A stretch of DNA of 8,441 nucleotides, taken from the UHGV virus genome UHGV-0193111; one strand, written 5' to 3'. This document shows positions 1 to 8,441 of this stretch, one piece after another. Both the position numbers and the translations under genes were made by a program. How positions within the stretch are numbered: position 1 is the stretch's first letter; each line of letters opens with the position of its first letter. This DNA comes from a virus. The notes under the pieces are model-generated. The model was not told where the DNA came from. It ran no database searches and saw nothing but the letters and a program-made list of their open reading frames with translations.

Positions 1-252
1 AAAACTCAGCGTCGGCTGTGTGTCGCGCTCCTCTTCACTGGCAGGCAGAACGGGTGTGGTTTGTTCAATAAAGGCTTCCAGTTCCTGACGGAGCGCAACC
101 AAATCCACAGAACACGCTTCCAGCGCCTCCCGGGCAGATGGGTTACTGAGCAGCGCCAGTAACAAGTGCTCGACGGTCATAAACTCATGACGGTGCTCGC
201 GCGCTCTGGCGAAAGCCATATTTAAACTGAGTTCCAGTTCTTGATTGAGCAT
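1..252 (-). CDS. clpA: ATP-dependent Clp protease ATP-binding subunit ClpA, N-terminal 84 codons (gene continues beyond window start)
   Basis: Reverse-strand translation from ATG at 252-250 gives MLNQELELSLNMAFARAREHRHEFMTVEHLLLALLSNPSAREALEACSVDL..., which I recognise as the ClpA N-domain. GGAGG-type RBS upstream. Lies 30 bp downstream of clpS, as in the enterobacterial clpS-clpA operon. Absent from the ORF track because it has no in-window stop. Confidence 0.9.
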   Translation of the reverse strand, partial: MLNQELELSLNMAFARAREHRHEFMTVEHLLLALLSNPSAREALEACSVDLVALRQELEAFIEQTTPVLPASEEERDTQPTLSF

Positions 253-282
253 AGGCACCTCCCCCAATTTTTATGCCTGCAT

Positions 283-603
283 TCAGGCTTTTTCTAGCGT
301 ACACAGCAATGGATGCTCATTCTCCCTCGCGTACTTGTTCACCATCGCCACTTTGGTTTCTGCAACCTCGGCGGTAAAGACTCCGCAAATGGCCTTCCCC
401 TGGTAGTGAACAGCGAGCATCAATTGCGTTGCACGTTCTACATCATAAGAAAAGAATTTTTGTAACACGTCAATAACAAACTCCATCGGAGTGTAATCAT
501 CATTGACTAATATCACTTTATACATAGATGGCGGTTTTAGCGCGTCGCGAACTTTTTCTTCCGCCAGTTGATCAAAGTCCAGCCAGTCGTTCGTTTTACC
601 CAT
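283..603 (-). CDS. clpS: ATP-dependent Clp protease adaptor protein ClpS
   Basis: 106-aa ORF ([51 protein letters not shown]...) matches my recollection of E. coli ClpS over its full length. Correct size and position upstream of clpA. Confidence 0.95.
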
Positions 604-777
604 TGTCAGTTATCATCTTCGGTTACGGTTATCGGCAGAACGCCCTGCCGCTGACAAGAGCTTATTTGCCTGACCAATCTACTCCACATGATAGATAACT
701 ATCATTTATAACATTTCATTGATTAGTCTTTATTTTTCACTGTGTTACAAATAACAACTCTGTCAAAAACAGCGAAA

Positions 778-833
778 TTAACTACACCATTAACTACACC
801 ATTTCACGAACAATATCGAACAACCACGAACAA
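778..833. repeat. Direct-repeat cluster: tandem 13-mer TTAACTACACCAT x2 (778-803) followed by three CGAACAA copies at 10-bp phasing (807-813, 817-823, 827-833)
   Basis: Read directly from the sequence. 10-bp periodicity suggests same-face protein binding sites (regulator or recombinase arm-type sites). Function unknown. Confidence 0.5.
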
Positions 834-1264
834 AGATCAACACGCTTTAACCGTTATCATTTTCCGGCCATCCGTTATGAAGCTGGTGGATGTTCCCCGA
901 TATGGGGATCCCCACCTACCCACTCCCCCCATACCGGAATTTTTTTCCGGTTAAACGTTAATCAGGCTGGTGGGCTTTACATACCCTTGATCACGGTAAT
1001 GATGATTCAGGTGCGTACCTTTTCCCCCAGTGGGGTAAAAGCTCCAACCGTAACGATGTTCGTTGTGGTTGCCTTGATGGTCTGCGTGGTCATTATGACC
1101 ATTCAGAATTTGAAGGGTGATGTTTCCGATCTCCTCAAATTGAGGTTGCCGGAAATATCAACGGGTTAGGCCAGAGTGCAAATTTGCGCTTTGCTTTAAG
1201 TTCAGCGAGTAACCGAAGGCGTAATTCCGCCCTCGGTACTCACATATGAGAAACGATATTTCTT

Positions 1265-1413
1265 CCACCGATACCCTTTATTTGGGTATCGCGAGTAAGC
1301 CCCAAAATCTGGGTGTTACTCTTACTACCCAAACTACGGGTAGTTTCCGTAGTTTCATAGTCGAGTTGCAGATCTGCAACTCGCCACCAGTTGCTAAGTG
1401 CATTTTTGCACTT
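1265..1413. promoter_or_regulatory. Cluster of inverted repeats: CGATACCC-n7-GGGTATCG (~1268-1290), AAACTAC-GG-GTAGTTT plus extra GTAGTTT (1331-1355), 22-bp perfect palindrome CGAGTTGCAGATCTGCAACTCG (1362-1383), AAGTGCA-TTTT-TGCACTT (~1396-1413)
   Basis: Read directly from the sequence. Lies between the chromosomal flank and the first island ORF. Candidate operator, recombination or attachment region; function not determinable by eye. Confidence 0.4.
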
Positions 1414-1430
1414 TCGGTAATATCAACCAG

Positions 1431-1712
1431 TTACCGCCGTAAGTGCTCCGGCTTCCTCCACTGGTAAGTATTTTTCGCGCTCTCCCTCCGTTGTTGAGAA
1501 CGGCGACGGTATGCCAGCAACTCAAGAACTCTGGTTCGTATGTTGCGCATATCCACGCCATTAAGTTCTATACCATCACGGCGCATCACCTCCGCAACAA
1601 CACGCGCATAATTTTCAGCGGTCACGCTGTCCGGCTGCATGGCCTGTTCGTCAACCTGCTGGCTGATTCCGGCAACGCGGCGGATTAATCCCAGTATTTC
1701 GGCTTCTGTCAT
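1431..1712 (-). CDS. Hypothetical protein, 93 aa, Arg-rich C-terminus (the ORF-track version extends to 1820 but would run across cosN)
   Basis: ORF-track ORF 1431..1820; I prefer the internal ATG at 1712 (MTEAEILGLIRRVAG...) because the longer form overlaps the cos site at 1768-1798. No family recognised. Confidence 0.35.
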   Translation of the reverse strand: MTEAEILGLIRRVAGISQQVDEQAMQPDSVTAENYARVVAEVMRRDGIELNGVDMRNIRTRVLELLAYRRRSQQRRESAKNTYQWRKPEHLRR

Positions 1713-1767
1713 TGTGCCCCCATCGTTCTGAAAGTCTGGTGTCGTCGGGTCCTTCCTGGAATTATGG

Positions 1768-1920
1768 CCCGTTACGGGGCGGCGACCTCGCGGTTTTTCG
1801 CTATTTATGAGCTTTTTCATGGGGGGGTGGTGGTTTTGTTGCTTGCTCTATCTCCATGAATAAAAAGGGAAAGATAACACCAACACACCAACCTGAAACC
1901 TTGACCAAGTTGGGATATTG
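1768..1920 (+). other. cos site 1: lambda-type cosN (cohesive-end sequence GGGCGGCGACCT at 1777-1788) plus a diverged cosB-like leader with tandem ACACCAAC repeat (1877-1892), directly upstream of terS
   Basis: 1768-1812 cccgttacggggcggcgacctcgcggtttttcgctatttatga is near-identical to the phage lambda left end and cosN junction as I recall it (GGGCGGCGACCTCGCGGGTTTTCGCTATTTATGA). Same position and orientation relative to the Nu1-like gene as in lambda. Confidence 0.8.
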
Positions 1921-2463
1921 ATGAAATCGCACCTGATGAACAAAAAAACCATGGCGCAAAGCTGCCGGGTAAGTGCTACAGCATTCGACAAGTGGGGAGT
2001 GACTCCCGTTGAACGTAAAGGCCGTGAGGCGTTTTATGATGTTGCCAGCGTGATAGACAATAGGGTTAACAATGCAATTAGCCAGCTTACAAACGACAAA
2101 GGCGAGATTGATGATGATGAACTCTTACGAGTCAGGATCAGATTACTGACAGCACAGGCGGAGGCGCAGGAACTTAAAAACGAGCGCGATCGCGGTGACG
2201 TGATTGATACAGAGTTTTGCATGTACGCGCTTTCAAAACTGGCGAGTCAGATTTCATCAATCATGGACAGCCTCCCGCTTACTATGCAAAGGAGCTTCCC
2301 ACACATTACCCCCGCTATGCTGGATGGGCTTAAAAGGGAAGTGGTTAAAGCCTGTAATGCCAGTGCCAGAGTTGCCGACAACCTCCCACAGATACTGGCT
2401 GATTACCTGAACGAAACAACCGGAAACGTACCGGAAAAGTTGCTACAGAAGAAAGGCGAGTAA
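1921..2463 (+). CDS. terS: Terminase small subunit, lambda Nu1-like
   Basis: Product aligns along most of its length with lambda Nu1 as I recall it (YDVASVI vs YDSAAVI; RLLTAQAEAQELKNERD vs RLTRAQADAQELKNARD; FCMYALSKLASQISSIMDSLPLTMQRSFP vs FCTFVLSRIAGEIASILDGLPLSVQRRFP; LKREVVKACN vs LKRDIIKAMN). ORF track starts at TTG 1918. First ATG is 1921; ATG 1936 (MNKK...) matches the Nu1 N-terminus MEVNKK best. Weak RBS for either. Confidence 0.85.
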   Translation: MKSHLMNKKTMAQSCRVSATAFDKWGVTPVERKGREAFYDVASVIDNRVNNAISQLTNDKGEIDDDELLRVRIRLLTAQAEAQELKNERDRGDVIDTEFCMYALSKLASQISSIMDSLPLTMQRSFPHITPAMLDGLKREVVKACNASARVADNLPQILADYLNETTGNVPEKLLQKKGE

Positions 2464-2487
2464 CAGACGCGCAATTATTGAACAAAA

Positions 2488-2663
2488 CTGAGAAACGACA
2501 TGAAAGCGTCATAAATCGCCATTTTAGATGATTACCGTGTCGTTTCTTTTTATTGTATATCTATTTAAAAACAAATAGTTATGTTCGAGAAGTACCGACA
2601 TGCTTTTTCCAGAAAAATTTTCATAAACAGATAAAAACCGCGAGGTCGCCGCCCCGTAACGGG
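2488..2663 (-). other. cos site 2 (inverted): lambda-type cosN (reverse complement of GGGCGGCGACCT at 2643-2654) with lambda-like cosB, including an inverted pair of R-site-like elements TGTCGTTTC (2538-2546) and GAAACGACA (2492-2500)
   Basis: 2633-2663 is the exact reverse complement of 1768-1798 (31 bp). The reverse complement of 2488-2640 parallels the lambda cosB region as I recall it (TTTATGAAAATTTTTCTGG; CATAACTATTTGTTTTTAAATAG; AAAAGAAACGACACGG; CATGTCGTTTCTC vs lambda TTTATGAAAATTTTCCGG; CATAACTTAATGTTTTTATTTAAAATA; AAAGGAAACGACAGG; CTCTGTCGTTTCC). Confidence 0.75.
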
Positions 2664-2686
2664 TCCATATGCCGGAAAGGACCCGT

Positions 2687-2710
2687 AAAAAAAAGCCGGA
2701 TTTCTCCGGC
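2687..2710 (-). terminator. Rho-independent terminator of the capsid operon (stem GCCGGA/TCCGGC, loop TTTC, followed on the minus-strand transcript by U8)
   Basis: Hairpin at 2695-2710 with A8 at 2687-2694 on the plus strand, immediately downstream of the 137-aa ORF stop (2717-2719). Confidence 0.6.
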
Positions 2711-2716
2711 CTTGTC

Positions 2717-3130
2717 TCAGATGGTTTTCAGTATGCGATCGATGTCGCCGTCATCGCCCTGGTTTCTGCCATCGTATGCCATGCCAGCTGATACGGCTTG
2801 CGGGCTGTGCATGTCCATAAAGTTTTCAAAGGCTGCGGTAAGCTCTGGTGCAACCTTTGGGCGCTCCTGCTCTATGGTCATGTTCAGGATTTCACGAGCA
2901 TTATCGACGCTAATACATGGCACGTTTGCCATTGCACGTAACAGCGGCTGATAGTCTTTATGCTCATGAAGCGCCATAATCGCATCAGCGCGCGGCTTGT
3001 CCTGCTCTTCCAGTTTGTTGAGTTGATATACGGCCTCGTAGGTTGATAAACCTCTGTCAGCCATTGCCCGCGCTTCTTCTTTAAATTTACTCGCCAGCGG
3101 TAGCGCCATGATGCTTTCATTCGTTGCCAT
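2717..3130 (-). CDS. Hypothetical protein, 137 aa, last gene of the capsid operon
   Basis: ORF with ATG at 3130 preceded by AGGGGGAA RBS, 12 bp after the decoration-protein stop; followed by a terminator. No family recognised; not obviously lambda FI or FII. Confidence 0.65.
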   Translation of the reverse strand: MATNESIMALPLASKFKEEARAMADRGLSTYEAVYQLNKLEEQDKPRADAIMALHEHKDYQPLLRAMANVPCISVDNAREILNMTIEQERPKVAPELTAAFENFMDMHSPQAVSAGMAYDGRNQGDDGDIDRILKTI

Positions 3131-3142
3131 CGTTCCCCCTGC

Positions 3143-3478
3143 TTATCGGGCCAGCGGCTGAACGGATACGCCGGAACCCGCAAAGGCGGCGCATTTTTTC
3201 GCATCGGTGTCGACGCTCTCAGGCCAGTTAACGGCGGCAATATTGAATATCCCCGTCTTGTAACACTGTGCTGATTTCTGCTTTGACGTGTCCACAGGAT
3301 ACGAAGTCAGATAAACAGCCTTGCCAGATTCCTGACCATCCCACGGCTTAAACTCGCCATTGTCCGCCAGCATCAGCGGGGTAAATTCCTGAATAACGCC
3401 AGCATCAGCGGCAAAATGTACCAGCGTCGTTGATACCTGCTGACTGCCTGCAAATAACTCAATGTATGGAGTGTTCAT
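3143..3478 (-). CDS. Head decoration protein, lambda gpD-like
   Basis: Product shares blocks with lambda gpD as I recall it (TPLML, WDG, YK-G-F, WPE, KK-AFAG, S-S-V) and has similar length (111 aa from ATG 3478; ORF track uses GTG 3487, 114 aa). Stop of the capsid gene lies 2 nt upstream of the GTG. Confidence 0.8.
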   Translation of the reverse strand: MNTPYIELFAGSQQVSTTLVHFAADAGVIQEFTPLMLADNGEFKPWDGQESGKAVYLTSYPVDTSKQKSAQCYKTGIFNIAAVNWPESVDTDAKKCAAFAGSGVSVQPLAR

Positions 3479-3489
3479 AGAATCCACCG

Positions 3490-4545
3490 TTAACCAATTT
3501 TGACGGTAACAAATTTGCGAATATCTGCCGGAACAGGCTGCGGTGCGCTGTGTGTCTGCACGTACTCAATCGCCGGATCGCCGTCTTCAATCCAGTTTTT
3601 CGGGTAAAACATGTTTTGCGTTGCGCCCGTTCTTACCGCTTCCTGTTCCATAATCGCACCATAGGCCACCAGCCCTTTATTGTTGGTGTTGCCCAGGACC
3701 AGCAAATCAGGCTCAAGGAAATATTTTTCTGTGCCGTCGCTGTCAGTGTATTTGCCGGAATAGACGATAAGGGCCAGATCACCAAGATAGCCTTTAAAGC
3801 TCACCACTTCTCCCAGGTTTTTACATGCCAGCTCTGCGGCGGATTCTGAACCACGGGAGAGATCGTACAGTTCACGGAATTTTTTAAAGCTGCGTAACAT
3901 GCGCCATACATCAACGCCCATAATCATGACGTTTGCGGGGCAACCTGCCTGATCTGCGTATAGCTCAATGTCATAGATTGGGTCGTGTATGTCTTTGTCC
4001 TGCTCTGACCATTTTTTACCGTCGGCCTGCTCTATGATGTTTTTTTCCGGTATCTTCCAGTCGATTTCATAGCGTTCTATGCCTTCGCCCTCAATGATGT
4101 TTTTTCCGGTCGTTATCGCATTCACCGCCATCCATTCCACGCGCGCTTTAATGGCGTTTATCTGGCGGCGCATGTTGCCAGTAATCAGGCGCATACGGCG
4201 GTAGGTAGGGTCGTTAAGCTGTGCCGGATCTTCTCCAGCCATGCGCATTATTGTTTTTAATGGATCGATTTCGTGTTTTGGCTTCATGTAGCCAGGGCGA
4301 ATAATGCTGGTTTCGTACCCTTTATCGCGCTGAACCTGGCTACCAACCATAGGCGAACAAAACGCCGACATAGTGACTTCTTCAATATCCAGGTTATCTA
4401 ACATGATGTCCTGTGTGTTGAATGTCGCCACGTTCGGGAAAAACAGCGCGGTAAACAGCGGACTGAATTTAAATTCCGCAATATCCTCGCGATTCAGGTA
4501 CGCGAAAAGCTGGTTAGTGTTAAGTGCCATTGCTTTGACTGCCAT
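3490..4545 (-). CDS. Major capsid protein, lambda gpE family
   Basis: 351-aa product shares many conserved blocks with lambda gpE as I recall it (FKF-PLF; PGY-KPKHE; DP-YRR-R; WS-RDK--DP-YDIE-YA; RSFK; GYLGD-A-VYSG-Y; LGNT--GL--YG-I; YPKNW--GDPA). ATG at 4545-4543 with GGGGGTGA RBS; start overlaps the stop of the upstream ORF (TAATG). Confidence 0.9.
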   Translation of the reverse strand: MAVKAMALNTNQLFAYLNREDIAEFKFSPLFTALFFPNVATFNTQDIMLDNLDIEEVTMSAFCSPMVGSQVQRDKGYETSIIRPGYMKPKHEIDPLKTIMRMAGEDPAQLNDPTYRRMRLITGNMRRQINAIKARVEWMAVNAITTGKNIIEGEGIERYEIDWKIPEKNIIEQADGKKWSEQDKDIHDPIYDIELYADQAGCPANVMIMGVDVWRMLRSFKKFRELYDLSRGSESAAELACKNLGEVVSFKGYLGDLALIVYSGKYTDSDGTEKYFLEPDLLVLGNTNNKGLVAYGAIMEQEAVRTGATQNMFYPKNWIEDGDPAIEYVQTHSAPQPVPADIRKFVTVKIG

Positions 4546-4751
4546 TATTCACCCCCATAATTTTTATGCATCCCAAGCGCCGCAAGTAAATAAGAGCGTA
4601 CAAGTGAACCTATCGACGGCTCCGGCGTCATCAGCGGATCCAGTCCAGCCGCCACGCCAGCCTCATAGTTTTTTTTGTGGCGCTGCTTGAGCACCTCCAC
4701 GATTTCGGGGCTTATGTACACCGAAACACCGCCTTTTTTCTCTTCTGCCAT
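4545..4751 (-). CDS. Hypothetical small protein, 68 aa, translationally coupled to the major capsid gene
   Basis: ATG at 4751 with AGAGGA RBS; stop overlaps the capsid gene start. First gene of the operon downstream of a palindromic promoter region. No family recognised (does not resemble lambda gpW despite equal length). Confidence 0.6.
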   Translation of the reverse strand: MAEEKKGGVSVYISPEIVEVLKQRHKKNYEAGVAAGLDPLMTPEPSIGSLVRSYLLAALGMHKNYGGE

Positions 4752-4779
4752 AGTCAGAAATTCCTCTTTGACTTAAAAA

Positions 4780-4818
4780 ATCACAACTGGATGTTCATCC
4801 AGTTATGATTATAATCAT
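4780..4818 (-). promoter_or_regulatory. Candidate promoter/operator of the capsid operon: inverted repeat AACTGGATG-n2-CATCCAGTT (4780-4799) and 14-bp perfect palindrome ATGATTATAATCAT (4805-4818) containing a consensus TATAAT
   Basis: Read directly from the sequence, 30-70 bp upstream of the 68-aa ORF start. No convincing -35 found, so promoter assignment is tentative. Confidence 0.4.
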
Positions 4819-4912
4819 GATTGCATTTTGCGCAATAAAATTGAGTTGTGTTGCAAATTATGAAATGATTTACAGCAACAGTAGTCACCATGCTGTTAAC
4901 CTCGTAAGCAAA

Positions 4913-4952
4913 AGCCCGATAAGCTTCCTCCTGTACTTATCGGGCTTTTTTT
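4913..4952 (+). terminator. Strong hairpin terminator (11-bp perfect stem AGCCCGATAAG/CTTATCGGGCT, then T7 on the plus strand); may also act on minus-strand transcripts (U4 on that side)
   Basis: Read directly from the sequence. No annotated plus-strand gene ends here, so it may insulate the two operons or terminate a small plus-strand RNA. Confidence 0.5.
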
Positions 4953-4958
4953 GGGTAC

Positions 4959-4980
4959 AAAAAGCCGGATTTTCTCCGGC
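4959..4980 (-). terminator. Rho-independent terminator after ssb (stem GCCGGA/TCCGGC, loop TTTTC, U5 on minus-strand transcript)
   Basis: Hairpin 4964-4980 with A5 at 4959-4963 on the plus strand, 9 bp downstream of the ssb stop; near-identical to the terminator at 2687-2710. Confidence 0.55.
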
Positions 4981-4988
4981 CTGTGCGT

Positions 4989-5399
4989 TCAGAACGGAAT
5001 ATCATCACCGTAGGGGTCATCGTCTCCCGCTGGTGGCTGATTACCCTGTGCGCCTGTGGTTTTGCGTCTGTTCCCGCCAGGACGTGCCGCACGGGCACTG
5101 ATTACGCTGTCTGCAATAACCTGATAACCCTGCCGCGTTTCCCCGTTCTGTCCGGTCCACTGGCTTATCTGCATCACGCCAGATATGCTGGCAACGTCGC
5201 CTTTTTGATGTTTAGCCAGGAAGTCGGCCTGCTTACCAAATGCCATCACCGATAGCCATAACGTAGCCGTTCCGTCATCTGCCTGGCTGCACGGAAGGGG
5301 GACCGCCATACGCGCCAGCGTCATCGGTGTGCCCTTGCTGGTCTGTTTTACCTGCGGGTCGTCCACCAGCCGCCCGTAAGCTGCTATCTGTGCTGTCAT
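4989..5399 (-). CDS. ssb: Single-stranded DNA-binding protein
   Basis: 136-aa product with an SSB-like OB-fold core (FGK...KGD...ISG...W...GE-R) and a Gly/Pro-rich linker ending in the acidic tail DDDPYGDDIPF, the hallmark SSB C-terminal motif. Start ATG overlaps the upstream ORF stop (ATGA). Confidence 0.85.
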   Translation of the reverse strand: MTAQIAAYGRLVDDPQVKQTSKGTPMTLARMAVPLPCSQADDGTATLWLSVMAFGKQADFLAKHQKGDVASISGVMQISQWTGQNGETRQGYQVIADSVISARAARPGGNRRKTTGAQGNQPPAGDDDPYGDDIPF

Positions 5400-5647
5400 G
5401 CTGTCTGCTCTCCGGTTTTAACGTTGATGGTTGTTACCTGTTCCGCTTCGGCAATCTCCCGCTCTGTCAGCGTGGCAAAATTTGCCGCCGCCGTGGTCAT
5501 GAATGCGCTTATCAGGTCGGGATGTTCCTTCGCGTATCCTTCCCGCGTGTGGCGGTCTATCGTTCTGATTGCCACCTTTAAGGTGTGCTCAGTCATGTCT
5601 AACGCTTTATATTTTGGCTCTGTTCTGTCTCTGCGTGTTCTGGTCAT
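5396..5647 (-). CDS. Hypothetical protein, 83 aa, translationally coupled to ssb
   Basis: ATG at 5647 with GAGGTGG RBS (ORF track starts 4 codons earlier at TTG 5659); stop overlaps the ssb start. No family recognised. Confidence 0.55.
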   Translation of the reverse strand: MTRTRRDRTEPKYKALDMTEHTLKVAIRTIDRHTREGYAKEHPDLISAFMTTAAANFATLTEREIAEAEQVTTINVKTGEQTA

Positions 5648-5660
5648 TTGCCACCTCAAT

Positions 5661-5999
5661 TTATATATATATATAGAAACATGTGCGGGTTATGCGGGTT
5701 ATTGGGTTATCTTAGCGTGCTAACCATTTTTTATCCTTTTATATCAGTATTTTGCAAAACACCCTGTTTATTATTTGCTCACCACGTAACCCGCAAAACG
5801 CTCAAAATAACCCGCAAACGGGGTTTTTTCTGCGGGTTACGCATGACTGTCCGGTGTTACTTCAGTTATTCGCCTGCGGGTTATAATCGTGCTTTTGCGG
5901 GTTATAAATGCCCTTTTGCGGGTTACGTGCGGGTTATTGGTTTCCTTTATATTCATGCACTTAATACACTTATACACAGGATAACCCGCATAACCCGCA
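5661..5999. repeat. Putative replication origin: iteron array of 11 perfect TGCGGGTTA 9-mers (plus strand at 5684, 5693, 5831, 5875, 5896, 5917, 5928; inverted at 5787, 5808, 5982, 5991) with AT-rich tracts including (TA)n at 5661-5676
   Basis: Repeats read directly from the sequence; several pairs spaced 21 bp (5787/5808; 5875/5896/5917), tandem pairs at both edges in opposite orientation. Located immediately downstream of the primase/helicase gene, as is typical for Pri-Rep plus ori modules of phage-inducible islands. Confidence 0.75.
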
Positions 6000-6021
6000 A
6001 TTTTTTTCCTCACACAGGGGA

Positions 6022-8145
6022 TTAATCTTCATCATCAGGCTGGAACATCAGCACGTAAAAAACATGCTGCTTACCCCCAATCTTGCCCAGCGCCTTTTTT
6101 TTGTATCGGCGATCGCTTCCCTTCTCCAGCATTCCGGCAGCATCCAGGGCACGCGCAAAATGCGCCGGATTAAATCCCTTCGCTATCTCACTATCAAACA
6201 CGTGCGGGAACGTGTAATAGCGCATCTCGTCATCTTCGTTGCGAATGCTCCCTTTTCTGTATCCGGCAAGCTCTTTAATCGGTAAATCACGCTCATCTGT
6301 ATTGGGGTACGGAAGGTAGCGGCTAAACCCAAACGACGACAAAAACGCCTCAGCCTGTTCAACCATCTGTTTAAATTCCCTGTTACCCGTGCCGAACTCC
6401 TTCACCCAGGCATTAAAGTTATGCTGTATCGCGTCGCAGCATTCCTGCACGACCCAGCCAGTTACATGACCGGAAAGCACAAGCGCGGCCTCCAGTATGG
6501 CGAAACGTTCACCCACGCGGTGGACCTGCTCGCCGTAACTCTCCGGTATCAGGTTGCGCCACCGTTCGCGGCATTCCCTTACCGTGTCCTTTGCCTCCTG
6601 CTGGTGGCCTGCCAGCCATTTAACCCACTCACGACCCGCCGCCCCGTGATTTGCTGTCCAGGCATCCTTTAACGCGTCAGCATGTTCCTTACCGTTGCTG
6701 TATTCGTGAAATTTCGTGGCTTTTTCCATCGGAACGTTAAGCAGTCGGACAAGCTGCCCCGCCTTAACTTTTATCCCCTCACTTTTGAGGAATGTCTCAA
6801 CGTCCATTTCTCCGGTGCTGATTGCCACCGTTCGCCAGTGTTTGATCTCCCTGTTGCCGCCATCCTTCGCCCCCTGCAATTTCCCTGAACCGTTAAACAG
6901 CGTATAAGCAGACGTTGACACTTCCCGCGCATTTCCGGCCTGGCCTATCTCATCCAGTGGTAAAAGCCCGTCATTATGGGCCTCGGCCTCATTGGCAATA
7001 CCTAACGCCGTGCCGTACCAGGTCAGCCGCTGCGCGTCCGGCTCTCCCCATAAACTTGATGCGATGTTCTGCGTGGTGGTCTTACCTGCCGATGACTGTT
7101 CGAAAAGATGCACCCCGAAGCCGTCAGCACCCACAAGGCCAATTAAAGGCGCTGCCAGTGACGTTGCCACACCCAGCATCATTGAGGCATTACCGCCAGC
7201 CAGCCGCGCCACGCTGTCGCGCCAGCCATCCGCCGTGCCAGCCACGGAATAACCGTTAATCGCGGCGCTTTTTCCGGTAAACAGGATCGGTTTTTCAGAT
7301 TCACCAATGATCGAACCGTCCGGCATGATGTACGCGCCAAAATGCCAGCCCGTTGTTGTGCTTAACTGCCATTCCTCATGGCTTCCGCTTAACTGCATCC
7401 AGTCCGCCAGGATTGCCCTGTATTTGCCGTTGGTTGTCACGTTCAGCCCGTGATCTTTAAGTAACCGCCAGCCGTCACGGTCGCCGATACCACCACACGG
7501 GATCGCCATTGTGATGACTTCATGGTTTGCGGTTTTTTTCCAGCGCATCACGCGGTAATGCTCTTTACCGATCGTCCCCGTTCCCAGTAGTTCAAGCGGA
7601 GAACATAACCACGTCTCAGGCCGGATAATTTCGCCTGACTGCTTATCCACTTTGGGCGTTACCCAGAAAACACCATCGGCGCGACTTTCAACGCGTGGCT
7701 TTAATTCGTCATCGCTATGACTTCCGGTATCTTTTTTCTTTACCGGAAGCTCAATAACCAGACCATCAGAAAGATTCTGCCGCTCACGGGCCAGATATTC
7801 GCGCCAGTTCTCCACCTTCTGAACGTGCATTCCATCAGGGTAAAAATTTGCATCCTGTACGCCTGCCGCCGCCAGCTTCTGACCAATCGCCTTGATCATT
7901 ACTGGCTCAAGATGTCCGGCCCTGAATATGCGTACTGATTTTCGGCCTTCCGGCACAATTTGCAGCTTATCCAGTTCGGCAAGTTGTTGCTCTCCAAGCC
8001 AGACAGGAGGCACGTTATCGCCAGCCAGTCGCCCGTCCTGTTCCTGCCACTGCTTCGCATGTGCCCACGCATCACTACCCGCAAAAATGATGACTTCCGT
8101 CATTTTGTCACGTGGCTGGTGTTTTAAATTTGGCGCTTTTTTCAT
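6022..8145 (-). CDS. Replication initiator of primase/helicase type (P-loop NTPase; Pri-Rep-like); exact family not resolved
   Basis: 707 aa from ATG 8145 with GGAGAG RBS (ORF track uses GTG 8160, 712 aa). Contains a Walker A-like SSAGKTT and a Walker B-like LLPLDE motif. Large size and position directly upstream of an iteron array. Start overlaps the stop of the upstream ORF (ATGA). Confidence 0.8.
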   Translation of the reverse strand: MKKAPNLKHQPRDKMTEVIIFAGSDAWAHAKQWQEQDGRLAGDNVPPVWLGEQQLAELDKLQIVPEGRKSVRIFRAGHLEPVMIKAIGQKLAAAGVQDANFYPDGMHVQKVENWREYLARERQNLSDGLVIELPVKKKDTGSHSDDELKPRVESRADGVFWVTPKVDKQSGEIIRPETWLCSPLELLGTGTIGKEHYRVMRWKKTANHEVITMAIPCGGIGDRDGWRLLKDHGLNVTTNGKYRAILADWMQLSGSHEEWQLSTTTGWHFGAYIMPDGSIIGESEKPILFTGKSAAINGYSVAGTADGWRDSVARLAGGNASMMLGVATSLAAPLIGLVGADGFGVHLFEQSSAGKTTTQNIASSLWGEPDAQRLTWYGTALGIANEAEAHNDGLLPLDEIGQAGNAREVSTSAYTLFNGSGKLQGAKDGGNREIKHWRTVAISTGEMDVETFLKSEGIKVKAGQLVRLLNVPMEKATKFHEYSNGKEHADALKDAWTANHGAAGREWVKWLAGHQQEAKDTVRECRERWRNLIPESYGEQVHRVGERFAILEAALVLSGHVTGWVVQECCDAIQHNFNAWVKEFGTGNREFKQMVEQAEAFLSSFGFSRYLPYPNTDERDLPIKELAGYRKGSIRNEDDEMRYYTFPHVFDSEIAKGFNPAHFARALDAAGMLEKGSDRRYKKKALGKIGGKQHVFYVLMFQPDDED

Positions 8146-8441
8146 TTCTGCTCTCTCCACGCGGCAATCATGTTTTTTAGTTCCTGTAGTTTTTTATCAA
8201 CATCCATACATGACACATGGTTATTTCTGGAAAGCGGGATTTCCCGCCTGAATCTGCTAATAAAGATCTCCACGTTCAGCGAACTAAGAAATGAATAGCC
8301 ATCACGGATAAAATACACACGGTCAAACATCAGTTCTTTTACCGTTACTCTGTTACCGTTCTTATCCAGATAAATAGCGCCGGGGATAATTTGGGGGTGT
8401 GCATAACCGCTGGCAGTCAAGCCAGATAAATATGTTCTCAT
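8142..8441 (-). CDS. Hypothetical protein, at least 99 aa; may continue beyond the window end
   Basis: Open frame runs to the window edge (an ATG happens to sit at 8441-8439); stop overlaps the primase start. No family recognised; not AlpA-like. Confidence 0.45.
   Translation of the reverse strand: MRTYLSGLTASGYAHPQIIPGAIYLDKNGNRVTVKELMFDRVYFIRDGYSFLSSLNVEIFISRFRREIPLSRNNHVSCMDVDKKLQELKNMIAAWREQK

Follow-up and report, generated by a model that had tools for sequence, protein, structure and literature searches.

The window analyzed here, an 8,441-nucleotide stretch of the virus genome UHGV-0193111, crosses the boundary between a bacterial chromosome and an integrated satellite (Table 1). Positions 1-709 are 99.9% identical to the clpA-clpS-yljB region of K-12, an identity that ends at the att core, so that the flank is chromosomal, as the first-pass annotation had read it; clpA is annotated at 6976-9252 in the related locus L001. 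The attR of the element occupying the same site in L001 carries the attL core with one mismatch. Positions 706-8441 belong to a cos-packaged phage-inducible chromosomal island (PICI) of the EcCICFT073 family, integrated between clpS and cspD/yljB, and make up its int-distal part. The int/HTH end is not in the window; the integrase end and distal flank were read in same-site relatives and proxies only. Synteny with EcCICFT073 covers int, HTH, DUF4222, primase, SSB, PerC, a 68-aa gene, capsid, decoration, a 137-aa gene, rppA and a 93-aa gene, with the capsid-region genes at 2717..4545 corresponding to c1499/c1500, and a repeat scan places iterons at 5677-6006. The family order (int-alpA...primase-ori...capsid genes-cos), the length of about 11 kb, the lack of lysis and tail genes and the presence of two cos sites with phage-like cosQ and cosN are all found. 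As judged by sequence comparison only, Rpp is absent and a Nu1-family TerS takes its position.

Table 1. Features of the satellite and its chromosomal flank, in window coordinates.
Feature	Position	Strand	Evidence and details
clpA 5' part (chromosome)	1..252	-	Window 1-920 is 99.5% identical to L001 9001-9920; also matches K-12
clpS (chromosome)	283..603	-	106-aa ORF; annotated clpS in L001, L002 and K-12
attL core GATAGATAACTATCAT	690..705	.	Homology with the empty K-12 site stops here; satellite from ~706
93-aa conserved satellite gene, PHROG 1561 (function unknown)	1431..1712	-	Full-length match 1-93/93, E 3.7e-54
cos1 core (left repeat arm)	1746..1822	+	cosQ 1747-1753, cosN 1777-1788, I2 from 1789; points rightward
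cosB' of cos1, satellite-specific	1823..1917	+	GGTGGTGGTTTTGTTG at 1826-1841, CACCAACACACCAACC at 1878-1893; directly upstream of terS
terS, full-length Nu1-family small terminase, 180 aa from ATG	1921..2463	+	Pfam Phage_Nu1 3.1e-23; phrog_57
lambda-like cosB of cos2	2482..2608	-	R1, R2, AT-rich I1-like spacer, R3; alignment to lambda cos
cos2 core (right repeat arm)	2609..2685	-	cosN 2643-2654, cosQ 2678-2684; points leftward to attL and clpS
Terminator-like hairpin closing the capsid-gene operon	2692..2713	-	Just upstream of cos2 cosQ
137-aa Nu3/gpC-C-terminus-like gene	2717-3130	-	C-terminal match to phrog_53
gpD-like decoration gene	3143-3487	-	Pfam HDPD
gpE-like major capsid gene	3490-4545	-	Pfam Phage_cap_E

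The cosN 12-mer GGGCGGCGACCT occurs in two exact copies, one on each strand and 866 bp apart, while none of 200 shuffled sequences held two matches. Both copies lie within a 77-nt inverted repeat whose arms are 81% complementary and share an identical 31-nt core. The cosQ sequence GGGTCCT stands exactly 30 nt upstream of cosN at both sites, the same offset as that counted for lambda cosQ (48473-48479) in the right-end sequence of lambda. The I2 hexamer, a critical element of lambda cos (PMC4856287), reads TATGAA at cos2 and TATGAG (5/6) at cos1. On the minus strand, cos2 aligns with lambda cos throughout cosQ-cosN-I2-R3-I1-R2-R1, at about 74% identity (85% to phage PhiR5_1), with R boxes at 2591-2600 (R3, -), 2538-2547 (R2, +) and 2491-2500 (R1, -). 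R2 is opposed to R3 and R1, which is the lambda arrangement (PMC9026076), and R1/R2 were also picked up as an inverted pair in the repeat scan. By cosN/cosQ spacing and by the I2-R3-I1-R2-R1 order of its cosB, cos2 is thus a lambda-type cos. At cos1, cosQ, cosN and I2 are present and phage-type R sequences are absent: we found no R boxes in its cosB, GGTGGT/CACCAAC motifs occupy their place, and no phage record in the collection matches its cosB' beyond the inverted-repeat arm. N10, a relative with a single cos, and relatives with the prevalent (canonical) arrangement also have cosB' next to the terS start, and the position of the hairpin beside the 137-aa gene is kept in all relatives compared.

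The direction of each site follows from this anatomy. cos2 points leftward, toward clpS and clpA, because its cosB sits at lower coordinates than its cosN; strands and lambda alignment agree on this and bear out the first-pass reading of an inverted copy. Its companion reading, that the terS-proximal copy points rightward into the element, matches the plus-strand cosQ-cosN-I2 order of cos1. The premise that packaging runs from cosN through cosB is likewise sound, as terminase remains on the end that carries cosB and moves along the DNA from there (PMC4856287). Two corrections apply to that annotation: both sites face inward, toward each other, and the copy that it called inverted is the phage-like one, the terS-proximal cos1 having the non-phage cosB.

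The gene between the sites encodes a TerS that matches phrog_57 over residues 1-175 (E 4e-52). Its closest phage relative, N15 gp1, is only 45.5% identical, and a search for phages sharing cosB' or TerS, which might represent a second helper type, found none beyond this top TerS match. TerS had no PDB sequence match to RppC (E up to 1) or to the Nu1 DNA-binding domain. Reading TerS as an Rpp was rejected by sequence, the PDB searches with TerS and with a 129-aa ORF yielding noise only. That ORF, which reaches 1820 and so runs across cos1, is a mere extension of the 93-aa gene: the match of the 93-aa form to PHROG 1561 spans its full length, and this form is annotated as 282 nt in L001, L002, L003, Nissle and CFT073.

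EcCICFT073, a cos-type PICI of Gram-negative bacteria that Fillol-Salom (2018, 2019) described in E. coli CFT073, was already known to carry two functional cos sites, of which cos1 is required for transfer, loss of cos2 raises transfer and loss of both abolishes it (PMC6092414, PMC6739421). What we found here is how the two are laid out. The two cosN of CFT073 also face each other, with rppA between them, the satellite-type cosB lying on the 137-aa side and the phage-like cosB on the 93-aa side. Islands of the rpp type and the terS type share this convergent layout.

In the window, the 0.9-kb stretch that separates the cosN cores runs in the opposite orientation to that of most relatives. Colinear flanks with a reversed interior are seen against RM10466, Nissle 1917 and eight loci with an identical TerS, the interior being 98-99% identical, and the identical TerS protein is encoded in both orientations. 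Sequence variants of the inverted repeat divide accordingly, those of the outer arm staying with the flanks and those of the inner arm traveling with the interior; the crossover falls within the 31 nt that the two arms share exactly. Among 5426 complete genomes, the canonical right junction was counted 498 times and the canonical left junction with the window's lambda-like cosB 105 times, against 5 window-type left junctions (including the terS start) and 4 window-type right junctions. The inverted form makes up about 1% of terS-type junctions and is found with at least two diverged interiors, at three integration sites. An inverted orientation produced by misassembly is a negligible prospect: short-read assemblers can be misled by inverted repeats, but these arms measure just 77 nt and are 81% alike, and the same orientation stands in several independent complete genomes, namely PM4-5, LZHX12, 2014C-4587, 2013C-4282 and JNE181771 as well as in draft assemblies.

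Orientation is uniform within lineages: among the copies with identical TerS, all those at the mug/rpoD site are canonical and all those at the tqsA site inverted, and it is this set that shows recent flips. Opposite-orientation pairs at one site (Nissle versus 2014C-4587; RM10466 versus PM4-5) were considered as recent flips and set aside, being only about 88% identical. The window itself is 100% identical to PM4-5 at the left junction (1640-1930) and 98.3% at the right junction, against 93% over the whole colinear stretch 1414-4980, and its replication module is closest to SCU-172/N10; recombination may have brought in its inverted module as one block.

Both orientations exist in nature, as they do for invertible switches of the Hin/Gin/Fim type. 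One possible hypothesis is accordingly that cos-terS-cos is a functional switch whose flips, by recombination or by terminase cutting of both cosN followed by religation, toggle terS expression and the type of cosB that follows the capsid operon, and so hedge bets on helper specificity. Breakpoints inside the cosN core, the recurrence of the inverted form with at least two diverged interiors at three integration sites, a convergent layout shared by rpp-type and terS-type islands, and a complete cos after the operon terminator in either orientation all fit such a switch. A fast switch, however, would produce mixtures, whereas orientation is constant within lineages; the inverted form is rare; and the window's copy may be a block acquisition, given the pattern of identity to PM4-5. 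We found no recombinase among the window ORFs and no invertase in or beside the cassette, and the island integrase lies about 10 kb away, with an att core unrelated to the inverted-repeat arms. We consider a functional switch improbable. Likewise improbable is the idea that the cassette flips itself, each round of helper terminase cutting both cosN cores to give a packaging-specificity switch that needs no recombinase. The 0.9-kb piece with its two identical cohesive ends would then religate either way, or Red/RecA exchange stimulated by cos would do the same, so that the island would alternate between two states, the satellite-specific cos in front with terS in sense, or the helper-type cos in front with terS in antisense.

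The reading that we favor, at a probability of roughly 70%, is that of an EcCICFT073-family PICI with a convergent cos-terS-cos cassette, present here in inverted form, that is no device for mobilizing clpS-clpA. Its packaging module consists of two convergent cos around terS that share cosQ-cosN-I2 as the 77-nt inverted repeat. We infer that cos1, whose cosB' abuts the terS start, would be cognate to the TerS of the satellite, that this TerS would bring in the large terminase of the helper, and that cos2, with its lambda-like cosB past the terS stop, would be usable by the TerS of a presumably lambdoid helper. This assignment is favored by a cosB' without phage match and a TerS at most 45.5% identical to phage TerS, as against 74-85% identity of cos2 to lambdoid cos. 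Following helper-triggered excision and replication, either cos could be cut and serve to start packaging on a circular or concatemeric element, and packaging would stop on next reaching that site in identical orientation. If it is the excised element that is packaged, direction relative to the chromosome is without consequence.

Through the inversion it is the helper-type cos, and not the satellite-type cos, that faces the nearby attL/clpS junction. The simplest explanation for the flip is that the inverted cos cores recombined in a rare event, perhaps promoted by terminase cuts. In the window orientation terS is antisense to the capsid operon and has lost its upstream operon. A consensus scan found no sigma-70-like promoter ahead of terS, although a scan this crude supports no conclusion; taken with the lost operon, the satellite-specific packaging route may be silent in this copy.

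The first-pass annotation also proposed that a helper terminase acting on cos2 of the integrated island would package clpS-clpA and DNA beyond at high frequency, by in situ or lateral transduction. The geometry on which this was built stands, and its consequence for transduction does not. It is true that cos2 is a complete lambda-like cos aimed at the flank, as expected of a packaging site in lateral transduction, and 1.94 kb from attL; leftward from it the path runs through that stretch of element (terS, cos1, ORF93 and attL) before clpS-clpA. Pac-type SaPIs do perform lateral transduction (PMC12829572). However, lateral transduction is a headful (pac) phenomenon in which 'cos phages do not' engage (PMC12829572, PMC6687093), and what the window encodes is a TerS of the Nu1 family, alongside cohesive-end sites. 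To finish, a cos terminase requires a further cosQ-cosN of like orientation, and tails cannot be joined to heads from which uncut DNA protrudes (PMC6687093, PMC4856287). In the proxy genomes K-12 and SCU-172 (SCU-172 carries a related PICI at the same integration site), the 50 kb beyond clpS contained no cosN in the orientation needed, and cosN-like matches with up to two mismatches occur at chance level in these flanks. Since cos1 lies in the path but is oppositely oriented, it cannot terminate packaging begun at cos2, and nothing points to delayed excision. An outward-pointing cos is also not special to this copy, because in the far commoner canonical arrangement, and in EcCICFT073, the satellite's own cos is already aimed at the near chromosomal junction.

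Excision-defective lambda lysogens reportedly package prophage together with adjacent host DNA from cos, as 'doc' particles (Sternberg and Weisberg, 1975), a precedent that makes initiation in situ conceivable. Our literature searches returned nothing usable on lambda 'doc' particles, inverted cos sites or terminase-driven inversion, and no paper linking EcCICFT073-type islands to lateral transduction. High-frequency transfer of clpS-clpA by cos packaging would overturn the rule that lateral transduction belongs to headful systems only. The evidence here speaks against it; frequent transfer is unlikely, and the proposal as a whole very much so.

That either site is usable does not account for the conservation of a second cos which, in EcCICFT073, lowers transfer. 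The helper-like cos could instead serve mainly for interference, as a decoy that titrates helper terminase or causes unproductive cuts. Its cosB resembles that of the helper, and since deleting cos2 in EcCICFT073 raises island transfer, transfer under the conditions used is not what maintains the site (PMC6092414). But the EcCICFT073 cos2, when cloned, supports plasmid transfer, and removing both sites is more damaging than removing cos1 alone (PMC6092414); one additional site per island copy also seems a weak sink. We regard a decoy as a decidedly slim prospect.

What the locus adds is that the two cos of EcCICFT073-type islands converge around the packaging-specificity gene, that in terS-type islands one cosB is private and the other helper-like, and that the cassette occurs naturally as two inversion isomers. 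This offers a handle on why the second, transfer-lowering cos is conserved in these islands, and is relevant to their annotation and engineering, including that of E. coli Nissle 1917, which holds such an island in canonical orientation.

The closest known system is EcCICFT073, with which the element shares gene order from the integrase to the 93-aa gene, including the gpE-like and gpD-like genes, and two convergent lambda-type cosQ/cosN sites, one with a non-phage cosB beside the packaging-specificity gene. It differs in having a full-length terS of the Nu1 family (180 aa) between the sites in place of the shorter Rpp, in the clear lambda-like R3-I1-R2-R1 cosB of its second cos, in the inverted cassette, and in its integration at clpS/cspD, as opposed to next to phoQ in CFT073. 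Lambda itself has an identical cosN, equal cosQ spacing, the I2 hexamer, the R3-I1-R2-R1 order of cos2 with R2 opposed, and a TerS of the same Nu1 family. Unlike lambda, the element has two inverted cos 866 bp apart, an unrelated cosB at cos1, and no terL, portal or tail genes, and its cos2 R boxes read TGTCGTTTCT where those of lambda read TGTCGTTTCCTTTCT. Pac-type SaPIs also use a satellite small terminase to redirect the helper large terminase to the satellite's own site, and their packaging site likewise lies near the int-distal end, aimed at the chromosome. They can carry flanking DNA because headful packaging requires no second site, whereas the present element is cos-type. The cos-type SaPIs SaPIbov4 and SaPIbov5 are satellites with a helper-type cos as well; two putative cos sites have been reported for SaPIbov4 (PMC6092414), and SaPIbov5 carries a capsid-protein homologue. 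Their sequences are unrelated to those described here, their cos phages are staphylococcal and HNH-dependent, and neither a convergent layout nor an inversion is reported for them.

The lambda cosN 12-mer GGGCGGCGACCT occurs exactly twice in the window, once on each strand, and two matches were obtained in 0 of 200 shuffles of the same sequence. The copies lie at the centre of the arms of a 77-nt inverted repeat that are 81% complementary and share an identical core of 31 nt, cccgttacgGGGCGGCGACCTcgcggttttt. At both sites, here cos1 and cos2, cosQ (GGGTCCT) lies 30 nt upstream of cosN, which is also the offset of lambda cosQ (48473-48479) counted on the right-end sequence of lambda. Read on the (-) strand, cos2 aligns with lambda cos across cosQ, cosN, I2, R3, the AT-rich I1 region, R2 and R1; identity over this stretch is about 74% with lambda cos and 85% with phage PhiR5_1. 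Its R boxes alternate in strand, so that, as in lambda, R2 faces the opposite way from both R3 and R1 (PMC9026076). The I2 hexamer, critical according to Feiss and colleagues (PMC4856287), is TATGAA in cos2 and TATGAG in cos1. The first-pass annotation is correct in its coordinates and in placing cosB of the inverted copy at lower coordinates than its cosN. On the strand leading into its cosB, each cosN together with the I2 T-run also has the score of a hairpin resembling an intrinsic terminator, probably an incidental effect of the partial symmetry of cosN.

Positions of the cos sites, genes and other features of the island within the window
Feature	Position	Strand	Remarks
End of K-12 homology	690-705		GATAGATAACTATCAT
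Tandem ATTAACTACACC(ATT) repeats	765-800		just inside attL
93-aa gene	1431-1712	-	PHROG 1561
cos1 repeat arm	1746-1822	+	
cos1 hairpin	1775-1798	+	
cos1 cosN	1777-1788	+	
cosB' box	1826-1841		GGTGGTGGTTTTGTTG
cosB' box	1878-1893		CACCAACACACCAACC
terS	1921-2463	+	Pfam Phage_Nu1, phrog_57
cos2 R1	2491-2500	-	TGTCGTTTCT
cos2 R2	2538-2547	+	TGTCGTTTCT
cos2 R3	2591-2600	-	TGTCGGTACT
cos2 repeat arm	2609-2685	-	
cos2 hairpin	2633-2656	-	
cos2 cosN	2643-2654	-	
137-aa protein	2717-3130	-	resembles C-terminal (Nu3) part of head protease gpC
gpD-like decoration and gpE-like major capsid proteins	3143-4545	-	
68-aa protein, SSB, 87-aa protein		-	
Iteron-rich origin	5677-6006		between 87-aa and DUF927 primase-helicase genes
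DUF927 primase-helicase, DUF4222 protein		-	

Positions 1-709 are 99.9% identical to the clpA-clpS-yljB region of K-12, and the homology ends at a sequence that recurs, with one mismatch, at the far end of the same-site element of strain SCU-172. To its right lies an island about 11 kb long. The integrase end of this island is beyond the window and adjoins yljB and cspD in SCU-172 and N10. The tandem repeats inside attL, with similar copies inside attR of the SCU-172 element (L001 20815-20840), are probably arm-type integrase binding sites. All genes in the window except terS are on the (-) strand. A 129-aa ORF across the cosN of cos1 (1431-1820, -) was rejected as a mere upstream extension of the conserved 93-aa form, the one that is annotated in all relatives and that matches PHROG 1561 along its entire length. 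The 137-aa 'hypothetical' protein matches residues 494-567 of 583 of head maturation protease phrog_53, the part that in lambda gpC is the Nu3 scaffold. With this scaffold-like protein the island has homologues of the decoration and capsid proteins as well; on the transcript E comes first, then D, then the Nu3-like gene, opposite to the order in lambda. The dense direct and inverted TGCGGGTTAT iterons are the expected replication origin of a phage-inducible chromosomal island (PICI).

Compared with most relatives, the window has the 0.9-kb piece between its cosN cores in the reverse orientation. RM10466, Nissle 1917 and eight loci encoding a 180-aa TerS identical to that of the window have colinear flanks and a reversed interior (98-99% identity in the eight loci). 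Outer-arm variants stay with the flanks and inner-arm variants move with the interior, which places the crossover within the identical cosN core. In a set of 5426 complete E. coli genomes, 498 had the right junction of the canonical type (137-aa gene, arm, cosB', terS) and 105 the canonical left junction with the window's lambda-like cosB; the left junction of the window type, with the terS start included, was present in 5 and the right one in 4. A version without terS, in which the 93-aa side has the satellite-type cosB (the SCU-172 arrangement), was found in a further 44 genomes and is flipped relative to CFT073. The inverted form is found at three integration sites (clpS, tqsA, yejO), its interiors are of at least two diverged types, and within lineages the orientation of the cassette is uniform, a pattern that fits rare inversion events and not rapid switching. 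It is improbable that the cos-terS-cos cassette is a functional switch. Possible routes to inversion are recombination by RecA or helper Red across the 31 identical bases; Red recombination is known to be stimulated when cos is cut. A fragment released by cuts at two non-palindromic sites in inverted orientation also has two identical cohesive ends and could religate in either direction. We found no published description of the isomer.

The element has a mosaic structure: at the left junction its packaging module is 100% identical to PM4-5, and its replication module (4989-8441) is closest to SCU-172 and N10 (98%). Across 1414-2800 the cos-terS-cos module is 98-100% identical to that of strain PM4-5, which is at the tqsA site, and the clpS-site elements of SCU-172 and N10 carry packaging modules unlike it. 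In the probiotic Nissle 1917, the yejO/narP site is occupied by a related island of the terS type (L005, 941-949 kb) with a canonical two-cos cassette.

No phage TerS is more than 45.5% identical to the TerS of the window, the closest being N15 gp1, and the window protein gave no sequence match to RppC or the Nu1 DNA-binding domain among PDB sequences. The cosB of cos1, cosB', lies beside the terS start codon; no phage record matches it past the shared arm, and canonical relatives all keep it linked to terS, as does N10, a relative with a single cos. We infer that a private TerS/cosB' pair recruits the helper large terminase, beside a helper-like cos. Inversion places terS antisense to the capsid operon, and no consensus promoter was found upstream of terS in this state, so the private route may be off in the window copy, with the helper-type cos left in the leading position.

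Both cos sites always point inward. The satellite-type cos1 aims right, into the island, and the helper-type cos2 aims left across terS, cos1, the 93-aa gene and attL, then clpS-clpA; the geometry given in the first-pass annotation holds. The canonical isomer has the reverse assignment: there it is the satellite's own cos that faces the near chromosomal junction, as is the case in hundreds of genomes and CFT073; flank-facing geometry is therefore a general family property. The accompanying proposal, that adjacent chromosome could be packaged at high frequency by in situ or lateral transduction, fails on mechanism. A cos terminase needs a downstream cosQ-cosN to finish packaging, and otherwise translocation continues, the DNA is unmatured and no tail attaches (PMC4856287, PMC6687093). 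The orientation of cos1 is wrong for termination, and no properly oriented cosN was found in 50 kb past clpS in K-12 or SCU-172, used as proxy flanks: K-12 has one 1-mismatch copy on the wrong strand (3.8 expected by chance) and SCU-172 five matches at two mismatches or fewer (5.0 expected). Furthermore, headful packaging is what defines lateral transduction, which according to the Penades group cos phages do not carry out (PMC12829572; PMC12946183), and we found no literature linking lateral transduction to EcCICFT073-type islands. High-frequency transduction of the flank from the geometry of cos2 is therefore not supported. The classical 'doc' particles of lambda are evidence that packaging can start in situ at the cos of a prophage unable to excise, but the heads so formed have uncut DNA protruding. 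After excision and replication, packaging in either direction would simply circle the element.

The gene order and content of the island match those of EcCICFT073, the model Gram-negative PICI, which we placed in the CFT073 genome at L009 7930-19100. EcCICFT073 has two functional cos sites; its transfer by lambda and phi80 is lowered by deletion of cos1, raised by deletion of cos2 and abolished by the double deletion, and Rpp redirects helper TerS to the cosB of cos1 (PMC6092414, PMC6739421). The rise upon cos2 deletion suggests the possibility that the helper-like cos is a decoy. In the CFT073 sequence the two cosN are convergent and bracket rppA, so that facing cos sites around a packaging-specificity gene are the family norm and not a peculiarity of the window; the main texts of three papers on that island make no mention of relative cos orientation. 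The cos on the 137-aa-gene side has a non-phage cosB in which ACCACCACC, which Murialdo and Feiss proposed as R3-PICI, occupies positions 55-63, and the cos on the 93-aa-gene side, cos2 of EcCICFT073, has a phage-like cosB with inverted CATGTCCGGTTTCT / GAACCGGACATG boxes. These boxes flank an AT-rich spacer (L009 18150-18300; also in SCU-172, L001 11480-11610), an arrangement that looks like a phage-type R-I-R cosB; the published view is that no phage cosB is identifiable in EcCICFT073. At the R3 position, about 50-63 nt from the cosN start, the window island has GGTGGTGGT (1826-1841) where EcCICFT073 cos1 has ACCACCACC, the reverse complement of the window island's triplet repeat, and TerS-type and Rpp-type islands may use related recognition elements in opposite orientation, or this may be coincidence. 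The feature is the known two-cos module of EcCICFT073-type PICIs, in a terS-bearing variant and as a rare inversion isomer: the bracketed gene of EcCICFT073 is Rpp, whereas the window carries a full-length Nu1 homologue in its place.

What the first reader, a model, noticed from the sequence alone, without database searches (positions are those of the whole stretch)
1265..1413. Cluster of inverted repeats, including a 22-bp perfect palindrome, at the left edge of the element
Four distinct palindromic elements occur within about 150 bp, including CGAGTTGCAGATCTGCAACTCG (1362-1383) and the GTAGTTT-containing repeats (1331-1355). They lie between the chromosomal flank and the first island ORF. 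Such density is unusual for ordinary intergenic DNA and suggests a recombination site, an operator array or a structured RNA.
Basis: seen in the sequence. Interest (0 to 1): 0.5.

Follow-up and report, generated by a model that had tools for sequence, protein, structure and literature searches.

The report
Hairpin cluster ending a phage satellite
A real, conserved run of five back-to-back hairpin-forming sequences lies in the non-coding tail of a phage-parasitising island (PICI); it is not the island's edge or integration site, and it most likely marks the end of the island's long transcript, though this has not been tested.

Summary
Window 1265-1413 carries five adjacent, different hairpins (a 1269-1291, b 1293-1321, c 1324-1361, d 1362-1383 which is the perfect 22-bp palindrome, e 1396-1413). 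They fold far better than shuffled sequence (z -7 to -9). The element is a cos-type PICI inserted between clpS and yljB. Its junction is at about 695-709, and the integrase arm repeats are at 778-833, so the cluster lies about 560 bp inside the element. It sits directly after the stop codon of the last operon gene, a 93-aa ORF at 1431-1712 on the minus strand. The cluster occurs in 704 of 5426 complete E. coli genomes and in a Salmonella PICI. It is always in this position, in PICIs with different integration sites, replicases and packaging modules. It is embedded in a PICI-restricted mosaic of short hairpins, each followed by an IHF-consensus site. Hairpin e keeps its position while its stem sequence changes at least 8 times. 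The a-d core is more conserved than the neighbouring gene, yet about half of related elements lack it. The best reading (about 0.4) is a transcript-boundary, RNA-end stabilising module that works like REP/BIME elements. It is not a member of that family. Function is untested. Hairpin d also occurs inside KilA-N genes of lambdoid prophages.

The parts
283..603 (-). Host gene clpS (chromosomal flank; not part of the element)
   Evidence: A 106-aa ORF, annotated as clpS in the matching loci L001 and L003. K-12 matches window 1-709.
695..705 (.). Attachment-site identity block ATAACTATCAT; the true left junction of the PICI
   Evidence: K-12 homology ends at 705-709. The same block sits at the integrase-proximal end of L003, next to yljB.
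778..833 (+). Probable integrase arm-type repeats: TTAACTACACC twice (778-788, 790-800) and CACGAACAA/TCGAACAA three times (805-813, 816-823, 825-833)
   Evidence: Read from the sequence. The same motifs occur beside the integrase gene in L003. Binding is inferred.
1118..1170 (+). Palindromic unit (CCTCAAATTGAGG inside a 21-nt imperfect inverted repeat) followed by the IHF-consensus site TATCAACGGGTTA (1156-1168)
   Evidence: It belongs to the PICI-restricted unit family.
1172..1193 (+). Hairpin CAGAGTGCAAATTTGCGCTTTG followed by CTTTAAGTTC; terminator-like on the plus strand. It is a second, rearranged copy of the hairpin-e type of unit.
   Evidence: (D2, I5).
1213..1236 (.). Imperfect hairpin CCGAAGGCGTAATTCCGCCCTCGG; part of the left flank shared by many copies of the cluster
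   Evidence: Sequence. Conserved at 95-100% in relatives, over about 60% of the 1170-1264 segment in most of them.
1269..1291 (.). Hairpin a: CGATACCC / GGGTATCG, 7-nt loop
   Evidence: Two of its pairs show compensatory changes among 22 variants.
1293..1321 (.). Hairpin b: GAGTAA..TTACTC enclosing CCCA..TGGG; its loop is nearly invariant
1324..1361 (.). Hairpin c: AAACTACGG / CCGTAGTTT inside ACTA..TAGT. It has an A-tract on the 5' side and a T-tract on the 3' side, so it looks like a weak bidirectional terminator. It contains a 9-bp tandem duplication (GTAGTTTCC) that some relatives lack.
   Evidence: A related hairpin c unit occurs alone in other PICI tails.
1362..1383 (.). Hairpin d: perfect 22-bp palindrome CGAGTTGCAGATCTGCAACTCG. 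The same 21-22 nt occur inside KilA-N domain genes of lambdoid prophages.
1396..1413 (.). Hairpin e: AGTGCA / TGCACT. A hairpin is kept at this position 18-35 nt after the ORF stop codon, with at least 8 different stem sequences among relatives.
1421..1433 (+). IHF-consensus site TATCAACCAGTTA, overlapping the stop codon of the 93-aa ORF
   Evidence: This is one of only two perfect matches in the window. The motif is enriched and oriented across PICI tails. IHF binding was not tested.
1431..1712 (-). Last gene of the PICI operon: a conserved 93-aa protein of unknown function (phrog_1561). The cluster begins 18 nt after its stop codon.
   Evidence: The model has three helices at low confidence and no fold match.
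1775..1790 (+). Lambda-type cosN (CGGGGCGGCGACCTCG); context only, not part of the cluster
   Evidence: An inverted second copy lies at 2641-2656, and 2567-2690 matches the phage 21 cos.

Best explanation
The cluster is the best-conserved block of a non-coding, palindrome-rich tail. This tail closes the long one-directional operon of enterobacterial phage-inducible chromosomal islands. It lies between the last operon gene and the integrase arm or cargo region. The proposed mechanism is inferred, not shown. When the operon (minus strand) is transcribed, the successive stem-loops form in the 3' untranslated RNA. There they block 3'-to-5' exonucleases and slow or stop RNA polymerase. On the other strand, hairpins c and e and the 1172-1193 hairpin, each with a short T-run, damp transcription that enters from cargo genes or from the host flank. 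Together with the oriented IHF-type sites around it, the cluster would act as a two-way transcript boundary and RNA-end stabiliser. It would insulate the satellite's late genes from the neighbouring DNA, here clpS-clpA. This is the way REP/BIME elements work at the ends of E. coli operons. The position, the structure-preserving variation and the conservation are shown. Transcription, termination, RNA stabilisation and IHF binding are inferred.
For: Five different hairpins fold far better than shuffles on both strands. The cluster starts 18 nt after the stop codon of the last operon gene. It holds this relative position in every relative examined, whatever the integration site, replicase or packaging module. 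At the position of hairpin e a hairpin is kept with at least 8 unrelated stem sequences, which is the signature of selection on structure. Hairpin a has two compensatory pairs. The four core palindromes are all different, which fits folding better than binding of one protein. The surrounding tail is a mosaic of similar hairpin units. In L004 a convergent cargo gene (abortive infection) ends just left of the cluster, so the cluster lies between convergent units. Hairpins c and e and the 1172-1193 hairpin have short T-runs on the plus strand. Across the 49 loci that carry the a-d core (one lacks a scored ORF match), the core is at least as conserved as the adjacent ORF DNA, so it is under constraint or was spread recently.
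Against: None of hairpins a, b, d and e is followed by a U-tract in the operon direction, and c has only a short one (UUUGGG), so none is a canonical intrinsic terminator. The scan called only 1172-1193, on the plus strand. Folding energies and G-U counts show no preferred strand. A pure structural role does not explain why the a-d core is conserved in sequence, loops of b and c included (94% mean column identity). About half of related PICIs with enough downstream sequence lack the core, so it is dispensable. No expression data were available.
Confidence: 0.4

Rival explanations
1. The cluster is a DNA-level architectural element. With its flanking oriented IHF sites it would be bent into a nucleoprotein complex, or extruded as hairpins in single-stranded DNA. 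It would serve replication (a primosome or single-strand initiation site for lagging-strand priming during concatemer synthesis) or packaging.
For: The two perfect IHF-consensus sites in the window bracket the cluster (1156-1168, 1421-1433). Such sites are 30-fold enriched and co-oriented in PICI tails: 23 against 3, with 0.8 expected. Sequence conservation of the core, loops included, fits protein or DNA recognition. In five contigs two direct copies of the core flank a ~310-bp origin-like iteron module. The DNA fold has z -9.1.
Against: The core is shared by PICIs with different replicases (DUF927 primase, other primase families, RepA helicase) and with different packaging systems (lambda-type cos with an Nu1-like gene, and HK97-type TerS/TerL/HNH). 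It therefore does not co-vary with any element-encoded machine. The window's own origin iterons are at 5685-5998 and share nothing with the cluster. cosN is about 390 bp away. The core is absent from about half of relatives.
Confidence: 0.2
2. The cluster is a regulatory RNA or decoy aimed at the helper phage. The a-d core would be an accessory non-coding RNA, processed from the operon 3' UTR or from a plus-strand read-through transcript. Its self-complementary hairpin d would pair with the identical palindrome in lambdoid KilA-N (Bro-network) gene transcripts. Alternatively, the double-stranded site would bind the phage KilA-N DNA-binding protein.
For: The 22-mer of hairpin d is found exactly in a prophage KilA-N gene (L011) and at 21/22 in SfII, Stx2a and other lambdoid phages, where it encodes ELQICNS; 86 IMG/VR contigs carry it. 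My own estimate is that an exact 22-mer would turn up by chance in that collection well below once. The core is optional yet highly conserved, like cargo. RNA regulators embedded in Bro-network genes have precedent in satellite P4: CI RNA and seqA (PMC10111431).
Against: No promoter lies inside or beside the conserved block, and its flanks differ between copies. There is no Rfam match, including C4/isrK. Hairpins a and b have no phage counterpart. The similarity to KilA-N genes covers only about 33-39 nt, with no wider protein similarity. The phage copies may simply be close relatives of one gene, so the match may be a recombination relic.
Confidence: 0.12
3. The cluster is functionally neutral or selfish palindromic filler. 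These would be repeat units that accumulate and shuffle in the one non-essential stretch of the satellite, conserved only because PICIs exchange this end by recent recombination.
For: The tail is mosaic: units are shuffled, duplicated or missing between relatives. The core is absent from many PICIs. Core identity can be 98-100% where the neighbouring ORF is 84-91%, as expected after recent transfer of a block. Little covariation is seen inside a-d.
Against: The cluster is retained even in the shortest tails, about 365 bp in the O157:H7 helper-embedded PICI. It is present in Salmonella at 92%. Boundaries are sharp and the same in three different left-flank contexts. A hairpin is maintained at the position of hairpin e despite complete stem turnover, which argues for selection. 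PICIs are under tight size constraint for packaging (established knowledge).
Confidence: 0.15
4. One reading: a site-specific recombination (attachment) site, or an array of operators for one regulator.
For: The region has a high density of dyad symmetry and IHF-type sites nearby.
Against: The junction and arm repeats are at 695-833. The cluster is shared across PICIs with different integration sites. The five palindromes have no common half-site. The stem of hairpin e is not conserved.
Confidence: 0.04

Closest known systems
REP/BIME elements of E. coli, especially BIME-1 (RIB/RIP: palindromic units with an IHF site), known to stabilise upstream mRNA and attenuate transcription (from my own knowledge of the literature)
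   Same: Both are imperfect palindromes in mosaic arrays at the 3' ends of transcription units. Both have an IHF-consensus site next to the palindromes, stems that vary while hairpins persist, and no coding capacity.
   Different: There is no REP consensus. The units occur in only 21% of E. coli genomes, typically at one place each, and in every context examined that place is a PICI tail; REP/BIME elements are scattered in hundreds of copies. The a-d core is a fixed 121-bp block of four distinct hairpins conserved in sequence.
Intrinsic and bidirectional transcription terminators between convergent genes
   Same: The cluster sits right after a stop codon, and in some relatives between convergent units. 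Hairpin c has an A-tract, a GC stem and a T-tract. The 1172-1193 hairpin scores as a terminator.
   Different: Hairpins a, b, d and e lack a U-tract in the operon direction. Five hairpins in series are far more than a terminator needs.
Lambda-type attP arms (integrase arm sites plus IHF sites)
   Same: It is non-coding DNA at the end of an integrative element and carries IHF-consensus sites.
   Different: The real arm repeats and core are at 695-833. The cluster does not change with integration specificity.
Satellite P4 immunity RNA elements (CI, seqA/seqC) embedded in a Bro-network gene (PMC10111431)
   Same: A short structured element is shared between a satellite and a Bro/KilA-N type gene. 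Regulation would work at the RNA level through complementarity.
   Different: There is no C4/isrK Rfam hit here. The element lies in the 3' tail, not in the satellite's Bro zone. Only hairpin d is shared. No evidence of transcription.
Single-strand initiation / primosome assembly signals of plasmids and phage G4 (clusters of 2-3 hairpins in about 100-150 nt; from my own knowledge)
   Same: It is a compact run of stable hairpins of similar total length in a replicon that makes concatemers.
   Different: There is no sequence similarity or functional evidence. The cluster is independent of the element's primase type.

Membership tests
Integrase attachment site (attP core or arm) | Lies at or next to the element/chromosome junction and contains the identity block | tested here: not met
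   The junction is at 695-709. The cluster starts at 1265.
Integrase attachment site (attP core or arm) | Sequence changes with integrase and integration site; arm motifs are repeated at both ends of the element | tested here: not met
   The same cluster is found at seven or more integration sites. The motifs shared by both ends are those at 778-833, not the cluster.
Intrinsic (Rho-independent) terminator | G+C-rich stem-loop directly followed by a U-tract on the transcribed strand | tested here: inconclusive
   The scan finds none inside 1265-1413 and finds only 1172-1193 on the plus strand. By eye, c (both strands) and e (plus strand) have 3-U tails, while a, b and d have none.
REP/BIME (including RIB/RIP) | Member of a genome-wide family present in hundreds of extragenic copies per E. 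coli chromosome with the REP consensus | tested here: not met
   The units are in 1156 of 5426 genomes, with a median of one place per genome. The cluster is in 704 of 5426. It is absent from the K-12 locus.
REP/BIME (including RIB/RIP) | Palindromic units at the 3' ends of operons, combined with an IHF-consensus site | tested here: met
   Position after the last ORF. WATCAANNNNTTR at 1156-1168 and 1421-1433. Enrichment and orientation across tails. Actual IHF binding is not testable here.
Known structured RNA family (Rfam 15) | Covariance-model match at or near the gathering score | tested here: not met
   No hit at gathering over the whole window. In 700-2000 at E up to 5 there was only a chance-level NsiR1 hit, outside the cluster.
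Operator array for one dimeric regulator | Several copies of one dyad-symmetric consensus | tested here: not met
   The five palindromes share no half-site. The 22-mer is unique in the window.
PICI replication origin | [quoted passage not shown] | tested here: not met
   The TGCGGGTTA iterons are at 5685-5998, and none are in the cluster.
cos packaging site | cosN-type sequence with flanking cosQ and cosB | tested here: not met
   cosN copies are at 1775-1790 and 2641-2656. The cluster has no similarity to phage cos regions.
Protein-coding gene | Conserved ORF with start signal, family match and codon-position bias of substitutions | tested here: inconclusive
   Frames are open on both strands (a by-product of the palindromes). 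There is no Pfam hit. Start and stop codons differ between variants, and one variant is frameshifted. Variable columns fall 15/12/6 by codon position. RefSeq leaves the region unannotated in nearly all genomes.

The most novel reading that the evidence does not exclude
The conserved a-d block may be an optional, satellite-borne cis or RNA element that communicates with the helper phage. Hairpin d is identical to a palindrome embedded in KilA-N (Bro-network) genes of lambdoid prophages. It could act as a decoy or sensor, either by RNA-RNA pairing of the self-complementary 22-mer or as a binding site for the KilA-N DNA-binding protein. The flanking IHF sites would shape the complex. That would be a new non-coding interface between phage satellites and their helpers.
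Probability: 0.1. Interest if true: 0.7.

Novelty: new variant of a known kind. Interest (0 to 1): 0.35.

Why it matters
PICIs are widespread vehicles of virulence and anti-phage genes, and their coding modules have been dissected in detail. Their non-coding tail has not: I found no paper that describes this cluster. The cluster is a conserved 121-bp block present in about 13% of complete E. coli genomes and in Salmonella. It is independent of the element's integrase, replicase and packaging type. That makes it a ready landmark for the boundary between the core operon and the 3' cargo hotspot. It is also a candidate insulator for engineered PICIs. If the KilA-N link is functional, it would be a new point of contact with helper phages. 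If it is only a transcript-end structure, it is ordinary biology in a new setting.

Tried and rejected
- Rfam at gathering threshold (whole window) and at E up to 5 (700-2000): nothing relevant.
- tRNA/tmRNA scan: none.
- Promoter scan: no promoter for an independent RNA gene.
- BLAST of 1100-1750 against 50,697 phage records: no match. Hairpins a-b alone gave only chance hits.
- Exact-sequence literature search and a keyword search: no description found.
- Structure prediction of the 93-aa ORF, to see whether it could bind the palindromes: low confidence (pLDDT 67), three helices, no significant PDB match. Pfam and NCBIfam found nothing.
- Covariance model of a-d: no diverged full copies in the loci that lack the core, only isolated c or d units.
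- Strand assignment from folding energies and G-U counts: no preference.
- P4 crr-like or origin idea: the cluster shares nothing with the window's iterons.
- HK022 Roi (from memory, a protein that binds a site in its own gene next to an IHF site): HK022 roi lacks the palindrome, and the original paper is not held.
- KilA-N pseudogene idea: protein similarity is limited to ELQICNSP.
- I tried to locate EcCICFT073 in CFT073 to see whether the experimental model carries the cluster. Two 49-kb fetches missed it.

Full report
WHAT THE WINDOW IS

Window 1-709 is E. coli chromosome: the 3' part of clpA, clpS at 283-603 on the minus strand, and its upstream region. K-12 MG1655 matches only this stretch, at 99.9%, and the match ends inside the 3' end of the small gene yljB. 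Everything to the right is a phage-inducible chromosomal island (PICI) whose integrase lies beyond the right end of the window.

The element's genes run leftward on the minus strand:
- a DUF4222 gene at 8142-8441
- a DUF927 primase/helicase (pri-rep) at 6022-8160
- the replication origin, with eleven TGCGGGTTA iterons, at 5685-5998
- SSB at 4989-5399
- a lambda gpE-like capsid protein at 3490-4545
- a gpD-like decoration protein at 3143-3487
- a scaffold-like ORF at 2717-3130
- a 93-aa ORF of unknown function (phrog_1561) at 1431-1712

An Nu1-like gene on the plus strand (1918-2463) is flanked by two inverted lambda/21-type cosN sites (1775-1790 plus strand, 2641-2656 minus strand).

This is the architecture of EcCICFT073-type cos PICIs: capsid and decoration homologues, two cos sites, and an origin 3' of pri-rep (PMC6092414, PMC6739421). 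Related elements sit at the same clpS/yljB site in other strains, with the integrase next to yljB.

CHECKING THE OBSERVATION

The 22-bp perfect palindrome is at 1362-1383. It is unique in the window even with three mismatches allowed, and none is expected by chance. The GTAGTTT repeats are as described.

Folding shows five consecutive hairpins: a 1269-1291, b 1293-1321, c 1324-1361, d 1362-1383 and e 1396-1413. The z-scores against dinucleotide shuffles are -7.3 (RNA, minus strand), -8.9 (RNA, plus strand) and -9.1 (DNA). None of 200 shuffles reached the native energy in any run. The density is therefore real and far beyond chance.

WHERE THE CLUSTER SITS

The cluster is not at the edge of the element. 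The attachment identity block ATAACTATCAT is at 695-705 and recurs at the integrase-proximal end of the related element in strain SCU-172. Direct repeats of arm-site type (TTAACTACACC twice; CACGAACAA/TCGAACAA three times) at 778-833 are also found beside that integrase gene.

The cluster is therefore about 560 bp inside the element. It begins 18 nt after the stop codon of the 93-aa ORF, which is the last gene of the operon.

DISTRIBUTION AND CONTEXT

The 171-bp region has a match in 704 of 5426 complete E. coli genomes (428 of them over at least 80% of its length), usually once per genome and almost always on the chromosome. A Salmonella enterica PICI at thiM carries it at 92% identity. It has no counterpart in 50,697 phage records when searched as a block.

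In every context examined it lies downstream of the same 93-aa ORF, at the integrase-distal end of a PICI. The PICIs themselves differ in three ways:
- Packaging module: cos PICIs with an Nu1-like gene, capsid-forming PICIs with an HK97-type protease/portal/HNH/TerS/TerL module, and elements with a ClpP-capsid fusion.
- Replicase: DUF927, other primase families, or a RepA helicase.
- Integration site: clpS/yljB, tRNA-Ile near mug, thiM, yejO, ydgV, and, for helper-embedded PICIs, prophage capsid or terminase genes.

This rules out an integrase-specific recombination site. It also argues against a cis site for any element-encoded replication or packaging protein.

ANATOMY OF THE TAIL

The whole stretch from the ORF to the attachment arm (about 840-1430 here) is a patchwork of palindromic modules shared among PICIs in shuffled order.

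A recurrent unit is a short hairpin with a variable stem (CCTCAAATTGAGG, CCCCCAATGGGGG, CAGCCGTTGGCTG, CGCAATTTTGCG and others). It is followed by TTYCCGAAAATATCAACGGGTTAG. That tail matches the IHF core consensus WATCAANNNNTTR.
- The only two perfect matches in the 8.4-kb window are in such units, at 1156-1168 and 1421-1433, on either side of the cluster.
- Across 14 kb of PICI tails there are 23 perfect matches in one orientation, 3 in the other, and 0.8 expected.
- The units occur in 1156 of 5426 genomes, at about one place each, so they are not a genome-wide repeat family and appear PICI-restricted.

CONSERVATION PATTERN

At the position of hairpin e (18-35 nt after the stop codon) relatives keep a hairpin but use at least eight unrelated stems: AGTGCA/TGCACT, TTCGCC/GGCGAA, GGCCCA/TGGGTT, AACGCA/TGCGTT, AGCTCA/TGAGCT and others. 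This is the classical signature of selection on structure.

The a-d core (1265-1385) behaves differently.
- It has sharp boundaries in three different left-flank contexts.
- It has 22 distinct variants with 94% mean column identity. The loops of b and c are nearly invariant.
- Only two pairs show compensatory changes, both in hairpin a. Covariation support for a-d is therefore weak for lack of variation.
- Across the 49 loci that carry the core (one lacks a scored ORF match), it is at least as conserved as the DNA of the adjacent ORF, often 98-100% against 84-91%.
- About half of the related elements with enough downstream sequence lack it. A covariance model finds only isolated c-like or d units in them.

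The core is thus optional but constrained, or recently spread.

Five contigs carry two direct copies about 435 bp apart. These flank a fragment that resembles the left half of this window's origin, with the same GCGGGTTA iterons.

WHAT IT IS NOT
- It matches no Rfam family.
- No promoter-like site lies in or beside it.
- It has no canonical terminator in the operon direction. Only the 1172-1193 hairpin, on the plus strand, passes the terminator scan. Hairpins c and e have three-U tails.
- Folding energies and G-U counts give no strand preference.
- The five palindromes share no half-site, so an operator array for one regulator is unlikely.
- It is very unlikely to be coding. Frames are open on both strands because of the palindromes, but start and stop codons are not conserved, one variant is frameshifted, there is no family match, and RefSeq leaves it unannotated in nearly all genomes.
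- The neighbouring 93-aa protein gave only a low-confidence three-helix model with no fold match. It offers no clue to a DNA-binding partner.

AN UNEXPECTED LINK

The 22-mer of hairpin d occurs exactly in a KilA-N domain gene of a prophage contig (L011). It occurs at 21/22 in the KilA-N genes of Shigella phage SfII, Stx2a phages and other lambdoid phages, where it encodes ELQICNS. In a capped scan, 86 IMG/VR contigs carried this version.

The similarity extends over only about 33-39 nt. It does not extend at the protein level. Hairpins a and b have no phage counterpart.

It may be a recombination relic. It may also reflect a functional site shared by satellites and lambdoid phages. RNA regulators embedded in Bro-network genes are known from satellite P4 (PMC10111431). 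HK022 Roi, which I recalled as binding its own gene next to an IHF site, lacks the palindrome.

MOST LIKELY MECHANISM

I commit, at about 0.4, to a transcript-boundary module. The stem-loops would form in the 3' untranslated end of the long PICI operon RNA, where they protect it from exonucleases and slow polymerase. On the opposite strand, the hairpins with short T-runs would damp transcription coming from cargo genes or from the host flank.

The supporting points are:
- The cluster directly follows the last stop codon.
- In L004 it lies between the operon and a convergent abortive-infection gene.
- Here the operon points into clpS-clpA.
- Structure is preserved where sequence is free.
- The arrangement resembles BIME-1/RIB elements (palindromes plus an IHF site at operon ends), whose roles in mRNA stabilisation and transcription attenuation are established. 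I state this from my own knowledge.

Membership in REP/BIME is rejected, because there is no REP consensus and no genome-wide dispersal. The claim is 'works like', not 'is a'.

The weak points are the lack of U-tracts, the unexplained sequence conservation of a-d, and the absence of expression data.

The rivals are:
- an IHF-shaped DNA element for replication or packaging (0.2)
- a helper-directed RNA or decoy centred on hairpin d (0.12)
- neutral or selfish palindromic filler spread by recombination (0.15)

VERDICT

The feature is real and statistically strong. Interest is moderate (0.35). It would rise if the KilA-N link or a cis role in satellite transfer were shown.

Noticed in passing
window 1746-1818 and 2613-2685 (cosN at 1775-1790 plus strand and 2641-2656 minus strand), flanking 1918-2463: Two inverted lambda/21-type cos sites bracket the Nu1-like (TerS/Rpp-like) gene. 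That gene is on the plus strand here, but in relatives such as L029 it is co-oriented with the operon. The ~870-bp segment therefore looks inverted, presumably by recombination between the inverted cos repeats. In SCU-172 (L003) the two cos copies are only about 450 bp apart with no gene between them.
   Followed up: partly
window 882-889, 966-973, 5029-5036, 6600-6607 (plus strand); 3666-3673, 5363-5370 (minus strand): There are six Chi sites (GCTGGTGG) in 8.4 kb, against 0.25 expected from shuffles. Two are in the non-coding tail. Chi-like GCTGGTGG also recurs in the tails of other PICIs. This may protect linear or rolling-circle PICI DNA from RecBCD.
   Followed up: partly
L027 4693-5001; also L009, L012, L015/L082, L018: In some capsid-forming PICIs, two direct copies of the a-d core flank a ~310-bp origin-like module: three GCGGGTTA iterons, an A+T-rich stretch, then three inverted iterons. 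The module is 78% identical to the left half of this window's origin (5664-5817). It is distinct from the host element's own iteron cluster (L015 2051-2166). It could be a decoy or incompatibility determinant against competing PICIs, or a recombination relic.
   Followed up: partly
window 1056-1169 plus strand (within the TTG-start ORF 987-1169): A small hydrophobic ORF, MFVVVALMVCVVIMTIQNLKGDVSDLLKLRLPEISTG, has a promoter-like site at 976-1003 upstream and a terminator-like hairpin at 1172-1193 downstream. Its hydrophobic core is conserved in other PICI tails. It could be a small membrane peptide or type I toxin-like gene. It also overlaps conserved palindromes (TGGTCATTATGACCA), so it may be spurious.
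   Followed up: partly
window 1362-1383; L011 5502-5525; L110 (phage SfII) 1511-1532: The 22-bp palindrome of hairpin d is also a coding stretch (ELQICNS) in KilA-N domain genes of many lambdoid prophages. All examined copies use the codons that keep the near-palindrome.
   Followed up: yes
window 1713-1820 minus strand: The 129-aa reading of the last ORF (start at 1820) overlaps cosN. Nearly all homologues listed are about 93 aa and start at the ATG at 1712, so the N-terminal extension is probably not translated.
   Followed up: partly
window 778-833 and L003 about 19810-19950: The motifs TTAACTACACC and (C/T)ACGAACA recur at both ends of the element. They are probably integrase arm-type binding sites of the clpS/yljB-specific PICI integrase.
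   Followed up: partly
window 900-950: Further palindromes are shared with other PICI tails: ATGGGGATCCCCA at about 903-915, and CCGGAATTTTTTTCCGG at about 935-951. A chance-level Rfam NsiR1 hit (E 2.9) falls on this stretch.
   Followed up: no

Follow-up and report, generated by a model that had tools for sequence, protein, structure and literature searches.

An inverted pair of lambda-type cos sites and a conserved trio of head genes in a clpS-adjacent island, very probably a TerS-encoding PICI of Escherichia coli

The DNA analysed here (the window, 8,441 nucleotides) holds clpS and about 7.7 kb of an island that is very probably a classical Gram-negative PICI, an E. coli satellite of the EcCICFT073/EcCIIHE3034 family and of its TerS-encoding subtype. 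The classical PICI criteria were those of Fillol-Salom 2018 together with SatelliteFinder, for which the five core components are integrase, AlpA, primase, capsid homolog and terS (PMC10085698). The window contains a primase with an iteron origin, a capsid homolog, TerS and an att direct repeat. Genes for terL, portal, protease, tail and lysis functions are absent from it (Pfam/PHROG), and also from the continuing islands of the closest relatives beyond the window end, where the first-pass annotation had pointed to terL, portal and tail genes as evidence that would speak against a satellite. No holin or head-tail connector was found in the window or in the full islands of the relatives. The proposal of a helper-dependent satellite, equipped with a packaging-specificity gene and a cos of its own but devoid of terL, portal, tail and lysis genes, is supported. 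The features are as follows, in window positions.

689-709, no strand: att repeat TGATAGATAACTATCATTTAT, 21 bp, clpS-proximal island junction (junction sequences aligned)
710-1430, no strand: terminal non-coding/accessory region of the island, with repeats and patchy conservation with relatives
1431-1712, minus strand: 93-aa conserved PICI protein, last island gene (phrog_1561, 1e-53 over residues 37-129 of a longer ORF)
1746-1920, plus strand: cosL, cosQ-like, with cosN at 1777-1788 and a short G/T-rich island-type cosB, leading into terS
1789-2642, no strand: cos-to-cos terS cassette, 854 bp, between the cosN cores
1921-2463, plus strand: TerS, full-length Nu1 homolog, 180 aa (Phage_Nu1 3e-23, phrog_57 4e-52)
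2465-2685, minus strand: cosR, second cos, inverted, with cosN at 2643-2654 (aligns along the whole lambda cos)
2692-2713, minus strand: terminator-like hairpin directly 3′ of the 137-aa gene (consensus scan only)
2717-3130, minus strand: 137-aa protein, homolog of the lambda Nu3/gpC C-terminal scaffold domain (phrog_1999, 1e-64)
3143-3478, minus strand: head decoration protein, gpD homolog, ortholog of EcCICFT073 c1500 (HDPD 5.5e-18)
3490-4545, minus strand: major capsid homolog, gpE family, ortholog of EcCICFT073 c1499 (Phage_cap_E 3.5e-50)
4545-4751, minus strand: 68-aa conserved protein (phrog_3255), its stop overlapping the capsid start (ATGA)
4989-5399, minus strand: SSB (Pfam SSB 3.5e-15; 94% identity to EcCICFT073 SSB)
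5396-5647, minus strand: 83-aa conserved protein (phrog_1231)
5684-5999, no strand: replication origin with iterons TGCGGGTTA, 11 copies in both orientations
6022-8145, minus strand: primase/replicative helicase of the DUF927 type (DUF927 1.6e-48, phrog_1139 2e-189)
8142-8441, minus strand: DUF4222 protein (PF13973 1.4e-16), start codon at the window end

The island is integrated at a 21-bp att between clpS and yljB/cspD. The repeat at 689-709 matches the empty site that K-12 has between yljB and clpS, and positions 1808-1828 of that empty site are present twice in strain SCU-172, once at each island end. The element had earlier been taken to begin at 1431; its true edge is the att repeat (boundary 689/710). 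The terminal region so gained contains a tandem 12-mer (ATTAACTACACC, two copies at 777-800) and a perfect 22-bp palindrome at 1362-1383; its ORFs gave no Pfam match and the region no Rfam match. At the other end, near-identical islands in this site run on beyond the window into Icd-like, YlcI, AlpA and integrase genes, followed by yljB/cspD. Two relatives that share the att site (L001 and L002) are 98% identical over window positions 4989-8441 and both carry a tyrosine integrase (Pfam Phage_integrase), and the 69-aa AlpA-type protein of the N10 relative matches PF05930 (1e-16). From the 98% identity of this segment, the int/alpA end of the present island is predicted to lie beyond the window. 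The full island would be roughly 10.8-11.3 kb; related islands measure 11.27 kb between the att repeats, inside the PICI size range of about 10-15 kb.

The cos assigned by the first-pass annotation is present as an exact lambda cosN, but there are two inverted sites and not one. Both contain the exact 12-nt cosN core GGGCGGCGACCT with a cosQ-like flank in lambda-type order. cosL was compared by alignment with lambda cos and EcCICFT073 cos1, and its cosB resembles the N15 R3 region. The cosB of cosR is lambda-like, with R3-, I1-, R2- and R1-like elements (R-like repeats at 2538-2556 and 2482-2500), and its position and flanks correspond to EcCICFT073 cos2. In EcCICFT073 both cos sites are functional and transfer is cos-dependent (PMC6092414). 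Of seven related islands checked, six keep the inverted pair and one, N10, has a single cos. The cassette between the cores is flipped relative to the islands of Nissle 1917, IHE3034 and N10: its junction was detected in 5 of 5426 genomes, against at least 228 with the co-oriented junction. The published PICI papers cited here are silent both on an inverted cos pair with different cosB regions and on a flipped 854-bp cos-to-cos terS cassette.

The terS gene was correctly recognised as Nu1-like. Across its full length the product is 36% identical to lambda Nu1, and the best phage match is N15 gp1 (45% identity), the lineage being far from any phage. Alignment shows that it keeps the C-terminal region missing from RppA, to which it is 16% identical in alignment with no BLASTP match. 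The C-terminus of lambda TerS binds TerL (PMC6739421, PMC9026076), and similarity of sequence suggests that the island TerS may bind the TerL of a helper in the same way. The gene is under constraint (dN/dS 0.16). Unlike the other island genes it is on the plus strand, antisense to the island operon, and a search of its upstream sequence gave no consensus promoter. Its expression is uncertain. On the other side of cosL, a 129-aa ORF (1431-1820) was rejected as an artefactual extension, across cosN, of the 93-aa gene, whose orthologs are 93 aa long in all seven islands compared (dN/dS 0.30).

The ssb gene, primase/helicase gene and iteron origin reported previously were confirmed by Pfam and PHROG matches and by the 11 iterons, where 0.13 copies of TGCGGGTTA would be expected by chance. 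The array adjoins an AT-rich tract (5656-5682) and lies directly 3′ of the primase gene, which is where PICI origins have been described (PMC6092414). The first 160 aa of the primase share 79% identity with the EcCICFT073 primase, beyond which the two differ. In all relatives the same DUF4222 gene precedes the primase gene.

The gpE-like capsid and gpD-like decoration genes are also present as annotated. The capsid homolog is 94.6% identical to c1499, 43% to lambda E and at most 47-48% to any phage capsid protein (dN/dS 0.14); the decoration protein is 97.3% identical to c1500 (dN/dS 0.11). The element had been described as having no scaffold. The 137-aa gene next to them contradicts this, since its product matches scaffold families. 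It also matches the C-terminus of phrog_53 (1e-10), lambda Nu3 residues 117-200 match phrog_1999 (2.7e-26), and its distant relatives match the Nu3 families phrog_8940 and phrog_8399; the hhalign alignment is weak but in the same register. This third head gene is not discussed in the published PICI papers cited here. Purifying selection acts on the capsid, decoration and Nu3-like genes, which are conserved. Across seven islands all packaging and head genes are intact (dN/dS 0.11-0.28). The 68-aa gene is likewise intact in all seven. The capsid and terS genes, whose loss as pseudogenes would have counted against a satellite, are not pseudogenes. The earlier view that a capsid-plus-decoration configuration would be unusual fails: of 5426 complete E. 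coli genomes, 592 contain the scaffold-like/decoration/capsid block, and the five published core PICI components include both a capsid homolog and terS (PMC10085698). A capsid gene is carried by 21 of 29 reference Gram-negative PICIs (PMC10111431). Capsid, decoration and terS are the standard gene set of a well-known PICI family, and the layout is ordinary.

The head genes are dispensable for transfer in EcCICFT073, the closest relative studied, and a helper-specific effect on head assembly is their most likely role. The first-pass annotation had the element supply its own shell. It would then be a minimal capsid-forming satellite, assembling shell, decoration and scaffold on a helper portal into small particles with one or two island copies. 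Capsid, decoration protein and Nu3-like scaffold do form a coherent set, the trio is uninterrupted and shows purifying selection in each of the seven islands, the capsid lineage is PICI-specific, and PmCI172, which also has a capsid homolog, gives small capsids (PMC6092414). This reading is nevertheless very unlikely. In EcCICFT073, deletion or replacement of c1499 and c1500 left transfer by lambda, phi80 and the resident helper undiminished, transfer of the c1499::cat island was 1e5-1e6, and all packaged DNA was phage-sized (PMC6092414). Portal, protease and connector genes are lacking, and later reviews have such PICIs use full-size helper heads. There is a slim chance that the trio (co-)assembles an island shell on the helper portal with another helper, or else that the terS cassette between the inward-pointing cos sites is a flippable unit. 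If the shell reading were true, an abundant PICI class would be intermediate between capsid-remodelling satellites and cf-PICIs. As for the cassette, cutting both cosN leaves identical sticky ends, so that it could religate either way; a flip could switch terS expression or packaging direction.

It is possible, if doubtful, that the trio is an interference or defence module, which would poison or mis-size the heads of some lambdoid phages and not be needed for the island's own transfer. Its strong conservation despite dispensability for transfer is in line with this, SaPIbov5 Ccm is a precedent for a capsid homolog that redirects helper assembly, and SatelliteFinder describes the capsid component as thought to modify hijacked capsids (PMC10085698). 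However, deletion of c1499 or c1500 gave no relief of interference, in that lambda plaques were not restored on EcCICFT073 (PMC6092414), a result in which Rpp interference could mask a smaller effect, and no PADLOC defence model matches the trio proteins. It is scarcely credible that the island is a prophage in decay or a degraded cf-PICI whose capsid and terS genes are leftover remnants. The few phage late genes and the incomplete head module would fit decay, but against it stand a defined att site, a replicon of the island's own and a gene order that is constant across hundreds of genomes. ORF lengths are identical with dN/dS of 0.1-0.3, neither the capsid nor the TerS lineage is close to any phage, and in published phylogenies the capsid and terS genes of PICIs separate from their cf-PICI counterparts.

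For the island as a TerS-encoding PICI, a likely life cycle can be proposed, modelled on the family. A lambdoid helper would switch on AlpA, as in the helper-dependent induction of EcCICFT073 (PMC6092414). The integrase would excise the island, and the DUF927 primase/helicase with SSB would replicate it from the TGCGGGTTA iteron origin. The island TerS, with an N15-like DNA-binding end and a lambda-like C-terminal region, would bind the island-specific cosB beside the lambda-type cosN and bring the helper large terminase to island DNA, and multi-copy concatemers would be packaged in helper-made heads and tails. The inverted cosR, whose cosB is lambda-like, probably allows packaging to be initiated by the helper's own TerS as well. 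Helper-dependent induction, packaging and high-frequency transfer have been demonstrated for EcCICFT073; in the TerS subtype helper dependence and TerS function are putative. Counting against the main reading, TerS-encoding E. coli PICIs were barely mobilised by resident prophages (EcCIIHE3034 and EcCI18098, <1 to 110 transductants).

Among known systems, EcCIIHE3034 (Fillol-Salom et al. 2018, ISME J), also TerS-encoding, has the same clpS-adjacent integration site and the same order of primase, small ORF, SSB, 68-aa gene, capsid, decoration, 137-aa gene, cos, terS, cos and 93-aa gene, with aligned blocks of 80-97% identity overall. Its terS cassette is 95.7% identical but opposite in orientation, and its primase is of the 'DNA primase family' type whereas that of the window island is of the DUF927 type. 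EcCICFT073, the prototype Gram-negative cos PICI, shares the architecture and the same inverted lambda-type cos pair, and its 137-aa protein is 92% identical. It differs in att (near phoQ), in the primase C-terminal domain and iterons, in having perC, and in having RppA (144 aa), which re-targets helper TerS, where the window island has a full-length TerS. An Rpp-type cos PICI (Fillol-Salom 2019; Rpp of 139-154 aa, wHTH, no TerL-binding C-terminus) was accordingly rejected, a 180-aa Nu1 homolog standing at the Rpp position.

The cf-PICI EcCIEDL933 (Alqurainy et al.) shares the int-alpA-primase front half, capsid and terS, and lambdoid/HK-type helpers, but cf-PICIs also have portal, protease, head-tail connector, HNH and terL genes and make small capsids of their own. 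Assignment to them was rejected, with no portal, prohead protease, adaptor/connector, terL or HNH in the window (Pfam/PHROG) or in the annotation of complete related islands. A P4-like satellite (psu-delta-sid, epsilon, alpha primase set) was rejected as well; Sid, Psu and Delta gave no matches, and the head genes are gpE, gpD and Nu3 homologs. SaPIbov5, a cos SaPI with Ccm, likewise combines a satellite-encoded capsid homolog with the helper's cos, and in pac SaPIs (TerS-S) a satellite TerS likewise pairs with helper TerL. These are Gram-positive and unrelated in sequence; Ccm has been shown to resize capsids, whereas no phenotype is known for the E. coli ortholog, and SaPI TerS serves headful and not cos packaging. 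Among phages, N15 gp1 is nearest to the TerS N-terminal wHTH and N15 has a short G/T-rich cosB like that of cosL, while lambda has the cosN and cosQ type of the island and the R3-I1-R2-R1 layout seen in cosR. Unlike in lambda and N15, terS of the island is not followed by terL, and the two cos sites lie inverted around the gene.

Profile searches (Pfam and PHROG) and identities to lambda proteins confirmed all of the terS, capsid, decoration, SSB and primase/helicase genes proposed in the first-pass annotation. The features on which the analysis rests are as follows.

283-603, minus strand: clpS, E. coli chromosome at the start of the window
1746-1920, plus strand: cosL, a cosQ-like element and cosN, then a short G/T-rich cosB (GGGGGGGTGGTGGTTTTGTTG), followed by terS
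1921-2463, plus strand: TerS (Pfam Phage_Nu1, 3e-23; phrog_57, 4e-52; 36% identity to lambda Nu1 end to end)
2465-2685, minus strand: cosR, with cosN at 2643-2654; aligns with lambda cos over the whole of cosB
3143-3478, minus strand: decoration protein (HDPD, 5.5e-18)
3490-4545, minus strand: major capsid protein (Phage_cap_E, 3.5e-50; 43% identity to lambda gpE)
4989-5399, minus strand: SSB (Pfam SSB, 3.5e-15)
6022-8145, minus strand: primase/helicase (DUF927, 1.6e-48)

The proposed iteron origin was borne out as well: TGCGGGTTA is present in 11 copies in 5684-5999 (0.13 expected), directly 3' of the primase gene. The cos site reported upstream of terS carries the exact lambda cosN core GGGCGGCGACCT at 1777-1788, with lambda-like flanks. 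As had been stated, terL, portal, protease, tail and lysis genes are absent from the window. Pfam searches at E up to 10 with the 68-, 93-, 83- and 137-aa proteins returned noise only, and NCBIfam gave no useful match. The sole match to the PADLOC defence models, a BrxA-like one on the 93-aa protein (0.0065), was taken as chance. The 68-aa gene ends in a stop codon that overlaps the capsid gene's start codon (ATGA, 4545-4548), an arrangement that suggests translational coupling. The 68-aa protein diverges far more between islands (~67% identity) than the capsid protein encoded downstream of it.

The element had been thought to start at 1431. In the comparison with the K-12 empty site, the yljB-clpS sequence matches the window only as far as 709. 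A 21-bp repeat, TGATAGATAACTATCATTTAT, occupies 689-709, and a second copy with two mismatches lies at the far end of the island in strain SCU-172, which measures 11,271 bp between its att repeats. The duplicated 21 bp and the end of the K-12 match at 709 thus place the edge of the inserted element at 689/710. No recognisable gene or RNA was detected in 710-1430: Pfam searches of its small ORFs and of the antisense ORFs gave no match, and Rfam, run over the entire window with E up to 0.1, likewise returned nothing. This terminal 720 bp of the island contains a tandem repeat, ATTAACTACACC x2 at 777-800, which might be a candidate integrase arm site. It also contains an imperfect 33-nt hairpin at 1272-1342 and a 22-bp perfect palindrome at 1362-1383.

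Among 5426 complete E. coli genomes, the closest matches are the same-site islands of SCU-172 and N10, which are 98.1% and 98.6% identical, respectively, to window 4989-8441. Past the DUF4222 gene, both continue with a hypothetical gene, Icd-like and YlcI/YnfO genes, an AlpA-family regulator (PF05930, 1e-16) and a tyrosine integrase, followed by yljB and cspD. By the first-pass annotation, a prophage would be marked by terL, portal and tail genes immediately beyond the window; the same-site islands carry alpA and integrase genes there, not those genes. Its identification of the element as a satellite is correct, and the genes are arranged as in EcCICFT073, the prototype Gram-negative PICI.

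Experiments on the ~95% identical EcCICFT073 orthologs, done with few helpers, contradict the proposal of a shell supplied by the satellite itself. Deletion of c1499 (capsid) or c1500 (decoration) left transfer and interference with lambda unchanged, the island with cat in place of c1499 was transferred at 1e5-1e6, and the packaged DNA was all phage-sized. Later papers from the same group describe such islands as packaged as concatemers in full-size helper heads. Four copies of an island of ~11 kb would amount to ~43-45 kb, which would fit a lambda head. The head genes are nevertheless not relics. Six genes were compared across seven islands and are intact and of equal length in all of them, with dN/dS of 0.14 for the capsid gene, 0.11 for the decoration gene, 0.28 for the 137-aa gene and 0.16 for terS. 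In ~11% of complete E. coli genomes, purifying selection maintains the capsid, decoration and 137-aa genes in intact form. Across 50,697 phage records, no phage capsid protein exceeds 47-48% identity to the island's capsid protein, which therefore represents an old PICI-specific lineage and not a recent capture.

The first-pass annotation also reported no scaffold gene. The 137-aa protein (2717-3130, minus strand) is likely homologous to the scaffold domain at the C-terminus of lambda Nu3/gpC. It belongs to phrog_1999 and also matches the head-protease family phrog_53, at the C-terminus of the profile (1e-10); reciprocally, lambda Nu3 residues 117-200 (gpC 355-438) match phrog_1999 at 2.7e-26. 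An exhaustive profile search returned few distant relatives, three of which (P0041, P0042 and P0044) match the Nu3 families phrog_8940 and phrog_8399, annotated "capsid assembly protein" and "head scaffolding protein". Direct BLASTP of the protein against lambda Nu3 was not significant, and an hhalign comparison built on a shallow alignment gave a weak match (E 0.008, probability 5%), though in the same register. The proposed homology therefore draws on the reciprocal PHROG matches and the intermediate sequences. If it holds, lambda E, D and the Nu3 C-terminal domain all have homologs in the island, which has no portal or protease. Neither the 137-aa protein nor TerS had a meaningful match among PDB sequences. 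Some NCBI records call the 137-aa protein a 'phage head-tail connector protein'; no NCBIfam model matched it here. A terminator-like hairpin lies 3' of its gene.

The layout had been considered unusual, whereas it is the family's own gene set. The SatelliteFinder study lists five core PICI components (integrase, regulator, primase-replicase, capsid morphogenesis and small terminase) and counted 375 "Type A" PICIs with all five, 97% of them in E. coli. In another study, a capsid gene was present in 21 of 29 reference Gram-negative PICIs. Of the 5426 complete E. coli genomes, 592 carry the 137-aa/decoration/capsid gene block of the window at no less than 90% identity, O157:H7 and Nissle 1917 among them. 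A decaying prophage was rejected on the evidence of the relatives' islands, the intact genes with low dN/dS and these 592 genomes; membership of the P4-like or cf-PICI satellites was considered and also rejected. As a discovery the element carries little weight, the family being published and abundant and the supposedly odd gene set its defining one. The remaining interest lies in the conservation of the three head genes, the mechanism of the TerS subtype, and the inverted cos pair with its two different cosB types and its putatively flippable cassette.

The two cos sites are inverted relative to each other and both face inward. The same inverted pair constitutes the published cos1 and cos2 of EcCICFT073, both of which are functional, and recurs in the islands of Nissle 1917, IHE3034, SCU-172, PM4-5 and 2014C-4587. 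The cosB of cosL is similar to the sequence that follows cosN in phage N15 (GAGGTTGTTGTTT), and the best phage match of TerS is N15 gp1 (45%), the N-terminal wHTH region being very similar. At the C-terminus of TerS, LPQILADYL aligns with IPGLLSEYI of lambda Nu1; the large terminase is bound through this part of Nu1, which is missing from Rpp proteins. cosR includes an element resembling R3, an AT-rich stretch resembling I1, and a pair of inverted TGTCGTTTC repeats spaced as R2 and R1 are in lambda. Island TerS would read cosL and directly recruit helper TerL, and cosR would be open to reading by a lambda-type helper TerS. cosR has no terS of its own and lies directly against the 3' end of the gene for island TerS. 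A promoter scan upstream of terS found no consensus sigma-70 site. In the SCU-172 island (L001 14098-14609), just 512 bp separate the inverted cos sites, and neither a terS nor an rpp gene is annotated between them; the right half is a 95% match to the flank of EcCICFT073 cos2.

Relative to the N10, Nissle 1917 and IHE3034 islands, the 854-bp segment flanked by the cosN cores (1789-2642) has the opposite orientation, so that terS is antisense to an otherwise one-directional island. Because of the inversion, the conserved 93-aa gene (1431-1712) is lengthened upstream across cosN by read-through into a 129-aa ORF (1431-1820, minus strand), whose extra 36 codons are probably not translated. By junction counts, the flipped orientation occurs in 5 of the 5426 genomes and the co-oriented one in at least 228. 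The window cassette is 100% identical to the flipped cassette of PM4-5, whose island sits in tqsA; terS (1921-2463) is 100% identical to L008 11282-11824 of that island, whereas its other genes are only ~92% identical. This suggests exchange of a module bounded by the cos sites. Orientation does not track cassette lineage, since the window cassette is 95.8% identical to the co-oriented Nissle cassette and only 87% to the flipped 2014C-4587 cassette. The crossover must lie within the ~31 bp common to both sites and centred on cosN; the arms of the cassette are at 1746-1822 and 2609-2685. Recombination between the short inverted repeats could have flipped the cassette. Cutting at both cosN sites followed by religation is also possible; an inward-facing cosN pair leaves the same 12-nt overhang at both fragment ends and would therefore permit religation either way.

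The element is an ordinary member of a published, very common family that its gene set defines. After the front genes, which are absent from the window, the order in EcCICFT073 is DUF4222, primase, small ORF, SSB, (PerC), 68-aa gene, capsid, decoration, 137-aa gene, cos, packaging gene, cos and 93-aa gene. Identity to EcCICFT073 is 94.6% for the capsid protein (c1499), 97.3% for the decoration protein (c1500), 92% for the 137-aa protein and 94% for SSB. The packaging gene is the one functional substitution, RppA (144 aa) in EcCICFT073 and full-length TerS here. TerS is also encoded by the islands of strains IHE3034 and 18098 (Fillol-Salom et al. 2018), and the IHE3034 island adjoins clpS with exactly the gene order found here. 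perC, the gene of a PerC-family regulator, which lies between the SSB and 68-aa genes in SCU-172, N10 and CFT073, is cleanly missing: the alignment skips from window 4985 to 4989 over 278 bp of the SCU-172 locus. The primase resembles that of EcCICFT073 over its first ~160 residues only (79% identity), its C-terminal portion being a different helicase of DUF927/Cch-like type, an arrangement suggesting that the replicon module was exchanged together with its iterons.

Follow-up and report, generated by a model that had tools for sequence, protein, structure and literature searches.

Inward-facing lambda-type cos sites around an island-encoded small-terminase gene in a PICI of the EcCICFT073 family

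The window analysed here, the whole stretch of 8,441 nucleotides from UHGV virus genome UHGV-0193111, contains a cassette of about 0.94 kb that is bounded by two inward-facing lambda-type cos sites. It is probable that this cassette is a packaging module of a phage-inducible chromosomal island (PICI) of the EcCICFT073 family, in which a private site, cos1, is combined with a second site, cos2, that is read by the helper; the window holds a rare flipped isomer of the module. A double-cos module has already been published for an E. coli PICI; the one described here has a small-terminase gene of its own.

The window comprises the distal end of a PICI of the EcCICFT073 family, which is inserted beside clpS and is a phage satellite and not a phage. 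A PICI was defined by int, regulators, a primase or replication gene with an ori, capsid-related genes and a packaging module within approximately 10-12 kb and with its own att site. The window encodes a DUF927 primase with iterons 3′ of its gene, an SSB, a gpE-like capsid protein and a gpD-like decoration protein, and the near-identical full relatives, of about 11 kb and located between clpS and cspD, also have int, an HTH regulator and Icd-like genes; genes for tails or for lysis were not found in these full relatives. The gene order of the EcCICFT073 family was found in the window and its relatives, the int end being absent from the window itself, as were the two cos sites with helper-like cosQ and cosN and divergent cosB, on arms nearly identical to the CFT073 arms. 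On the island-end side the cassette is flanked by the ORF hyp94 (1431-1712, minus strand; phrog_1561, E 4e-54), a conserved island gene of 93 aa with no assigned function that has the same position in CFT073, Nissle, N10 and PM4-5. On the capsid-operon side it is flanked by hyp137 (2717-3130, minus strand; phrog_1999, E 1e-64), the last gene of the capsid operon and located at the same position in all relatives, and a terminator-like hairpin (2692-2713, minus strand) closes this operon just before cos2.

The 31-mer CCCGTTACGGGGCGGCGACCTCGCGGTTTTT occurs exactly twice in the window, at 1768-1798 (plus) and 2633-2663 (minus), with 0 occurrences expected from 200 dinucleotide-preserving shuffles. 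The two copies are exact reverse complements of each other, as the earlier note on this DNA had reported; its distance of 866 bp was near, the 31-mers being 865 bp apart from start to start. They are the exact cores of 77-nt arms at 1746-1822 (plus, holding cos1) and 2609-2685 (minus, holding cos2), which are 81% complementary and separated by 786 nt, and the right arm matches the cos of phages 21, PhiR5_1, 4A7, 1W and 3W with 85-87% identity. Each core contains the 12-nt cosN, the cohesive-end sequence GGGCGGCGACCT, at 1777-1788 (plus) and 2643-2654 (minus), identical to that of lambda and phage 21. In cos1 the cosQ GGGTCCT (1747-1753, plus) is located 23 nt before cosN as in lambda, and in cos2 the same heptamer (2678-2684) lies at lambda spacing within the cosQ/R4 element CGGGTCCTTTCC (2674-2685, minus), which is identical to phage 21 R4 in 12 of 12 positions. 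The proposal of lambda-type cos sites in inverted orientation thus holds for both. Since the sites are inverted, neither can provide the other with a nearby point of termination, and recombination between them inverts the segment and does not delete it.

Inverted repeats can confuse assemblers, and either of the two copies, or the direction in which the segment between them runs, might in principle be a misassembly. The exact repeat is however only 31 bp, shorter than one sequencing read. Of 5426 complete E. coli genomes, 479, from many laboratories, hold the cassette (1746-2685) in full and in collinear order, so it is not an artefact. The flipped form itself is present in five complete genomes that fall into two lineages, one of them with an interior 100% identical to that of the window, and both sites of the sister island in CFT073 have been deleted and tested genetically (PMC6092414). 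Misassembly is effectively refuted by the population data and its probability is close to nil.

The gene between the sites, terS (1921-2463, plus strand, with the ORF start at 1918 or 1921), encodes a small terminase of 180 aa, and its assignment as the small-terminase gene in the earlier note was borne out by BLASTP, Pfam and phrog comparisons. TerS is a full-length Nu1 homologue in its N-terminal DNA-binding, central and C-terminal regions, with 36% identity to lambda Nu1 over residues 6-166 (BLASTP, E 7e-34), 34% identity to phage 21 gp1, a match to positions 77-162 of the 164 in the Pfam profile Phage_Nu1 (E 3e-23) and a match to the small terminase phrog_57 over residues 1-174 (E 8e-52). 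Its closest phage homologue is N15 gp1 with 45.5% identity, and no phage TerS exceeded this value. An identity as Rpp was considered for both TerS and hyp137 and rejected, TerS aligning full-length to Nu1. The properties of an Rpp protein, namely similarity to RppA, RppB or RppC, a length of 144-153 aa and the lack of a TerL-binding C-terminus, are not those of TerS, and CFT073 RppA and TerS appeared unrelated when judged by eye. Crystal structures of RppC have been reported, and a search of the PDB sequences, where they are presumably deposited, gave no match for the 180-aa TerS or for hyp137. As TerS has the C-terminal half that is absent from Rpp, it has no need to borrow the TerS of the helper. 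It resembles the TerS of SaPIs in being a satellite-encoded small terminase, which in SaPIs redirects the large terminase of the helper to satellite DNA, and two putative cos sites have been cited for SaPIbov4, among the cos-type SaPIs that include SaPIbov5. The sequences and the helper phages are however unrelated, and the SaPI TerS acts in headful (pac) and not in cos packaging.

The cosB of cos1 is of a non-phage, island type, which is N15-like by position and is followed by terS. The arrangement R3-I1-R2-R1 with R2 inverted is lacking from cos1, where only a candidate R3-equivalent was found, GGGGTGGTGGTTTTGTTG (1824-1841, plus), of island type and located at bp 48-65 from cosN. It is proposed from its position, by the R3 rule taken from Murialdo & Feiss (PMC9026076), and from its conservation, the motif being kept in all relatives regardless of their cosB2 type; on these two grounds bp 48-65 may be a binding site of TerS. 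N15, at the matching position, has the R3 GAGGTTGTTGTTTAATCA, and its cos has a single R3 and no IHF site (Murialdo & Feiss 2022, PMC9026076). Like N15, cos1 is without I1, R2 and R1, and it has the motif GGTGGTGGTTT at bp 48-65 where N15 has GGTTGTTGTTT. It differs from N15 in that its cohesive end is that of lambda and in that terS starts at bp 145 in the island but at bp 89 in N15.

In contrast to cos1, the inverted-R2 arrangement is present in cos2, which is a complete phage-21-type cos with cosQ/R4, cosN, I2, R3, I1, R2 and R1. All the annotated phage 21 elements map to it with unchanged spacing on the minus strand: the I2 equivalent (2611-2625, 14/15 identical), the R3 box AAGCATGTCGGTACTT (2590-2605, 14/16), the IHF-site equivalent I1 (2569-2583, 13/15), the R2 box AAGAAACGACACGGTA (2533-2548, 10/16), inverted relative to R3 and R1, and the R1 box TTTCATGTCGTTTCTC (2490-2505, 12/16), mapped from the phage 21 annotation. 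The elements of cos2 thus share order and spacing, the inverted R2 and an identical cosN with the cos of phage 21 and lambda. In these phages, however, the terminase gene (Nu1 or gene 1) lies 3′ of cos, whereas no terS lies behind cos2 and the homology ends past R1, at the junction with the 3′ end of the island terS, which runs in antisense to cos2. From phage 21 proper it also differs in the R2/R1 cores, TGTCGTTTC in cos2 versus TGTCGGGCC. The contrast between an island-type cosB at one site and a phage-21-type cosB at the other had been missed by the earlier note.

Two cos sites in one element, which had been seen as a departure from a single-cos norm, are the published state for this island family, as EcCICFT073 has two functional cos sites (Fillol-Salom et al. 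2018 ISME J, PMC6092414; 2019 Mol Cell, PMC6739421). The main texts of these two papers do not use 'inverted' or 'orientation' for the sites and report that no phage cosB was found, and Murialdo & Feiss 2022 (PMC9026076) discuss cos1 alone. When checked in the CFT073 sequence, the sites were inverted and bracketed rppA, in the order hyp137, terminator, cos1 (plus), rppA, phage-type cosB, cos2 (minus) and hyp94, and, as far as R1, CFT073 cos2 matched the cos of the Sakai prophage Sp14 at about 90%. The window and EcCICFT073 accordingly share the island family, the order gpE-like capsid gene, gpD-like gene, hyp137, cassette and hyp94, and a pair of inward-facing cos sites that have the same cosQ and cosN and enclose a packaging-specificity gene, beside which one cosB is island-type, the other cosB being phage-type. 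They differ in the gene between the sites, a 180-aa Nu1-type TerS here and a 144-aa Rpp in EcCICFT073, in cosB2, which is phage-21-type here and Sp14-type in CFT073, and in the cassette being flipped in the window.

Each EcCICFT073 cos site confers transfer on a plasmid, and transfer of the island itself was reduced without cos1, increased without cos2 and abolished without both, the higher transfer of the cos2-deleted island being seen with lambda and phi80 (PMC6092414). Packaging from either site, as suggested by the earlier note, is on these grounds plausible also for the window, where each site has its own complete set of cosQ, cosN and cosB. The increased transfer upon deletion shows that cos2 can be costly; with a matching helper it would be expected to bring a benefit. 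RppA works via the cosB of cos1 (PMC6739421). The sole published test of a TerS-type PICI, that of IHE3034, gave almost no transfer with at most 40 transductants/ml. The marker insertion in IHE3034 falls within the sequence identified here as R1-R2 of cosB2, which may bear on the apparent non-transferability of that island.

Among 26 distinct cassettes cosB2 was the most variable part. Three types of cosB2 were found, ATGTCG, CAGATCC and phage 21 proper. From one type to the next R3, R2 and R1 differ as a set, and across these types the N-terminal, DNA-binding domain of TerS and cosB1 are constant. That the R boxes switch jointly while the DNA-binding end of TerS and cosB1 stay the same suggests that cos1 serves the island TerS and cos2 the terminase of the helper. 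The three types could also be independent acquisitions instead of the result of selection. For the R boxes of the CAGATCC type (type II), the phage collection gave partial matches only (73-80%; PhiR5_1, SerU-LTIIb and lambda), and their source phage is outside the collection searched. The predicted binding of TerS to cosB1 and to the large terminase of the helper gains indirect support from the joint invariance of TerS and cosB1.

It is unlikely that cos2 is a passive relic, that is a captured piece of a lambdoid cos without any role in packaging, so that cos1 alone matters. About half of the TerS-type islands are without cos2, which makes it dispensable, no part of the cassette is less conserved than cosB2, and the deletion of EcCICFT073 cos2 raised and did not reduce transfer (PMC6092414). 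A relic would however hardly keep all seven phage elements at correct spacing, and its variation takes the form of three discrete types with intact, co-changing R boxes and not of decay. The cloned EcCICFT073 cos2 moreover confers transfer and only the double deletion abolishes that of the island (PMC6092414), and the cassette including cos2 is retained in the 479 genomes. It is more improbable still that cos2 acts against the helper by luring its terminase into unproductive cutting or binding, thereby lowering helper yield without packaging the island. The R boxes of cos2 do copy the helper type, the island replicates to high copy number, which would make cos2 abundant, and interference with helper packaging is known for PICIs of the EcCICFT073 family (PMC6739421), but this interference maps in EcCICFT073 to RppA and not to cos2, the cloned EcCICFT073 cos2 promotes transfer of its own DNA and hence productive packaging, and titration is unsupported by the data. 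The preferred reading, with cos1 private and cos2 read by the helper, is retained in what follows.

Both orientations of the cassette are found relative to the same flanking genes, and the window has the flipped form, with terS antisense to the island operons. Only five of the 479 cassette genomes, from two lineages, have the orientation of the window; in about 474 terS is not arranged in this way, and at every locus inspected among them it is co-oriented with the island genes. The co-oriented arrangement is that of Nissle, TUM1886 and N10, and of each of the 80 IMG/VR loci. An unflipped count of 489 is an upper bound, as single-cos islands could cover about 85% of the query, and 479 was therefore used for the double-cos cassette. 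The interior of the window cassette is 100% identical to that of the flipped PM4-5 and 99.6% identical to the unflipped TUM1886, whereas the second flipped lineage (2014C-4587) has a different unflipped cassette as its nearest relative (93.9%); by these comparisons flipping happened at least twice. The exchange point is inside the 31-bp core, as arm sequence on the cosQ side remains with the flank and that on the cosB side travels with the cassette. The comparison thereby supports the earlier suggestion of an invertible or recombined segment. No relevant account of inverted cos sites or of cassette inversion in PICIs was found in the literature searched.

A programmed switch, with frequent flips by terminase cutting and orientation-blind rejoining or by a recombinase that toggle TerS expression or the packaging mode, is a very unlikely reading of these data. 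Both orientations do occur and the point of exchange, within the cosN-containing core, is precise, the arms of Nissle-type islands are mosaics of two arm types, which points to repeated exchange, the geometry would permit rejoining both ways, and in the flipped form terS opposes the island operons. A scan of the cassette upstream of terS gave no sigma-70-like promoter at its threshold, and TerS may for this reason be poorly expressed in the flipped form. Against frequent switching stand the five flipped genomes among 479, the 80 IMG/VR loci that are all unflipped and the many independent assemblies listed for Nissle 1917 and ATCC 25922, which show one orientation throughout. The Hin, Gin, Cin and Fim switches likewise consist of a short segment between inverted repeats that is found in both orientations, but here the repeats are cos sites, and the flipped form, at about 1%, is rare and does not change between repeated assemblies of one strain. 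An invertase-driven segment is recognised by a neighbouring gene for a serine or tyrosine invertase and by strains in which both orientations coexist; neither sign was seen here, with no invertase gene in the window or the full relatives. Equally small is the probability we give to the specific form in which the terminase itself operates the switch, both cosN sites being cut during helper growth and the 0.87-kb fragment rejoining in either orientation, so that orientation would toggle TerS expression and hence the use of private or helper-type cos. If true, this would be a new, recombinase-free DNA inversion and a means of bet-hedging over helper range.

With anatomy, homologies, counts in the population and the place of exchange as observed above, we infer the roles of the two sites, the packaging directions and the manner of flipping as follows. 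The private site of the island would be cos1, where island TerS would bind cosB1 and bring the large terminase of the helper to cosN1, and packaging from there would run through terS. The unmodified terminase of the helper would read cos2 and package the island in the opposite direction. The flipped isomer would arise by exchange within the 31-bp identical core containing cosN, either by homologous recombination or by cutting of both cosN sites followed by rejoining; a double cut leaves the 5′-GGGCGGCGACCT overhang on both inner ends, so that the fragment can rejoin either way. Release of a fragment of about 0.9 kb, which the earlier note had raised, is from the geometry a possible outcome.

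PICIs hijack lambdoid phages and thereby spread virulence and defence genes among enterobacteria. About 9% of complete E. coli genomes, among them those of Nissle 1917, ATCC 25922 and O157:H7, carry the TerS-type cassette; for the Rpp type, which is the one studied experimentally, the share is about 1%. Three features of the module are absent from the published accounts found, namely that cos2 is a complete phage-type cos with its R boxes in interchangeable sets, that island TerS and cosB1 would form an invariant private pair, and that the cassette can flip through the cosN core.

The 31-mer CCCGTTACGGGGCGGCGACCTCGCGGTTTTT is present in the window at 1768-1798 on the plus strand and at 2633-2663 on the minus strand, with no further copy even when 3 mismatches were allowed and none expected from 200 shuffles. 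The repeat arms extend over 77 nt (1746-1822 and 2609-2685) with 81% complementarity, and both hold GGGCGGCGACCT, at 1777-1788 (+) and 2643-2654 (-), preceded in either arm 23 nt upstream by GGGTCCT, which is the lambda cosQ-cosN spacing. The ORF between the arms, 1921-2463 (+), encodes a full-length Nu1-type small terminase (TerS). Repeat, spacing and ORF confirm as written the claim of the earlier note that two inverted lambda-type cos sites bracket a small-terminase gene; the plus-strand site in the left arm is here termed cos1, the minus-strand site in the right arm cos2, their cosB regions cosB1 and cosB2, and the whole of 1746-2685 the cassette. Residues 6-166 of island TerS share 36% identity with lambda Nu1 (E 7e-34), and identity to phage 21 gp1 is 34%; the protein also matches the C-terminal half of Pfam Phage_Nu1 (E 3e-23) and, with residues 1-174, phrog_57 (E 8e-52). 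Its nearest phage relative is N15 gp1 (45.5%), no closer phage TerS being found in 50,697 phage records.

The window is not a phage; it covers one end of a phage-inducible chromosomal island (PICI) of the EcCICFT073 family. It encodes on the minus strand a DUF927 primase (6022-8160), SSB (4989-5399), a lambda gpE-like major capsid protein (3490-4545), a gpD-like decoration protein (3143-3487) and, next to the cassette, a 137-aa protein (hyp137, 2717-3130), with a 93-aa protein (hyp94, 1431-1712, -) beyond the cassette and the chromosomal gene clpS at 283-603. Complete E. coli genomes hold near-identical islands of about 11 kb between clpS and cspD, with integrase, HTH regulator and Icd-like genes at the opposite end; tail and lysis genes are absent from them. 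Window 1-920 is 99.5% identical to the clpS-adjacent chromosome in genomes with related islands, placing the island end (attR) near 920; no convincing gene was found in 920-1430, where conservation between islands is patchy. A hairpin terminator at 2692-2713 (-) lies between the capsid operon and the cassette, and a terminator-like hairpin AAAAAGCCGGATTTCTCCGGCCT occurs in two copies, 79% alike, at 2685-2712 after hyp137 and at 4955-4982 near the SSB gene. An iteron cluster of TGCGGGTTAT in direct and inverted copies is located at 5677-6006, immediately 3' of the primase gene, and the replication origin of PICIs was placed 3' of the primase gene by Fillol-Salom 2018 (PMC6092414). The hyp137 product aligns with phrog_53, a family of head-maturation proteases, in the C-terminal part of the profile (positions 494-567/583, E 1e-10) and may be a Nu3-like scaffolding protein; if so, the island would possess, together with its gpE-like and gpD-like genes, a partial lambda-type capsid module.

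Both sites had been put forward as lambda-type, and alignment to such cos regions recovered every phage 21 element in cos2, and cosQ, cosN and an I2-like stretch in cos1, these three being all that the two sites have in common. Read on the minus strand, cos2 follows the annotated phage 21 cos element by element with equal spacing: R4/cosQ (2674-2685, 12/12), cosN (2643-2654, identical), I2 (2611-2625, 14/15), R3 (2590-2605, 14/16), I1 (2569-2583, 13/15), an inverted R2 (2533-2548, 10/16) and R1 (2490-2505, 12/16). The phage-like stretch stops at the would-be phage terS start, where it meets the 3' end of the island terS, which runs antisense to it. Beyond its I2-like stretch cos1 has no phage boxes; its bp 48-65 read GGGGTGGTGGTTTTGTTG, the corresponding stretch of N15 reads GAGGTTGTTGTTTAATCA, and this is where a single R3 has been proposed to lie (Murialdo & Feiss, PMC9026076). 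Judged by these alignments, cos1 and cos2 are not equivalent.

Among 80 IMG/VR loci encoding TerS relatives, both cos sites were found in 30, a single cos upstream of terS in 36 and no lambda-type cosN match in 14 (L064-L072, L074, L077, L081, L087 and L088, at about 2856), the TerS of the last being 84-89% identical. In the three of these inspected (L064, L077 and L081), GGGCGTCAGGCG or GGGCGGCAGACG replaces GGGCGGCGACCT, which suggests that islands with another cosN have adapted to helpers whose cohesive ends differ. Per-column conservation over 26 distinct double-cos cassettes was 94-99% in terS and cosB1 and fell to 69-86% in the cosB2 region. There, three discrete types were distinguished, type I with the core ATGTCG (the window and Nissle 1917), type II with the core CAGATCC and type III being phage 21 proper, and in each all three R boxes change jointly with the layout kept, so that cosB2 is varying but not decaying. 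Across all three types, neither the N-terminal region of TerS nor the cosB1 motifs change. From this covariation we infer that cosB1 and island TerS form a fixed private pair and that cosB2 tracks a partner outside the island, for which the small terminases of various helpers would be the simplest candidates. A variant cassette present in about 14 genomes, among them E. coli SCU-172 (L001 14055-14652), has the two inverted cos sites but lacks both terS and rpp, a 36-aa ORF being all that it holds; it lies in the flipped orientation and combines a TerS-type cosB1 with a cosB2 of the CFT073/Sp14 type.

Of 5426 complete E. coli genomes, 479 contain the whole cassette in collinear form. In Nissle 1917, TUM1886, N10 and all 80 IMG/VR loci terS is co-directed with the other island genes, and the arrangement of the window, with terS against them, was met in only 5 of the complete genomes, namely PM4-5 and LZHX12, and 2014C-4587, 2013C-4282 and JNE181771. 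The flanking gene order is kept, so only the cassette has turned. The interior of the window cassette does not differ from that of flipped PM4-5 (100% identity), whose island has another att site and a different primase, and it matches that of unflipped TUM1886 at 99.6%. The 2014C-4587 lineage shares the yejO/narP site with the unflipped Nissle island, and its closest cassette is a different unflipped one (93.9%). The two flipped lineages thus being nearest to different unflipped cassettes, at least two flips have occurred. In every case the cosQ-side arm stays with its flank (TTTCCGGCATATGGACC on the hyp137 side, TTCCTGGAATTATGGCC on the hyp94 side) and the cosB-side arm sequence travels with the cassette, which places the exchange point within the 31-bp exact core containing cosN. 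The suggestion that the segment was invertible or recombined is supported by both orientations between the same flanking genes, and the mosaic arms of Nissle-type islands point to additional exchange between one arm and the other. Three observations argue against a fast programmed switch: flipped cassettes are rare, none appears among repeated assemblies of Nissle 1917 or ATCC 25922, and no invertase gene is present. Flipping could proceed by homologous exchange in the core, in which helper-phage recombinases and cos cutting could help, or by a double cut at the cosN sites followed by rejoining. Every lambda cos cut leaves a 5'-GGGCGGCGACCT overhang on the cosB side; by this chemistry both fragment ends would be alike and the fragment could rejoin either way. 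The same TerS, WP_063081125.1, is annotated in unflipped TUM1886 (L091, mug/tRNA-Ile site) and flipped PM4-5 (L005, mdtJ site), indicating that the cassette moves as a unit between island backbones.

For EcCICFT073, the sister PICI in E. coli CFT073, two functional cos sites are already known and tested, each with lambda-like cosQ and cosN and divergent cosB (PMC6092414). Either site cloned in pET28a allowed transfer by lambda and phi80; deletion of cos1 lowered and deletion of cos2 raised island transfer, and deletion of both abolished it (PMC6092414). Its RppA (c1503) partners the helper's TerS and acts via the cosB of cos1 (PMC6739421). The CFT073 locus runs hyp137, terminator, cos1 (+), rppA, cos2 (-), hyp94, and thus has the same inward-facing bracket and flanking genes as the window. 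No phage cosB was found for it in its papers, where comparison was with lambda, phi80 and phi4 only (PMC6092414, PMC6739421), but its cos2 and the cos of Sakai prophage Sp14 share about 90% identity through R3, I1, R2 and R1. The word "inverted" is absent from both main texts, as is "orientation" from the 2019 text, the one searched for it, and the PICI discussion of Murialdo & Feiss 2022 is limited to cos1 (PMC9026076). TerS genes in some E. coli PICIs, e.g. IHE3034 and 18098, were noted and left uncharacterised in 2018 (PMC6092414). An oligonucleotide for marking the IHE3034 island with cat (Fillol-Salom 2018) matches window 2470-2530, so that this island carries the cassette and its marker lies between R1 and R2 of cosB2; transfer of the marked island was 40/ml or less (PMC6092414). 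Apparently undescribed in the literature covered are the module in TerS-type islands, far commoner than the CFT073 type (479 against 64 genomes), the completeness of cos2 as a phage-type cos whose R-box sets are interchangeable, the invariant TerS-cosB1 pairing, and natural inversion isomers with their exchange point in the cosN core.

In the packaging scheme proposed, helper induction would lead to island excision and replication from the iteron origin, after which island TerS would bind cosB1 and recruit the helper large terminase via its Nu1-like C-terminal half, cosN1 would be cut and packaging would proceed through terS. The helper's own holoenzyme could start at cos2 in the opposite direction, and each route would stop at the next concatemer copy of its own site, where cosQ is correctly oriented. 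The cost of the layout is that cutting at both sites would destroy the molecule, which may be why EcCICFT073 transfer rises after cos2 deletion with non-matching helpers. Since no promoter-like site for terS was found within the cassette, the flipped form may, speculatively, make little TerS and rely on cos2. By its inverted layout, neither site would terminate packaging 0.87 kb after a start at the other, and recombination between the repeats would invert the cassette and not delete it.

Follow-up and report, generated by a model that had tools for sequence, protein, structure and literature searches.

The stretch of viral DNA analysed here (UHGV virus genome UHGV-0193111, 8,441 nucleotides, called the window below) is one end of a cos-type phage-inducible chromosomal island (PICI) of the EcCICFT073 family, inserted beside clpS. 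Its architecture is the already published cos1/cos2 layout of this family: copy A, the cos site at the start of terS, is the equivalent of cos1, and copy B, the inverted site beyond the end of terS, is the equivalent of cos2. We hold with moderate confidence that positions 1746-2685 form a packaging-specificity cassette, in which two complete cos sites (cosQ-cosN-cosB) face each other across the satellite terS. The explanation that we favour, without being sure of it, is that copy A is a private site, used via the satellite's TerS, and that copy B is a phage-type site, used via the terminase of the helper. It builds on the anatomy, the homologies, the alleles and the inversion observed here, and it takes the function of the two sites from EcCICFT073; which protein acts on which site we infer. 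Two different modes of packaging are thus probably open to the satellite. New in relation to the known layout are the substitution of terS for rpp together with a phage-type second cos, the series of second-cosB alleles, and the inversion of the cassette.

The element and its genes

The window (8.4 kb) begins in the host gene clpS and then enters an integrated phage satellite (Table 1). Besides the capsid, decoration and primase genes, an SSB and a DUF4222 protein were assigned by Pfam, and there are no tRNA genes in the window. Near-identical elements are found between clpS and cspD in Escherichia coli SCU-172 and N10, with a tyrosine integrase and small regulators at their far end. The full maps of the complete relatives contain neither a TerL nor a portal gene, and their only morphogenesis and packaging genes are those for the capsid, the decoration protein, a 137-aa protein and terS. 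A membership of the capsid-forming PICIs (cf-PICIs), which have a large terminase, portal, protease and head-tail connectors of their own, was rejected, since the relatives have no TerL or portal. When the window and the maps of the relatives are taken together, the gene set and order are those of a PICI (integrase, regulators, primase, ori, capsid, decoration and cos module). EcCICFT073, the prototype of the E. coli cos PICIs, has the identical gene order, including the capsid, decoration, 137-aa and 93-aa genes, and from this shared order and the maps of the relatives the element therefore belongs to the EcCICFT073 satellite family. The rpp gene of that family is missing, and terS occupies its slot.

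The 93-aa protein, here called geneX, is a constant neighbour of the cos cassette and is annotated as a 282-nt gene in SCU-172, N10, CFT073 and Nissle. It matches phrog_1561, which is of unknown function. The possibility that geneX is Rpp was rejected, since a PDB search gave no relative and RppA is a 144-aa protein encoded between the two cos sites of CFT073. An open reading frame of 129 aa at 1431-1820 (-) is geneX with a false N-terminal extension created by the ORF calling: the first 36 codons cross cos copy A, and the annotated homologues put the start at the ATG at 1712.

The 137-aa protein, on the other side of the cassette, resembles the C-terminal, scaffold-like part of the head maturation protease family, and the region of phrog_53 that it matches corresponds to a lambda Nu3-like scaffold. 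Hence the satellite may encode a scaffold-like protein without the protease, in addition to its capsid and decoration proteins, and with the portal absent as well.

Two repeat regions were also observed. Between the 3' end of the primase gene and an 87-aa ORF (5396-5659), positions 5684-5999 hold TGCGGGTTA-type repeat arrays with periods of 9 and 21, plus an inverted ATAACCCGC present twice; they look like the iterons of a satellite replication origin. Short tandem repeats at 777-842, ATTAACTACACC in 2.2 copies and a CACGAACAAC type in 2.9 copies, are situated between clpS and the end of the satellite; they might be part of the attachment region or of the intergenic DNA of the host.

Table 1. 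Position and strand of the features discussed in the text, with the basis of each assignment.
Feature	Position	Strand	Basis or remark
clpS (host)	283-603	-	
geneX, conserved 93-aa protein of unknown function	1431-1712	-	homologues are 282-nt genes
Left arm	1746-1822	+	cosQ core GGGTCCT (1747-1753), cosN, ~34 nt after cosN
Copy A cosN	1777-1788	+	exact lambda GGGCGGCGACCT; EcCICFT073 cos1 equivalent
Private leader, candidate cosB for the satellite TerS	1789-1920	+	
terS, full-length Nu1-family small terminase	1921-2463	+	Pfam Phage_Nu1 (frame 1918-2463), phrog_57
R1-like element	2488-2505	-	TTTCATGTCGTTTCTCAG on the - strand
R2-like element, inverted relative to R1 and R3	2535-2551	-	AAAAAGAAACGACACGG on the - strand
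I1-like segment (lambda IHF-site region)	2552-2586	-	alignment with lambda; putative IHF site
R3-like element	2587-2602	-	CATGTCGGTACTTCTC on the - strand
Right arm	2609-2685	-	cosQ core (2678-2684, -), cosN, ~34 nt after cosN
Copy B cosN	2643-2654	-	exact lambda sequence; EcCICFT073 cos2 equivalent
Terminator-like hairpin	2692-2713	-	directly after the 137-aa gene, just upstream of the copy B cosQ
137-aa protein, cassette neighbour	2717-3130	-	phrog_1999; phrog_53 positions 494-567 of 583
Decoration protein, gpD-type	3143-3487		Pfam
Major capsid protein, lambda gpE-type	3490-4545		Pfam
DUF927 primase	6022-8160	-	Pfam

Two opposed cos sites in inverted arms

The cosN of lambda is found as an exact match exactly twice in the window, once on each strand, and the two opposed sites are 866 bp apart. 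Two matches to the 12-mer at up to two mismatches also occurred in 26 of 200 shuffles, so such a pair is not rare taken alone. Both cosN are situated inside 77-nt inverted arms that are 81% complementary to each other, and the inverted cosQ-cosN pair flanks the specificity gene, i.e. the dual-cos arrangement of the family is present.

The two cos sites of EcCICFT073, cos1 and cos2, have been described earlier (Fillol-Salom et al. 2018 ISME J, PMC6092414; 2019 Mol Cell, PMC6739421). Either of them supports transduction when cloned, and transfer is lost only in the double deletion. The site needed with lambda and phi80 is cos1, and the heterocomplex of Rpp and TerS recognises only the cosB of cos1. 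Deletion of cos2 increased the transfer by lambda and phi80, so with non-cognate helpers a second cos can come at a cost. The cosB regions of both sites were called completely divergent from phage cosB, in a comparison with lambda and phi80 only (PMC6092414, PMC6739421). Two TerS-encoding E. coli islands were also tested in 2018, and their resident prophages did not mobilise them.

We placed cos1 and cos2 on the CFT073 genome from the sequences published in Figure S1A. On this map cos1 is directly upstream of rpp (c1503), and cos2 is inverted, downstream and next to the 93-aa gene. Among 50,697 phage records, the cos sites of PhiR12_1 to PhiR12_5 are 93.3% identical to cos2 over 179 nt, and this identity takes in every CCGGACAT repeat and extends as far as the Nu1 gene of the phage. 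By this homology, cos2 of EcCICFT073 is a true phage cos of the PhiR12 type, which appears to be a new finding. The resident helper prophage of CFT073 is of the 21 type, so the idea that the second cosB matches the resident helper is not supported in this strain, and a site that is read by a helper can therefore not simply mean the resident helper.

The inverted copy carries a complete phage cosB

The original prediction had placed the lambda-like cosB at the inverted copy and not at the terS-proximal one, and this was borne out. We compared the cosB regions alone (+35 to +200 from the start of cosN in lambda numbering, which is beyond the shared arm) with 500 dinucleotide shuffles. Copy B reached z = 16.9 against lambda, 29.4 against PhiR5_1 and 27.3 against the 21-type CFT073 prophage, and for each of the three none of the 500 shuffles reached its score, while z for copy A was at most 1.1 against the same phages. 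In a BLAST comparison with phages, copy B matched lambda (74%, E = 3e-18), but its best match is PhiR5_1 (85%, E = 5e-41). The nearest relatives are thus of the PhiR5_1 type, not lambda itself.

In a four-way alignment copy B is collinear with phage cosB all the way from R3, over the I1 region and the inverted R2, to R1. Its R core recurs 41, 96 and 141 nt after cosN, inverted at the second of these positions, and GAAACGACA (2492-2500) and TGTCGTTTC (2538-2546), which had been picked out as an inverted pair resembling R2 and R1, are the arms of a 19-nt inverted repeat. The motif CATAACT...TGTTTTTA of the I1-like segment is conserved in lambda, PhiR5_1 and the CFT073 prophage, and the cosQ region, ACGGGTCCTTTCC, has the lambda spacing and aligns without gaps with the same three phages. 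The distance between R2 and R1 is 37 nt in copy B, PhiR5_1 and the CFT073 prophage as compared to 26 nt in lambda, and the R core, CATGTCG(T/G)T, is that of PhiR5_1-like phages and intermediate between those of lambda and 21. The homology to the phages continues for about 20 nt past R1 and ends at the phage Nu1 start codon. Beyond this point copy B meets the stop codon of the convergent terS (2461-2463), just as had been predicted, and in the alignment no cognate Nu1 or terS follows R1. By homology, copy B is a full phage cosB (R3, an I1-like segment, R2 and R1), nearest to that of PhiR5_1-like phages and not to that of lambda itself.

The leader of terS is private to the satellite

Beyond cosN, copy A agrees with lambda at all but one position over about 22 nt and then diverges. 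The original prediction had stated both this limited match and a tandem ACACCAAC repeat at 1877-1892, which is indeed present. The other motifs in the leader are GGTGGTGGTTTTGTTG at 1826-1841, in the position equivalent to R3, and an inverted GTTGG at 1909-1913, which is 16 nt downstream of ACACCAAC and just before the start codon of terS. The leader is unrelated to that of copy B. A search of 50,697 phage records gave no real match, the sole hit being spurious (26 nt, E = 0.4), and a diverged phage cosB was rejected as an explanation on account of this result and the shuffle-level scores. We fetched 80 loci encoding close relatives of the window TerS, and the leader is highly conserved in all 80 of them. 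From these comparisons the leader of copy A is satellite-private, having no phage counterpart and being kept together with this TerS.

A position for R3 in PICI cos sites has been proposed by Murialdo and Feiss, and GGTGGTGGTTTTGTTG falls there (PMC9026076). They also proposed that the R3 bound by Rpp in EcCICFT073 cos1 is ACCACCACC, at bp 55-63 (PMC9026076). The terS-type leader has GGTGGTGG at bp 50-57 (within 1826-1841), which is the reverse complement of ACCACCACC in EcCICFT073 cos1 (locus L005, ~2613-2621). This may be a coincidence, or the two leaders may share a recognition element in opposite orientation.

Over 179 aa, TerS shares 36% identity with lambda Nu1; it matches phrog_57 (terminase small subunit), and its closest phage relative is gp1 of N15 (45%). 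The Pfam domain Phage_Nu1 covers aa 64-149 only. From this limited match and the identity to Nu1 it follows that the N-terminal, DNA-binding region has diverged from Nu1 and that the remainder is clearly Nu1-like, as far as can be judged from the amino acid sequence. A PDB sequence search with TerS gave nothing useful. That TerS is related to Rpp was rejected, since a BLASTP comparison with RppA showed no similarity (E = 1.3).

A group of IMG/VR loci (L063-L072, L074-L075, L079, L085-L086) combines this TerS family and this private leader with a different cosN, which has about five substitutions (e.g. ...GGCGGTGAGGTG...) and is located about 140 nt upstream of terS. Several of these loci sit in contigs of 22-60 kb. 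A different cosN beside an unchanged TerS and leader suggests that the satellite TerS/cosB pair works with helpers having another cohesive-end sequence.

The second cosB exists as a series of alleles

Cassettes with terS and two cos sites were found in 25 of the 80 loci, and with the window and Nissle 1917 this gives 27 cassettes to compare. Among them are at least three alleles of the second cosB, with identical flanks and with R3, R2 and R1 at the fixed distances of 41, 96 and 141 nt after cosN; the core sequences of R3, R2 and R1 change together from one allele to the next. Allele v1, that of the window, has the core CATGTCG(T/G)T and is closest to PhiR5_1 (85%) and lambda (74%). Allele v2, e.g. 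in locus L012, has CAGATCC(G/T)TTCT, the same R3/R2/R1 motif as SerU-LTIIb, and allele v3, e.g. in locus L032, has CATGTCGGnCC and is closest to phage 21 (80%) and IdasGreatGrand (84%). The cos2 allele of EcCICFT073, present in CFT073 and SCU-172, has CATGTCCGGTT and belongs with the PhiR12 group (93%). By these matches there are at least four second-cosB alleles when the PhiR12 type is included, each corresponding to a different lambdoid group, and this also appears to be new. That R3, R2 and R1 are replaced jointly while their positions stay fixed is the pattern of a functioning specificity determinant and not that of decay.

Many TerS-bearing relatives carry one cos only, so the second site is dispensable. 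In N10 (locus L004, 5900-6910), which has a single cos, the 93-aa gene comes directly after terS, and the second cos and its cosB are absent. A third type of cassette was seen in SCU-172 (locus L003, 10098-10609) and is present in about 44 complete genomes. It has neither terS nor an intact rpp, but a remnant of the 3' end of rpp and a PhiR12-type second cosB, and its private leader has diverged, with ACAACAAC and GGTTGTTGT replacing ACACCAAC and GGTGGTGGT.

Two proposed routes of packaging and possible roles of the second site

The original prediction had proposed two specificities, one site being read by a Nu1-type terminase of the helper and the other by the element's own TerS. Several results argue for this: the two leaders are unrelated, that of copy A is private and conserved in the 80 loci, the N-terminus of TerS is divergent, the second-cosB alleles match phages, and both cos sites of EcCICFT073 are functional with different cosB specificity (PMC6092414, PMC6739421). 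The part that has to be modified is the helper, which cannot simply be the resident one, given the mismatch in CFT073.

On the copy A route, TerS would bind the leader of copy A through its divergent N-terminal domain, and the Nu1-like C-terminal part would recruit the large terminase of the helper, which would then cut at cosN (1777-1788). This would give a satellite-specific initiation with packaging proceeding rightward. On the other route, copy B (cosN 2643-2654 and cosB 2488-2642, -) would be recognised directly by the unmodified terminase of a PhiR5_1- or lambda-like helper, and packaging would go leftward, opposite to copy A. Each route would end at the next cos of the same orientation in the concatemer, so that the products of both would be unit-length (or multimeric) molecules sharing the same 12-nt cohesive ends.

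The second cos is absent from many relatives, can be costly in EcCICFT073 and does not match the helper in CFT073, and other roles therefore have to be considered. One is that copy B is mainly an interference decoy, where the many copies of a helper cosB soak up the terminase or trigger unproductive cuts and so lower the yield of the helper. The PICIs of this family interfere strongly with helper packaging, the second cosB tracks the phage specificity groups as a decoy must, and two opposed initiation sites at this distance could hinder each other, which fits the gain in transfer after deletion of cos2. Nevertheless we find a decoy unlikely, because the interference of EcCICFT073 maps to rpp, and deletion of rpp restores the lambda plaques with no reported need for cos2. 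Furthermore, a terminase-binding site beside a perfect cosN and cosQ would also be packaged, which makes the two roles hard to separate.

It is quite improbable that copy B is a non-functional scar of the lambdoid recombination that delivered or exchanged the cos-terS module, kept between conserved sequences. Copy B still has an intact cosQ and cosN and three intact R elements with conserved spacing, the alleles have each retained a self-consistent set of R3, R2 and R1 matching a real phage group, which is not expected from decay, and the cloned cos2 of EcCICFT073 does transduce. A scar would agree with the many relatives of the N10 type in which the second cos is missing, with the lack of a cognate Nu1 gene after copy B, and with the transfer of EcCICFT073, which is not reduced by deletion of cos2.

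The cassette is inverted in the window

The arm-to-arm cassette was found in about 479 of 5,426 complete E. coli genomes (about 9%), including Nissle 1917 and ATCC 25922. In its usual orientation terS is co-directional with the 137-aa and 93-aa genes, and the private cos adjoins the 137-aa gene. Nissle 1917 and every scorable locus among the 80 IMG/VR loci have this orientation, and the flipped one was seen in none of the 80. In the window terS runs against these two genes, and it is the phage-type cos that adjoins the 137-aa gene, i.e. the cassette is flipped relative to its flanks, a rare state which appears not to have been described before. The same junction together with terS was found in five of the roughly 479 cassette-bearing complete genomes. 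These five form two groups, which differ in the site of insertion (clpS-cspD and yejO-narP) and in the second-cosB allele (v1 and v2), and by this comparison the inversion has therefore occurred at least twice. The cassette of the rpp type is also found in both orientations, in CFT073 and in SCU-172.

A comparison of the window with locus L008, which has an identical TerS and the usual orientation, puts the breakpoints within a core of about 31 identical nucleotides around cosN. Homologous recombination between the 77-nt arms is sufficient to explain the flips. Another route is conceivable: a cut at both cos sites would free the segment between them with the same cohesive end on either side, so that it could be joined back in both directions, and the terminase itself could therefore cause the flipping. 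The only recombinase gene in the mapped relatives is the integrase at the far end of the element, and none was found near the cassette.

That the inverted arms are a switch, by which flips of the cassette toggle the expression of terS and with it private as opposed to helper-type packaging, is very improbable, for although both orientations occur against the same flanks in terS-type (window as compared to Nissle and L008) and rpp-type cassettes, with two alleles at two insertion sites among the flipped terS-type ones and with breakpoints in the identical core, the flipped state is rare and lineage-bound, no invertase gene is located nearby, which also makes a programmed inversion unlikely, and sporadic recombination between the repeats is enough.

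The inversion can still affect the element itself. In the window terS faces the neighbouring operon, and a simple sigma-70 scan of the terS leader found no promoter-like site; TerS may therefore be poorly expressed in this flipped element, which may then depend more on copy B.

Implications for the helper range

The second cos of the E. coli cos PICIs has been unexplained since 2018, and with lambda and phi80 it looked dispensable or harmful. Among the papers searched, cos2 is mentioned only in the two from the Penades group. The review by Murialdo and Feiss from 2022 does not mention a second or inverted cos (PMC9026076), and a literature search for the PhiR phages by name gave no paper describing their cos sites.

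Returning to our preferred explanation, a private copy A and a helper-read copy B, it is tempting to extend it to the E. coli cos PICIs in general as a modular 'two-key' system, in which a private cos is combined with an exchangeable helper-type cos that sets the helper range. We regard this extension as possible but rather doubtful. The private cos would be read by the satellite TerS or by the Rpp-TerS complex, and the allele of the second cosB (PhiR5_1/lambda, 21, SerU-LTIIb or PhiR12) would decide which helpers package the satellite without any satellite protein. The helper-type cos would serve as a backup when the TerS of a helper escapes Rpp or its TerL refuses the satellite TerS. If this is true, the combination of a private and a helper-type signal widens the helper range and is a hedge against helper escape. 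It would bear on the spread of islands carrying virulence or defence genes among E. coli strains, on the prediction of helper range from sequence, and on the design of PICI-based delivery vehicles.

Comparison with known systems

The cos-type SaPIs, SaPIbov5 and SaPIbov4, resemble the window in that a satellite is packaged through the carried cos of its helper, and SaPIbov4 has been reported with two putative cos sites. The terminase system of the cos-type SaPIs is HNH-dependent. They differ in having a Gram-positive host and an unrelated terminase, and they do not combine a private cosB and a satellite TerS in one cassette. With the TerS of the pac-type SaPIs the likeness is that a satellite small terminase pairs with the large terminase of the helper so that satellite DNA is favoured, which in the window would follow from the Nu1-like C-terminal part of TerS. 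The difference is that the window has a cos system with defined ends, not headful packaging, and an extra site of the helper type.

The cosB and TerS specificity groups of lambda and 21 are known from the work of the Feiss laboratory (reviewed in Murialdo and Feiss 2022, PMC9026076). Copy B has cosQ, an identical cosN, R3, an I1-like segment, the inverted R2 and R1 in the lambda order, and the allele series of the satellites mirrors the specificity difference between lambda and 21 in the R elements, with one allele being of the 21 type. In contrast to the phages, copy B abuts the 3' end of a convergent, non-cognate terS and is not followed by a cognate one. It also differs from lambda in the longer R2-R1 distance, and its R core is between those of lambda and 21.

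The closest system is EcCICFT073 itself. It is of the same family and has the same neighbours (capsid, decoration, 137-aa protein and geneX), two exact lambda-type cosQ-cosN units inverted around a specificity gene, and a gene-proximal cos with a private cosB that is absent from phages. The window differs in three respects: a full-length terS of the Nu1 family is located between the sites where EcCICFT073 has rpp, the second cos is of the PhiR5_1/lambda type and not of the PhiR12 type, and the whole cassette is flipped relative to its flanks.

Follow-up and report, generated by a model that had tools for sequence, protein, structure and literature searches.

Organization of the capsid cassette

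The window analysed here, a stretch of 8,441 nucleotides from the virus genome UHGV-0193111, carries four co-directional open reading frames (ORFs) on its minus strand from position 4751 to position 2717, in the order orf68, gpE-like capsid gene, gpD-like decoration gene, and 137-aa ORF. The predicted genes show strong homologies, and chance ORFs are considered excluded. The genes and the putative signals that surround them, in the direction of transcription, are:

4955-4982, minus strand: terminator-like hairpin just 3' of ssb (weak fold, z = -1.4)
4752-4830, minus strand: conserved upstream control region with a putative promoter, from a six-island alignment and nine upstream loci including Salmonella
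4779-4810, minus strand: leader hairpin (14-bp stem, 4-nt loop, followed by U6), directly 5' of orf68
4545-4751, minus strand: orf68 (c1498 homologue), 68 aa, with AAGAGGA about 11 nt 5' of its ATG
3490-4545, minus strand: predicted major capsid protein of the lambda gpE type (c1499 homologue), 351 aa
3143-3478, minus strand: predicted head decoration protein of the lambda gpD type (c1500 homologue), ATG start adopted
2717-3130, minus strand: 137-aa ORF, predicted free-standing Nu3-type scaffolding protein (c1501 homologue)
2692-2713, minus strand: closing intrinsic-terminator-like hairpin, GGCCGGAGAAATCCGGC followed by T8 (-20.6 kcal/mol)

The genes are tightly spaced. The capsid ATG uses the A of the orf68 stop codon TAA, producing a TAATG overlap, and the stop codon of the decoration gene is separated from the 137-aa ORF by 12 nt (GCAGGGGGAACG), within which lies a GGGGGA ribosome-binding site. 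For the decoration gene, the ORF tool had placed the start at GTG 3487 (114 aa); we adopted the alternative ATG at 3478 (111 aa), which is preceded by a GGTGG Shine-Dalgarno sequence and corresponds to the RefSeq start in relatives. The gene order, the gene limits, the TAATG coupling, and the 12-nt gap with its ribosome-binding site were all confirmed as a preliminary description of this DNA had placed them.

The upstream region contains an invariant TATAAT and, 16 nt upstream of it, a weak -35 element (TTGCGC/TTGCAC) that is overlain by an ATTGC-N7-GCAAT palindrome. We infer that this region serves as the promoter; a consensus scan missed it because the -35 element matches at only 3 of 6 positions. 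The leader hairpin folded at -21.9 kcal/mol (z = -3.9), and none of 200 shuffled sequences was equally stable. It was kept in the E. coli islands and in the Salmonella locus L006, and was missing in L005 and L007; it may represent either a terminator/attenuator or an operator palindrome. The closing hairpin and the hairpin behind ssb were 79% identical (direct repeat D4), and the latter is predicted to separate the replication genes from the capsid cassette. The cassette is a single transcription unit between terminator-like hairpins. Neither an RNA family (Rfam) nor a tRNA gene was found in the window.

Identities of the encoded proteins

The capsid protein matched Pfam PF03864 (Phage_cap_E) with E = 3.5e-50 over profile positions 14-328 of 329 and shared 43% identity with lambda gpE over 328 aa (E = 6e-92). 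The decoration protein matched Pfam PF02924 (HDPD; E = 5.5e-18) and phrog_49 (E = 7e-28), and was 36% identical to lambda gpD (E = 2e-13). These matches identify the two products, at the level of homology, as a lambda gpE-type capsid protein and a lambda gpD-type cementing decoration protein. When the capsid protein was compared with 50,697 phage records, the best identity was 48%; since it is less than 50% identical to any phage capsid, we consider that it was not captured recently. No cassette protein matched an NCBIfam model.

The 137-aa protein appears to be a homologue of the lambda Nu3-type scaffolding protein, that is, of the C-terminal domain of gpC/Nu3. Direct BLASTP against lambda gpC/Nu3 gave nothing significant, and the link became visible only through profiles and bridging sequences. 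The protein matched the C-terminus of phrog_53 (head maturation protease; profile positions 494-567 of 583, E = 1.1e-10), and it was connected by BLASTP to P0066 (E = 7e-11), which in turn matched lambda Nu3 (E = 2e-16). Profile-profile alignment of the family with Nu3 by hhalign via bridging homologues gave a probability of 96.7% (E = 3.3e-10), and tblastn matched the C-terminus of the Gifsy-1 gpC homologue (E = 3e-3). A word-indexed homologue search returned close E. coli copies only; an exhaustive search gave nine matches, two of which were informative repeat-containing Nu3-like proteins. The protein contains two "IMxL...P.(M/I)(T/S)...A..(I/L)L" repeats, an F-x-x-F-M-x-x-H-S-P motif, and an invariant C-terminal tail, IDRILKTI, and its AF2 model was all-helical with low confidence (pLDDT 62, pTM 0.40). 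It is encoded by a separate gene located downstream of E and D, has no protease domain, and is not nested in a protease gene. The preliminary description had stated that neither small protein resembles Nu3, which is wrong for the 137-aa protein according to the phrog_53, P0066, and hhalign matches; its suggestion that a scaffold might be encoded here, by contrast, proved right for the same protein.

The product of orf68 matched phrog_3255, a family annotated as of unknown function (E = 8.5e-46). It had no Pfam match, was absent from the 50,697 phage records, and was unrelated to the lambda head proteins, BLASTP against gpW finding nothing. Its family occurs only beside these capsid genes; orf68 is a satellite-specific small protein. 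The family gave sub-threshold matches to BrnA_antitoxin (E = 0.017, 4 of 13 members) and RHH_1 (E = 0.15, 3 of 13 members), and the AF2 monomer (pLDDT 73) showed an extended N-terminus and helices at residues 15-34 and 47-58 joined by an unusually long loop. Foldseek of this model against the PDB found no match with E < 1, and PDB sequence searches with both small proteins returned noise only. These weak indications suggest that orf68 may be a candidate ribbon-helix-helix DNA binder or operon regulator rather than a structural factor. The putative DNA-reading strand, GGV[ST]VYISP, was the same in all orf68 alleles, including those at hairpin-less loci, so that co-variation of operator and regulator was uninformative.

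Alternatively, orf68 may not be a DNA-binding regulator at all but a cofactor of assembly that is produced in step with the capsid protein and acts, for instance, as a chaperone of the gpE-like protein or as a partner that keeps it from aggregating. The TAATG coupling, which was kept in all E. coli alleles, the exclusive occurrence of the family beside these capsid genes, and the lack of a significant match to a DNA-binding domain would agree with such a role. However, the strand plus two helices and the BrnA and RHH_1 matches fit a ribbon-helix-helix fold, and in Salmonella the two genes lie 5 nt apart. In addition, orf68 alleles only 68% identical adjoin capsid genes whose products are 92-98% identical, a pattern that speaks against close co-adaptation of orf68 and the capsid protein. 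Taken together, we regard the cofactor role as rather unlikely.

Island context, gene order, and selection

The window is the right part of a Gram-negative phage-inducible chromosomal island (PICI) of the EcCICFT073 type, situated between clpS and cspD. It contains DUF4222, a DUF927 primase, ssb, the cassette, and TerS, and adjoins clpS; the island of strain SCU-172, which is 96.5% identical, continues with an Icd-like gene, an HTH regulator, and an integrase as far as cspD. EcCICFT073-type PICIs are recognized by int, an alpA regulator, primase/replication genes, a late zone with a packaging-redirection gene, a chromosomal site, and a size of about 10-15 kb, and the window together with the related islands agrees with this definition. 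Related islands carry int, alpA, pri, ssb, and TerS or Rpp genes. The satellite context that had been assumed for this DNA was borne out by this gene set and by the synteny with the CFT073 island, in which c1498-c1501 share 92% nucleotide identity with the cassette across its full 2035 nt. Genes for a portal, a protease, a large terminase, or head completion are lacking from the cassette. The module was present in 598 of 5426 complete E. coli genomes (~11%) and intact in 592 of these 598 carriers. Capsid genes were previously reported in 21 of 29 reference Gram-negative PICIs (PMC10111431), and "capsid morphogenesis" is listed among the core components of PICIs (PMC10085698).

The head genes of lambda are arranged as C/Nu3-D-E, and the order in the cassette, E-D-Nu3, is its mirror image. 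In the phage records common to the capsid and decoration searches, D lay upstream of E in every case (25 of 25); thus, the E-then-D order, which the preliminary description had pointed out as inverted relative to lambda, is real and unusual. The order orf68-E-D-Nu3-like was common to nine loci, extending to a capsid identity of 67% in Salmonella, in which the gene behind D encodes a 79-aa Nu3-like tail protein. The dN/dS ratios were 0.12 for the capsid gene, 0.12 for the decoration gene, 0.25 for orf68, and 0.28 for the 137-aa gene, and neither stop codons nor disrupted copies were found in the nine loci. Purifying selection acts on all four cassette genes.

Proposed function of the cassette and comparison with known systems

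The EcCICFT073 module has been studied experimentally with lambda and phi80 as helpers, mostly one gene at a time. Deletion of c1499 or c1500 left both transfer and interference with lambda unchanged, and the DNA packaged in EcCICFT073 lysates with lambda was all phage-sized (PMC6092414). When genes downstream of ori were expressed singly, only c1503 (RppA) blocked lambda (PMC6739421), and an island carrying cas9 in place of c1498-c1501 remained transferable by phi80 delta-cos (PMC10530653). Since the deletions did not change transfer and the cas9 replacement did not abolish it, no assembly role has been observed to date.

These data bear on the possibility, raised in the preliminary description, that the cassette determines capsid size or interferes with the helper, with island capsid and scaffold proteins co-assembling with or displacing those of the helper to form small (e.g., T=4) shells that exclude the helper genome. 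Such redirection has precedents in the capsid homologue of the satellite SaPIbov5, which makes small capsids, and in PmCI172, which has a capsid gene and makes small capsids (PMC6092414; PMC6893505), and in the small heads that result from single lambda gpE mutations (Katsura 1983, cited in PMC6893505); moreover, a scaffold and a capsid protein of its own are what a size-determining set would require. However, the published results on the 92%-identical module run against it: with lambda, all of the DNA packaged from EcCICFT073 was of phage size, loss of c1499 or c1500 did not relieve interference, and RppA alone inhibited lambda among the singly expressed genes, in tests limited to lambda and phi80 and mostly to single genes. 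As transfer persisted after the deletions and the cas9 replacement, and interference was unchanged by the deletions, size redirection or interference is not supported, and we consider it quite unlikely.

It is less likely still that the cassette consists of passenger genes, that is, helper late genes captured into a dynamic "late zone" without a present function in the satellite. Capture of helper late genes into PICI late zones has been proposed by Mageeney et al. (PMC10111431), and the published deletions had no phenotype. Nevertheless, the dN/dS ratios of 0.12-0.28, the integrity of the genes in all nine loci, the capsid divergence (at most 48% identity to any of the 50,697 phage records), the absence of orf68 from phages, and a gene order found in 0 of 25 phages compared yet kept from E. 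coli to Salmonella indicate long residence in satellites under selection. A recent capture of helper genes was rejected on the grounds of the capsid divergence, the dN/dS values, and the absence of orf68 from phages. Finally, the proposal that both small proteins act in ordinary head completion or head-tail joining, the 137-aa protein as a connector and orf68 as a gpW-like adaptor, is highly improbable and both assignments were rejected: although many members of the 137-aa family bear the NCBI/nr name "phage head-tail connector protein" and orf68 has the length of lambda gpW (68 aa), there was no Pfam or NCBIfam connector match, BLASTP of orf68 against gpW was empty, the 137-aa family joins Nu3/gpC C-termini, and hhalign of both families against lambda W, FI, and FII stayed at noise level (E 0.14-0.63), in agreement with the lack of likeness to these three proteins noted earlier.

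We proposed instead, at about even chances, that the cassette is the satellite's private supply of lambda-type shell subunits, with the predicted products comprising the gpE-like capsid protein, the gpD-like cement, and the Nu3-type internal scaffold. The cassette would be switched on when a lambdoid helper enters late development, and the satellite scaffold would then direct assembly of the island-encoded capsid protein on the helper portal. The helper protease and terminase, steered by the island Nu1-like TerS or by Rpp, would process and fill the shell, and the satellite's own D would stabilize it. These high-copy shell parts would form a private, mutually co-adapted set that is redundant alongside lambda or phi80 under laboratory conditions and would be of benefit when the helper capsid protein is limiting, interrupted (as in helper-embedded islands), or incompatible. 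A private supply is supported by the identities of E and D, the Nu3 homology, the island context, the order in nine loci, the purifying selection, the intact state in 592 of 598 carriers, the divergence of the capsid from those of phages, the bounding hairpins, and the conserved upstream region; counting against it are the deletions without phenotype, the sub-threshold nature of the ribbon-helix-helix matches, and the missing leader hairpin in L005 and L007.

A bolder extension of the private supply, which we put forward as speculative and rather improbable, is that the cassette represents a minimal "shell-only" capsid-forming system between classical PICIs and the capsid-forming cf-PICIs. With its natural lambdoid helper, the island would form shells made up entirely of island-encoded E, D, and Nu3-type scaffold around a stolen portal; these shells might have a smaller T number suited to one or two island genomes, and orf68 would time expression. 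If this were true, the missing phenotype with lambda and phi80 would reflect non-cognate helpers. Among the phage late genes of Gram-negative PICIs, those for capsid proteins are the most frequent, and this module occurs in ~11% of complete E. coli genomes, yet the sole experiments on it have given no phenotype. A complete, co-evolving shell set of scaffold, capsid, and cement under purifying selection offers a testable hypothesis that replaces the notion of a stray capsid gene. The Nu3-type identity also supplies a name that had been missing for this protein and corrects the widespread database name "head-tail connector".

The four genes make up a shell cassette from the "late zone" of an EcCICFT073-type PICI that was already known as such, and they bring no new type of system to light. 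Compared with the head genes of lambda, its homologous capsid (43%), decoration (36%), and scaffold domain make up the complete shell-forming set. However, lambda Nu3 is nested in frame in the protease gene and has one repeat, whereas the Nu3-type protein here has a separate gene and two repeats, and the cassette lacks the portal, the protease, the terminase large subunit, W, FI, and FII and has the additional leading orf68. SaPIbov5 Ccm is likewise a capsid-protein homologue on a cos-packaged satellite, but it yields small capsids and blocks the helper, neither of which was seen for the EcCICFT073 homologues. Ccm is not known to be accompanied by decoration or scaffold genes. Like the cassette, cf-PICIs (e.g., EcCIEDL933; Alqurainy et al.) encode their own major capsid protein and accessory head proteins; they also carry portal, protease, head-tail adaptor, connector, and TerL genes and make complete small capsids, whereas all of these genes were absent from the window and from the related islands over their full extent. 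PICI and cf-PICI capsid genes have been reported to fall into separate clades (PMC10085698). EcCICFT073 itself (Fillol-Salom et al. 2018 ISME J; Ibarra-Chavez et al. 2020) has the same four genes in the same order, with 92% identity over 2035 nt, and shares the architecture of int, alpA, pri, DUF4222, ssb, cassette, and packaging gene. It adjoins phoQ, whereas the present island lies between clpS and cspD, has a DUF927 primase, lacks the PerC-family gene upstream of the cassette, carries an orf68 of the other allele class (68% identical), and bears an inverted Nu1-like TerS where CFT073 has RppA.

Organization of the capsid cassette and its putative scaffolding protein

The cassette consists of four co-directional genes on the minus strand, of which orf68 encodes a 68-aa protein. 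The features of the cassette and its surroundings are as follows.

283-603, minus strand: chromosomal clpS, at the left end of the window
1746-1822 and 2609-2685: 77-nt inverted-repeat arms, 81% complementary, flanking the TerS segment
1918-2463, plus strand: Nu1-like small terminase (TerS) gene, within a 786-nt segment
2692-2713: terminator-like hairpin after the 137-aa gene, then T8; nearly identical to the hairpin after ssb
3130-2717, minus strand: 137-aa gene, starting 12 nt (GCAGGGGGAACG) past the decoration gene stop
stop at 3143, minus strand: decoration gene; start called by the ORF tool, GTG 3487
4545-3490, minus strand: capsid gene (351 aa), its ATG overlapping the orf68 stop as TAATG
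4751-4545, minus strand: orf68, with AAGAGGA upstream of the ATG
about 4955-4982: terminator-like hairpin after ssb

The ATG at 3478 in the decoration gene has a GGTGG Shine-Dalgarno sequence and is the RefSeq start in relatives. The capsid protein matched Pfam Phage_cap_E (E=3.5e-50) and is 43% identical to lambda gpE, and the decoration protein matched HDPD (E=5.5e-18) and is 36% identical to gpD. The order in lambda is C/Nu3, D, E, whereas E precedes D in the cassette. Coordinates were compared in the phage records common to the capsid and decoration searches, which include lambda-like phages, phage 21, phi80, N15, Gifsy-1, the PhiR12 series, and others. D lay upstream of E in 25 of 25; thus, the order in the cassette is unusual. 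The inverted E-D operon of the preliminary description was therefore confirmed, with exactly the reported limits, by the ORF table, the minus-strand sequence, the homologies, and the phage comparison.

The 137-aa protein had no match in Pfam or NCBIfam and two in PHROGs: its own family, phrog_1999 (function unknown), and phrog_53 ("head maturation protease"), at profile positions 494-567 of 583 (E=1.1e-10). Lambda also produces this C-terminal region of gpC as the scaffold Nu3. When the 137-aa protein was compared directly with lambda gpC by BLASTP, there was no match, but an exhaustive HMMER search found two repeat-containing proteins. One of these, P0066 (195 aa), aligned to the 137-aa protein over 114 residues (E=7e-11) and to lambda Nu3 (E=2e-16). 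The family profile matched a profile of lambda Nu3 and the repeat-containing proteins with 96.7% probability (E=3.3e-10), pairing residues 5-118 with Nu3 residues 50-188; among single lambda head proteins, Nu3/C alone stood out (E=0.013), and W, FI, FII, Nu1, D, and E remained at noise level. Among phage records, tblastn matched only the Gifsy-1 "gpC homolog," at its C-terminus, and one site in phage 204576, just upstream of D and E. The protein carries two copies of the Nu3 repeat IMxL...P.(M/I)(T/S)...A..(I/L)L, an F-x-x-F-M-x-x-H-S-P motif, and an invariant C-terminal IDRILKTI, corresponding to VNDLLNTPV of lambda; its AF2 model is all helical with low confidence, as expected for a scaffold. 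Taken together, the PHROG, bridging-homologue, profile, and motif matches indicate, at the level of homology, that it is a free-standing Nu3-type scaffolding protein. The preliminary description had found neither small protein to resemble Nu3, W, FI, or FII; for the 137-aa protein this holds for the last three and fails for Nu3, and the accompanying guess of a scaffold was right. The name "phage head-tail connector protein," borne by many NCBI/nr copies, found no support in any profile or comparison; it appears to be an annotation error for a Nu3-type scaffold that has passed from record to record.

The 68-aa protein belongs to phrog_3255 (function unknown), had no match among 50,697 phage records, and is unrelated to every lambda head protein. 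Its relatives are all unnamed Enterobacterales proteins (E. coli, Salmonella, Pluralibacter, and Edwardsiella). In the 68-aa protein, a strand-like stretch, GGV[ST]VYISP, and a turn, GLDPL...PS.G, are conserved; one helix lies between them and another after the turn, a pattern resembling that of a ribbon-helix-helix (RHH) protein; a minority of members gave sub-threshold matches to BrnA_antitoxin (E=0.017) and RHH_1 (E=0.15), and Foldseek and PDB sequence searches gave no match. Our best guess, a tentative one, is a small RHH-type regulator. In the database protein P0061, PerC and orf68 are fused.

Island context and evolution of the cassette

Beyond clpS, the window belongs to a phage-inducible chromosomal island (PICI), of which it forms the right-hand part. 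E. coli SCU-172 is 96.5% identical across 87% of the window and has the same genes between clpS and yljB/cspD, transcribed leftward in the order integrase, AlpA-like HTH regulator, Icd-like, DUF4222, DUF927 primase, ssb, and cassette. Of 5426 complete E. coli genomes, 598 contained the 2035-nt cassette at no less than 90% identity, among them O157:H7, Nissle, and CFT073. The CFT073 copy (92% identical) lies inside EcCICFT073, the model Gram-negative PICI. Since the CFT073 capsid and decoration genes were named c1499 and c1500 (PMC6092414) and c1498-c1501 were handled as a single replaceable block (PMC10530653), we took orf68 as c1498 and the 137-aa gene as c1501. In the CFT073 and SCU-172 islands, ssb and orf68 are separated by a gene for a PerC-family regulator, and the O157 island has this gene plus two more small ORFs ahead of orf68. 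The PerC-family gene is absent from window 4752-4988, where just a 237-nt intergenic region is left.

All related loci examined share the order orf68-E-D-Nu3-like. They comprise L001-L003 and L007-L009 of E. coli, the metagenomic contig L005, and the Salmonella island L006. In L006, the capsid is only 67% identical, and the protein encoded after D has 79 aa and a tail resembling that of Nu3 (MMGEPAPAPV...INNLLLSVP). Median dN/dS values (Nei-Gojobori) were 0.12 for capsid, 0.12 for decoration, 0.25 for orf68, and 0.28 for scaffold, and no copy compared contained a stop codon. The capsid shares no more than 48% identity with any phage capsid. Thus, the cassette is an old, selected satellite resident and was not captured recently. 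The orf68 and scaffold genes diverged faster, in allele classes: two orf68 classes, about 68% identical, stand beside capsids 92-98% identical (window 4545-4751 vs L001, L002, L003, and L009), and scaffolds 41-42% identical beside capsids 83% identical. The orf68 classes point to mosaic recombination inside the cassette. In the divergent island copy of E. coli CFIAFB20180511 (L007; NZ_CM143727.1 4642660-4658207), the capsid is 84% identical and the scaffold (115 aa) 42% identical. This island directly adjoins P2-like baseplate and tail genes, so that the satellite may lie within a myovirus prophage or next to one.

Conservation from E. coli to Salmonella extends to the 80 nt that precede orf68. 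This stretch holds a putative promoter, with an invariant TATAAT and a weak -35 at 16-nt spacing, and an ATTGC-N7-GCAAT palindrome overlapping the -35. It also contains a 14-bp hairpin with a U6 run after it (z=-3.9), a candidate attenuator or operator that L005 and L007 lack. The hairpins bracketing the cassette (window 2685-2712 and 4955-4982) form direct repeats with 79% identity (GGCCGGAGAAA(A)TCCGGC, then a T run), through which the entire cassette could be lost or exchanged.

The TerS segment is flipped relative to the O157 island. Of 5426 complete E. coli genomes, 5 contained the full junction of the window and 480 the co-directional junction; thus, the inversion is real but rare. All relatives retain, at the end of the island, a 129-aa ORF (window 1431-1820, minus strand; phrog_1561, function unknown, E=1e-53). 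The left arm covers roughly the first 25 codons of this ORF, and the right arm contains a diverged version of the same coding stretch.

Possible role and comparison with known systems

The island holds the full lambda-type shell-forming set (scaffold, capsid, and cement) and a Nu1-like TerS, and contains no portal, protease, large terminase (TerL), or completion genes. We propose that the satellite scaffold and capsid protein would assemble on helper portals, that helper protease and terminase would finish the shells, and that satellite D would stabilize them, so that the cassette might act as a private supply of high-copy shell parts. Published work on the CFT073 module argues against a strong role of any kind: deletion of c1499 or c1500 left transfer and lambda interference unchanged, and packaged DNA was phage-sized (PMC6092414); of the genes downstream of the ori, expressed one at a time, only c1503 (RppA) blocked lambda (PMC6739421); and an island with cas9 replacing c1498-c1501 still showed transfer (PMC10530653). 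Because of these results, the capsid-size redirection or helper interference suggested in the preliminary description is not supported with lambda or phi80.

As we found no paper linking PICIs with Nu3 in the library searched, the scaffold assignment, together with recognition of the complete shell set, may be new at the annotation level; it sharpens the question of why these genes are kept. Three records of about 20 kb named "Escherichia phage vB_EcoM-..." (ON470596.1, ON470627.1, and ON470604.1) contain homologues of E and D (about 43% identical) with D first, as in phages, and their size suggests satellites or partial genomes. The island is not a capsid-forming PICI, because the portal, protease, TerL, and connectors of that type are absent, and the cassette is not a phage head operon, because its order is mirrored, its Nu3 is free-standing, and orf68 is extra. 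The cassette is the late-zone capsid module of EcCICFT073-type PICIs, a kind of system already known.

Follow-up and report, generated by a model that had tools for sequence, protein, structure and literature searches.

A probable replication module of an EcCICFT073/EcCIEDL933-type PICI in virus genome UHGV-0193111, with a DUF927 initiator, an iteron origin and an SSB

Introduction

Two E. coli islands are the closest described relatives of the locus reported here. EcCICFT073 is the prototype Gram-negative PICI (Fillol-Salom 2018, PMC6092414), and EcCIEDL933 (O-island 51/CP-933C; Sakai Sp7, with the order ECs1581-ECs1582-ori-ECs1586-ECs1587) is the prototype capsid-forming PICI. Helper-dependent induction, replication and high-frequency transfer have been shown solely for these two (PMC6092414; bioRxiv 2022.09.08.507074). 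For EcCICFT073, pri-rep together with ori suffices for plasmid maintenance in DH5alpha, and the same authors noted that the SaPI primase is a separate gene and that homology to P4 is only distant (PMC6092414). An SSB beside initiator and origin is already published, in 2012 and in 2023: Flockhart 2012 (PMC3378721, Fig. 3) draws the SSB as conserved in OI-51, CFT073 and ED1a, and in the “Replication” category of Mageeney 2023 (PMC10111431) primase, SSB and DUF5906 colocalize with the mapped origin. RgdR, which every E. coli PICI analysed in Fillol-Salom 2018 encodes, is a regulator of host type III secretion and motility that activates LEE1, represses motility and binds DNA only non-specifically; its family, DUF4222, also occurs in strains without LEE (PMC3378721).

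Here, we analyse positions 4989–8441 of UHGV-0193111, the window being the whole stretch of 8,441 nt. The segment is, with good probability, the replication module of an EcCICFT073/EcCIEDL933-type PICI integrated between E. coli clpS and cspD. Such a module is of an ordinary, already known kind, as its layout and near-identical sequence are on record in O157:H7 and CFT073 islands. New here are the initiator class, its N-terminal domain devoid of the Toprim catalytic residues, the sharing of this domain among three helicase cores, and the separability of the SSB and 83-aa genes. A search of the accessible literature found no experimental study of the SSB, 83-aa protein or DUF927 initiator described here.

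Results

The module comprises four consecutive minus-strand genes, as the first-pass annotation had called them, at 8142–8441, 6022–8145, 5396–5647 and 4989–5399, and the ATGA start/stop overlaps that it described are found exactly at 8142–8145 and 5396–5399. These overlaps do not chain four genes together, as had been proposed, but define two separate pairs (DUF4222 gene and initiator; 83-aa gene and ssb) parted by a 374-bp non-coding origin. Neither is tight coupling special to the module, since the adjoining capsid genes are equally packed and a 68-aa ORF overlaps the capsid gene by 1 nt at 4545. Among 11 intact related satellites, the 4-nt DUF4222/initiator overlap is retained in ten, and nine of the ten with a small ORF after the origin keep the overlap at its stop codon. 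Purifying selection acts on each of the four genes (dN/dS 0.08–0.55). Directly after ssb, at 4905–4988 of the minus strand, RNA folding revealed two hairpins that resemble terminators and have U-runs; their folding energies are −14.2 kcal/mol (z −3.8) and −22.1 kcal/mol (z −5.5), and no shuffle folds as well. They probably mark the end of the transcription unit. A scan for the sigma-70 consensus returned no site on the minus strand between 4500 and 8441, and neither promoter-like nor terminator-like sites were detected on the coding strand inside the module. The whole module thereby appears to form one transcription unit.

The genomic setting is illustrated by a full island of strain N10, which is collinear with the window, lies between clpS and cspD, and is 98.6% identical over 4989–8441; its gene order is int, HTH, Icd-like, DUF4222, DUF927, hypothetical, SSB, PerC, capsid E, decoration D and terS. 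The tyrosine integrase and HTH regulator, encoded upstream on the same strand by genes outside the window, fit a Gram-negative PICI. In L001, the clpS–cspD island measures ~11 kb, within the small size range of PICIs (about 10–15 kb), and features a phage-21-like cos. Its packaging-type genes are limited to terS, capsid E, decoration D and one that is scaffold-like, and tail and lysis genes are absent. As in Gram-negative PICIs, the origin comes immediately after the initiator gene and has AT-rich DNA flanked by iterons. The module is a frequent one: of 5426 complete E. coli genomes, 1851 carry the 83-aa/ssb DNA.

Both small ORFs had been listed as lacking a recognisable family, and both can be assigned to one. 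The 99-aa protein (8142–8441, minus strand, its stop overlapping the initiator start) matches Pfam DUF4222 (PF13973, 1.4e-16) and phrog_285 and is identical to an annotated CDS in L001; its length of ~99 aa and its place just upstream of a PICI initiator are those of DUF4222 members. RgdR (ECs1581) is equal in length and position with 29% identity, whereas the RGD motif at residues 20–22 is missing in the window allele, which reads P20-G21-A22. As judged from sequence, the 99-aa ORF is a divergent RgdR/DUF4222-family allele. The replication role suggested for it is not borne out, as the published activity of RgdR concerns type III secretion and motility, not replication. DUF4222 alleles precede three unrelated helicase cores and assort freely among them.

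The 83-aa protein (5396–5647, minus strand, from an ATG behind a GAGGTG Shine–Dalgarno; its stop overlaps the ssb start) matches phrog_1231 over positions 1–82 of 83 (2.4e-52), and so do 64/64 of its distant relatives tested. This is a broad, uncharacterised family with no general link to SSB. The protein is predicted to fold as a hairpin of two helices, with an N-terminus that is basic and variable, and is 94% identical to ECs1586. The family occurs without SSB in three related islands (L004, L019, L015) and the SSB without the family in two (L031, L003); distant relatives are found in non-replication contexts, between scoA and scoB or beside radA. The proposal that the small ORFs modulate initiator or SSB function is unlikely on these grounds, because they are tied neither to one initiator nor to SSB, and nothing was found in this analysis in support of their targeting helper replication.

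The element-encoded SSB is real. The 136-aa, divergent protein (4989–5399, minus strand) consists of an OB domain, a short linker and the C-terminal tip DDIPF (...YGDDIPF), and matches PF00436 at 3.5e-15 (56.4 bits against a 26-bit cut-off); TIGR00621 gave 52.8 bits, just below its 53.95-bit cut-off. There are matches to 23 solved SSBs, with 1z9f (2.8e-10) as the top one, and identity to ECs1587 amounts to 93%. Identity to E. coli SSB is 27%; of the ssDNA-stacking aromatics of the E. coli protein, W40, W54, F60 and W88, three out of four align (W48, F54 and W81 here), and the W40 loop is shortened. Of six loci compared, five have a tip of the form D-x-(I/T)-P-F, and that of L003 reads E-T-P-F; next to DDIPF in the window, DGIPF, DNIPF and DETPF were observed in related islands. 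With dN/dS 0.08–0.24, the gene is under strong purifying selection. Still, ssb is missing from the apparently intact islands L004 and L019 and is therefore not required for the module. As an SSB is also encoded beside the complete Zn-ribbon/Toprim primase-helicase of L003, it does not specifically compensate for a missing primase.

That the SSB and the flanking small genes represent cargo (the RgdR-family protein for reprogramming host gene expression, the SSB and 83-aa protein for purposes such as counter-defence, SOS damping or helper interference) in a permissive, co-transcribed slot beside the origin is conceivable, albeit rather unlikely. The slot just after ssb does hold other cargo, namely PerC/PchE and ProQ/FinO-family genes, but PADLOC returned zero matches. 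For the DUF4222 protein, cargo would be in line with the activation of LEE1, repression of motility and solely non-specific DNA binding of RgdR, whereas the window allele is devoid of the RGD motif, which is important for the LEE phenotype, and the family is present in strains without LEE (PMC3378721). Replication of a plasmid by pri-rep and ori alone (PMC6092414) and the existence of intact-looking islands lacking either SSB or the 83-aa gene would be expected of cargo, too. Conversely, the selection on OB-fold residues and host-partner tip (dN/dS 0.08–0.24) fits a working replication SSB, and its position beside the origin is constant across initiator classes.

We favour a replication module, at the centre of which stands the initiator (6022–8145, minus strand; 707 aa from ATG). 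The match to PF06048 (DUF927) covers aa 168–435 (1.6e-48; 166 bits, the cut-off being 22.6 bits). Both P-loop ATPase motifs, SSAGKTT for Walker A and LPLDEIG for Walker B, are intact and align with 8tch and 5dgk, the PDB entries matched by the protein (8tch, a SaPI protein, 1.3e-12; 5dgk, Cch, 0.0028). NCBIfam SCCmec Cch1 matches at 4e-10, and identity to the Sakai Sp7 protein ECs1582 reaches 97%. By these comparisons the initiator is a DUF927 helicase of the SaPI Rep/SCCmec Cch type, with helicase activity and self-loading as predicted properties. The C-terminus harbours a putative winged-helix domain (aa 632–701; 6043–6252, minus strand) that is weakly matched by HTH_56, the Cch HTH (6.3e-4/1.1e-4; 20.2–22.7 bits, under Pfam's 26.2-bit cut-off).

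Designation as a primase/helicase holds in part. Among the families anticipated for the initiator DUF927 was matched, whereas Toprim was not, and profile searches detected no primase domain, i.e. no Toprim, zinc-ribbon or AEP match. Within aa 1–160, neither a Zn_Ribbon_Prim/CHC2 match nor a Cys cluster is present, while the relatives L003 and L015 score 1e-15 and 4e-9. The N-terminal domain (aa 1–128; 7762–8145, minus strand) is an alpha/beta domain that looks Toprim-like by predicted fold alone, without the catalytic Glu and DxD. With the register set by eye on predicted strands, the Toprim Glu position is an invariant Ala in “IIFAGxDAW” where relatives have “TEG” or “AEG”, and “RIFRAGH” stands where relatives show the “AADND” or “PDYD” of the DxD motif. 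The domain is common to three unrelated helicase cores, each with its own iterons. For a Xenorhabdus relative composed of Zn_Ribbon_Prim, Toprim_3 and DUF927, the alignment with the window protein does not begin until aa 117 of the latter.

Public annotations in RefSeq and PHROG call the initiator a primase (“DNA primase”, phrog_1139), which would agree with an active primase of an unrecognised kind in the N-terminal domain, i.e. a true primase-helicase. The domain's best structural neighbours are indeed DnaG-type primases, and its 21 invariant columns in 25 homologs and its retention on three helicase cores point in the same direction. The missing zinc ribbon, the invariant Ala at the Toprim Glu position and the lack of DxD nevertheless make this improbable, and the more so as Pfam Toprim gave no match although relatives score well and profile comparison was negative.

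The origin had been placed between the second and third genes, and an iteron cluster in 5648–6021, directly downstream of the initiator gene, corroborates this. The window contains 12 copies of AACCCGCA where 0.4 are expected (0/200 shuffles reach 12); 11 are located on both strands at 5684–5999, with one stray copy at 3175. Iterons of the form (T/Y)AACCCGCA occur in both orientations and are grouped around AT-rich stretches, and a (TA)n run with AT-rich stretches lies at 5656–5680. The GC content of the origin is 0.41, compared to about 0.55 in the flanks. Identical iterons are found in L001 and L005 and different ones with other initiator classes: across five initiator types, the iterons change whenever the helicase core changes. 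Because the iterons co-vary with the helicase/C-terminal part of the protein, we infer that the putative winged-helix domain acts as iteron reader.

Discussion

The data suggest the following mode of action. Upon helper-phage induction, one long transcript would run from the alpA side through the four genes and the origin, and the ATGA overlaps would allow each small gene to be co-translated with its partner. The C-terminal winged-helix region of the initiator may then bind the TAACCCGCA iterons and melt the AT-rich stretch, whereupon the protein would load itself as replicative helicase. As the initiator lacks a zinc ribbon, and its Toprim-like N-terminal domain the catalytic Glu and DxD, priming and synthesis would be left to the host, with DnaG and Pol III as the candidate enzymes. 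The island SSB could coat the unwound strands and engage the same host partners via its host-type DDIPF tip, acting as a dispensable booster during joint helper/satellite replication. The DUF4222 protein is best pictured as a small, weakly DNA-binding regulator of the RgdR family and the 83-aa helical hairpin as an accessory; neither would be specific to this initiator or SSB.

The SSB beside the initiator had been contrasted with the classic P4 layout; its presence is confirmed, but the P4 frame is inapplicable, and an SSB is usual in Gram-negative PICIs. A P4-like satellite, with a primase/helicase, an acquired SSB and two chained orphan proteins that modulate initiator or SSB or attack helper replication, is accordingly a poor candidate: the ATGA overlaps are real and conserved, the SSB is real and P4 itself is not known to have one, but the layout equals that of the PICI prototypes, AEP/Prim-Pol matches and sid/psu/delta-type genes were not found, the packaging genes are of lambda type (E, D, Nu1) and the cos resembles that of phage 21, DUF4222 alleles combine freely with any of three initiator classes, and the 83-aa family and SSB each occur alone, with distant 83-aa relatives at scoA/scoB and radA.

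Among named systems, P4 shares with the window a satellite initiator-helicase (alpha) with repeats at its own origin, and int plus alpA/vis-type genes upstream (PMC6092414). The window differs in lacking an AEP primase domain, crr/cnr, sid, psu and delta, and in carrying an SSB. SaPI Rep and SCCmec Cch (8tch, 5dgk) have the DUF927 core and Walker motifs in common with the window protein, as well as the weak match of the Cch C-terminal HTH, and SaPIs likewise place an iteron origin just downstream of the helicase gene. The relation is only distant (E 1.3e-12 and 0.003), and the window initiator carries an additional N-terminal region of 160 aa with a predicted Toprim-like fold. Zn-ribbon/Toprim/DUF927 primase-helicases occur in other satellites, for instance a Xenorhabdus cf-PICI (L015), where the helicase and C-terminal part is 52% identical and an iteron origin and a phrog_1231 gene lie downstream. 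Unlike this protein, the window initiator has neither a zinc ribbon nor a recognisable Toprim domain, and the Xenorhabdus island has no SSB.

EcCICFT073 presents the same order, DUF4222 (C1493)–initiator–iteron origin–phrog_1231–SSB, and the origin layout resembles that in Fig. 2 of PMC6092414. Both also continue after the SSB with capsid E, decoration D and a scaffold-like gene. The N-terminal domains of the initiators are 79% identical, and most of the 83-aa/ssb DNA aligns at 92% identity. In contrast, the helicase core is D5_N/DUF5906/Pox_D5 in EcCICFT073 and DUF927 in the window, with GGTAGAYA and TAACCCGCA as the respective iterons. EcCICFT073 further has a PerC gene after ssb, and an unannotated 144-aa ORF, putatively Rpp, where the window has terS.

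EcCIEDL933 agrees with the window in gene order, both 4-nt overlaps and 11 TAACCCGCA iterons. RgdR (ECs1581; LEE type III secretion regulator, Flockhart 2012) is, like the window protein, a 99-aa DUF4222 member whose gene overlaps that of the initiator, but the alleles differ (29% identity), with PGA replacing RGD in the window. The Sakai SSB tip is DGIPF rather than DDIPF, and pchE, which follows ssb in EcCIEDL933, is missing in the window. Packaging is lambda-like (E, D, Nu1) in the window, whereas EcCIEDL933 encodes an HK97-like capsid, protease, portal and terL; the integration sites are clpS–cspD for the window type and roxA–phoQ for EcCIEDL933.

Gene layout and origin of the replication module

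The module comprises four minus-strand genes identified by ORF calling: a 99-aa DUF4222 ORF (8142-8441), the initiator (6022-8145, 707 aa counted from the ATG), an 83-aa ORF starting from an ATG behind a GAGGTG Shine-Dalgarno sequence (5396-5647), and ssb (4989-5399, 136 aa), the last also supported by PF00436. The RefSeq annotation of a 98.6%-identical island lists the same four CDSs with identical ends. Reading of the strand confirmed the two ATGA start/stop overlaps reported in the first-pass annotation, one at 8142-8145 within CAGAAATGAAAAAAG and one at 5396-5399 within CAGCATGACAGC (both read on the minus strand). The coupling proposed from them, a single chain of four genes, holds for the overlaps only: the non-coding origin lies between the second and third genes, and the arrangement is therefore one of two coupled pairs. 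The overlaps presumably do no more than secure co-translation in a compact operon; the adjoining capsid genes are packed just as tightly in the ORF map of the window.

The origin itself was correctly located between the second and third genes. It occupies the 374 non-coding bases that separate the initiator stop (6022) from the start of the 83-aa ORF (5647), and its GC content is 0.41, compared to about 0.55 in the flanks. Eleven copies of the iteron AACCCGCA are found at 5684-5999 in both orientations, clustered around stretches rich in AT. At 5656-5680 there is a (TA)n run. In the entire window the motif occurs 12 times against 0.4 expected, a count reached in none of 200 shuffled sequences.

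Directly 3' of ssb, RNA folding revealed two strong U-run hairpins (-14.2 kcal/mol, z -3.8, and -22.1 kcal/mol, z -5.5), and a sigma-70 consensus scan of the minus strand gave no sigma-70-like site inside the module. Both observations fit one transcription unit terminating after ssb, as far as consensus scans can suggest. Purifying selection is apparent for ssb (dN/dS 0.08-0.24), the initiator (0.15-0.25), the 83-aa gene (0.31-0.55) and the rgdR alleles (0.29-0.51); all four module genes are kept as coding genes. Rfam and tRNA scans of the whole window returned no matches, nor did the PADLOC defence-system models when run against the four proteins.

The region behind ssb varies between islands. 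In the window, the interval between ssb and a 68-aa ORF (4752-4988) holds the two terminator hairpins only and no PerC/PchE gene. A PerC/PchE-family regulator is found at this site in the strain N10 island (L001, 9207-9455) and in two further islands (L005, 7773-8045; L006, 7960-8208), and a ProQ/FinO-family gene lies right behind ssb in L031 and L032.

A helicase initiator with a probably degenerate N-terminal domain

Residues 168-435 of the initiator match DUF927 in Pfam (1.6e-48), and PDB searches aligned residues 229-602 with the SaPI protein 8tch (1.3e-12) and residues 346-464 with the SCCmec helicase Cch (5dgk). Both Walker motifs, A (SSAGKTT) and B (LPLDEIG), are kept. The match of the C-terminus to the helix-turn-helix of Cch remained below threshold, and this part is a putative DNA-binding domain. 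The first-pass annotation had described a primase/helicase; no Toprim or other primase domain was detected by Pfam, even with the N-terminus scanned up to E = 10. A PDB profile search with the alignment of the N-terminal domain (aa 1-128) likewise gave no match, and hhalign of its profile against a bona fide Toprim segment returned a probability of 0.5%. A Xenorhabdus relative that combines Zn_Ribbon_Prim, Toprim_3 and DUF927 in one protein is 52% identical to the window initiator, only from window residue 117 onward.

The AlphaFold model of residues 1-163 is confident over 1-125, and its predicted fold weakly suggests a Toprim-like domain. In a register set by eye, 25 homologs of the domain carry an invariant Ala after strand 1 (IIFAGxDAW) where the Toprim proteins of related satellites carry Glu (ITEGYA, IAEGLA, FTEGEK), and at the end of strand 3 the window family reads RIFRAGH as compared to AADND or PDYD. 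We thus regard the initiator, with moderate confidence, as a helicase-only protein with a degenerate primase-like domain. Its public name, "DNA primase", is not supported, and the proteins that bear the primase label in this lineage have apparently lost the corresponding chemistry.

Exchange of the helicase-origin cassette

For comparative purposes, 11 intact satellites were picked by hand (the window and islands L001-L006, L019 and L029-L031). Their helicase cores fall into unrelated kinds, each followed immediately downstream by its own iterons: TAACCCGCA for the DUF927 core, GGTAGAYA for the D5_N/DUF5906/Pox_D5 core, AAGTGGGGA for the RepA-like AAA_25 core, and GTAGGGATA for the Zn-ribbon/Toprim/D5 form of L003. 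The flanks are conserved. The first 120-160 residues are 75-80% identical among DUF927, D5-type and RepA-type initiators (L002, L004 and L006 compared to the window). At the DNA level, window positions 7733-8186 are 85% identical to CFT073 and Nissle, with the remainder of the gene unrelated; the mosaic breakpoints fall within the 3'-terminal part of the DUF4222 gene and behind the N-terminal domain of the initiator. As the iterons change with the core between conserved flanks, helicase core and origin are swapped as a cassette. The occurrence of the same N-terminal domain on three unrelated cores points to a shared partner, which could explain how satellites plug into host or helper replication.

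The 4-nt start overlap between the DUF4222 gene and the initiator is present in 10 of the 11 islands, a phrog_1231 gene follows the origin in nine, and an SSB is likewise encoded in nine. The first-pass annotation had suggested that the two small ORFs could modulate initiator or SSB function. The two main DUF4222 alleles assort independently of the helicase core, and the 83-aa gene and ssb occur separately: the former is found without SSB in L004, L019 and the Xenorhabdus island L015, and SSB without the 83-aa gene in L031 and also in L003, where a small ORF of unrelated sequence precedes it. The two small ORFs are thus not partners dedicated to this initiator or to the SSB. As a separate observation, the two ends of the related island L029 (207-968 and 8543-9418) hold a gene of an abortive-infection family and one with a TIR domain, which look like defence cargo in accessory slots.

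The two small proteins and the SSB

Both small ORFs had been described as lacking a recognisable family, and both were assigned to one. The 99-aa protein matches Pfam DUF4222 (1.4e-16), the family that includes RgdR (ECs1581), also of 99 aa. Flockhart et al. (PMC3378721) showed RgdR to be an activator of LEE1 and type III secretion and a repressor of motility that binds DNA only non-specifically; it is encoded by every E. coli PICI analysed by Fillol-Salom et al. (PMC6092414). The window allele shares 29% identity with RgdR and has PGA in place of the RGD motif; therefore, the published phenotype is not simply transferable, and the protein is best regarded as a small RgdR-family regulator. A word-indexed search retrieved close alleles only.

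The 83-aa protein is a full-length member of phrog_1231 (2.4e-52) with no Pfam family. Its close homologs are limited to Escherichia, Shigella and Citrobacter, and about one third of complete E. coli genomes (1851 of 5426) contain the 83-aa/ssb DNA. An exhaustive profile search extended the family to 731 representative clusters with the motif ID..FG.GYAK.HPELI.AFM.TAA.DF; all 64 distant relatives tested match phrog_1231, and a Pfam scan of the same 64 gave no family match. The 83-aa protein is confidently predicted to fold into a two-helix hairpin (pLDDT 85.6) and has generic structural neighbours only. Sequence searches of solved structures with the 83-aa and DUF4222 families yielded nothing significant. 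Distant phrog_1231 genes adjoin alpA and DUF927 or DnaG-like genes in islands of Nitrosomonas and Desulfobulbaceae. Other distant members occur in chromosomal contexts that do not look mobile (L022-L026, Rhodobacterales/Neomegalonema; L017, Nitrospiraceae; L020, Saprospiraceae): in Rhodobacterales between the two genes for the CoA-transferase subunits, in a Nitrospiraceae genome upstream of radA, and next to smc in another of these loci. Gene neighbourhoods rule out the protein as an obligate SSB partner.

The element-encoded SSB with its DDIPF tail was recognised correctly: the protein matches PF00436 as well as 23 solved SSBs and ends in DDIPF, which is replaced by DGIPF, DNIPF or DETPF in related islands. 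It is 27% identical to E. coli SSB, with three of the four classical aromatic positions kept. Compensation for a missing primase was considered as a role and rejected because L003 has both a complete Zn-ribbon/Toprim primase and an SSB. In the literature searched, no study was found that had tested the function of a PICI SSB or the 83-aa protein.

Proposed mechanism

We propose that helper induction would switch on one long operon. The initiator would read the iterons, melt the AT-rich DNA and load itself, with priming and synthesis left to host DnaG and Pol III. The island SSB, with its host-compatible tip, would supplement host SSB during the combined burst of helper and satellite replication.

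A more far-reaching reading, which we consider improbable when taken as a whole, is that the parts kept constant around the exchanged helicase-origin cassette make up a recruitment kit independent of the helicase. Its members would be the DUF4222 protein, the dead Toprim-like N-terminal domain, the phrog_1231 hairpin protein and the SSB, and the dead primase domain and SSB tip would pass the melted origin to host DnaG/Pol III or to helper-phage replication proteins. If true, any helicase core would be pluggable, and the role of the phrog_1231 protein would be that of a small replisome adaptor of a new kind.

Element identity and comparison with known systems

The window opens with clpS (283-603, minus strand), a chromosomal flank, and a collinear island lies between clpS and cspD in E. 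coli N10. The order in N10 (integrase, HTH regulator, YlcI, Icd-like, hypothetical, DUF4222, DUF927, hypothetical, SSB, PerC, hypothetical, capsid, decoration, hypothetical, terS) is the organisation of a Gram-negative PICI, not of P4. Between clpS and the first ORF of the island, some 800 bases (604-1430) hold no convincing gene and show patchy similarity to N10 only. The packaging genes of the window encode a Nu1-like small terminase, a scaffold-like ORF, a lambda D-like decoration protein and a lambda E-like capsid. Over 2538-2692 the sequence shares 85-87% identity with the cos/terminase-binding region of phage 21 and of lambdoid phages related to it, suggesting that the island is cos-packaged. 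A P4-like identity is ruled out by the PICI gene order, the lambda-like packaging genes and the phage-21-like cos.

Two features of the packaging region should be noted. Positions 1746-2685, holding the Nu1-like terS (1918-2463, plus strand) and part of the cos-like region, have the opposite orientation in the islands of Nissle 1917 (L002) and N10, which are collinear with the window elsewhere. A 77-nt inverted repeat with 81% complementarity (arms 1746-1822 and 2609-2685) delimits the segment, and one of its arms lies inside the cos-like stretch. Only five complete E. coli genomes contain the window-type junction at full length, with 100% identity in two and 92% in three, and 100 contain the full-length Nissle-type junction. 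The segment may be an invertible terS/cos cassette or the product of recombination between two cos-like copies. Moreover, the 137-aa ORF at 2717-3130 (minus strand) belongs to phrog_1999 and also matches the C-terminal part of a head-maturation protease profile (phrog_53, 1.1e-10); judged by these matches it looks like a Nu3-type scaffold without protease.

Among known systems, the replication regions of EcCIEDL933 and EcCICFT073 come closest. P4 has only the general idea in common with the window module, and SaPI Rep and the SCCmec Cch helicases are more distant relatives of the initiator. Prophage Sp7 of O157:H7 Sakai, also known as O-island 51 or CP-933C and used as EcCIEDL933, is the prototype capsid-forming PICI and reads ECs1581 (rgdR), ECs1582, gap, ECs1586, ECs1587 (ssb), pchE. 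Its origin has the same 11 iterons as the window, and the window proteins are 97% (initiator to ECs1582), 94% (83-aa ORF to ECs1586) and 93% (SSB to ECs1587) identical. The prototype EcCICFT073 shows the same gene order as the window: DUF4222, "DNA primase family", gap, 85-aa ORF, SSB, PerC, 68-aa ORF, capsid, decoration. For both of these islands, helper phages have been shown to bring about induction, replication and transfer (PMC6092414; bioRxiv 2022.09.08.507074), and pri-rep plus ori of EcCICFT073 is enough for plasmid maintenance (PMC6092414). A conserved SSB gene was already drawn in 2012 (Flockhart et al., Fig. 3, PMC3378721). The module, origin type, RgdR gene and adjoining SSB have therefore all been published for E. 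coli PICIs already. In its stated form the finding is not new, and the present copy is 93-97% identical to that of EcCIEDL933. What the analysis adds to these systems is modest: the likely loss of primase chemistry, the N-terminal domain common to three helicase cores, and the breadth of phrog_1231.

Follow-up and report, generated by a model that had tools for sequence, protein, structure and literature searches.

We conclude with good confidence that the array of 9-bp repeats at 5684-5999 of the window, by which we mean the whole 8,441-nt stretch of DNA analysed here, is the vegetative replication origin of a phage-inducible chromosomal island (PICI) integrated at cspD-clpS in the E. coli chromosome, and that the 712-aa DUF927 protein encoded next to it would be the Rep of this origin. 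An initial annotation had read the array as an origin and as the binding array of the adjacent initiator, and our comparative tests support this reading on several counts: the array lies directly 3' of rep, its repeated word tracks both the initiator allele and the C-terminal domain of the initiator, the 9-mers are conserved, and Rep is homologous to SaPIbov1 Rep.

By its att core and gene order, the element is classed as a classical Gram-negative PICI at cspD-clpS. We make this assignment because the window contains, at 695-705, the sequence ATGATAGTTAT, the 11-bp att core of PICIs at cspD-clpS (PMC6092414, Table S1), and because it is collinear with EcCIIHE3034, EcCICFT073, EcCI042 and L001, a complete 12-kb island. 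L001 spans int and alpA to terS and also includes icd-like genes; int and alpA fall past the end of the window. The genes flanking the array are all on the minus strand, and the landmarks of the locus are as follows.

283-603: clpS
695-705, minus strand: att core ATGATAGTTAT at the clpS-side end of the island, an exact match to the EcCIIHE3034/EcCI18098 core (Table S1 of PMC6092414)
1918-2463, plus strand: Nu1-like small terminase gene (terS)
3143-3487, minus strand: lambda D-like decoration protein
3490-4545, minus strand: lambda E-like capsid protein
4989-5399, minus strand: ssb, the single-stranded DNA-binding protein of the island (Pfam SSB, E=3.5e-15)
5396-5647, minus strand: 83-aa ORF, the first gene downstream of the putative origin (ATG at 5645-5647, Shine-Dalgarno GAGGTGG at 5650-5656)
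6022-8160, minus strand: rep, encoding the 712-aa DUF927 initiator/helicase, of SaPI Rep / SCCmec Cch type by sequence
6025-6333, minus strand: putative iteron-binding C-terminal domain of Rep (residues ~610-712)
8142-8441, minus strand: DUF4222 gene (Pfam), overlapping the start of rep

The 83-aa ORF matched no Pfam family and is annotated by RefSeq in the homologous island L001, and the DUF4222 gene holds a constant position in PICIs of every initiator allele. The database search for the array called for by the initial annotation found it in 195 of 5426 complete E. coli genomes, O157:H7 included; its location was chromosomal in all of the complete genomes that carried it.

The 11 exact 9-mers counted by the initial annotation, in both orientations within about 320 bp, were recovered by an exact search: TGCGGGTTA occurs 11 times across the window, and every copy lies inside 5684-5999. 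Seven copies are on the plus strand (starts 5684, 5693, 5831, 5875, 5896, 5917 and 5928) and four on the minus strand (starts 5787, 5808, 5982 and 5991). With at most one mismatch allowed, the window holds 12 copies, against 2.17 expected and a maximum of 6 in 200 dinucleotide-preserving shuffles. The start-to-start steps are, in order, 9, 94, 21, 23, 44, 21, 21, 11, 54 and 9 bp. Tandem pairs with 9-bp spacing form the two outer edges and point inward at each other, and the internal copies are spaced at 21 bp (5787/5808 and 5875/5896/5917) apart from a single 11-bp step (5917/5928), in agreement with the layout first described. The 94-bp and 54-bp gaps are AT-rich spacers at 5711-5786 (66% AT) and 5937-5981 (69% AT). 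A twelfth, decayed iteron, TTGGGTTAT, is found at 5702-5710 and reads GCGGGTTA in a diverged E. coli version, which brings the total to 11 exact copies and one decayed copy, with orientations opposed across both AT-rich spacers. The (TA)n and T-rich flanks noted previously correspond to (TA)7 at 5662-5676 and T7 at 6001-6007, and the TA tract belongs to the conserved layout described below. The array occupies the whole gap from the rep stop codon (6022) to the start of the 83-aa ORF that precedes ssb, and the first iteron begins 23 nt past the stop codon. A further short element lies in this interval.

6007-6021, minus strand: short element after the rep stop codon and before the first iteron pair, with similar sequence in all iteron classes

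In the relatives whose sequences were printed, this element reads roughly CACAYGYGAGG followed by an A-run, as judged by eye and uncounted. We rejected it as a terminator for rep, because the hairpin it forms is on the plus strand and has no real T-tail, and rep is on the minus strand. A scan of 5350-6150 predicted plus-strand hairpins only, with no sigma-70 promoter and no minus-strand terminator, and no Rfam family matched anywhere in the window. An origin-motif scan found no IHF core, Dam site or oriC 13-mer. A DnaA-like box, TTATACACA, matches a relaxed consensus at 5970-5978, and we take it as a chance occurrence that is unconserved in the relatives, among which a DnaA box was found at 9 of 73 loci and never inside the spacer. 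Three zones of low duplex stability were found in the array region, the TA tract being the least stable.

Several lines of sequence and fold comparison place Rep with the SaPI and SCCmec initiators. DUF927 covers Rep residues 173-440 in Pfam (E=1.6e-48). When Rep alone was searched against PDB sequences, it matched 8tch (SaPIbov1 Rep) at E=1.3e-12 and 5dgk (Cch) at E=0.003, and a profile built from 28 sequences improved these values to 2.8e-21 and 1.1e-9, respectively; the profile alignment to Cch reached position 559 of 571 and thus runs through the C-terminal domain. In Foldseek, 5dgk and 8tch were the top and only significant fold matches (top four). Foldseek labels 8tch as the SaPIbov1 replication initiator. 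HTH_56, the Cch helix-turn-helix family, matched Rep residues 637-706 weakly (E=6e-4, under the Pfam cut-off) and was found in 2 of 28 relatives. AlphaFold gave a pLDDT of 52 for full-length Rep and 47 for the C-terminal part alone, with both models below 50 in the C-terminal region, too low for either to support a winged-helix fold there. Rep is best explained as a helicase-initiator like SaPI Rep and Cch, hexameric and self-loading, and on analogy with those proteins its C-terminal domain is probably a winged helix.

The DUF927 relatives are mostly 900-950 aa long (~930 aa) and carry a Zn-ribbon and Toprim primase ahead of DUF927. Residues 1-139 of Rep had no Pfam match and no BLASTP similarity to this Zn-ribbon and Toprim module. 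AlphaFold predicts a confident alpha/beta domain here (pLDDT 82-89; residues 10-135 in the full-length model), for which Foldseek returned no significant fold match in the PDB. We detected no primase encoded beside or fused to rep, the gene upstream being that for DUF4222. The initial annotation had called this gene a primase/helicase; the helicase half of that description holds, given DUF927 and the homology to 8tch and 5dgk, so that helicase-initiator is a supported name, and the primase half does not, because residues 1-139 match no primase module. The same division applies to its placing of the array between a primase/helicase gene and the ssb operon, in which the position was correct, with the 83-aa ORF preceding ssb.

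To compare the array with its relatives, we collected 80 DUF927 loci from Enterobacterales, 77 of which had enough downstream DNA to be usable, and scored a locus as array-bearing if at least four exact copies of an 8-mer lay within 450 bp of the stop codon. Seventy-two of the 77 carry a word of their own, 8-9 bp long, directly past the stop codon. These iteron words fall into 18 related classes, which include ACGGGTTA, GTGGGTTA, GTTGGTTCA, GTCGGTTCA, GTTGTCTCA and TGGGATAAG. The layout is conserved across them. It opens with tandem copies, two or three in number, at about +25 to +45; an AT-rich spacer and inverted copies at about +97, +108, +129 and +150 come next, and a second set follows. 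The most frequent spacings are 9, 21 and 11 bp, and the arrow pattern is conserved. Copy number among the relatives is bimodal, with 16 loci at the mode of 6 and 26 loci at the mode of 12, a distribution that would be compatible with one or two Rep hexamers.

We found that the class of the word follows the C-terminal end of Rep. Identity over Rep residues 610-712 predicted word class with an AUC of 0.95, compared with 0.78 for the DUF927 core and 0.69 for the N-terminus, and word class accounted for a growing fraction of residue variation towards the C-terminus, 0.50 in the core and 0.60-0.66 over the final 70 residues; shared ancestry inflates all of these association statistics, although comparing domains within one set of proteins lessens this confounding and is still informative. 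Pairs of Rep proteins with core identity of up to 100% carry different words. Among four E. coli versions with identity down to 85%, variable columns made up 1 of 99 positions in the iterons and 75 of 279 elsewhere (Fisher p=3e-10), a pattern that indicates strong purifying selection on the 9-mers. The word also changes when the initiator is exchanged. E. coli PICIs share a backbone from DUF4222 to ssb in which unrelated initiators occupy a single slot, and the word differs accordingly: DUF927 is paired with TGCGGGTTA (11 copies), EcCICFT073 and EcCIIHE3034 combine a Pri-Rep of D5/SF3 type with CTGTCTACC/GGTAGAYA, and EcCI042 combines a RepA/AAA_25-type protein with AAGTGAGG.

The initial annotation treated the array as one unit. 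Comparison with capsid-forming PICIs revealed instead two separable modules, A and B, which are adjacent in the window and are split in some of these elements.

5875-5999, minus strand: module A, the rep-proximal putative core origin, which stays beside rep in the relatives
5840-5874, no strand: linker between the modules (35 bp, 49% AT, no iteron, variable among E. coli versions)
5657-5839, minus strand: module B, the distal iteron module, which aligns with isolated distal clusters of L155 and L112 that lie about 8-9 kb from rep

Module A consists of tandem iterons at 5991-5999 and 5982-5990, a 45-bp spacer at 5937-5981 (69% AT) and four inverted iterons at 5928, 5917, 5896 and 5875, spaced at 11, 21 and 21 bp. 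Its spacer contains, at 5944-5956, a diverged copy of a TGATTTATAAGG-like motif that recurs in this spacer across the iteron classes. A unit corresponding to module A lies at about +25 to +150 nt past the stop codon in all 72 of the 72 array-bearing relatives. Module B contains an iteron at 5831, inverted copies at 5808 and 5787 (21 bp apart), the AT-rich spacer 5711-5786 (66% AT), the decayed copy at 5702-5710, the tandem pair 5693/5684 and the terminal (TA)7 at 5662-5676. Around their spacers, module A thus has two and four iterons, and module B has two (plus one decayed) and two (plus one), with a spacer of 76-85 bp.

The split was found when viral contigs were scanned for the tandem pair. 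Some of the 62 stretches recovered have the exact 11-copy layout of the window, and others have one cluster of 5-6 copies; seven scanned contigs have two clusters about 8-10 kb apart and a single rep, which lies beside one cluster only. The capsid-forming PICIs with a module A/B split and the same Rep and iteron are L155, L112, L109, L116, L118, L119, L132 and L140. L155, from E. coli M15, is a complete capsid-forming PICI that runs from int and alpA through DUF4222, DUF927, module A, ssb and ProQ to HK97 capsid, protease, portal, HNH, TerS, TerL, module B and the att end; its modules lie at 3431641-3431795 and 3439903-3440027 of NZ_CP185789.1. Its distal cluster aligns with window positions 5657-5816, a stretch that takes in the tandem copies and the two inverted copies as well as the spacer and the TA tract. 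Module A is therefore the part that is constant with rep and module B the part that is movable, since in the split PICIs a homologue of B lies about 8-10 kb away. In the GTTGGTTCA class, the viral-contig scan found split arrays at 2 of 120 loci, contiguous arrays being far commoner; the flanks in the genome set of 80 loci extend ±4 kb and are too short to reveal a distant second cluster. The complete classical island L001 contains no iteron cluster besides the single array. A reading of L089 and L090 in which module B and the TA tract are dispensable was ruled out, as the same element, L155, has module B 8 kb off. Of 38 non-redundant full arrays, drawn from all word classes, 26 have a (TA)n tract of at least 6 nt beyond their last iterons, and the (TA)7 of the window is therefore a conserved terminal element. 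In full arrays, the sequence after the iterons resembles TTTTG-TTATATATA-AAAAA, with an AT fraction of 0.72 compared with 0.56 in a control segment, and the length of (TA)n differs between strains among the E. coli versions.

Judged by sequence, the system belongs with the SaPI Rep/ori family and occupies the published slot of Gram-negative PICI origins. In Gram-negative PICIs the origin adjoins the 3' end of the initiator gene and consists of AT-rich DNA between two sets of iterons, and a temperature-sensitive plasmid carrying the EcCICFT073 pri-rep-ori was maintained only when both rep and ori were intact (PMC6092414). The window resembles these origins (Fillol-Salom et al. 2018, ISME J) in island family, in backbone, in the slot 3' of the initiator, and in having iterons in both orientations around AT-rich DNA with inward-facing edge pairs. 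It differs from EcCICFT073, which has a D5_N/DUF5906/Pox_D5 (SF3) initiator and the word CTGTCTACC/GGTAGAYA, in pairing DUF927 with TGCGGGTTA. It may be that Fig. 2a of PMC6092414 already shows the DUF927/TGCGGGTTA allele, as EcCIED1a (Pri-Rep CAR08829, the fourth allele). In SaPIs, Rep is a hexameric helicase that loads itself; through a C-terminal winged helix it recognises 6-12 iterons lying just past rep, and it opens the AT-rich DNA at their centre with no need for ATP (PMC9371898). The window shares with SaPI Rep/ori and SCCmec Cch a homologous initiator (PDB 8tch and 5dgk) and 6-12 iterons downstream of rep, and with SaPI origins AT-rich DNA between opposed iterons (at least two per side) and the lack of a separate helicase loader. 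Unlike SaPI iterons, which are 5-6 nt long, those of the window are 9 nt long; its host is Gram-negative, no fused or adjacent primase was detected, and its array is a double module that is split in some relatives.

An island at roxA-phoQ in O157:H7 strain PA20 has the same DUF927 rep and an 11-copy TGCGGGTTA array that is 98.2% identical. This capsid-forming PICI matches the published description of EcCIEDL933, the comparison having been made through PA20 and not EDL933 itself; EcCIEDL933 was reported to replicate on induction (bioRxiv 10.1101/2022.09.08.507074). The PA20 island has a full HK97-type capsid and terminase module and a different att site, whereas the island of the window, a classical PICI, carries capsid genes resembling lambda E and D together with a Nu1-like terS.

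Classical iteron plasmids (of the pPS10, RK2, R6K and F type) have direct repeats of about 17-22 bp in one orientation together with DnaA boxes, and their Rep, with a WH1-WH2 architecture, recruits host DnaB with DnaA. The window is like them in having a cognate Rep and repeated sites adjoining an AT-rich unwinding region, and unlike them in that its 9-mers lie in both orientations, its Rep is itself predicted to be a helicase, and no DnaA box is conserved. P4 likewise combines an initiator-helicase with short iterons in both orientations, and its crr lies directly 3' of the initiator gene; with its two sites, ori and crr, it is similar to those capsid-forming PICIs in which modules A and B are split. 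P4 differs in its unrelated initiator family and in its iteron, TGTTCACC, and the modules of the window are contiguous, forming a single cluster. We rejected both a P4 origin and a classical iteron-plasmid origin as the class of this array.

These comparisons suggest how the origin might work. Induction of the island by a helper phage would lead to production of Rep, whose C-terminal domain, probably a winged helix, would bind the TGCGGGTTA iterons. By analogy with SaPI Rep, the opposed iteron sets flanking the AT-rich spacer would place Rep rings around it, the spacer would melt, and the Rep helicase would load itself. The island SSB, encoded just downstream, would then coat the single strands, and priming would presumably be provided by the host, since this Rep allele has no recognisable primase domain. 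In this scheme, module A would be the canonical core origin and module B a second Rep-binding unit, which would act as an accessory site like crr or form the other half of a double origin. Binding of Rep could also affect read-through into ssb, because no sigma-70 promoter or minus-strand terminator was predicted there, and such a regulatory role may coexist with that of an origin.

It is possible, and we give it about a third of our confidence, that module A alone is the origin and that module B is a separate cis-acting Rep-binding site which abuts A here by chance and serves as a looped enhancer like P4 crr, as a copy-control (handcuffing) site or as a second independent origin. This would account for the homologue of module B, TA tract included, that lies 8-10 kb off, past terL and near the att end, with no second rep, and for the two split cases in the GTTGGTTCA class; module A by itself also fits the minimal layout of 16 relatives (two or three tandem copies, an AT-rich spacer and three inverted copies), and P4 has iteron clusters at crr, directly 3' of alpha, plus a distant ori. 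However, module B is itself shaped like a minimal origin, with inverted iteron sets around an AT-rich spacer, and because of this form it could be the second half of one origin; moreover, the form seen most often is a contiguous array of about 12 copies (26 of 73 and 39 of 120 loci). More tentatively still, we consider that the origin may consist of two separable Rep-loading pads of about six iterons each, adjacent here and about 8 kb apart in some relatives. If this were true, each island would have either two origins or an origin with a crr-like looping partner, a P4-like arrangement reached through an unrelated initiator of the SaPI/MCM type; in some capsid-forming PICIs the pads, served by the same Rep, would stand at the two ends of the late operon; the copy modes of 6 and 12 would reflect the loading of one and of two hexamers; and the 18 words, taken with the C-terminal domains that go with them, would make a natural series in which to study how this family of initiators reads DNA.

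Other functions for the array fare less well against the same evidence. It might be mainly a transcriptional operator that governs read-through from rep into ssb and the late genes, with replication starting elsewhere: the array lies within an operon read in one direction, where neither a promoter nor a terminator was predicted between rep and ssb, the conserved TA tract of the window is just upstream of the ribosome-binding site of the next gene, and iterons act in autoregulation of many plasmids. We regard this as improbable, given that the equivalent region of EcCICFT073 is required for rep-dependent plasmid maintenance (PMC6092414), that the split elements have module B and its TA tract at the island end with no gene downstream in that direction, that the layout is that of SaPI origins, whose AT-rich spacer Rep melts (PMC9371898), and that the complete island has no other iteron cluster. 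Still less credence, in our view a very small residue, goes to a P4-family origin or crr bound by a primase-helicase like P4 alpha, a framing that starts from the comparison with P4 in the initial annotation. The array is directly 3' of the initiator gene, as crr is in P4, and int-, alpA/vis- and icd-like genes are common to PICIs and P4, but the best BLASTP match between the Rep of the window and P4 alpha had E=0.72, P4 contains no TGCGGGTTA, Rep is DUF927/MCM-like and not D5/SF3, and the gene content is that of a PICI. BLASTP, iteron words, domains and gene content together refute a P4-family origin. The initial annotation was right, on the other hand, that the 9-mer differs from the P4 type I iteron: TGTTCACC was confirmed as that P4 iteron, and its sole occurrence in the window is at 336, inside clpS, with none in the array. 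Finally, repetitiveness alone might suggest a chance cluster or another class of repeat, such as a CRISPR array, a REP element or a packaging site, to which we assign a negligible probability. The shuffles never came near the observed count, the two orientations and uneven spacers do not fit a CRISPR array, Rfam gave no match, and both the selection on the 9-mers and the association of word with initiator class favour function; these explanations are refuted by the shuffles, the orientation, the Rfam search and the selection. The reading of the array as the replication origin of the PICI is the one we retain.

As widespread satellites of phages, PICIs carry genes for virulence and defence from one bacterium to another, and their replication enables high-frequency transfer. 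The type of origin to which this array belongs is already published for Gram-positive and Gram-negative PICIs, and it is nothing new in kind, because the layout of rep followed by an iteron origin has been described. What the analysis adds is a putative cognate origin word for the DUF927 allele found in 195 of 5426 complete E. coli genomes, and its outputs that may be of use include a layout common to 18 iteron specificities and a signal for specificity that maps to the final ~100 residues of Rep. The natural splits that separate the halves of the origin by 8 kb offer a handle on the role of each half. The split modules and the series of iteron specificities are the only parts that a specialist might find new.

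Comparison of the window with the E. coli PICIs L002, L003, L004, L005 and L007 showed that the protein in the initiator slot comes from one of three helicase families that are unrelated to one another: DUF927/MCM-like, D5/SF3 and RepA/AAA_25. Across the same set of islands, the iteron word lying downstream of the initiator gene is specific to each initiator family. DUF4222 and ssb, which flank the slot, are conserved across E. coli PICIs with differing initiators.

Within Rep itself, the N-terminal domain of this allele (residues 1-139, window 7744-8160) stands where relatives of approximately 930 amino acids carry their primase module (Zn-ribbon and Toprim). A structure model confidently predicts an alpha/beta fold for this region (pLDDT 82-89), and searches with it of Pfam, by BLASTP and for PDB folds returned no match.

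In and around the array, we observed two short elements that are common to relatives despite their different iteron words:

Window 5944-5956, TGATTTATAAGG-like motif, located in the first of the AT-rich spacers
Window 6007-6021, CACAYGYGAGG-like element, lying after the rep stop codon and ahead of the first iterons

At window 5662-5676, otherwise near-identical E. coli islands carry different numbers of (TA) units: the tract is 14 nt long in the window and shorter in both the complete collinear island L001 (12 nt) and the O157:H7 island (10 nt). A lone iteron copy with one mismatch, TGCGGGTTC, was also found on the minus strand at window 3174-3182, within the head-decoration gene, and is probably there by chance.

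Elsewhere in the window, a 940-bp segment carrying terS lies in the orientation opposite to that in the reference PICIs L001 and EcCIIHE3034, and terS is therefore convergent with the remainder of the island's operon:

1746-2685, terS segment
1746-1822 and 2609-2685, 77-nt inverted repeats at the segment edges, 81% complementary
1918-2463, plus strand, Nu1-like terS ORF within the inverted segment

One possibility is that the segment is invertible, another that a one-off recombination turned it around.

In Yersinia pekkanenii (locus L032), three separate GTTGGTTCA arrays lie within 7.5 kb of a single locus:

1158-1425, first array
5740-6007, second array
6921-7218, third array

The rep match in this locus is unusually long (4001-6873); a rearranged or tandem element may account for this and for the triple arrays.

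Some capsid-forming PICIs have a single rep gene but carry two iteron modules of one and the same specificity, separated by 7-10 kb, an arrangement that neither of two PICI papers searched for iterons (PMC6092414; bioRxiv 10.1101/2022.09.08.507074) mentions:

L155 (E. coli M15), 5740-5894 and 14002-14126
L112, 474-606 and 9639-9772

Split modules were likewise found in the capsid-forming PICIs L109, L116, L118, L119, L132, L140, L235 and L253. In the split PICIs, the distal module lies beyond terL, close to the att end.
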